A stretch of DNA of 37,291 nucleotides, taken from the sequence record SRR22947727_410; one strand, 5' to 3'. The first letter of the stretch is position 1; each line of letters starts with the position of its first letter. Position numbers and translations under genes: made by a program. The notes under the pieces were generated by a model. It worked only from the letters and a program-made list of their open reading frames with translations, was not told the DNA's origin and made no database searches. Positions 1 through 37,291 of the stretch are shown here, piece by piece.

Positions 1-601
1 ATGCTGAGTTGTTTAATTTCTTTTCGTGAACTAGATTTAGAACTAAAGCGCTTTCATTATAATTTTTTTTAAAAGTTTTATTCCCAACTATTTTTTTTGT
101 TTGGCTATTTTTTCCATCTGCAGCAATTATTATATTTGAATTAATTATTGAATTATTTGAGAAAGCTCTTGTATTTTTATCCTTAAGCTCAACATTAGAT
201 AAATTAAAACCGTATTTGAGTTTTGTGTTTTTAAATTTCTTTAGTTCATTTATTAAAATTTTACTAAATTTATTATTTTCTATTACATATCCTAGTTTTT
301 TATTTTTTATTTGATTGCTAAAAAGTATTTTATTGTGTGATGATCGATCATAAACATTTATGTTTTTAATTGGCTCTGCATAACCCTCTAAGTGGCTCCA
401 CAGAGATAAACTTTCTAAAAAAATTTTTGATCCTTCAGAAACTGCAACTGTTCTTGTGTCTTTAAAGGAGTTTTGTGAATTAATTAAACTTTTCTTATCT
501 ACCAAAGTAACTTTATAATTTAGGCTAGATAAACTGTGTGCAGCCACTAAACCCACAAGGCCTGACCCCACTATAAGCACATCAGTATTCAATTCTTTCA
601 T
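1..601 (-). CDS. ubiH: FAD-dependent monooxygenase, UbiH/UbiI family (5' part only; runs off window)
   Basis: Not in ORF track. Hand translation from ATG at 601: MKELNTDVLIVGSGLVGLVAAHSLSSLNYKVTLVDKK...DTRTVAVSEGSKKFLESLSLW; GxGxxG Rossmann motif plus D-x-R motif; divergent from ftsK as usual in alphaproteobacteria. Confidence 0.8.
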   Translation of the reverse strand, partial: MKELNTDVLIVGSGLVGLVAAHSLSSLNYKVTLVDKKSLINSQNSFKDTRTVAVSEGSKIFLESLSLWSHLEGYAEPIKNINVYDRSSHNKILFSNQIKNKKLGYVIENNKFSKILINELKKFKNTKLKYGFNLSNVELKDKNTRAFSNNSIINSNIIIAADGKNSQTKKIVGNKTFKKNYNESALVLNLVHEKKLNNSA

Positions 602-654
602 AATTTTCTTCGAATTACCTTATTCTATATGTATTACAAATTATATTATTAATT

Positions 655-2862
655 ATGTTCAATTATGGTAGTTTCAAATTATTGCTATTAAAGATATTTG
701 TAGGGATATTACTTTTTAGTTTTTCTTTATTTTTATTTATTAGTATTATCAGTTATAGCCCAAGCGATCCAGGAATAGGTAGGTTGGTTGAAAAGTCAGA
801 AATTGCTAACTTTTTTGGAATTTGGGGCGCTATTTCTTCAAGTGCATTATTAATATTGTACGGCAAAGCATCATTTTTATTTGTTATTTTTTTAATGTAT
901 TTAAGTATTTTTTTAGTTTTGGGCATGCAGCTAAAAAAACCATTTCTAAAAATTTTTTTAATTTTATTATCTATAACATTATTTAATATTTCATTATTAC
1001 TTCAACAAAATTTTAAAGTAGAGACAGGATTATTTTCTACAATTTTATTTGATATTTATAAATCTTATTTCCCTTTTTTGGTTGATGATTTTTTATACAG
1101 ATTATTGACTATGGTGTGTTTTACATTGGTATCAATTTTTTTATTTTTTTATTGTTTTTCTATAAAGATTATTTTTTTTAGAAATATTTTTTTAAAAGTC
1201 TTAAGTTTCAATTTTTTTAAACCCTTAAATAATATCAGTTTTCCAGAATTAAAAAAAACCAAACCCAACCCATCGCTAAGAACAAAAAGTGAGCCAACAA
1301 TAAATAAAAGAGCTAAAAGCTTTTTACACAAAACAAAACAAAACAAAAAAATTTCTGGTAGTGAATTTATCTTTCATCTTCCTCAGACTAATATTTTATC
1401 AAAATCTAGTACAAAAATATCTCAAAAAAAAGAAACTGATAATATCAATAAGGAAAACTCAACAAAACTAGAAAAGGTTTTGGAAGAATATGGAGTTGTT
1501 GGAAAGATTGTAGGTTACAAAACTGGACCAATAGTTACATTATATGAATTTATTCCAAGCGCAGGCATAAAAGCAAGTAAAGTAATTGGGCTTGCAGATG
1601 ACATAGCAAGAGCAATGTCCTCTGTGTCTGCTAGAATATCTTCTCAACCAGGAAAAACCAGTTTAGGAATTGAAATACCAAACTTAAAAAGACAGGGAGT
1701 AATGTTTGGTGATTTGGTTGATAATCCAAAATTTTATGAGTTAAATAGTTGTTTAACTTTAGCTTTAGGAAAAGACATATCAGGCCAACTGGTTTTTGCA
1801 GATTTAGAGAAAATGCCCCATCTTTTAATTGCTGGCACAACGGGATCTGGTAAATCTGTTGGTATAAACACGATAATAATGAGCATACTTTATAGGTTTA
1901 GGCCTGATGAGTGTAAGCTTATTTTAATAGATCCTAAGATGCTCGAGTTGAGCATTTATGAAAACATACCCCATCTTTTAACACCCGTTGTGACGAACCC
2001 GAACAAGGCTGTGTTTGCCCTAAAGTGGGTTGTTAAGGAAATGGAAGAAAGATACAAATTAATGAGCTCCTTAAATGTAAAGAACATAAATTCATATAAT
2101 GAAAAATCAAAAAAAATACTCTCTACTGGAAAAAAATTGTATAAAAATGTTCAAACGGGAATTGATGGAGAAACAAGACAACCAATTTTAGAAAAAAGAG
2201 AAATTCCACTTGAGAAGATGCCTTTTATAGTTGTTGTTATTGATGAAATGGCCGATCTTATGATGGTTGCTGGAAAAGAAGTTGAAAACCTTGTTCAAAG
2301 ATTAGCTCAAATGGCTAGGGCGTCAGGGATTCACTTGGTAACAGCAACTCAAAGACCCAGTGTTGATGTTATAACAGGAACAATAAAAGCAAATTTTCCA
2401 AGTAGGTTAAGTTATAAAGTAGCAAGCAAGTTTGATAGTAGAACAATTTTAAATGAAATGGGAGCAGAACAACTGCTTGGTAGTGGAGATATGTTGTTTT
2501 TAGAAAATGGAGCAAGCCTAAAAAGACTGCATGGAGGGTTTTTGTCCGAAGTAGAAATTGAAAAAGTTGTAAAATCAATAAAGGAACAAGCTATTTTCGA
2601 TCAAAAAAACGAAATTACTCTTGAGGAAAAAAATGAAGATGGGTCTATGGGTTTTAACTTTGATGATGGTGAGGTTGATGCCCTTTATGCAAAAGCAGTG
2701 AATATAGTAATTGAACAACAAAAAGTATCTACTAGTTACATTCAACGCTATTTACAAATTGGCTATAATAGAGCTGCAAGAATTGTTGAAAAAATGGAAG
2801 ATGAAGGATTAATTTCTGAGGCGAATAATGCTGGTAAAAGACAAGTTCTTAGAAAAAACTAA
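655..2862 (+). CDS. ftsK: DNA translocase FtsK
   Basis: N-terminal TM helices, PHLLIAGTTGSGKSV Walker A, VVVIDEMADLMM Walker B, C-terminal gamma domain IQRYLQIGYNRAARIVE. Confidence 0.98.
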   Translation: MFNYGSFKLLLLKIFVGILLFSFSLFLFISIISYSPSDPGIGRLVEKSEIANFFGIWGAISSSALLILYGKASFLFVIFLMYLSIFLVLGMQLKKPFLKIFLILLSITLFNISLLLQQNFKVETGLFSTILFDIYKSYFPFLVDDFLYRLLTMVCFTLVSIFLFFYCFSIKIIFFRNIFLKVLSFNFFKPLNNISFPELKKTKPNPSLRTKSEPTINKRAKSFLHKTKQNKKISGSEFIFHLPQTNILSKSSTKISQKKETDNINKENSTKLEKVLEEYGVVGKIVGYKTGPIVTLYEFIPSAGIKASKVIGLADDIARAMSSVSARISSQPGKTSLGIEIPNLKRQGVMFGDLVDNPKFYELNSCLTLALGKDISGQLVFADLEKMPHLLIAGTTGSGKSVGINTIIMSILYRFRPDECKLILIDPKMLELSIYENIPHLLTPVVTNPNKAVFALKWVVKEMEERYKLMSSLNVKNINSYNEKSKKILSTGKKLYKNVQTGIDGETRQPILEKREIPLEKMPFIVVVIDEMADLMMVAGKEVENLVQRLAQMARASGIHLVTATQRPSVDVITGTIKANFPSRLSYKVASKFDSRTILNEMGAEQLLGSGDMLFLENGASLKRLHGGFLSEVEIEKVVKSIKEQAIFDQKNEITLEEKNEDGSMGFNFDDGEVDALYAKAVNIVIEQQKVSTSYIQRYLQIGYNRAARIVEKMEDEGLISEANNAGKRQVLRKN

Positions 2863-3415
2863 GATAATAATTTTAATTTTGTGTTTTTCACAAAATTTAA
2901 GTGCTGAAAATCTTTATGAAAAAATTTTCAATTATAATAATGAATTAAAAAATAGTTCAGCTAACTTTATCCAAACAAACATCAGCCACGTTCAAGAAGG
3001 AATAATTTTTTTTGGTAATGAACGTATAAAAATTAATTATAATAACCCAGAGAAATTAACAATTATTTTATCTGATAAAAAAGGGGTTTATATAAATCAT
3101 GGACTTCAAGAGTCAGAATTTTTTATAACAAAAAAAAGTTATATTAAAATTTTTTTTGATATTTTTCAAAAAAAACATCATTTAAAAAACATGTCTATAG
3201 AAGGAACTGCTGATCACATAGTAATCAGTGAAGAAGCTTATCTGGATGACGCCTTATACACTATTAAAATGGTTTATGAAAATGATCCAATTCAGTTAAG
3301 ACGTTTAGAAATTATAAGTAATGATGAGAAAATTCAAATGGGTTTTTTTAATCATAATAAAGAAAATATTTTTGATAAAAGTTTTTTTTCTATGATTGAT
3401 CCTTATTTACAATAA
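2828..3415 (+). CDS. lolA: Outer-membrane lipoprotein carrier LolA-like protein
   Basis: Signal-peptide-like N-terminus, SANFIQ...GIIFF...IKINY pattern, position directly after ftsK; start uncertain. Confidence 0.7.
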   Translation: MLVKDKFLEKTKIIILILCFSQNLSAENLYEKIFNYNNELKNSSANFIQTNISHVQEGIIFFGNERIKINYNNPEKLTIILSDKKGVYINHGLQESEFFITKKSYIKIFFDIFQKKHHLKNMSIEGTADHIVISEEAYLDDALYTIKMVYENDPIQLRRLEIISNDEKIQMGFFNHNKENIFDKSFFSMIDPYLQ

Positions 3416-4015
3416 AAAATTCAAGTAAATTTTATTACCTTTAGATATGATTTTTAACTTGCTGTTTATTTTTAATAGCTTGTTTCTAATCCTCGTAAGA
3501 TGGCTTTCTATTGTTTTTGTTTCAGTTTCTTTTTTTATTCTTAAAACAGATTCTAAAAGTAAGCTTTTTTCAGTTTCTTGTTGATCGATCAATAATGTCA
3601 AAATATCTTTCTCAAGAGGCGTTAGAGTTGTTTCTTTCTCCGTTTTATTATTAGTTATTTTTTCTCCTTGAATTTTAATATCCCCATAAATAATTGAATT
3701 TTTAACAAAAAAAGTTGTGACCTCATCTATAAATTTATTAATATTTATAGGTTTATTAAATGTTTTTATGTCGTATAAAGTTTTTCTGTTAGGATTGTTG
3801 TTTGTTGTATAAAAAATTACGACATTATTTTTATAAAAAAAAGACTTATGAAAATTTTCTTCAAAAGCCTCACTAACAATTAAAAATATATTTTGATTAA
3901 TAAAACCATCCTTTTTAAGTGTTGCTAGAGAGGTGTTGTGGACTTCAAAACTTATAAACATGTCATTTAAAAGTTGATTAATGTTTTTTTCAGAATAAAG
4001 ATAAAATTCTTTCAT
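3407..4015 (-). CDS. OmpR-type winged-helix transcription regulator with degenerate receiver domain
   Basis: C-terminal LTPLEKDILTLL...TKTIESHLTRIRNKL; KPININKF receiver remnant; 4-bp overlap with yggS. Confidence 0.75.
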   Translation of the reverse strand: MKEFYLYSEKNINQLLNDMFISFEVHNTSLATLKKDGFINQNIFLIVSEAFEENFHKSFFYKNNVVIFYTTNNNPNRKTLYDIKTFNKPININKFIDEVTTFFVKNSIIYGDIKIQGEKITNNKTEKETTLTPLEKDILTLLIDQQETEKSLLLESVLRIKKETETKTIESHLTRIRNKLLKINSKLKIISKGNKIYLNFLL

Positions 4016-4650
4016 ACTCTTTTTCCAAAAAGTATAGTCCCTAGTCGAATATATTTAGGGTCAAATTCTAAAGCTTGTTCATAATCAGAGCTCATTCCGA
4101 TACTAGGCCTTCCTAACCCACACTCTTTTGTAAGATCAATTATGGTTTGAAAATGTTTTAATGGGCTTTGATTAATAGGTGGGATACACATTAATCCCTC
4201 TATGTTGTTTAAACCTTGTGCTTTACAAAGATTTAAAAAATTTTTTGTATCCTCTGGAAATACTCCACTTTTTGTAATTTCTTTTCCTGTATTAACCTGA
4301 ATAAAAAAAGATTTTTCCTTTATTATTTCTGGAAATTTTATTAGCTCCTTTAAAAGTTTTTCTCTATCTAGTGTATGAAAAACATCAAATAAAGAGAGTG
4401 CTTGCTTAACTTTGTTGGACTGCAAAGGACCGGTTAGATGTAGTTTTATTTTTTTGTTTACCTTTTTAATTTCTTCAAATTTAGATCTAGCTTCTTGTAC
4501 TCTATTTTCACCAAAAATCTCTAAACCAAATGATATAGCTTTTTCAACCTCTTCGAGGGGATGATTCTTAGAAATGGCTATAATTTCAGTTTTTTTACCC
4601 AAAAAGTCAGTATCTTTCTGTATTTTTTGATATTTTTTAAAACTAAACAT
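4012..4650 (-). CDS. yggS: Pyridoxal phosphate homeostasis protein
   Basis: IIAISKNH, FGENRVQEA, GPLQSNK, GLMCIPP, SIGMSSDY, IRLGTILFG motifs; start moved to ATG 4650 because the ORF-track extension lies in the porin promoter region. Confidence 0.95.
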   Translation of the reverse strand: MFSFKKYQKIQKDTDFLGKKTEIIAISKNHPLEEVEKAISFGLEIFGENRVQEARSKFEEIKKVNKKIKLHLTGPLQSNKVKQALSLFDVFHTLDREKLLKELIKFPEIIKEKSFFIQVNTGKEITKSGVFPEDTKNFLNLCKAQGLNNIEGLMCIPPINQSPLKHFQTIIDLTKECGLGRPSIGMSSDYEQALEFDPKYIRLGTILFGKRV

Positions 4651-4740
4651 TGTTTTTTGTTGTAATTTTACAACACCTTTAAAAAAAGTTATTAGATTCT
4701 TAAGCTTTTTTTGTACATTTTTCAAATTTTTAATAAATAC

Positions 4741-4800
4741 CATTAGTAATGAAAGAAAGTCTTTCATTAATTAATGAATATTCATTAACTCAAAAGGAGT
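4741..4800 (+). promoter_or_regulatory. Porin 5' leader: overlapping inverted repeats plus Shine-Dalgarno AAGGAG (4794-4799)
   Basis: TAATGAAAGA-aag-TCTTTCATTA (4747-4769), TTCATTAATTAATGAA (4763-4778), TTAATGAATATTCATTAA (4771-4788). Confidence 0.6.
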
Positions 4801-4804
4801 AATT

Positions 4805-5851
4805 ATGAAAAAAGAACTATTAATGGCTACTGCCTTAGTATCTACTCTTGGTGCAGCTTCTGTTGCTCAAGCTGTTACAGCTACTATGTCAGGTAGCATG
4901 AAAATTGGTGCTGAGTTTGACTCACCTGAAAGTGGTGTTGATACTCAAAACGTAGTTGATCTATCTAACTTTAGTGTTTCTCTTAGTGAAACTACTGATG
5001 CTGGAACTACTATTTCAAGTAGCTTTGGTGTGATCGATGAAGGTGCTACTGACATCGGTGATGATGATAATGCGATTAAATTAACTTTCACTGACGGATC
5101 AGCTGTTGAATTACTAAACGCTGGTAACGCTGCTGGTACAAGCGTTGTTGCTGTTCCTAGTGGAGCAGGTGAAATGGGTGTTGCAGGTGCAACTACTAAC
5201 AGAACTGTAACAGACTTAGATGGTGGTGCAGGTTCTACTAAACTAGGTGTGGAATGGCACTCTGCTGCTGATTTCCTAGCTGATGGTTTAAAAATGTCTG
5301 CTTCTTATAGTACTGACGATGGAACTGCTAAAGCTGCTACTGCAAGAATGGAAAATTCTTGGGGTGTAGGTGCTACTTATGTAACTTCTGCTGGTGATAC
5401 TGCCCTTACTGTTGGTGCTGGTTTTTCTGGTGGTGATGTTGCTAATACAGGTACACAAACTACTGGTGGAAAAGAAGGCTTCCATGCTGGTGTTAGTGCA
5501 GTAACTGGTGACTTAACTGTAGCAGTTGGTTACGGTGATGGTAATAGCTTTGATGGCACAGCTACTAACCAAGATGTAGAATTTAGTGTTTTAAAAGCTG
5601 GTATTAGTTATGTAACTGGTGACCTTACGTTAGCAGTTGGTGCTACTGCAGCTACGGCTAAAGACTCAGCATTTGGATCAACTACAACTGCTGATGACTC
5701 TAAAGATACTTTGAGTGGTAGTGTGACTTATTCAGTTGCTTCTGGTGTTTCAGCTGTTGTGGGTTACTTAACTGAAGATCATCAAAATGATGGTCAATCA
5801 GCTACTACTGGTGGATCTTCTTGGTATATTGGCGCAACTATGTCATTCTAA
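4805..5851 (+). CDS. Major outer-membrane porin
   Basis: Signal peptide ending AQA, Gly/Ala/Thr/Ser-rich amphipathic beta strands, terminal WYIGATMSF, strong GCT/GGT/ACT codon bias, good SD and own terminator. Confidence 0.9.
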   Translation: MKKELLMATALVSTLGAASVAQAVTATMSGSMKIGAEFDSPESGVDTQNVVDLSNFSVSLSETTDAGTTISSSFGVIDEGATDIGDDDNAIKLTFTDGSAVELLNAGNAAGTSVVAVPSGAGEMGVAGATTNRTVTDLDGGAGSTKLGVEWHSAADFLADGLKMSASYSTDDGTAKAATARMENSWGVGATYVTSAGDTALTVGAGFSGGDVANTGTQTTGGKEGFHAGVSAVTGDLTVAVGYGDGNSFDGTATNQDVEFSVLKAGISYVTGDLTLAVGATAATAKDSAFGSTTTADDSKDTLSGSVTYSVASGVSAVVGYLTEDHQNDGQSATTGGSSWYIGATMSF

Positions 5852-5874
5852 TCCAAGATTAGTATAATTTTTAT

Positions 5875-5907
5875 AAAACGGCACTTTTTTAAAGTGCCGT
5901 TTTTTTT
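5875..5907 (+). terminator. Rho-independent terminator of the porin gene (possibly bidirectional)
   Basis: AAAACGGCACTTT-ttt-AAAGTGCCGTTTT hairpin followed by T tract, about 24 nt after the stop. Confidence 0.9.
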
Positions 5908-5947
5908 ATGTTTTACTTTTTCTCACCAATACAATATTTATCAAAAA

Positions 5948-6547
5948 ATGAAAAAATCCTATCTATTTGTTGTAATTTTTATATTTCTTTTGAGTGGTTG
6001 TAATAACAATTTATCAGATGAAGAAAAAAAAGGATTGTGGAATAAAGCACAAACACAAGGCGAGATAGTAAGTAGATCAGGCACCCCTTTTAATTTAGCA
6101 ACTGATAAAGATTTAGCAATGTCTGATGCTCAAAACAGATTAATTACTGGTGGCGGGCTGCTTGGAAATAAAGCAAGTTTTGGTTTTTTAGAAGGTGAAA
6201 AAAATAGCTCCTCTGAAATATCGGCTGTGGGATTACCTATAAATCCTTACTTGTGGAAAGCCTCTTTAGAAACAATAGATTTTATGCCCCTTTCTTCGAC
6301 TGATCCTTTTGCGGGCATAATTATTACTGATTGGTATACTTCTGAAAATAACACAGGGGAACGGTGCAAACTTAATATTTTTGTTAATGGGGCAGATCTT
6401 AAAACCAATAACTTGAAAGTGTCTTCGTTTTGTCAATCACTTGAAAACAACCAATGGGTTAACAAGTCCCCAATAAAAGAAGATAATATAAGATTAGAAA
6501 ATGTTATTCTTAATAAAGCAAAAAAACTAAAATTAACCTCTGGTTAA
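5948..6547 (+). CDS. DUF3576 family lipoprotein
   Basis: MKKSYLFVVIFIFLLSGC lipobox; INPYLWKASLETIDFMPLSSTDPFAGIIITDWY signature; upstream of leuS; start moved to ATG 5948. Confidence 0.85.
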   Translation: MKKSYLFVVIFIFLLSGCNNNLSDEEKKGLWNKAQTQGEIVSRSGTPFNLATDKDLAMSDAQNRLITGGGLLGNKASFGFLEGEKNSSSEISAVGLPINPYLWKASLETIDFMPLSSTDPFAGIIITDWYTSENNTGERCKLNIFVNGADLKTNNLKVSSFCQSLENNQWVNKSPIKEDNIRLENVILNKAKKLKLTSG

Positions 6548-6552
6548 ACATA

Positions 6553-9069
6553 GTGTCTACTCGATACAATCATAAAATTGCTGAAAAAAAATGGCAAAAA
6601 GAATGGATTGAACAAAAAATTTTTGAAACCAAGAAAGATACAAGCAAAGAAAAATATTATGTTTTAGAAATGTTTCCTTACCCTTCTGGAAAAATTCACA
6701 TGGGCCATGTAAGAAATTATACACTTGGGGATGTGGTTGCTAGATATAAAAAATTAAAAGGTTTTAATGTTATGCACCCAATGGGCTGGGATGCGTTTGG
6801 TTTACCAGCTGAAAATGCAGCAATGACAGAAAAAAAAAGCCCAGAAGAGTGGACATACAAAAATATAAAAACTATGAAATCTCAGCTGAAAAGTATGGGG
6901 TTTTCTTTTGATTGGCGCAAAGAACTAGCAACGTGTCATCCAGAATACTACAAACATGAGCAAGAGTTTTTTATTGAAATGTTTAAAAGCGGTCTAGCTT
7001 ATAAAAAAGAGTCTGAGGTAAACTGGGATCCTGTAGACAAAACTGTGCTTGCAAATGAACAGGTTATTGATGGTCGTGGATGGCGATCAGGAGCAGAGGT
7101 TGAAAAAAAATTTTTATCCCAATGGTTCTTAAAGACTAGTAAATATTCAAATGAATTACTTAATGAGCTGGATAACCTGGGTGAATGGCCTGATAAGGTC
7201 AAGACTATGCAAAAAAACTGGATTGGAAAATCAGAGGGGGCAGAAATAAACTTTAGTTTAATAAATAAAGAACACAAAGGTTTTGAAATTAAGATTTATA
7301 CAACGCGACCAGATACTATATTTGGAGCTACGTTTATTGCAATTTCTTGTCAACACCCACTTGTAGAAGAGCTGATCAAAACCAATCATAAAGTAAAAAA
7401 ATTTATAAAAGAGTGTGAACAATCAAACTCAGAAAAAGACAAGCTTGGTTTTAACACAATAATAAAAGCTCAACATCCCATTACCAAGAAAACAATACCT
7501 GTCTATATTGCTAACTTTGTTTTAATGGATTATGGGCTTGGAGCCATTTTTGGATGCCCTGCACATGATCAGAGAGATCTTGATTTTGCAAATAAATATA
7601 ATTTAGATGTAATTAAGGTTGTAGAAAATAAAAAAGAAAACACCAAAATAACTAATATAGCCTCAACTGGTGATGGTACGTTGATTAATTCTGATTTTCT
7701 AAACGGACTAAATGTTGACGATGCTAAAAAAAAGATTGTGGAATTTATTGAAACAAGTGGTCTGGGCTCTAAAAAAATCAACTACAAACTCAGAGATTGG
7801 GGGGTTTCACGGCAGAGATATTGGGGATGTCCAATCCCCATCCTATACAGAGAAGATGGTGAAATAGTGCCTGTGAGCAAAAAAGATCTACCTGTTCTTC
7901 TTCCAAAAAACAATGCAATAAACGGCGTTCTCACATCCCTAAAAGATGCAGAGGATTGGAAATTAACCTCATGTCCTGAAACTGGAATGAAGGCTGTGAG
8001 AGAAACAGATACTTTTGATACTTTTTTTGAGTCGTCTTGGTATTTTTTAAGGTTTTGTAATCCTAAACTGAATAACTCGTTAGATGTTGATGAAATAAAA
8101 TATTGGTTACCTGTTGATCAATACATAGGTGGTATAGAACACGCTATCTTGCACCTACTTTATTCTCGTTTTTTTACCAAGGCTCTAAGGGATTTAAATT
8201 ATATAAACTTAAATGAACCATTTAAAGGTCTTTTTACACAAGGAATGGTGACACACAGAACTTTTAAAAACGCCAATAATGAATGGGTAGAACCTGGTGA
8301 CGTTATAAGAAAAAAAGATCTGCTTTTCGATAAAAATAATAGCCTAGTATCAACTGGAAATATTGAAAAGATGAGTAAATCAAAAAAAAATGTCATTGAC
8401 CCAGGAGAAATAATAAACTTGTATGGCGCTGATACCGCAAGGTGGTTTGTTTTATCTGATAGTCCACCTGAAAGGGATTTAGAGTGGACAGAAACAGGTG
8501 TGGTTGCTTCCTATAAATTCATAAATAAAATTTGGGACTTATTTGAAAAATCAACAACTTACAAAAAAAGCCCAGAAGAGACCGATCAAAGCTCATTAAG
8601 AAAATTTGATAAAATTATTAGTGAAATCTCCACAAACATAGAGGGTTTTCATTTCAATAAATCAGTCGCTAAAATATATGAATATGTGAATCTTTTATCA
8701 TCTCTTGTATCAAAAAAATCAATCGTTAAGGAGGACTTATCTGAAATCATTGAAAAACTTACAATAATTATTCACCCCTTTATACCTCATATAAGTGAAG
8801 AAATTTGGCAAGAAATGGGAAAAAAAGGGCTTTGCATTTCAGCTAAATGGCCAAAAACCCAAGGCATTTATAAAGAAGATGTTATTAAAATGCCCATACA
8901 AGTTAACGGAAAAACCAGGTCTTTAATTGATGTTGTTTCTAACGAAGACAAAGAGGTGATTATGAAAAGAGTTATGTTAGATCCTAAAATAATTAAAAAT
9001 ATTGAAAATAAAAAAATTATAAAAACAGTATTTGTGCCTAACAAAATTGTTAATTTGGTAATAAAATGA
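6553..9069 (+). CDS. leuS: Leucine--tRNA ligase
   Basis: MFPYPSGKIHMGH (HIGH), TTRPDT and PAHDQRD editing motifs, KMSKS; GTG start. Confidence 0.99.
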   Translation: MSTRYNHKIAEKKWQKEWIEQKIFETKKDTSKEKYYVLEMFPYPSGKIHMGHVRNYTLGDVVARYKKLKGFNVMHPMGWDAFGLPAENAAMTEKKSPEEWTYKNIKTMKSQLKSMGFSFDWRKELATCHPEYYKHEQEFFIEMFKSGLAYKKESEVNWDPVDKTVLANEQVIDGRGWRSGAEVEKKFLSQWFLKTSKYSNELLNELDNLGEWPDKVKTMQKNWIGKSEGAEINFSLINKEHKGFEIKIYTTRPDTIFGATFIAISCQHPLVEELIKTNHKVKKFIKECEQSNSEKDKLGFNTIIKAQHPITKKTIPVYIANFVLMDYGLGAIFGCPAHDQRDLDFANKYNLDVIKVVENKKENTKITNIASTGDGTLINSDFLNGLNVDDAKKKIVEFIETSGLGSKKINYKLRDWGVSRQRYWGCPIPILYREDGEIVPVSKKDLPVLLPKNNAINGVLTSLKDAEDWKLTSCPETGMKAVRETDTFDTFFESSWYFLRFCNPKLNNSLDVDEIKYWLPVDQYIGGIEHAILHLLYSRFFTKALRDLNYINLNEPFKGLFTQGMVTHRTFKNANNEWVEPGDVIRKKDLLFDKNNSLVSTGNIEKMSKSKKNVIDPGEIINLYGADTARWFVLSDSPPERDLEWTETGVVASYKFINKIWDLFEKSTTYKKSPEETDQSSLRKFDKIISEISTNIEGFHFNKSVAKIYEYVNLLSSLVSKKSIVKEDLSEIIEKLTIIIHPFIPHISEEIWQEMGKKGLCISAKWPKTQGIYKEDVIKMPIQVNGKTRSLIDVVSNEDKEVIMKRVMLDPKIIKNIENKKIIKTVFVPNKIVNLVIK

Positions 9070-9551
9070 TTATAAAATATACTGCCTTCACTCTCTTGTT
9101 GTTTATTTTCTCATGCAGCAACATTGAGTTCGTGTTGAAAGACAGTAACTTAAAAAATCCACTCAAAAACAACACAGTGCTGTTAGTTGATAAAAATTCA
9201 GAAGAAAGGTTTATGAGAGGTTTGTATTCTAATTTTGGAAACAATGAAAAATATGAGTACATTCTAAAAACAACGTTTTTAGAAAAGAAAGAAAATAGAA
9301 TTGTGAAAAATAACCAAGTTGCAGAAAAAATAGAATATACTCTAGAGGTTAATTATGACCTATTTTATAAAACAATCGAATGTAAGATATATAATAAGAA
9401 AATTATTTCAAAATTTTCTTTTACACCTAAATCTACTGGATATAACTTTGGAAGCGATAGGTCTTTTGATAAATTATACGACAGTAGCGTTGATCAGAAT
9501 ATAAATAATTTTATTGACGATCTTCAAATAAATAAAAGTTGTTTAGAGTGA
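9066..9551 (+). CDS. lptE: LPS-assembly lipoprotein LptE-like
   Basis: Lipobox IFSC; conserved leuS-lptE-holA order; sequence itself divergent. Confidence 0.6.
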   Translation: MIIKYTAFTLLLFIFSCSNIEFVLKDSNLKNPLKNNTVLLVDKNSEERFMRGLYSNFGNNEKYEYILKTTFLEKKENRIVKNNQVAEKIEYTLEVNYDLFYKTIECKIYNKKIISKFSFTPKSTGYNFGSDRSFDKLYDSSVDQNINNFIDDLQINKSCLE

Positions 9552-10477
9552 AAATTAAACCTGAAGTTTTTCTAAACTCAAATAAAAATATAATTTTTAA
9601 CAAAATCTTAGTTACTGGAACAGACGAGCCCCTCATATCTTATGTAAAAAGCTTCATAATAGAAAGCTTTAAAAAAAGAAATTTTTTTATTGATGTTTCT
9701 AACAACTACAATGATGGGTCAATGGGTGATCTTTTTTCAGAAAAAAAAACTTTGTTTGTGTTGTCTGATTTTCCAACAAATAAAGAAATTACCACTGAAG
9801 AATCAGATAATAAAAGTATTTTAGTTACATCACCAAATGGGAAAAAAACAAATTTAATCAAGAGTAAAATTTCAAAAGATAAGGGGGGCTTGGTTATTGA
9901 GTGTTATTCGTTAAACAGAAGCTCTAAAGAAAATACCCTGAAAAACTATATTGAGATAAATAACCTTACCCTTTCAAATGATGTTTTTTGGTATGTGGTT
10001 GATAACTTTGATAACAATTATGTGATATTTATAAAACAGTTACAAATGTTAAGTTTGTTTAATAATGAAGTTAATTTAATTTCTGATATCGAAAAAATAA
10101 CATTTGTTGATAACAAAATAGAAATAAACAAAATTTTCTTTAATATTTTTAAGGAAAATAAAATTTTAACAAACACTTTTAATAAAAGCATTAACTCACT
10201 TTCAGATTTTTATATTTTTTTAAATTCTACAAAATCATATCTGGAAATAATTAAAAACTCAGAAAACATAGATGCTGCTTTATATAATTTTCCAAAATAT
10301 TTGTTTGCAGAAATAGATACTTTTTTAACAATATATAAAAAAACAAATAAAGATAAGCTAATAAAAATATATCAAAGTTTATCAAAAGTTGAGCTCCTGA
10401 TAAGACAAAACTCTGAGTTATATTTAGTTGTTGGGTTAAGGTTTTTTTTAAATTTAAAAAAAATAATTACTTCTTGA
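9548..10477 (+). CDS. holA: DNA polymerase III delta subunit (divergent)
   Basis: MKIKP start (GTG 9548), ILVTGTDE, GDLFSEKK, VIECY motifs; synteny after lptE. Confidence 0.7.
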   Translation: MKIKPEVFLNSNKNIIFNKILVTGTDEPLISYVKSFIIESFKKRNFFIDVSNNYNDGSMGDLFSEKKTLFVLSDFPTNKEITTEESDNKSILVTSPNGKKTNLIKSKISKDKGGLVIECYSLNRSSKENTLKNYIEINNLTLSNDVFWYVVDNFDNNYVIFIKQLQMLSLFNNEVNLISDIEKITFVDNKIEINKIFFNIFKENKILTNTFNKSINSLSDFYIFLNSTKSYLEIIKNSENIDAALYNFPKYLFAEIDTFLTIYKKTNKDKLIKIYQSLSKVELLIRQNSELYLVVGLRFFLNLKKIITS

Positions 10478-11300
10478 GTCTTTTCATAATCTCATCAAGT
10501 TGATTTAGGTCTGAGTAATATAGTTTAAGTGATCCACTAGAGCCATTATCATTAAACTCAATTTCAGTTTTTAATCCAATTTTATCTGACAGTTCTTTTT
10601 CTAAATCAACTATATTGGGATCTTTTTCTGTTTGTTTTTTTCTTGTTTGTTTGTGCTTCGATGTAGACTTTTCAACATCTCTTACACTTAGTTTTTTTTC
10701 AAAAATCTCTTTTGCTTTCTCAACTGCATTTGGGACCCCAATTAGTGCCCTTGCATGACCCATGCTAATTTTACCATCAATGATCATTTGGTGTATTTCA
10801 TTGTCAAGATCTAATATTCTAATTAAATTTGATATATGACTTGAGCTTTTACCTATTTTTTTTGATAGCTCTTCGTTTTTAATGCCGTTTGATTCTATTA
10901 AATTTTTATATGCTTTAGCCTCTTCCACAACATTAAGGTTTTCTCTTTGTATATTTTCTATTAAGGCAAGCTCGTAAACATTTTTGTCATCGACACTCAT
11001 AACAACACAATTGACTGAGTGCAGACCTGCTAGCTGACAAGCTCTCCACCTTCTTTCCCCAGCTATAATTTCATACATGCCCCCTGATGTTTTCCTAACA
11101 ACAATTGGCTGAATCAAGCCTTGATTTTTTATAGATTCAGACAGCTCTTTAATTTCTTTTTCCTCAAAGTTTTTTCGTGGTTGTTTTTTGTTTGGATAAA
11201 TTTTGGATATATCTATTTTGTTTGTAATGTTTTTATTTTGGTTATTTGTATTTAATAAGGCTCCTAGCCCCATTCCTAATTTATTGTTTTCTTTATTCAT
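10467..11300 (-). CDS. parB: Chromosome partitioning protein ParB
   Basis: LGMGLGALL N-terminal peptide, QPRKNF, IIAGERRWRA, LIENIQRENL, HTH, GHARAL. Confidence 0.98.
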   Translation of the reverse strand: MNKENNKLGMGLGALLNTNNQNKNITNKIDISKIYPNKKQPRKNFEEKEIKELSESIKNQGLIQPIVVRKTSGGMYEIIAGERRWRACQLAGLHSVNCVVMSVDDKNVYELALIENIQRENLNVVEEAKAYKNLIESNGIKNEELSKKIGKSSSHISNLIRILDLDNEIHQMIIDGKISMGHARALIGVPNAVEKAKEIFEKKLSVRDVEKSTSKHKQTRKKQTEKDPNIVDLEKELSDKIGLKTEIEFNDNGSSGSLKLYYSDLNQLDEIMKRLKK

Positions 11301-12066
11301 TTGTTAGGCCTTGTTTTTCTAAGATTTCTCGAGCAAGCCTTATATATGCCACAGATCCTGAAGAATTAACATCATATAATATTGCGGGCTTTCCATGACT
11401 TGGGGCTTCTGAAACCCTTACGTTTCTTGGGATCGTGGTTGTATAGACAGTTTCTCCAAAATGATCTCTTACATCTTTTTCCACAAGAGCGCTTAGGGAG
11501 TTTCTTTTATCAACCATTGTTAAAAGTATTCCTTCGATAACAAGATTTGGATTGAAGTTTTCTTTTATTAATTCAATGGAGTTAACTAGAGATGAGATTC
11601 CCTCTAAAGCAAAAAACTCAGATTGGAGAGGGATAATAATTGAATGAGACGCAACCAATGCATTAATTGTCAAAAGGCCAAGTGCAGGCGGGCAATCTAT
11701 TAAAATATAATCATATCCATCAATTTTAGATAATAGATTTGATAATACAAACTCCCTGTTTTTTACATCTGCCAGCTCAATTTCTGAAGCGGCTAAATTA
11801 GTGTTAGCAGTAACAATATCCAACTCAGGAACTATTGTCTTTTTAATTGCATTTAGATCTAAAACCTCATTAACTATTAGGTCATATAAATTTGGTTTTC
11901 TGTTTTCATAAGAAATGCCAATTCCTGTACTTGCGTTACCTTGGGGGTCAGCATCTATCAATAAAGTTTTTTTATTTATTGCTGATAAAGAGGTAGCTAA
12001 ATTAATAGAGGTTGTTGTTTTCCCCACCCCTCCTTTTTGATTTGCAACAGAAATTATTTTAACCAT
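11293..12066 (-). CDS. parA: Chromosome partitioning ATPase ParA/Soj
   Basis: NQKGGVGKTTT, DADPQGNAS, IDCPP, IPRNVRVSEAPSHG. Confidence 0.98.
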   Translation of the reverse strand: MVKIISVANQKGGVGKTTTSINLATSLSAINKKTLLIDADPQGNASTGIGISYENRKPNLYDLIVNEVLDLNAIKKTIVPELDIVTANTNLAASEIELADVKNREFVLSNLLSKIDGYDYILIDCPPALGLLTINALVASHSIIIPLQSEFFALEGISSLVNSIELIKENFNPNLVIEGILLTMVDKRNSLSALVEKDVRDHFGETVYTTTIPRNVRVSEAPSHGKPAILYDVNSSGSVAYIRLAREILEKQGLTNE

Positions 12067-12670
12067 TTTTGTTTCTAATGTTATTTATTTTAAGGACACA
12101 ACCATCATCAGAGCTTAGGCTTTTAATTTTTTCAAATTCGAAAAAATATACTTTTGAAGCTATATCGATTTCTCTAGTAGCATTTCTTCCTTTTAAAAAA
12201 AGTGATGTTGTGTTTTTATTAGAGTACATTCGTGCATAAGTTAACAGCTTAACAAGCGGGGCAAGGGCTCTGGAAACAATGATGTCGTGTTGTGATGTTG
12301 GAGGTTTTTCAATTCTTTTGTTTTGTATTTTTGCTGTTAAAGAAAGTTCTTTTATTATTTTTCTAACAAAATCAGTCTTTTTTTTTACAGAGTCAACCAT
12401 AAGAACCTTTTGGTACCCAACTATAGAAAACAAAATACCTGGTAAGCCTGCACCCGTTCCTAAATCAAGAATTTTTAATTTTTTATTAATAATATATTTT
12501 GTAAGTTGCAGACAATCTAGAACATGTCTGTCCCAAATATTTTCAATTGTAGATTTGCCAACAAGGTTTGTGTGTTTATTGTGTTCGATTATAGAAGATA
12601 AATAAAAATCTATTTTATCAACTTGCGTTTTATTCAAAACAAACTCAGAGACAATGTCGGGTTTTCTCAA
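12059..12670 (-). CDS. rsmG: 16S rRNA m7G527 methyltransferase
   Basis: RHVLDCLQL, LDLGTGAGLPG, VSRALA, FLKG; TTG start. Confidence 0.95.
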   Translation of the reverse strand: MRKPDIVSEFVLNKTQVDKIDFYLSSIIEHNKHTNLVGKSTIENIWDRHVLDCLQLTKYIINKKLKILDLGTGAGLPGILFSIVGYQKVLMVDSVKKKTDFVRKIIKELSLTAKIQNKRIEKPPTSQHDIIVSRALAPLVKLLTYARMYSNKNTTSLFLKGRNATREIDIASKVYFFEFEKIKSLSSDDGCVLKINNIRNKNG

Positions 12671-12671
12671 A

Positions 12672-14543
12672 CTAAGCAGCCTTGTTGTTTTTTTGTTTTT
12701 TTAAATATCTCATTATTGCAATTATTGCAGCAGGTGTTACGCCAGATATTCTGGAAGCGGAACCTAATGTGGGAGGTTTTATTTTAATTAGTTTCTCTAC
12801 AATTTCATTAGAAAGACTTCCCACATCTTTAAAATTAGTAGTTTTAGGAATAATTAAATCTTCTTCTTTTTTAAAATCATCAATGTCAGCCCTTTGCCTC
12901 TCTAAATAACTTGAATAAACTGCCTCAATTTCTATTTGTTCTTTTGTTTCTGCATCCAATGATATTAGTTCTGGCCATATTTTTTCTAGTTTTTTAAAAG
13001 TAATATTATTGTGTGAAAGAAGCTCCATTGCTGATCTTTTTTTTCCATCAAGTTTTATTTTGATATCTTTTTTTTGTAATTGGTTTGGTGATAAAATAAG
13101 CTTTTTAGCGAGACCAAATCCTTGTTTAAGTTTTTTTATTTTTTTACCAAACTCTTCCTGTCTAAAAGGCGAAACACAACCCACATCAATGCCCAAAGGT
13201 GTTAGTCTCTGATCAGCATTATCAGATCTTAATAAAAGCCTGTACTCTGATCTAGATGTAAACATTCTATATGGCTCTTTGGTTCCTTTTGTAACAAGGT
13301 CATCTATTAAAACCCCAATGTATCCCTGTGATCTATCAACGATAAATTCTTTTCCTGGTGTATTTTTTAGTGCTGCATTAATTCCAGCAATGATTCCTTG
13401 TGCGGCCGCTTCTTCGTATCCAGTTGTTCCGTTTATTTGACCTGCAAAAAAAAGATTTTGTATTTTTTTTGTTTCTAAGGTGTGTGTGAGCTCTCTGGGA
13501 TCAACATAATCATACTCAATCGCATATGCTGGTTGAGTAATAATAGCTTTTTCAAGACCTTTGATTGACCTAACAAACCTCTCTTGAATTTCCTCGGGTA
13601 GTGATGAGGATATGCCGTTTGGGTAAACTAAATCACTCTCTAAACCCTCTGGTTCAAGAAATATTTGATGGCTATTTTTGTCAGGAAATTTTGTAATCTT
13701 ATCTTCTATTGATGGACAATATCTTGCTCCCATTGATTTAATTACGCCAGAATACATTGGTGATAAGTTTAAGTTTTTTTCTATTATTTTATGAGTCTCT
13801 TTGTTTGTGTGGGTTATAAAGCATGAAATTTGTGGTGTGTGGATAGATCTGTTGATAAAAGAGAATGGAATAGGTTTAGAATCAGGTAGTTGTTCTTTTA
13901 AGTTATTGAAATTGATAGATTTTTTTAAAATTCTTGGTGGGGTTCCTGTTTTTAATCTACCTATTGAAAACTTTAAGTTTTCGATTTTTTTTGCAAGAGC
14001 TATTGAGGGCTTATCTCCAACCCTTCCTGCTGGAGTAGACTTGTTACCAAGTCTAATAACTCCCCTTAAAAAAGTTCCAGTCGTCAAAACAACTGAGAGA
14101 CATGTTATTTTGTCGCCACTACTAAGCTCAACAAATGTAATTTTATTATTTTTGATTCCAACATCCTCTACAGAGCCTTCTATTAAATCTATATTTTCTT
14201 GTTTTTTTACTATTTCTAGTATTGCTTTTTTGTATAGATCTCTATCAGCTTGGGCTCTTGGCCCTCTAACGGCAGCACCCCTGCTTTCATTAAGCATTCT
14301 AAACTGAATCCCTCCTTTATCAATTGCTTTGGCCATAACCCCATCCAAGGCATCAATCTCCCTGACAAGATGCCCCTTTCCAAGACCACCAATTGCTGGG
14401 TTACATGACATTTCTCCAATTTTATCAATTTTGTGAGTAACAAGAGCTACACTAGCACCAATCCTAGCGGCAGCACAAGCTGCCTCAACTCCTGCGTGGC
14501 CACCACCAATAACAACAACTGAATATTTTTTATATGTTTTCAC
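12672..14543 (-). CDS. mnmG: tRNA uridine 5-carboxymethylaminomethyl modification enzyme
   Basis: [49 protein letters not shown] start. Confidence 0.99.
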
Positions 14544-14551
14544 GTGAAACT
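14536..14551. promoter_or_regulatory. parS: parS site 1
   Basis: GTTTTCACGTGAAACT, 13/16 to consensus TGTTTCACGTGAAACA with perfect TTTCACGTGAAA core; immediately upstream of the mnmG-rsmG-parAB block. Confidence 0.8.
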
Positions 14552-15845
14552 ATTTTCCTATACAAAAATCTTTAAAAATTATATCTAAAACATCTTCTAT
14601 ATCAAATTTTTGATTAATTTCTAAAGAAATTCTAAGGGACTCCCTTATTTTAAAAGCCATAATATCTAAGCTATCTTTTTTTTTTATTGATTTTAACTCA
14701 AATAAAGCCTTTTTCATTATATTTAGGTGTCTTTCACGTGAAAGAATTGGTTCATTTTTTTTATTTTTAATAAGCTTTTGTTTAATTTTTTTTAAAAGTA
14801 TTTTTACACCCTCACCTGTTACAGATGAAATATTTATAATATTTTTTTCAGTTTTAATAACTCTTTTTTTATCTAATTTAGACCTAATAAAAAACTTGTC
14901 TTTAATATCAATATAATTACTCGTTTCTTTCTTCTCAAGGAAAACAAGGTTTAAATTTGACCTTAAAATTATTTCGCTCGTTTTTTTTATACCTATTTCT
15001 TCAATTTTATTCTTATGTTTTCTTAAACCCGCAGTATCAATAAACGTGAATTTATAACCACCTATATCTATTATTGATGTAACAGCATCTGTTGTAGTAC
15101 CGGGAATATTAGTTACAATAGATACTTCTTTTTTTGATATATAGTTAATAAAAGAAGATTTGCCTGTGTTTGGTTTTCCTATTAAAGAAACCACGAAACC
15201 GTCCCTTATTGGTTTTGAAATTTCAGAACTACTAATTTCTTTTTTAATTATTTTAATTATGTTCTTGTTTTGTTCTAATATTTTATTTAATGTGTTTTTT
15301 GGCAGGTCTTCGTCTGAGAAATCAATTAATGCTTCTGTGTTTGCTAACATTATCCTTATTTTCTCATTTGTTTCGTTAATAAACTTACTTAACTTTCCTG
15401 ATAAACCAGAGATAGCCATGCTTCTTTGTTTTTCAGTTTCAGAATTTATTAGATCGGCTAACCCCTCAGTTTGCAAAAGATCTAATTTGTCGTTCATTAA
15501 AGACCTTCTTGTAAACTCGCCAGGCTCAGCAATCCTTATACCTAACATCTCTAATATTTTGGATATTTTAGTTATAATTGCTATACTTCCATGACAATTG
15601 ATTTCAACCATTTCTTCGCCAGTAAAAGAATTAGGTTTTTTAAAAAAAACAACCAGAACTTGATCTATTGTTTCTTTTTGAAATTTTAATAATGTTAGTT
15701 TTGTTTGGTTTGGTATGATGTTTTTAATTGATGAAATTTTTTTTAATATATAAAGACTTTGTTCTCCAGAAATTCTTATAACAGCAATAGCAGACTTACC
15801 TGTTGGTGTAGATAAAGCATATATAGTATCTTTATATTTAGACAT
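14550..15845 (-). CDS. mnmE: tRNA modification GTPase
   Basis: DTIYALST, SFTGEEMVEINCHG, GKPNTGKSS, DTAGLR, terminal FCIGK. Confidence 0.98.
   Translation of the reverse strand: MSKYKDTIYALSTPTGKSAIAVIRISGEQSLYILKKISSIKNIIPNQTKLTLLKFQKETIDQVLVVFFKKPNSFTGEEMVEINCHGSIAIITKISKILEMLGIRIAEPGEFTRRSLMNDKLDLLQTEGLADLINSETEKQRSMAISGLSGKLSKFINETNEKIRIMLANTEALIDFSDEDLPKNTLNKILEQNKNIIKIIKKEISSSEISKPIRDGFVVSLIGKPNTGKSSFINYISKKEVSIVTNIPGTTTDAVTSIIDIGGYKFTFIDTAGLRKHKNKIEEIGIKKTSEIILRSNLNLVFLEKKETSNYIDIKDKFFIRSKLDKKRVIKTEKNIINISSVTGEGVKILLKKIKQKLIKNKKNEPILSRERHLNIMKKALFELKSIKKKDSLDIMAFKIRESLRISLEINQKFDIEDVLDIIFKDFCIGK
14730..14745. promoter_or_regulatory. parS: parS site 2 (inside mnmE)
   Basis: TCTTTCACGTGAAAGA, perfect 16-bp palindrome, 14/16 to consensus. 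Confidence 0.75.
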
Positions 15846-15924
15846 TTTTGGCCAATAAACCTATTGGTAAATTAAGTCTATAAAATCAGATAATTATTTT
15901 TTTTAAAGAGTTTTATTTGTTATT

Positions 15925-17181
15925 CTATTTAGTGCCCATACTTTGGAAAAACTCACTGTTTGTTTTGGTATTTTTCATTTTATCTAATAAAAACTCCATT
16001 GCTTCAGTTGTTCCCATTGGGGCTAAGATTTTTCTAAGAATAAATATTTTTCCAAGCTCATCTTTATCTAATAAAAGCTCTTCTTTTCTTGTTCCTGATT
16101 TAGCTATGTCAAAAGCAGGATAGGTTCTTTTTTGACTAAGCTTTCTGTCTAACATCATTTCACTATTACCGGTTCCTTTAAATTCCTCAAAGATAACTTC
16201 ATCCATTCTACTTCCTGTTTCAATCAAAGCTGTTGAAATAATTGTAAGGGATCCGCCATTTTCGACATTTCTTGCAGCACCAAAAAATCTCTTAGGTCTT
16301 TGAAGTGCATTAGCATCAACACCACCTGTTAAGACTTTTCCGCTCGATGGTACAACAGTATTATAAGCTCTTCCAAGTCTAGTTATTGAATCTAAAAGAA
16401 TTACAACATCGTGTTTATATTCAACTAATCTTTTTGCTTTTTCAATAACCATTTCAGCAACCTGAACATGTCTTTGAGCAGGTTCATCAAAAGTTGAGCT
16501 AATTACCTCACCTTTTACTGATCTTTTCATATCAGTTACTTCTTCTGGTCTCTCATCAATTAATAAAACTATGAGTTTGGTTTCGGGGTTGTTAGCAGTT
16601 ATAGCATTAGCTATTTTCTGCATAATTATAGTTTTTCCAGTAAATGGCTGCGCAACAATTAATTGTCTTTGCCCTTTTCCTAAAGGAGCTATAATATCTA
16701 TTATACGCTCAGTTAAGTCCGGCATAGGTTTTTCTTGTTCTAGTTTAAACCTAGATTCAGGGTATAAAGGTGTTAAATCTTCAAAATTCACTCTGTGCTT
16801 AACAACATCAGGTTTATCTTCATTAATTTTATTGATTTTAGTAATAGCAAAATATCTTTCTCCTTGTTTTGGAGCTCTTATCTCACCTTCAACAATATCA
16901 CCTGTTCTAAGACTAAATTTTTTTATTTGTGATGGAGATACATAAATATCATCAGGGCCTGGTAAATAGTTAGATTCAGAAGACCTTAAGAAACCGAAAC
17001 CATCTTGCATAATTTCAATAACACCTGAACCAGTTATTATTTCACCATCAGTTGCTATCTGTTTTAGTATAGCAAACATTAAATCTTGTTTTCTAAGAGA
17101 TGATGGGTTTTCTATTTCAAGTTTCGTAGCTTCTTTTAAAAGCTCTTCTGGTTGTTTATTTTTCAAATCTTGTAAATTCAT
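15925..17181 (-). CDS. rho: Transcription termination factor Rho
   Basis: [45 protein letters not shown]. Confidence 0.99.
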
Positions 17182-17590
17182 AATGTTATTGTTGGGGTTT
17201 TAGCAAAAGAAGTTTTTTTATTACAAAAAATGAACCTTAATGTCAAAATATATATTTATTATATATTTAGGTTGTATTTGTAGTTGTAAGGTGAATTATA
17301 TTAATTCTTCTATTATTCATAACTATTAACATTAATTAAAATTTGTATAAAATAATCCTTAGTCTAATAAAAATGAGTATAATTAAAACAAATCATCTAA
17401 ATTCAATAGTTTATACTTATTGAGAAAAATAACAAATTGTTAATAAAATTTAATAAAAAGATAAACACAACCTATTAGTTTTTTTATTTCCTTCTTAATT
17501 TTTTGTTAGTTAAAAAATATAACTTTTAACTTATTCATAAAAAAATTTAAAAATAATTAATTATGTTTATAACTATAGTTGTTATACACA
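17182..17590. other. oriC: Probable chromosomal replication origin (oriC)
   Basis: About 400-bp extremely AT-rich non-coding gap, the largest in the window. One perfect TTWTNCACA box (TTATACACA 17582-17590) and 1-mismatch boxes at 17313, 17342, 17374, 17421, 17438, 17531, 17564. Divergent gene blocks either side, parABS nearby, upstream of maf as in other alphaproteobacteria. Confidence 0.8.
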
Positions 17591-18180
17591 TGCTCTTACA
17601 CAAAAAATTTATCCTAGCTAGCAATAGCGCATCAAGAAAAACCCTTTTAAAAAATGCAGGTTTAAGTTTTTTGACCAAAAAACCTCTTTGTGATGAAGAT
17701 TATATAAAAGGTCAATTATTAAAAAAAAATATAAACAAAAAAAACCTTCCCAAGCTATTAGCAGAAGCGAAAGCATTAAGTGTTAGTAAAATGAATACAA
17801 AACACCTAGTAGTTGGATCAGACACCATAATTTTATTTAACAACAAATTAGTTAATAAAGCCAAAACAATAGAAGAGGCTAAAAAAAAATTACAAAGATT
17901 TTCAGGAAAAAAACATCAAATTATTTCTGGTGCTTCTATATGTTTCAATAATAAACAGATTTGGTCATATCAACAAACATCTACAATACACATGAACACA
18001 CTTAATCAAAAACAGATTAACACATATTTAAAAAAAACAGATAAAAGCATCTTATCTTCTGTTGGTTGTTATCAGGTAGAAAGATTAGGACCACAAATTA
18101 TTAAATCAATTAATGGCGACTTCTTTAACGTACTTGGCTTTCCTTTATTTCCATTTTTAACTTTTTTGTCTAAGAGATAA
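17590..18180 (+). CDS. maf: Maf family nucleoside triphosphate pyrophosphatase
   Basis: FILASNSASRKTLL, VVGSDT, SVGCYQVE, GDFFNVLGFPL; start placed at second ATG (17590). Confidence 0.93.
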   Translation: MLLHKKFILASNSASRKTLLKNAGLSFLTKKPLCDEDYIKGQLLKKNINKKNLPKLLAEAKALSVSKMNTKHLVVGSDTIILFNNKLVNKAKTIEEAKKKLQRFSGKKHQIISGASICFNNKQIWSYQQTSTIHMNTLNQKQINTYLKKTDKSILSSVGCYQVERLGPQIIKSINGDFFNVLGFPLFPFLTFLSKR

Positions 18181-18182
18181 AG

Positions 18183-18968
18183 GTGAAAAATTTTTTTGTT
18201 ATAGGTGACCAAACCTCAAAAAGCCTCTCGCCCTTAATTTTTAATCATTGGTTTAAAAAATATAATATACAGGCAAAATACTCTTTTTTAGAAGTTACAA
18301 AAAAAAAATTTAACATTGAAATAGTTAAAAAATTAAATGATAAAAACACCCAGGGGTTAAACGTTACAATCCCTTTTAAAAAAGATATAATAAAATATCT
18401 GGATAATAAAAATGTTCACGCTCAAAAGATTGGAGCAGTAAATTGTGTAACGGTTGGAAAAAAAATCAAAGGGACAAATACTGATTGGTTAGGTTACTTA
18501 AATTCAATTAAAAATAATAAAATTAACAAAAATAAAAATATATTAATTTTAGGTTTTGGTGGGGCCTCACAAGCAATCTATTATGGTTTTTTCTTTAAAG
18601 GCTATAAAAATGTAAGTGTTTTTAACCGGTCTAAAAAAGCGATTAACATAGGGGGGGTCAAAAAATATACCAAAGATTACTCACTTATTAACTCTTATCT
18701 AATTAAATCAGATTTAATAATAAACACAACACCAATAAACCCTCTCAACAAAAAACAAATCAATCTTATTAAAAAGAATACGATAATAAGTGATATTGTT
18801 TACCAACCAAAAGAAACACCTTTTCTAAAAGAGTTTAAATTTAATAAAAAAATTTATGGTATCTCAATGTTGGTTGAACAAGCCTTACCCTGCTTTAAAC
18901 TATGGTTCGGTTTTGTGCCAGTTGTTGATGGTCTTCTAATTAAAAAACTTTACAAAAAAATTAAATGA
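18183..18968 (+). CDS. aroE: Shikimate dehydrogenase
   Basis: SLSP, GLNVTIPFK, GAVNC, GTNTDWLG, GFGGAS, DIVYQP. Confidence 0.95.
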   Translation: MKNFFVIGDQTSKSLSPLIFNHWFKKYNIQAKYSFLEVTKKKFNIEIVKKLNDKNTQGLNVTIPFKKDIIKYLDNKNVHAQKIGAVNCVTVGKKIKGTNTDWLGYLNSIKNNKINKNKNILILGFGGASQAIYYGFFFKGYKNVSVFNRSKKAINIGGVKKYTKDYSLINSYLIKSDLIINTTPINPLNKKQINLIKKNTIISDIVYQPKETPFLKEFKFNKKIYGISMLVEQALPCFKLWFGFVPVVDGLLIKKLYKKIK

Positions 18969-19561
18969 CTAAAGTGGTGGGTATAACAGGGGGTATTGGT
19001 TCCGGTAAAACAACCTTCTCAAACCACGTAAAAAAACTAGGGTACTTAGTTCATGAGTCAGATGTGGTTGTTGCAGAAATTTATACTAAACCAAAAAAAC
19101 AATTTCTTAGTTTTATTAAAGAAAAAATTTCACTAGATGCAGTAAATCATAATAAAATAAATAAAACAAAAATAGCAAATATAATTTTTGAAAATAAAGC
19201 AATTAAAAAATTACTTGAAACACGTATTCACAAAGAGGTTCAAAGCTCTAGAGATGCTTTCATTAAAAAATACAAAAAAAATAAAAACAAATTAATTTTT
19301 GCAGACATACCACTTTTGTTTGAAAACAAGTTAGAGAAAGGCTTTGATGTGGTTGTTTGTGTTATTTCTTTAAAAAAAAACAGAATTAAAAGAGTTTTAG
19401 AAAATAAAAAATTTACAAAAGAAAATCTTAATAAAATTCTCAAAGCACAAACAACAGACAAAGAAAGAAAAAAGCGCTCACAAATTATAATTAATAATAA
19501 TAAAACAAAAAAAGACTTTATTTTTAGTATTGAAAAGGTTTTAACAAGGTTAAATAAATGA
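18965..19561 (+). CDS. coaE: Dephospho-CoA kinase
   Basis: GITGGIGSGKTT, DIPLLFE. Confidence 0.95.
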   Translation: MTKVVGITGGIGSGKTTFSNHVKKLGYLVHESDVVVAEIYTKPKKQFLSFIKEKISLDAVNHNKINKTKIANIIFENKAIKKLLETRIHKEVQSSRDAFIKKYKKNKNKLIFADIPLLFENKLEKGFDVVVCVISLKKNRIKRVLENKKFTKENLNKILKAQTTDKERKKRSQIIINNNKTKKDFIFSIEKVLTRLNK

Positions 19562-20238
19562 GAGAAATTGTAATCGATACCGAAACAACAGGTTTAAGCT
19601 ATAAGACCGGTGATCGAGTTATAGAAGTTGGTTGTGTTGAGCTAATTAATCATGTTGCAACAAACAAATCACTTCAATTTTATTGCAAAGTAGATAAAGA
19701 AATTTCAGAGGGCGCTCAAAGAATTACAGGTATTACAAATAAATTTTTGAGTGATAAAAAATATTTTAGTGATCATTGTGATGAGTTCCTAAAATTTATC
19801 AGTAACGACCCACTAATTATACATAATGCTGATTTTGATGTTGGTTTTATAAATAATGAGTTATCACATTTAGGAAGGTCTAAACTTTCAAATCCAATTG
19901 TTGATACAGTTTCTCTAGCAAGGAAGGTTTTAAATACACGAGTTGCCAATTTAGATTACTTATGTAGAAGATTTAAAATAGATCTGTCTGAGAGAGATTT
20001 ACACGGCGCGCTTCTAGACTCAAGATTGTTGGCAGAGGTGTATTTGGAACTAAAGGGCGGAAAACAGTTTTCTATGAACCTTGCAAAAAATAATCAAGAA
20101 ATCAACAAAACAAGCAATAACAAAACAAATAATCAAAAAAATATTAAAAAGTTTACACCCTTAAAAGAAGATGTTGAGCTTCATAGAATGATGGTTAGTG
20201 AAATAAAACAACCAGTTTGGAAGAAATATAACTATTAA
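19558..20238 (+). CDS. dnaQ: DNA polymerase III epsilon subunit
   Basis: IDTETTG, HNADFD, HGALLD exonuclease motifs. Confidence 0.97.
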   Translation: MREIVIDTETTGLSYKTGDRVIEVGCVELINHVATNKSLQFYCKVDKEISEGAQRITGITNKFLSDKKYFSDHCDEFLKFISNDPLIIHNADFDVGFINNELSHLGRSKLSNPIVDTVSLARKVLNTRVANLDYLCRRFKIDLSERDLHGALLDSRLLAEVYLELKGGKQFSMNLAKNNQEINKTSNNKTNNQKNIKKFTPLKEDVELHRMMVSEIKQPVWKKYNY

Positions 20239-20267
20239 AATACAAAAAAGTAATTATATGATAATTA

Positions 20268-20855
20268 ATGGTTTACGGAGATTTGCAATTTTTTGATATT
20301 ATTATTTTTGCTGCAATAGCTGTTTTTATAATTTATCGACTTAGGAGTGTGCTTGGAAAAAGAACGGGTTTTCAAAAAAAACAAGTCGACAAACAGTTTG
20401 TAAAAAAACAACCCACACAAGAAAAAGAAGAAATCAAAACACCTCAATTAAGAGAAAGTGAGCAGAAACTTGAAAATGTGTATAAAGCAATACCATCTTT
20501 TGAGCATAGGGCTTTCTTAGAAGGTGCGAAAAAAGCTTTTGAAATTATTATTACAGCTTTCAACAAAGGGGACAAGGCTACTTTAAAAAACCTGGTTTCA
20601 AAAGACGTATATAAAGCTTTCGAAGGCGCAATTAATGATGGCTCAAATAACCCCAATTCCCAATTTTATTCTTTAGTAATTGATGGCATCAATGATGCAA
20701 AAGTCGAAAATGGAAAAATAATTATAGGTGTAAATTTTATAAGTGAGCAAATTTTAAGCGATAATGAAGAAGATATAGTAAAAAATAAGGATACATGGGT
20801 CTTTGAAAAACCAGAAAATTCAAATGGACCAGCCTGGACTCTTGTTTCAACTTAA
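20268..20855 (+). CDS. Tim44/TimA family membrane-anchored protein
   Basis: DIIIFAAIAVFIIYRLRSVLGKRTG anchor, FLEGAKKAFEIIITAF, DTWVF...WTLVST. Confidence 0.9.
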   Translation: MVYGDLQFFDIIIFAAIAVFIIYRLRSVLGKRTGFQKKQVDKQFVKKQPTQEKEEIKTPQLRESEQKLENVYKAIPSFEHRAFLEGAKKAFEIIITAFNKGDKATLKNLVSKDVYKAFEGAINDGSNNPNSQFYSLVIDGINDAKVENGKIIIGVNFISEQILSDNEEDIVKNKDTWVFEKPENSNGPAWTLVST

Positions 20856-20860
20856 AAAAT

Positions 20861-21292
20861 TTGGAATTTTATAATTTAAAAAAAAGAATTAAATCAAACG
20901 AAGGTTTTTCTTCCAAACCCTATAAAGATCAGTTGGGATATTTAACAATTGGTTATGGTCATTTAATTTTATCAAATGAAAATATTTTATTAAAAAAAAA
21001 AATAAACAAAAAAGAACTTGAGGAAATATTTGAAAAAGATTTTAAGAAAGCACTGCATAACTTTAATAACAAATTAAAATTCCATACTTCAAATAAAAAA
21101 GAAGCCGAGCTCTTAATTGAAATGATTTTTCAACTTGGAATAAAAGGTTGCCTTAAATTTAACAATCTTTTAAAAAATCTGAGAAAAGGCAACACATACC
21201 TTGTTTGCTTTGAAATGATGGATAGTCTTTGGTATAAACAAACACCCGACAGGGTAAAAACTTTGATTAAAAATTTTTTAAACAATGAATAA
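20861..21292 (+). CDS. T4-lysozyme-like muramidase (GH24)
   Basis: [27 protein letters not shown] with E14-x8-D23-x5-T29; [20 protein letters not shown]; TTG start, no signal peptide. Confidence 0.88.
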   Translation: [143 protein letters not shown]

Positions 21293-21827
21293 CAGTGATG
21301 ATTTTTTTTTAAATAAAATGAAGGGTGTGAGCCCAATAAAAAAAAATAATAGAATAAAAAAAGAAGTTTCTAAAACAAACTATAAATCTTTAAAAAAAAA
21401 AATAGTAAAACATAAAAAGGTTATAAATCCAAATGTAAGTAAAGTAAAAAAAAACAGTGAGTTTCTTTTAGAAAAAATAGATTTAAAAAAAGGGATTAAA
21501 AAAGGTTCTTTTCATATAGATAAAAAAATAGACTTTCACGGTAAGTCACTCCTAGAGTCTGAAGAGCAGTTTAATAATACCATTCATGAGAGTTTTAGTA
21601 GCGGACAAAGGTGTTTATTATTTGTAACAGGAAAAGGCCTTTTTAAATCAAAAAATTATGATGAAAGTGACAAACCAAAACTATATCACGGTATAATTAG
21701 AACTGCTTTTGTTGAATGGGCAAGGTCAAAAAAATTTTCTAAATATATTCTTTCATTTGAACAAGCCTCGATAGAACACGGTGGAGCCGGGGCTTTTTAT
21801 ATTTACCTAAGAAAAAATAAAATCTAG
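21285..21827 (+). CDS. Stand-alone Smr domain protein
   Basis: IDFHG, FVTGKG, HGGAGAFYIYLRK; N-terminal FLNKMKGVSPIKK. Confidence 0.92.
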   Translation: MNNSDDFFLNKMKGVSPIKKNNRIKKEVSKTNYKSLKKKIVKHKKVINPNVSKVKKNSEFLLEKIDLKKGIKKGSFHIDKKIDFHGKSLLESEEQFNNTIHESFSSGQRCLLFVTGKGLFKSKNYDESDKPKLYHGIIRTAFVEWARSKKFSKYILSFEQASIEHGGAGAFYIYLRKNKI

Positions 21828-22495
21828 TTTTGTTCTAACTTAAAAACCCTTCCATCAAAGTGAATATTTATTTTTACTGGGAGCAAAACTCCATTTTTTT
21901 TTTCAAAACTGATTTGTTCAAACTTACTTTTTTTATGATCAGCCCACAGATTAGAGTAGTTAGAAATATTTATTACAGTTTTATTTTCTTTTTTATTAAA
22001 TTTCGCGTTCATGGTGTATGTTCTTCTCCCATCAATTACTAAAGAGTTATTTTCGCCCATTATAATTTCTAGAAAAGAACTAAGCGGATCTTTCGTTTGT
22101 TTGATATTGAATACATCTATCCTTAATTTTTCTTTTTCATAAGGTGTTTGATTTAACGATCTAAGCATATTGTTTTCAAAACTAAGCTTCATGTTCTTTT
22201 CAGTTTTATTTGTTTTCCAAACATGATTGTAGCTGTGTGGTTTTAGTTTGTTGTTTTCAACTATGCCTTTTGAAAAATAATCACCCTCAAACGTATAAAT
22301 TGCAGATAAGAGCCCTTTACTTTTTAACCTTATATCGTTCGAAAAATTATCCTTATCAATTTCTAGTTTCCAAACCAACTCACCTATTTTAAACCCAGAA
22401 ACTTTTATAGAAAATTTTTTGTAAAAACTCTCGGCATACACAGGGCTGCTTATAAAAAATAAAAGAATAAAAAAATTATTTAAAATAAATCTCAT
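21824..22495 (-). CDS. Exported protein, DUF3108-like
   Basis: Signal peptide ending VYA; GFKIG, DPLSSF, DGRRTY motifs. Confidence 0.6.
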   Translation of the reverse strand: MRFILNNFFILLFFISSPVYAESFYKKFSIKVSGFKIGELVWKLEIDKDNFSNDIRLKSKGLLSAIYTFEGDYFSKGIVENNKLKPHSYNHVWKTNKTEKNMKLSFENNMLRSLNQTPYEKEKLRIDVFNIKQTKDPLSSFLEIIMGENNSLVIDGRRTYTMNAKFNKKENKTVINISNYSNLWADHKKSKFEQISFEKKNGVLLPVKINIHFDGRVFKLEQN

Positions 22496-23858
22496 ATAAT
22501 TTTATAGGCTCAGAACTAAATGGAACATCAAACTCTTTTATTAATGTACTTTTTTTCTTATGCGATAAGTAAGAGATATTACTTATGTCGCCAATAAGAA
22601 AAAAATCATTTTTTCTATCAATGTTTAATGCTGAGCTCATTTGAAAATGATTTGTTATCGAAGCACCTGTTTCGTACGGCATTAAAATTGAATTTTCTTT
22701 GTTGCGAAATTGATATGCAATGTTTGAGAAAATAATACGATCAGAGACAACAATGTCTTGTTCTTTAACTATTTCAGAAAGGTTGTTAGAAAATTTCTCC
22801 ACACCTGTTATTCTGTCAAAAACTTTATTATCTGACGTATTTAAAATAGAAAAAAACAATAAAAACGCAATTAGATAATTAAAAATAAAATTTATTTTTA
22901 AAAGAGAGCTTTTGTTCACCAATCTAAATAAAAATATAAAAATAGAAATAAGCGCTGGAGCAGCCCAGTTAGCATTAGCTCTTACAAGAAAACTTTCTAC
23001 CAAGACAATTAAGATTATTGGTAAAGCAAATATTAATAGAAACTTATTTTCATAATCTAAGCGAAAACTTTTGAGAAAAAAAATAAAAAAAATAAATAAT
23101 AAAGGTCCTACCATTAATATCTGTGACCCTAAAAATTTTGCTGGCTCATAAAGGTTTAGGTTTAAATTTTGTAAATTTGCATTATCTGATGTGTGAGAAA
23201 AGGTTATCCACCCATTATTAAAGTTCCATAAAATATTAGGCAACAAAACCACAATAAAAGACAATAAAAAAACTAAAACACCAAAAGGGTTGTTTTTAAA
23301 ACTTTTCAAGCTTGTTTTGTCTAAAAACAATAATAGTAAAAGGCTTAATAAAAAATAAATAGCAGCATATTTTGCCAGAAATCCTAGGCCCAAAACTAAA
23401 CCTAATAAAAAAAAATTTATGGTAAGGTTGGTTTTTATTACTTTTAAAAGCAGATTCATTGATATTGCCCAAAATAATAAAAGCAATAAATCTGTTGATA
23501 TTAAAAAAGAAGACAGACTAGCCGCAGGAATAATTAAAAAACTTAAAGCACATACCTTTGCTTTTTTCTTATCAAACGATAAATTTAAGCAAAGCTTATA
23601 AATCGCATATGAAATAAAAAAATAAATAACAATAGGGAATGTTTTTAAGGAAACAAAAGAATCACCAAATAAAATAGAATAACCATTTAAAAACCAAGCA
23701 AGTAAAGGGGGTTTGGAATAATATCCTAAGTCAAGAGTTTGTGACCACAACCAGTATTGAGCTTCATCACCATAAAGACTAAATTCTGTTAAATAAATAG
23801 CTGTAATTTTAAAAACTATAAGAAAAAAGATTGCTAAACCTAACATTTTATTTGTCAT
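22476..23858 (-). CDS. ArnT/PMT (GT-C fold) membrane glycosyltransferase
   Basis: DEAQYWLWS, GYYSKPPLLAW, STD, LAKY, PNILWN, NWAAP; many TM helices; start uncertain. Confidence 0.88.
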   Translation of the reverse strand: MTNKMLGLAIFFLIVFKITAIYLTEFSLYGDEAQYWLWSQTLDLGYYSKPPLLAWFLNGYSILFGDSFVSLKTFPIVIYFFISYAIYKLCLNLSFDKKKAKVCALSFLIIPAASLSSFLISTDLLLLLFWAISMNLLLKVIKTNLTINFFLLGLVLGLGFLAKYAAIYFLLSLLLLLFLDKTSLKSFKNNPFGVLVFLLSFIVVLLPNILWNFNNGWITFSHTSDNANLQNLNLNLYEPAKFLGSQILMVGPLLFIFFIFFLKSFRLDYENKFLLIFALPIILIVLVESFLVRANANWAAPALISIFIFLFRLVNKSSLLKINFIFNYLIAFLLFFSILNTSDNKVFDRITGVEKFSNNLSEIVKEQDIVVSDRIIFSNIAYQFRNKENSILMPYETGASITNHFQMSSALNIDRKNDFFLIGDISNISYLSHKKKSTLIKEFDVPFSSEPIKLYEIYFK

Positions 23859-25182
23859 AAAATTTTTTATATAAAACAAAAGACACTAAGATTGTAGCAG
23901 TTACTATTATTTGAGAAAAAATTATATCGCTAAAAAAATGTCCCCCTGCAGCAATTCTTATAAAACCTAATAACGAACCTAAAATTAACCCCAGATAAAG
24001 ATATGCATTTTTATTTGTTATAAAATAAAAGACAATTAGTAAGAATCCTACAGAAGAATCACCAGACACAAACGAGCAATTTGAGGAACATGCATCACTA
24101 ATTTTATACCATGGTGTAAAATCTTGTAAACCATTAAAATATGAAACATCATTAGGTCTTGCTCTGCCCCACATGTTTTTTAGCACAACATTCACAACTA
24201 ACAACATTGTAACTGTTCCAGAAACCCAAACATAAACAATCTCTGATAGTGAAAACTTATAACCAAAATAAATTTTTTGTAATGGCAAAAAGCGTAAAAA
24301 CAAAGGAAGAACAAAAATATATATTAATAGAGACGGAAGTAGAATTTTTCTAAAAAGAATTGAAACAGGATAATAGTTTTGAATCAAGAATTGTTTATCT
24401 CCATAGTAAAAAAGACTACTTATATAAAGATCTATTGAGGGACCAGTTGTTACAAATGCGGCTAATATAAAAAAAATAATTAACACACTTGTTTCCATTG
24501 GGATTTTTGAAATCTTTAAATTTCCCCAGTAGATGTTTGGATAATTAATCTTAATAAAATAATCAAACATTTTATAAGCACTAATTGCAATTATCACACC
24601 CCCAATAACATCAGTTAAAAAATGTGCCCCAACAACAACCCTGCTTAAAGCTATTAAAAAACCAAAAAAATAAAAAAAATATCTTAAGTTTGGAATAGAC
24701 AATGCCATAATTATGGCAATTGCTATAATTGTTGAGGAATGACCTGATGGAAAAGAGTGGAAAGATGATTCAGTAGAAAAAAAATTAAACTCAAAACTAC
24801 CATCTAATTGAGCATGGTTTGGTCTTGGTCTTCCTACTAGGTGCTTAATTATTTGGGTAATTAGACCAACAAGAAGTAAATATGAAAAACTAAAAACACT
24901 AAATTTTTTTAAATAAAGATACTTTTCTTTACCTATTTTATTTAACTTTTTTAATAAATAAGAAGAAAAGAAAAGAAGAGTAAAAAATAAAAAATACCAC
25001 AATGAGTCACCTAAATCAGTTATTCTAATAAAAAAATCTTTTAGATATACTGAACCAATTCCATAATTAAATTTTGTGAAAAGGCTGTTAACCCAAAGAT
25101 CAAAATTGTTAGTAAATAAAATAGATGTTAGTAAAAGAATAAATAAACTAAACTCAATGTGTATTTTTTTAATCACAAACAA
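23848..25182 (-). CDS. Tandem two-domain PAP2 family membrane phosphatase (lipid A / lipid-phosphate phosphatase-like)
   Basis: Domain 1 KHLVGRPRP / FPSGH / SRVVVGAHFLTD; domain 2 KNMWGRARP / FVSGD / IRIAAGGHFFSD. Confidence 0.85.
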   Translation of the reverse strand: MFVIKKIHIEFSLFILLLTSILFTNNFDLWVNSLFTKFNYGIGSVYLKDFFIRITDLGDSLWYFLFFTLLFFSSYLLKKLNKIGKEKYLYLKKFSVFSFSYLLLVGLITQIIKHLVGRPRPNHAQLDGSFEFNFFSTESSFHSFPSGHSSTIIAIAIIMALSIPNLRYFFYFFGFLIALSRVVVGAHFLTDVIGGVIIAISAYKMFDYFIKINYPNIYWGNLKISKIPMETSVLIIFFILAAFVTTGPSIDLYISSLFYYGDKQFLIQNYYPVSILFRKILLPSLLIYIFVLPLFLRFLPLQKIYFGYKFSLSEIVYVWVSGTVTMLLVVNVVLKNMWGRARPNDVSYFNGLQDFTPWYKISDACSSNCSFVSGDSSVGFLLIVFYFITNKNAYLYLGLILGSLLGFIRIAAGGHFFSDIIFSQIIVTATILVSFVLYKKFYDK

Positions 25183-25214
25183 TCGTTAGGTAAGGTTGAT
25201 ATTAAAATCAATCT

Positions 25215-26528
25215 TTAAAGTATGAATTTAGATAGGTCCTGACTTTTTATTAAATCAACTAGGTTTTTTTCAACAAAATTTTTATTTATTGTTATTTTTG
25301 TTGGACCAATATCAGAAGCATTGAAACTTACCTCTTCCAAAAGCTTTTCCATGATTGTGTGTAATCGTCTAGCCCCTATATTTTCAACATTTTGGTTTAT
25401 TTCAGTGGCTAAAGAAGCAATTGAATCAATACCATCTTCTTCAAACTCTAATTCTACTTTTTCAGTACCAAGTAGACCAACGTATTGTTTGATAAGGCTA
25501 TTTTGTGTTTCAGTTAGAATAAGTTTAAAATCATCTTTTGATAAACTCTCAAGCTCAACACGTATAGGAAGTCTTCCCTGAAGTTCAGGTAACATATCTG
25601 ATGGTTTTGATAAATGAAAGGCGCCAGAAGCAATGAATAAAATATAATCAGTTTTTACTACACCATGTTTTGTGGATACCGCCGTTCCCTCTATAAGAGG
25701 TAATAAATCTCTCTGAACACCCTCTCTAGATACATCAGCCCCACTTCTTTCACTTCTAGAAGTTATCTTATCAATCTCATCTATGAACACTATTCCATTT
25801 TGTTCAACATCTTCTAAAGCCCTAGAATTAATCTTATCTTGATCTAACAATTTTTCCGTTTCTTCTTGAAGAAGATAATCATGAGATTCAATAACTGTCA
25901 TCTTTTTCATTTTTTTTTGTTTGCCAAAGTTTTTACCAAACATATCTCCAAGGTTTATCATTCCCATTTGTGAGCCTGGCATACCTGGTATATCCATGGT
26001 TGGTAAATTCATTGCTGAGTTTGCTGCAACAGGAATTTCAACCTCTTTATCATTTAGCTCACCACTACGAAGCTTTTGTCTAAAACTATCTCTTGTTGAT
26101 TCACTTGAGGTTTTCGAGACAAGTATGTCTAAAATCTTTTCTTCTGCATTTTTCTCTGCTTTAGCCTTTACCTCTTTACCCATCTTTTCTTTTGTGGTGT
26201 TGATGCTAATTTCGACTAAATCTCTAATAATTTGTTCGACATCTCTTCCAACATATCCCACTTCAGTAAATTTAGTCGCTTCTACTTTAACAAAAGGAGC
26301 TTCGGCTAATTTTGCAAGACGACGTGATATTTCAGTTTTACCACATCCAGTTGGCCCAACCATTAGAATGTTCTTAGGAACTATTTCATCTCTTAATGAT
26401 TGATCTAATTGTTTTCTTCGCCACCTATTTCTTAAAGCTACTGACACAGCTCTTTTTGCATTTTTTTGACCAATAATAAACTTGTCTAGTTCAGAGACTG
26501 TTTCTCTTGGGCTAAAGTTAGACTCCAT
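25215..26528 (-). CDS. hslU: ATP-dependent protease ATPase subunit
   Basis: [48 protein letters not shown]. Confidence 0.99.
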
Positions 26529-27055
26529 TATAGCTCAATTGTCTCTGATATAATGTTATGATTGGTATAAATACATATATCTGCAGCAATATTTAAAGAC
26601 TCAATAGCTATATCTTTCGCGTTCATTTCAGTATTTTTTAAAAGAGCTTTTGCAGCACTGTTAGCAAACGGACCACCTGATCCAATAGCCAAAATACCAT
26701 CATCAGATTCAATCACATCACCGGTTCCAGATAGCAACAAACTAACATCTTTGTTTGCGACAATCATCATTGCTTCCAACCTTCTAAGATACCTATCGGT
26801 TCTCCAATCTTTTGCAAGCTCTACACACGCTCGCATTAACTGATTTTTATATTGATCAAGTTTGGACTCTAGTCTTTCAAATAAAGCAAATGCATCGGCT
26901 GTGGATCCAGCAAAACCTGAAATAACAGAGTCGTCTTGACCTAATCTTCTTATTTTTTTAACATTTGGCTTCATTACAGTATTTCCAAAGCTGGCTTGGC
27001 CATCACCTGCGATAACTACTAAATTATTTTTTCTAATTCCTACAATAGTTGTCAT
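26528..27055 (-). CDS. hslV: ATP-dependent protease peptidase subunit
   Basis: MTTIV N-terminal Thr, [26 protein letters not shown]. Confidence 0.99.
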
Positions 27056-27084
27056 TTTAATATTTTTTTGTTTTATTAATTTAA

Positions 27085-27112
27085 AAATGGCTACTTAATT
27101 CTTTTAATCAAG
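27085..27112 (-). promoter_or_regulatory. Putative RpoH (sigma32) promoter of hslVU
   Basis: Minus strand CTTGAT-N15-GCCATTT, about 30 nt upstream of hslV ATG. Confidence 0.6.
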
Positions 27113-27158
27113 TGATTTGGCTAGAATATTTTAAATATCACTGATATTAGGCGTTTTT

Positions 27159-27746
27159 ATGAGAAAAGTAAAAGTAAACAGAAAGACCAAAGAAACAGAT
27201 ATCTCATGTGAAATTAACATAGATGGTAAAGGTCAAAATGAAATTTCTACAGGCATAGGTTTCTTTGATCATATGTTAGAAGTTTTTTCCCACCACAGTC
27301 TTATTGATTTAAGACTTAAGGCTGATGGTGATACTCATGTAGATTTTCATCACACCGTTGAAGATACCGCATATGTTCTTGCAGAAGCAATTACTCAAGC
27401 TATTGGAGAAAAAAAAGGAATTAATAGATATGGTTTTTTTTATATACCGATGGATGAAAGTTTGTCTCGAACAGTAATTGATTTTTCTGGTAGACCAGAA
27501 TTTGTTTGGAAGGTCAATCTTGGTCTAAAAAAAATAGGTGAAATGGATACAGAGCTTTTTCATGAATTTTTTAAAGCTTTTTGCAATGAATCTAAATGTA
27601 ATTTACATATTGAAAGCTTTTATGGAGAAAATAACCATCACATAATAGAGTCCTGTTTTAAATCGTTTGCAAGAAGCATAAAACAGGCACTTACTGTTGA
27701 TGAAAGAATTAAAAATATAATACCGTCTTCAAAAGGCACACTATAA
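27159..27746 (+). CDS. hisB: Imidazoleglycerol-phosphate dehydratase
   Basis: RKTKETDI, TGIGFFDHML, HHTVED, NNHHIIE. Confidence 0.98.
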   Translation: MRKVKVNRKTKETDISCEINIDGKGQNEISTGIGFFDHMLEVFSHHSLIDLRLKADGDTHVDFHHTVEDTAYVLAEAITQAIGEKKGINRYGFFYIPMDESLSRTVIDFSGRPEFVWKVNLGLKKIGEMDTELFHEFFKAFCNESKCNLHIESFYGENNHHIIESCFKSFARSIKQALTVDERIKNIIPSSKGTL

Positions 27747-27750
27747 ATTA

Positions 27751-28380
27751 ATGAAAAAAAACATAACCATAATTGACTATGGTTCTGGAAATATTTTGTC
27801 TGCAAAGCAATCATTTGCGAGAGTAATAAACAAAGAAAACATTGATGCAGATGTTTGTATTTCTGGCAATCCAGAAAAAATAAAAAACTCAACCCACATT
27901 GTGCTTCCTGGACAAGGGGCCTTTGAAACATGCATCAATGGACTTAAAAAAATCCCAGGAATGATTGATGAGCTTAATAATTTTGTAGTTGCTAAAAAGA
28001 AACCATTTTTTGGTATTTGTGTTGGGATGCAGCTCCTTGCAAACAATAGCTTAGAAAATGGAGACCACAAGGGATTAGGTTGGATTGACGGAACTATAGA
28101 AAAACTTCCCAGCGAGAACCTTAAAATGCCACATATGGGCTGGAATTCCATAAGGGTATTAAATAAAAACTTTAAAATTAACCCCAGAGAAACTGACTAT
28201 TATTTTGTTCATAGTTACTATTTTAACTGTAAAAACAAAGAAAATATTTTGGCAGAAGCAAATTATGGAATAAGTTTTCCTTCTATTGTTAATAAAGAAA
28301 ATATATATGGCTTTCAATTCCATCCTGAAAAAAGCACTGATCAAGGATTAGATATAATTAAAAGTTTTATAAAATTATGA
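27751..28380 (+). CDS. hisH: Imidazole glycerol phosphate synthase, glutaminase subunit
   Basis: IDYGSGN, LPGQG, GICVGMQ, PHMGWN, QFHPEKS. Confidence 0.98.
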   Translation: MKKNITIIDYGSGNILSAKQSFARVINKENIDADVCISGNPEKIKNSTHIVLPGQGAFETCINGLKKIPGMIDELNNFVVAKKKPFFGICVGMQLLANNSLENGDHKGLGWIDGTIEKLPSENLKMPHMGWNSIRVLNKNFKINPRETDYYFVHSYYFNCKNKENILAEANYGISFPSIVNKENIYGFQFHPEKSTDQGLDIIKSFIKL

Positions 28381-28913
28381 ACAGTCTAGCAAAAGAAAAT
28401 ATGAATATAGCTGTTGAAAGTTTGAAAAAAATTTCTGATACAGATCTTGCAGATCTTTGTAATATTACAGAGCAAGCTATTAGAGCTGGAGGGGGCTTTG
28501 GTTGGTTAACAATACCTCCTATAGAAACCCTAAAAAAATATTGGAATGGGTTAATTTTAATCAAATCTAATATTTTGATTGTTGGGAGATTAAACGGCAC
28601 AATTGCTGGCGCTTCACAAATATCATTTTATCCCACAAACAATGAGGCTCAAAAAAATATTTCTAAAATACAATCACATTTTGTTGCACCTTGGGCCAGA
28701 GGATACGGATTGGCAAAAGCAATGATAGATATGGCTTTAGAAATATCAAAAGAGAATAATAAAAAAAGTATTCAATTAGATATTAGAGAGACTCAGTCAG
28801 CCGCTATTCAGCTTTTTGAAAACAAAGGCTTTTCTAAGTGGGGAGAAAATCCATCATATGCTTTTATTAACGGAACAAGAATAAAAGGTTATTATTATTT
28901 TAAAGATTTATAG
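28377..28913 (+). CDS. GNAT family N-acetyltransferase
   Basis: FVAPWARGYGLA acetyl-CoA motif A; AIQLFENKGF motif B. Confidence 0.85.
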   Translation: MNSLAKENMNIAVESLKKISDTDLADLCNITEQAIRAGGGFGWLTIPPIETLKKYWNGLILIKSNILIVGRLNGTIAGASQISFYPTNNEAQKNISKIQSHFVAPWARGYGLAKAMIDMALEISKENNKKSIQLDIRETQSAAIQLFENKGFSKWGENPSYAFINGTRIKGYYYFKDL

Positions 28914-29644
28914 TGAAAATTTTTCCAGCAATTGATCTTAAAGAAAATAAATGTGTAAGACTCAGCAAAGGTGAGGACAGCACAAGTGTTGTATTTAATG
29001 CAAACCCAGTTGATCAAGCAAAGTATTTTGAAGATCAAGGTTGTTCAAGATTACATCTTGTCGATCTTGACTCAGCTTTTGGAAGAAATGATATAAACAA
29101 TAAGACAATTCATAATATTAGAAATGCTATATCAATACCCATTCAAATTGGGGGAGGAATACGTTCTGAAAATATTGCTAAAAGTTATTTTAATTTAGGA
29201 GCTGATTTTTTAATTATCGGATCTTACTCGGTTAGTAATAGTCAAGAAGTTAAAAATTTAGCAGAAAATTTTAAACACAAAATCTATGTTGCCCTCGATG
29301 TTTTAAACAACAAAATCATGATTAAGGGGTGGGTTGAGGAAAGTGACTTTACACCAGAAAAGATTTTTCAAACATATGATGAGTCCAACATAAGAGGTTA
29401 TGTCCTTACCGATATTGAAAAGGATGGAATGCTTACAGGGTTAAATCAGAGGATGATTTTAGCTAATGTGTTCTTAACACACAAAAAACTTATTGTTGGG
29501 GGCGGTTTAAAGAATAATTTAGATTTAGAGCAATTGAGAAAAATAAAATCTAATAATCTTGAAGGCGTTATAGCGGGTAAATCTTTTTATGTGGGAAATA
29601 TTGACTTAAAAGAAGCACAAAAAATATTGGATGGAAATGCTTAA
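28913..29644 (+). CDS. hisA: ProFAR isomerase
   Basis: IFPAIDL, CVRL, LHLVDLD, IGGGIR, TDIEKDG. Confidence 0.97.
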
Positions 29645-30392
29645 AAAAAGAATTATTCCCTGCCTTGATGTTAAAGATGGAAGGGTTGTAAAAGGAATTA
29701 ATTTTTTAGACTTAGTCGATGCTGGGGACCCCGTTCAACAAGCTAAGTTTTATTCTGAAAACGGTGCAGATGAAATATGCTTCTTAGATATTAGTGCGTC
29801 ACTAGAGAACAGAGACACAATTCTTAAAATGGTTGAAAAAACAGCAGAAGAGGTTTTTATACCTTTGACCGTTGGAGGCGGCGTAAGATCAATTGAAAAT
29901 ATTCAAAACTTGTTAAAGGCAGGAGCTGATAAGGTTTCTATAAATTCTGCCGCAATTAATGATCCAAATATTATAAAAAGATCATCTAAATATTTTGGAA
30001 GTCAGTGCATCGTGGTAGCTGTTGATGTTAAAAAAGATAGTGACTCATGGAAAGTTCACTCGCATGGAGGAACAAAAAATACAAATATAGATGCTTTAGA
30101 TTGGTTAAAAAAAGTTCAAGATTTGGGTGCGGGAGAAATATTATTAACTTCAATGGATAAAGACGGAACTAAGTCAGGTTTTGATCTTGATATTTTATCT
30201 CGTGCAAACGACCTGTTGAGTATACCAGTTATAGCAAGTGGAGGAGTGGGGTCTATTGAACATTTCTATGAAGGAGTTAAAATTGGTAAAGCTGATGCTT
30301 TACTTGCAGCATCCGTCTTTCATTTCAACGAATTTAGTATAATGGATGTAAAAAATTACTTAAAAGAAAAAAACATAGAAGTTAGAATTTAG
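29637..30392 (+). CDS. hisF: Imidazole glycerol phosphate synthase, cyclase subunit
   Basis: [39 protein letters not shown]. Confidence 0.99.
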
Positions 30393-30686
30393 ATGAATGA
30401 CCCATTTTTAGATTTATTTTCAATAATTGAAGATAGAAAAAAATCAAAATCAAAAAAATCTTATACCTTAAGCTTGTTCAAAGAGGGAGAAAAAAAAATT
30501 GCACAAAAATTTGGTGAAGAAAGCGCAGAGCTTATTATAGATTATTTAAAAGGAACAAAAAAAAGAACCATTGAAGAGGCAACGGACCTGATTTATCATT
30601 TATTTGTTTTATTGAGTTCAAAAAAAATAAACTACCAGGATATTCAAAAAGAGTTAATAAAAAGACACAATGTACGACGAAAATAA
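30393..30686 (+). CDS. hisE: Phosphoribosyl-ATP diphosphatase
   Basis: SYT, KFGEES, EATDLIYH. Confidence 0.93.
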   Translation: MNDPFLDLFSIIEDRKKSKSKKSYTLSLFKEGEKKIAQKFGEESAELIIDYLKGTKKRTIEEATDLIYHLFVLLSSKKINYQDIQKELIKRHNVRRK

Positions 30687-31020
30687 TATATTTGCTAAAA
30701 TTATTAGAGGAGAAATACCTTGTGATAAGGTTTATGAAGATGATGATACCCTGTTCTTTAAAGATATAAACCCAATTGCAAAAGTTCATGTTTTGGGAAT
30801 ACCAAAAAGTCAATGCGTAGACTTTTCAGATTTTATTTCAAAAAATACACCAACAACAATCTCTGAATTTTTTAAAAAAACAAACCTGGTTATTGAAAAG
30901 CTTGGTATTATAAATGATGGTTATAAGGTTATTTCAAACTCCGGTATAAATGGTGGCCAGGAAGTCCCTCATTTCCATATTCACATTTTAGGTGGTCAAA
31001 AAATTAGTTTGTCTATTTAA
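30670..31020 (+). CDS. hinT: HIT (histidine triad) nucleotide-binding protein
   Basis: NIFAKIIRGEIP, GQEVPHFHIHILGG. Confidence 0.93.
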   Translation: MYDENNIFAKIIRGEIPCDKVYEDDDTLFFKDINPIAKVHVLGIPKSQCVDFSDFISKNTPTTISEFFKKTNLVIEKLGIINDGYKVISNSGINGGQEVPHFHIHILGGQKISLSI

Positions 31021-31023
31021 TAT

Positions 31024-31605
31024 TTATTCTTTTACTATTACGTAATTTATTATTTCAGTTACACCCTTAACAGTTTTTGCAACATCAATTATGGCTTCTA
31101 ATTGCTCTGGTCTAGAGGTTATACCAACAACATAAACCTTGCCTTGAATTGTTTCAAAATTATATGCTACCGACCTCAAACCAACCGTTTTTGCTGCAAG
31201 ACCTCTTACTTGCGCTGTAATCCATACATCTTGAGCATATTCTTTTAGTGAAGTTCTGTTTCCAATTTGGATTTCATTAATAACTTCATTTACACCTTCA
31301 ACTTCCCAAACCCTTCTTACAGCATCAATTCTAATTTCTTGATTGTCAACAAGGCCTGTGAGTAAAATCCTTCCCTCTAAAACACTAGTGCTAACATCAA
31401 TAAACAGGTTGTCATCTGAATTTATAAATTTCGCAGCAATATTAATTTTGATTGTTGCATCATCAACAACAGATCCGAAACTTCTATCACCTTCTGCAAC
31501 AACCATTCCTGTTGCTCCTCCAGAAGCTAAAATACCTGCCGGAGAACAACTAAGTATATTTAGTGAACAAATTAACGTGAGAGTAATTAGGATATTATTT
31601 TTCAT
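31024..31605 (-). CDS. Dual-BON domain lipoprotein (DolP/YraP-like)
   Basis: Lipobox ILSC, DRSFGSVVDD, GRILLTG, GVNEVINEI, second BON repeat. Confidence 0.85.
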   Translation of the reverse strand: MKNNILITLTLICSLNILSCSPAGILASGGATGMVVAEGDRSFGSVVDDATIKINIAAKFINSDDNLFIDVSTSVLEGRILLTGLVDNQEIRIDAVRRVWEVEGVNEVINEIQIGNRTSLKEYAQDVWITAQVRGLAAKTVGLRSVAYNFETIQGKVYVVGITSRPEQLEAIIDVAKTVKGVTEIINYVIVKE

Positions 31606-32440
31606 TTTGTATATCTAAGGCTTTTTTATAAATTTCTTTTTTTCCTATATTTCCAATTCTATGCACTATTTCCACGGTGTCAGTCAAAGAAAATTTTCCT
31701 AATAATTTATTTATAATCTCAATTATGTCAGGAGTTAGTCCAGATAATGAATTTTTTTTATTAGTGTTCCTTTCTTCAACAACTATTACAAACTCCCCAA
31801 GAGAGTTTTTAGAGCTCTGCTTAAATGTATTATAAACTTCAACAGATGGGCCAATAAAAACTCTTTCATTAATTTTTGTTAATTCCTTACAAACAGCAAT
31901 TTTCCGATTTGGTAGTGTTGTTGCTAGCATCTCTAAAAACAATAATATTTTATGAGTAGAGATAAAAAAAACAGATGTACAAATTGAGTGTTTTAAAAGC
32001 TCGATAAAATCGCCAATGCCTTTTTTTGTTTTAGGAACGAACCCAAGAAACTTAAATTCATTTATAGGAATTGAGGAAAGCTGAAGGGCGCTAGTAATTG
32101 ATGAGGCTCCAGGTATTATGGTTACATATATGTTATTTAAAACACAATGCCTAACAAGTTTATATCCTGGATCTGATATAAGAGGAGAGCCAGCATCAGA
32201 AATAAGGGATAATCTTTTATTATCCAAATGGTCTTTAATTTTTTCTATAATATTTTCTTCATTATAATCATGTAAGGAAATTAACTTCTTTTTAATGTCT
32301 AGTTTTGATAGTAGTTTAAGAGAATGTTTTGGATTCTCACATATAATTATATCAGATTCACCAAGTGTTTTTATTGCTCTCGAACTTATGTCTCCAAGGT
32401 TTCCAATTGGTGTTGAAACTATGTACAAACCATTTTTCAT
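31595..32440 (-). CDS. rsmI: 16S rRNA C1402 2'-O-methyltransferase
   Basis: LYIVSTPIGNLGDIS, SDAGSPLISDPG, KELTKINE, GEFVIV; start moved to ATG 32440. Confidence 0.95.
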   Translation of the reverse strand: MKNGLYIVSTPIGNLGDISSRAIKTLGESDIIICENPKHSLKLLSKLDIKKKLISLHDYNEENIIEKIKDHLDNKRLSLISDAGSPLISDPGYKLVRHCVLNNIYVTIIPGASSITSALQLSSIPINEFKFLGFVPKTKKGIGDFIELLKHSICTSVFFISTHKILLFLEMLATTLPNRKIAVCKELTKINERVFIGPSVEVYNTFKQSSKNSLGEFVIVVEERNTNKKNSLSGLTPDIIEIINKLLGKFSLTDTVEIVHRIGNIGKKEIYKKALDIQNEK

Positions 32441-33731
32441 AAACACATCCCTAACCTTTTTTATATTGTTAGCTTCTTGTGCTCCAGTAAATAATATTAC
32501 AAAAGGTAAAAACGACAAAACAGACATTGTTCCCTCAACTGAAATATTCCATGAGTCAAACATAGAGGAAGAAAGTGCAAAGTTAGAAGAAAAAAATTTA
32601 GAAAAAAAACCATCATTTATAATTCCCGATGAAAGTCTTCAAAATAACATTACTATTATATTTTCTAAAAAGGATAGGCTTGAAATTGTAAATCAATTTA
32701 TTAATATAATTGAGCTAGCAGTGTATAAAAAAAAAATACAAAATATCTCTTTCTCAATAAAAATTTATGAAAACAAAATCGAATTAAATGAATTTTTAAA
32801 AAACCAAAATTTGGCTGGAAAAATTTTCATTGGCCCACTAAACTCATCAGATAGTGAGCTCATTCAACGGTTTTGCTCTGAAGGAGCTATTTTCTTTTCA
32901 TTTTCCTCAACTACAACTTTAGCAAAAAATTGTGTATTTCTAATTAATTTTTTTCCAGAAAACGAATTGAAAACTGTTTTTAATTTTTTTCCAAATAATT
33001 CTAAAGTTGCTCTACTCTACCCTGAAAATGAATATGGTTTTGGAATAAATTCAATTATCGACAATGTTGCAGATCAAAGCAACTCAATAATTGTTAATAG
33101 AGCATCTTACAATAAAGACCTTACTAATGCACCGGAGGCCATAAAAGAGCTTGGAAAATATGAGCTCCGAAAATATGAACTAAATAGACAAAAACAAATA
33201 TTGGCAAACAAAAAAGACAAAGAGTCAAAAAAAAGATTAATAAAACTTGAAAAATTTCAAACAACAAAAGATTTCGATTTTACTCATATAATAATTGCTG
33301 ATTATGGATTGAGGTTGCTTCAAGTGGCCCCCCTTTTACCATATTATGATATAGATCCAAATATCGTTAGGTTTGTTGGGACAGGAGCTTGGGACGATGA
33401 GGTTTTTTATGATGAGCCGAGTTTAAGTGGGTCAATCTACCCAGGTATTGAATTAAGTAAAAGACAACAACTTAATGATGATTATCAAAATTTATATGAA
33501 GAAAGGCTGTTAAGAATATCAACCTTACCCTATGATCTTGTGGGATTATTAAATTACTTAATTGTTAATGATTACACAACTTCAAATTTATACGAAACAC
33601 TTAAAAAAAATAACACAAGATTTTCAGGAGTGGATGGTAATTTTTATTTTTTAAATAATAGAATAGAGAGAGATCTTCAAGTTTTGCAAATTAAAAATGG
33701 AAAAGCAACCGTTGTATTAAAACAAGAATGA
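32421..33731 (+). CDS. Penicillin-binding protein activator LpoA-like lipoprotein
   Basis: MYKPFFINTSLTFFILLASC lipoprotein signal; FIGPL, ALLYPENEYG, GTGAWD, FSGVDGNFYF; divergent from rsmI. Confidence 0.75.
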   Translation: MYKPFFINTSLTFFILLASCAPVNNITKGKNDKTDIVPSTEIFHESNIEEESAKLEEKNLEKKPSFIIPDESLQNNITIIFSKKDRLEIVNQFINIIELAVYKKKIQNISFSIKIYENKIELNEFLKNQNLAGKIFIGPLNSSDSELIQRFCSEGAIFFSFSSTTTLAKNCVFLINFFPENELKTVFNFFPNNSKVALLYPENEYGFGINSIIDNVADQSNSIIVNRASYNKDLTNAPEAIKELGKYELRKYELNRQKQILANKKDKESKKRLIKLEKFQTTKDFDFTHIIIADYGLRLLQVAPLLPYYDIDPNIVRFVGTGAWDDEVFYDEPSLSGSIYPGIELSKRQQLNDDYQNLYEERLLRISTLPYDLVGLLNYLIVNDYTTSNLYETLKKNNTRFSGVDGNFYFLNNRIERDLQVLQIKNGKATVVLKQE

Positions 33732-34295
33732 TTTTAATTTACTTATTGCAATTTTTCTGTGACTAATAATATTCTTTTCTTCAAGTTTCATTTCGGCAAA
33801 TGTTTTTACATTATTTTCTGGAATAAAAATTGGGTCATAACCAAATCCATTAGTGCCCTTTGGTTCTAAAGACACAGTTCCTTTAATCTTTCCTAAAAAT
33901 ATTATGTGATGATTTTCTTTTAGGGTTAAGGATATGGCTGTAACAAAAAAAGCTTTGTTATTTTTGTTCTTAATCACATTTGAAATAATATATTCAAAAG
34001 CTTTTTTATTATTAGAAAATTTTTCTAAAAATCTTCTCGATTTCACTCCTGGATTGTCTTTTAAAGCTTCAACACAAAAGCCTGAGTCATCAGCAAAACA
34101 AGGCATATTGAATAATTCTTGACCATATTTAGATTTAATTTTGGCGTTTGATGCAAATGTTGACCCAGTTTCTTTAGGTTCTTTAATTTTTTCAAACGAA
34201 TTTAAGTCGTAAATTTTAGTTTTGTTGTTTTTAAAGATTTGTTTTACTTCAATTATTTTTTTTTGGTTATGTGAAAAAAATAAAATGTCTTTCAA
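33717..34295 (-). CDS. rdgB: dITP/XTP pyrophosphatase
   Basis: ADDSG, PGVKS, GFGYDPIF, SHR; TTG start. Confidence 0.96.
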   Translation of the reverse strand: MKDILFFSHNQKKIIEVKQIFKNNKTKIYDLNSFEKIKEPKETGSTFASNAKIKSKYGQELFNMPCFADDSGFCVEALKDNPGVKSRRFLEKFSNNKKAFEYIISNVIKNKNNKAFFVTAISLTLKENHHIIFLGKIKGTVSLEPKGTNGFGYDPIFIPENNVKTFAEMKLEEKNIISHRKIAISKLKSFLF

Positions 34296-34298
34296 TTT

Positions 34299-35009
34299 TT
34301 ATTCCAAGGCATTTTTTTGTTTAGATATAATTTGATTAATACCAATTTGTGCTAGCTTGTATAATTCTTGATACTGATCTGAGCTGAAAAAAAACTCCTC
34401 ACCTGTAACCTGTATTTCTGATAATTTTTCATTATCACAAATAACAAAATTTGCATCAACCTGAGCTGCAGAATCTTCTACATAATCTAAATCTAAACAC
34501 GGTTTATTATCAACAATACCTACAGATATAGCGGCAACATAATTTTTTATGATTCTTTGTTGAATATTGTAATTTTTTTTCAATTTTTCAATTGCTTGAT
34601 AAAGCGCGACAAACCCCCCGCTTATGGATGCTGTTCTTGTCCCACCATCTGCTTGAATTACATCACAATCAATTTTGATTTGACGTTCACCAAGTTCTTG
34701 TAAGTTTGTAACAGATCGAAGACTTCTCCCAATCAATCTCTGAATCTCCTGGGTTCTTCCGCTTTGCTTTCCTCTTGCTGCCTCTCTATCAATACGCGTG
34801 TTTGTAGATCTTGGCAACATTCCATACTCCGCTGTAACCCAACCTTTTCCTGAGTTGCGAAGCCATGGAGGTGTTTTTTCATCTATTGATGCAGTACACA
34901 TAACATGGGTATTCCCAAACTTGACAAGGCAAGATCCTTCTGCATGAAGGTTAACATTTGTTTCAAATGTAACGTCTCTCAGCTGATCAAAATTTCTATC
35001 TTTTCTCAT
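34299..35009 (-). CDS. rph: Ribonuclease PH
   Basis: GWVTAEYGMLP, RTQEIQRLIGRSLR, DCDVIQADGGTRTASI. Confidence 0.99.
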   Translation of the reverse strand: MRKDRNFDQLRDVTFETNVNLHAEGSCLVKFGNTHVMCTASIDEKTPPWLRNSGKGWVTAEYGMLPRSTNTRIDREAARGKQSGRTQEIQRLIGRSLRSVTNLQELGERQIKIDCDVIQADGGTRTASISGGFVALYQAIEKLKKNYNIQQRIIKNYVAAISVGIVDNKPCLDLDYVEDSAAQVDANFVICDNEKLSEIQVTGEEFFFSSDQYQELYKLAQIGINQIISKQKNALE

Positions 35010-35024
35010 TTAATATATCTAATA

Positions 35025-35053
35025 ATTGAATTTTATTATTAATACACCAATAT
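35025..35053 (+). promoter_or_regulatory. Putative RpoH promoter of hrcA-grpE
   Basis: ATTGAA-N16-CCAATAT ending 7 nt before the hrcA ATG. Confidence 0.5.
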
Positions 35054-35060
35054 ATTACAT

Positions 35061-36107
35061 ATGAAAAATAATTTGTATCTAGAGCTAACAGATCGCACTA
35101 AGCAAATTTTTAAAACAGTTGTTGAAAGTTATTTAGAAACAGGCTCTCCTTCAGGTTCAGAGACGGTTTTGAAAAGAGCCGGTTTAGACATTTCCTCCGC
35201 TTCTGTTCGAAACATATTATCAAACCTTCAAAAAGAAGGGTTGTTATTTTCTCCTCATACCTCTGCAGGAAGAGTTCCAACAGATAAAGGAATGAGATTT
35301 TTTGTAGATGGGTTGTTAGAGTTTGGTAGAATTTCTAAAGAAGACAAAGAAAATATTAAGCAACTTAGTTCGTCAAAAAGTAAATCATATCAAGAAGTTT
35401 TAGATGAGGCATCAAGAGCAATTTCTGGACTATCTAACTATGCCGGTATTGTTATAGCTCCAAAATATCAAAAAAACCTAAAACACCTTGAGTTTATAAG
35501 ACTTAATCAATCGCAGATAATGTCAATTTTAGCTTATGAAAACGGAGAAATAGAAAACAGGATAATAGATGATGCTGGCAAATATACTAACTCAGAACTT
35601 CAACAAACCTCAAACTATTTAAGTGAAAAATTCAAAAACAAGAACATAAATCAGATAAAAAAAATAATTCAAGACGATGTATTAAGCTCACGATCAAACC
35701 TGGAAGATATTTCTAGTAAACTTATAAAAAAGGGTATTGTAGAAATAGATCCTAAATTTAATAATCCATATATTTTTTTACATGGACAATCTAAACTCTT
35801 GGAAGATGAAATAATTTCTAATGATCTTGATCAAATAAGAGAGCTCTTTGATGAAATAGAAAAAAAAACCACTTTTATAGATATACTCGAAAATGCAGGT
35901 AACGCAAAAGGTGTACAAATTTTTATTGGTTCACAAAATTTTTTATTTAAACACTCTGGCCTTTCTATGGTAATGGCCCCATATAAAAATAAGGAGCAAG
36001 AAATTATTGGCGCAATTGGAGTTGTTGGCCCAACAAGGCTAAATTATTCAAAAATTGTTCCTCTAGTTGATTATACGTCAAAAATAATTGGAAAGGTTGT
36101 TAAGTAA
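35061..36107 (+). CDS. hrcA: Heat-inducible transcription repressor
   Basis: SSASVRN, PHTSAGRVPT, GVQIFIG, GVVGPTRLNY. Confidence 0.97.
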   Translation: MKNNLYLELTDRTKQIFKTVVESYLETGSPSGSETVLKRAGLDISSASVRNILSNLQKEGLLFSPHTSAGRVPTDKGMRFFVDGLLEFGRISKEDKENIKQLSSSKSKSYQEVLDEASRAISGLSNYAGIVIAPKYQKNLKHLEFIRLNQSQIMSILAYENGEIENRIIDDAGKYTNSELQQTSNYLSEKFKNKNINQIKKIIQDDVLSSRSNLEDISSKLIKKGIVEIDPKFNNPYIFLHGQSKLLEDEIISNDLDQIRELFDEIEKKTTFIDILENAGNAKGVQIFIGSQNFLFKHSGLSMVMAPYKNKEQEIIGAIGVVGPTRLNYSKIVPLVDYTSKIIGKVVK

Positions 36108-36811
36108 TGGAAAAAGACAAAGAAAAAATCGAAGAAGAAATTAATGAAAATCATGAATCACAAGACGTAGACGGCTCCAAAGAAGATAACATAGATGAAA
36201 TTAATTCAGAAAATAATGATGAAAATGTAGAATCTGAAGATGAAGAAACAGAAGAAACAGAAGAAACAGAAGTGGATATTCTCAAGGAAGAGATAAAAAA
36301 TTTAAAAGAAGAAAAAATTAGGGTCTTGGCTGAAATGGAAAATCTTCGTAAAAGATTTGAGCGAGAAAAGGTTGATTCAATTAAATATGGCAGTATCAAT
36401 TTTGCAAGAGGTGTTTTGTCCCCAGTGGATAATTTAGAAAGAGCTTTGTCAGCAATCAACGAAGAGGAGGAACACTCTCAATCAATTAAAAATTTAATTG
36501 AAGGGCTTTTGATGGTTAAAAAAGAGCTAACAACTGCTTTAGAAAAAAACAGTATTACAAAAATTGATTCACTTAATAAAAAATTTGATCCAAATCTTCA
36601 TCAGGCGATGATGGAAATTGAAAATAATGACGTTGAAGAAGGAACAGTAGTTCAGGAAGTCCAATCTGGCTATACAATGCATGACCGATTACTCAGAGCT
36701 GCCATGGTTGGTGTTTCCAAAAACACTGCTACTAAAACTGAAGATACTAAAGAAGAAAAAGATGAAGATACCGAGGAGAATGAAAGCAAAGAAAATTCAA
36801 AAAACGAATAA
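36107..36811 (+). CDS. grpE: Nucleotide exchange factor GrpE
   Basis: AEMENLRKR, DNLERAL, FDPNLHQA, GYTMHDRLLRAAMVGV. Confidence 0.98.
   Translation: MEKDKEKIEEEINENHESQDVDGSKEDNIDEINSENNDENVESEDEETEETEETEVDILKEEIKNLKEEKIRVLAEMENLRKRFEREKVDSIKYGSINFARGVLSPVDNLERALSAINEEEEHSQSIKNLIEGLLMVKKELTTALEKNSITKIDSLNKKFDPNLHQAMMEIENNDVEEGTVVQEVQSGYTMHDRLLRAAMVGVSKNTATKTEDTKEEKDEDTEENESKENSKNE
36242..36271 (+). repeat. In-frame 9-bp tandem repeat (GAAGAAACA)x3 in the acidic N-terminus of GrpE
   Basis: gaagaaaca gaagaaaca gaagaaaca gaa encoding EETEETEETE. Confidence 0.8.
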
Positions 36812-36836
36812 TATTTTCTATTAAAAAATTATAACT

Positions 36837-37019
36837 ATGAGTCGTTTTATAGAAATTGTAGTAGGTTTATTGTTGATGCTCTCTTGTATCATAGATATTT
36901 TAGGAGACTTAGGTTTTCATGAATTTCCAACTACTATTCACTACGCATTATTATTATTTGCTTTAGCCAACCTTTTTGACTATTTTAAATCATATTTTTA
37001 TAAGAAAGATAAAAATTAA
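36837..37019 (+). CDS. Small hypothetical membrane protein (two predicted TM segments)
   Basis: 60 aa, two hydrophobic stretches and basic tail, ATG start 25 nt after grpE on same strand. Confidence 0.6.
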   Translation: MSRFIEIVVGLLLMLSCIIDILGDLGFHEFPTTIHYALLLFALANLFDYFKSYFYKKDKN

Positions 37020-37034
37020 AAACCGTTAGAGGTT

Positions 37035-37133
37035 TTAATCATCTTTAGTAGTAGAATCACTATCACTTTCATTATCTTGAGATGAGCTTGTAGCTTGGAG
37101 AAAGTAAAAACATACAAAAAATCCATAAATCAT
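37035..37133 (-). CDS. Possible 32-aa small protein or gene remnant
   Basis: Hand translation MIYGFFVCFYFLQATSSSQDNESDSDSTTKDD*; below ORF-track cutoff; no SD seen. Confidence 0.3.
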   Translation of the reverse strand: MIYGFFVCFYFLQATSSSQDNESDSDSTTKDD

Positions 37134-37163
37134 AAGGTTTTTTCAATATAAACCCTTAACATC

Positions 37164-37191
37164 CTTGTATTTTGAAACTTTTTTCCCATAT
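37164..37191 (+). promoter_or_regulatory. Putative RpoH promoter of dnaK
   Basis: CTTGTA-N15-CCCATAT about 52 nt upstream of dnaK ATG. Confidence 0.7.
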
Positions 37192-37243
37192 CTAAGATAC
37201 CCAATATTAATTGGTAAATAATTAAGTAAATAGGATTAAAAAT

Positions 37244-37291
37244 ATGGCAAAAGTTATTGGAATAGATCTCGGTACCACAAATTCTTGTGTT
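37244..37291 (+). CDS. dnaK: Chaperone DnaK (5' end only)
   Basis: MAKVIGIDLGTTNSCV; AGGA SD upstream. Confidence 0.97.
   Translation, partial: MAKVIGIDLGTTNSCV

Follow-up and report, generated by a model that had tools for sequence, protein, structure and literature searches.

A probable domesticated T4-type phage lysozyme in the tim44–smr operon of a marine alphaproteobacterial family, with a possible role in peptidoglycan recycling

How did a phage-type lysozyme come to lie between tim44 and smr in a bacterial housekeeping operon, and what might it do there? The question is raised by the window, a stretch of 37,291 nucleotides from the chromosome of an alphaproteobacterium with AT-rich DNA, with the gene order parAB, gidAB, mnmE, rho, maf-aroE-coaE-dnaQ-tim44-lysozyme-smr, DUF3108, PMT_2, PAP2, hslUV and his genes. 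Co-option of a phage lysin for housekeeping is rarely documented according to the available text of the work on SpmX (10.1101/418723), and no description of the present gene was found in the open-licence literature. The features on which the analysis rests are the following.

17182..17562, no strand: AT-rich rho-maf intergenic stretch, candidate oriC
17563..20238, + strand: maf-aroE-coaE-dnaQ, in the same order in loci of the family and of its sister family
20268..20855, + strand: tim44, TimA-family membrane adaptor (PF04280 and NF033779 above cut-off)
20861..21292, + strand: T4-type (GH24) lysozyme, single domain, 143 aa (Pfam, PDB match, predicted fold, no export signal)
20861..20863, + strand: TTG start codon of the lysozyme, 5 bases past the tim44 stop, conserved family-wide
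20900..20947, + strand: codons of the catalytic triad E14 (20900-20902), D23 (20927-20929) and T29 (20945-20947), read from the sequence and invariant in 45/45 loci
21285..21827, + strand: smr-domain protein (PF01713; NF033154 below cut-off)

The lysozyme gene and its neighbourhood

By sequence and predicted fold the product of 20861-21292 is a T4-like GH24 lysozyme. The ORF matches the Pfam family Phage_lysozyme (PF00959) with 56 bits and an E value of 6.6e-15 at a curated cut-off of 22.3, its sequence matches in the PDB are T4 lysozyme entries (E about 1e-15), and its AlphaFold model (pLDDT 92) was aligned by Foldseek to T4 lysozyme with a TM(query) of 0.85. The Glu-x8-Asp-x5-Thr triad and the GH hairpin of T4-lysozyme-like GH24 enzymes are present, and in the alignment the spacing of E14/D23/T29 (9+6) is that of E11/D20/T26 in T4 lysozyme; the enzyme is presumably active. 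With the profile of the Bartonella GTA endolysin BgtA (NF058676) the ORF reached 47 bits, below the cut-off of 315. The gene starts 5 bp past the tim44 stop (20855) and overlaps smr (from 21285) by 8 bp, and its GC content of 24% (GC3 22%) is within the range of the neighbouring genes. A first-pass annotation of this DNA, made from the letters alone, had claimed the T4 landmarks, the T4-like triad spacing, these coordinates with the 143-aa length, the gap and the overlap, and a host-like composition, and it was right in each of these points.

No phage structural, integrase or holin family was found among the window ORFs (30 searched with Pfam, 17 with PHROGs and 16 with NCBIfam), as the same annotation had proposed for the surroundings of the gene, and the adjoining holin or phage genes of a holin-endolysin lysis cassette are missing. 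The genes maf-aroE-coaE-dnaQ are likely the upstream part of the lysozyme's operon. Assembled contigs from four RNA runs (three studies) include the gene and span the tim44-lysozyme junction; as strand and level are unreadable from such contigs, they were given no weight. The tim44 product shows one N-terminal hydrophobic helix in the hydropathy profile, followed by basic residues, so that its TimA domain is predicted to be likely cytoplasmic. A remark that the locus lies near oriC stands as plausible by the alphaproteobacterial gene order, which we take to place oriC at the rho-maf gap, but no consensus DnaA box was found inside that gap (17182-17562).

Two smaller differences in gene content were seen around tim44. 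In several Alphaproteobacteria outside the order (L153, L161) tim44 is flanked by secB and fxsA; in both families of the order the stretch from dnaQ to tim44 (window 20238-20268) contains neither gene. The two family members that branch deepest have an additional ORF of about 200 aa that separates coaE from dnaQ (L036:3190-3870, L037:6530-7250).

Distribution, selection and phage origin

The order to which the window belongs comprises 187 genomes in two families, the G001 family with 116 genomes (here called the family) and a sister family with 71. The family genomes are mostly incomplete, at 0.7-1.6 Mb, and genome-wide statements rest on relatives of the window's own genome. No named marker identifies the order; we infer it to be the AEGEAN-169 clade, which the available text of PMC10308909 describes as marine, streamlined and consisting of two families; the words 'lysozyme' and 'peptidoglycan' are missing from the main text of that paper.

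A protein search returned 1486 relatives among 1556 candidates, and the best 120 of the 1486 are all 83-90% identical to the query; three loci from genomes of uncultured Alphaproteobacteria have the gene order of the window. Within the family a lysozyme match is present in 89/116 genomes, in one copy each and free of internal stops. A tim44 match was obtained in 88/116, and comparison of the coordinate tables placed the lysozyme directly downstream of it in 88/88. In the 89th genome, G045, the copy is of phage type and its contig carries portal and capsid genes; this contig (L038, G045:C11) also encodes a GroES-like protein, phrog_2524 and a lysozyme with an ATG start, and it is possibly a phage of the lineage or a contaminant. 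Synteny of the locus is kept down to 41% tim44 identity, and among the best 80 metagenome loci 44 show the host context, the phage partner gene adjoins the lysozyme in 29, and 7 could be assigned to neither.

The gene is under purifying selection. The median dN/dS is 0.10 for the lysozyme, compared with 0.05 for dnaQ, 0.06 for tim44 and 0.15 for smr, calculated from those 65 pairs, out of 990, for which dS was usable in each of the four genes; the pairs are not independent of each other. The residues E14, D23, T29, Q91, W124, Q127, T128 and R131 are invariant in 45/45 loci, and D23 and T29 also in 42/42 host-context metagenome loci. The first-pass annotation had allowed for a gene confined to a single strain or in decay; the former is refuted by the synteny in all 88 tim44-positive family genomes and the latter is not borne out by the low dN/dS and the intact triad. 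A prophage remnant, a single-strain accident or a chimeric assembly would explain the homology to phage proteins and nothing more, and with 88/88 syntenic genomes, a dN/dS of 0.10 and host context in 44 of the best 80 metagenome loci the genome survey refutes this reading. Vertical inheritance, purifying selection and a place outside any prophage mark the lysozyme, on the evidence of its sequence and distribution, as very probably a domesticated phage lysin that became a single-copy core gene throughout the family.

The annotated-phage matches are Pelagibacter phage lysozymes in 8/8 cases (31-42% identical), and relatives in IMG/VR reach 46% identity. The lysozymes of Pelagibacter phages (EXVC032P Baldr, HTVC119P, HTVC111P) and T4 gpe share with the host protein its length, fold, triad, C-terminal WxxQTPxR motif and N-terminal register at 31-46% identity. 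A quick tree of 130 rows was rooted at its midpoint, with the viral rows thinned from 84 loci and with 73/150 representatives used. It unites all 29 family rows and 10 unlabelled representatives on a single branch (SH-aLRT 95), which contains 0/28 viral rows. The comparison with marine phage endolysins that had been proposed for this gene therefore gave Pelagibacter phage lysozymes as the nearest named kin and a separate branch for the family. The simplest reading is a likely single capture from a Pelagibacter-type phage; we infer the direction from phage to host from the distribution, not from a rooted test.

Host and viral copies also differ in their settings, the viral lysozymes having an ATG start, a net acidic charge and usually phrog_2524 as neighbour, whereas the host copy has a TTG start, is basic and resides in a housekeeping operon. 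The net charge is +12 per 100 residues compared with -3.5 in the viral relatives. As the basic shift is common to maf, aroE, coaE and smr and inseparable from A+T drift, its interpretation as an adaptation of the lysozyme was rejected.

The slot of mltA

In a class-wide sample of 251 genomes tim44 was matched in 243 and MltA in 189 (tallies that include the unpublished genomes G226 and G425), and mltA directly follows tim44 in 120/127 genomes with both genes placed (G226 and G425 left out). The view that tim44-mltA is the usual alphaproteobacterial order is thereby supported. In the lysozyme-bearing family MltA was found in 0/116 genomes with positive controls, and the lysozyme occupies its chromosomal place. 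Both enzymes cut the MurNAc-GlcNAc bond, but MltA has an unrelated fold and is exported, and the lysozyme ORF has neither the PF03562 and 3D domains nor the export signal that define MltA. MltA leaves anhydro ends.

In the sister family both MltA and the lysozyme were found in 0/71 genomes, and tim44 abuts smr in 14/15 fetched loci, the 15th ending at a contig edge. Among 30 other small alphaproteobacterial genomes the slot is empty in 6 and contains a lysozyme in none, so MltA is plainly dispensable. Enzymes of the SLT family are present in 178/187 genomes of the order and MltG in 3/4 family genomes, and three PBPs were found in 5/5 genomes checked. Since SLT, MltG and PBPs are kept, the cells possess a wall and native glycan cutters, and the replacement of mltA by the lysozyme is positional. 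The AmiC family was found in 0/5 genomes, which has no bearing on the question. Compared with G068, G113 and G080, the sister genome G117, which is a single contig, gave no MltG match.

The first-pass annotation had proposed an in-situ replacement of mltA, implying a functional link between TimA and glycan cleavage. The positional part holds, with the same slot and mltA in 0/116 genomes; the functional swap is not supported, as the sister family has neither enzyme and its tim44 and smr abut, and neither is the implied TimA-glycan link, given the slots that are empty there and in 6/30 small genomes. Loss of mltA followed by later insertion of the lysozyme is as parsimonious as a swap, and the loss may predate the capture. 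The tim44-smr slot would then be a vacant site of coupled expression left behind by mltA, with no sign of shared function.

One could still imagine the lysozyme as a stand-in for MltA which is exported piggy-back or by a non-classical route, is maybe handled by TimA and cuts periplasmic glycans. It sits in what is mltA's slot in 120/127 genomes, mltA was not found in 116 family genomes, the gene is always coupled to tim44 at a distance of 1-6 bases, and the bond class is the same. We consider this improbable, because the slot is empty and both genes are missing in the sister family, 6/30 small genomes also have it empty, native lytic transglycosylases remain (SLT 178/187, MltG 3/4), and the lysozyme has no export signal and no conserved fusion to tim44. 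Moreover, an inverting hydrolase would not yield the anhydro ends made by MltA.

Start codon, location and possible function

The lysozyme starts with TTG in 44/45 genome loci, 1-6 bases past the tim44 stop, with the spacer and the next codons free to vary, and in 40/42 scoreable host-context metagenome loci. The viral relatives use the same start register with ATG in 83/84, and ATG also starts tim44 (41/45), dnaQ (41/45) and smr (43/45). The gene stands out in a comparison of 13 genes as the lone one of its kind, with an in-frame ATG near the start in 1/18 long loci; PAP2 was mixed. Since TTG accounts for only 11% of the Leu codons here, TTG at this position is a start that has been kept. UUG initiates translation more weakly than AUG in model bacteria, and the kept TTG likely limits the dose, so that expression of the lysozyme would be low. 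Absence of a ribosome-binding site was rejected as a further sign of low dose, because the neighbours are without one too (0, 8, 1 and 1 of 45). A read-through fusion of tim44 and lysozyme was rejected as well: with a spacing of 1-6 bases the genes lie in different frames, which leaves no conserved fusion. Two related loci (L022:1490-1510, L234:1490-1510) have no in-frame TTG; their in-frame ATA, which overlaps the TAA stop of tim44, is possibly a non-canonical coupled start.

Neither a hydrophobic N-terminus nor a twin-arginine motif was found in 45/45 family copies. The N-terminal hydropathy maximum is 1.18, compared with 2.9-3.3 for the signal-bearing YejA, and no segment qualifies as a SAR anchor, so the earlier statement that the protein has neither signal peptide nor SAR anchor extends to the whole set of 45. 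In phages the route through the membrane would be provided by a partner, for which phrog_2524, a small membrane protein annotated as unknown, is by its anatomy a candidate holin family of Pelagibacter-type phages. It lies within the locus of 63/84 viral lysozymes and in 1/187 genomes of the order, namely on the phage contig of G045; copies are at L038:5622-6011, L144:1972-2361 and L145:2929-3282. With the holin profile PF11351, applied to five genomes, the control was silent. As the enzyme has no signal, SAR or Tat motif and no phage partner, it likely stays in the cytoplasm, as predicted from these sequences.

A cytoplasmic lysozyme might be a stored autolysin that reaches the wall when the inner membrane is breached by phage entry or stress, leading to early lysis, vesicle release or wall clearance. 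A full triad combined with the lack of an export signal is indeed the anatomy of a holin-dependent endolysin, a weak start suits a toxic product and the closest kin are lysins of marine phages. Yet the phage partner phrog_2524 occurs only on a phage contig (1/187), and the gene is fixed, single-copy and part of a housekeeping operon with a housekeeping-like dN/dS, unlike patchy defence genes, which makes this role unlikely, though less so than a stand-in for MltA. Of the three routes to a substrate that had been suggested, piggy-back export and release on damage gained no support, while cytoplasmic recycling of imported fragments did.

This support comes from the transporter genes. AmpG was found in 0/116 family genomes compared with 59/71 in the sister family. 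For YejB, GH20 and NagZ the check covered five genomes (four of the family and G117): YejB scores above cut-off in 4/4 family genomes and not in G117, and a GH20 enzyme without signal is present in 4/4 and NagZ in 0/4 family genomes, a situation reversed in G117. The AmpD-type amidase was found in 5/5 genomes and AnmK in 2/4 family genomes. The family thus combines YejB and YejE above cut-off with the absence of AmpG, as does the YejBEF-YepA system. The slot next to cycM holds cycM-hisN-yejABEF in 3/3 family loci (L189-L191) and cycM-ampG in 9/9 sister loci (L196, L295-L302); use of one slot suggests that the two transporters do the same job. As YejABEF is present and AmpG absent, a cytoplasmic substrate would be available in the very family that encodes the lysozyme.

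Linear muropeptide dimers hold an inner MurNAc-GlcNAc bond, which is the bond cut by a muramidase. In Agrobacterium YejBEF-YepA brings such dimers into the cytoplasm, and none enter with AmpG substituted; the available text names no cytoplasmic muramidase for them (PMC9790009). As far as the same text describes that system, the family resembles it in being alphaproteobacterial and without AmpG, in having yejABEF together with another binding protein encoded on its own, and in its AmpD-type amidase; it differs in that here NagZ was not found and GH20 is present. The second, stand-alone YejA paralogue occurs in 4/4 family genomes; it adjoins msrPQ and not the DsbA-like/RgsG genes that form the context of yepA in Agrobacterium (PMC9790009, available text). 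Neither of the two binding proteins could be matched to YepA, as their PDB scores do not discriminate between them. This paralogue (L205-L207, 45-47% identical) is divergent from msrPQ-like genes and precedes a DMT transporter and a PfkB-like kinase.

Our best reading, to which we give a probability of roughly 40%, is that the domesticated phage lysin works in the cytoplasm on wall fragments imported by YejABEF. Slt and MltG would free such fragments in the periplasm, YejABEF would import monomers and linear dimers, and the lysozyme, made at low dose from its weak TTG, would cut the inner MurNAc-beta-1,4-GlcNAc bond, with the GH20 hexosaminidase, the AmpD-type amidase and AnmK finishing the breakdown. 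The substrate is thus deduced from gene content. Several points speak against it: the lysozyme gene is unlinked to the recycling genes, AnmK was found in just 2/4 family genomes, the surroundings of the GH20 gene are those of amino-sugar catabolism in general, Agrobacterium imports linear dimers with no named cytoplasmic muramidase, a substrate of four sugars may be a poor one for T4-type lysozymes, which prefer longer glycans, and lysozyme/YejABEF/GH20 against AmpG/NagZ is one evolutionary contrast of two families that may be a coincidence. Slightly more tentative still is the wider proposal of an undescribed recycling branch in a widespread ocean lineage, in which a phage endolysin, tamed by UUG and loss of its holin and not by damage to its active site, serves as the cytoplasmic muramidase on YejABEF imports and GH20 replaces NagZ. 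If the recycling role is true, it would name the cutter of YejBEF-imported linear dimers, a gap in AmpG-less recycling, and the enzyme, being small and soluble, could be assayed directly.

The cluster around the GH20 gene, which serves amino-sugar catabolism in general, also encodes a sugar ABC transporter, kinases and an amidohydrolase of the deacetylase type. The lysozyme might be a nutrient enzyme acting on oligomers of wall material and amino sugars from other cells, whether imported or scavenged, and feeding this cluster instead of the cell's own recycling, which would fit a clade that uses more sugars than SAR11 (PMC10308909, available text), if our lineage assignment is right. We regard this as a rather remote prospect, as the lysozyme gene is located outside the cluster and its product has no export signal. 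T4-type enzymes also need a stem peptide.

A phage lysin turned core gene is a kind already known from SpmX of the Caulobacterales, a GH24 muramidase of phage descent that an alphaproteobacterial clade inherits vertically as a core gene. SpmX belongs to the P22/autolysin class; it is joined to an intermediate domain and to membrane segments, and a D20 substitution has attenuated it (10.1101/418723, for both statements in its available text). The lysozyme described here is T4-like, stand-alone and intact in its triad, with neither a substitution at the D20 position nor a relaxed T26, and with no intermediate domain or C-terminal membrane segments; its taming was apparently by a weak start, a lost phage partner and no export. 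New are therefore the class, the architecture and the apparent route of taming, as well as TTG in 44/45 host loci compared with ATG in 83/84 viral relatives, and the gene represents an independent case of domestication in another lysozyme class, apparently tamed by dose and compartment. By analogy with SpmX (10.1101/418723, available text) the protein could be a binding or scaffold module, for instance at the cytoplasmic face with TimA, whose domain is likely in the same compartment, catalysis being secondary. This is hardly probable either, since the constraint on D20 and T26 was lost in SpmX and the corresponding D23 and T29 are invariant here (45/45 and 42/42), and the lysozyme carries no added domains or membrane anchor. 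Our preferred reading remains the recycling enzyme.

Two further observations concern other genes of these families. At the cycM slot peptidoglycan-recycling transporters were swapped in place between the sister families, paired with GH20 on one side and NagZ on the other. Between smr and hslU the window (21824-25182) encodes DUF3108, an ArnT-like glycosyltransferase of the PMT_2 family and a double-PAP2 protein with an LpxF-like second half, a group that is likely a lipid A modification cassette, as suggested by these similarities. The set occupies this position family-wide but not in the loci of the sister family; for L036 and L037 PAP2 matched as one short unit only.
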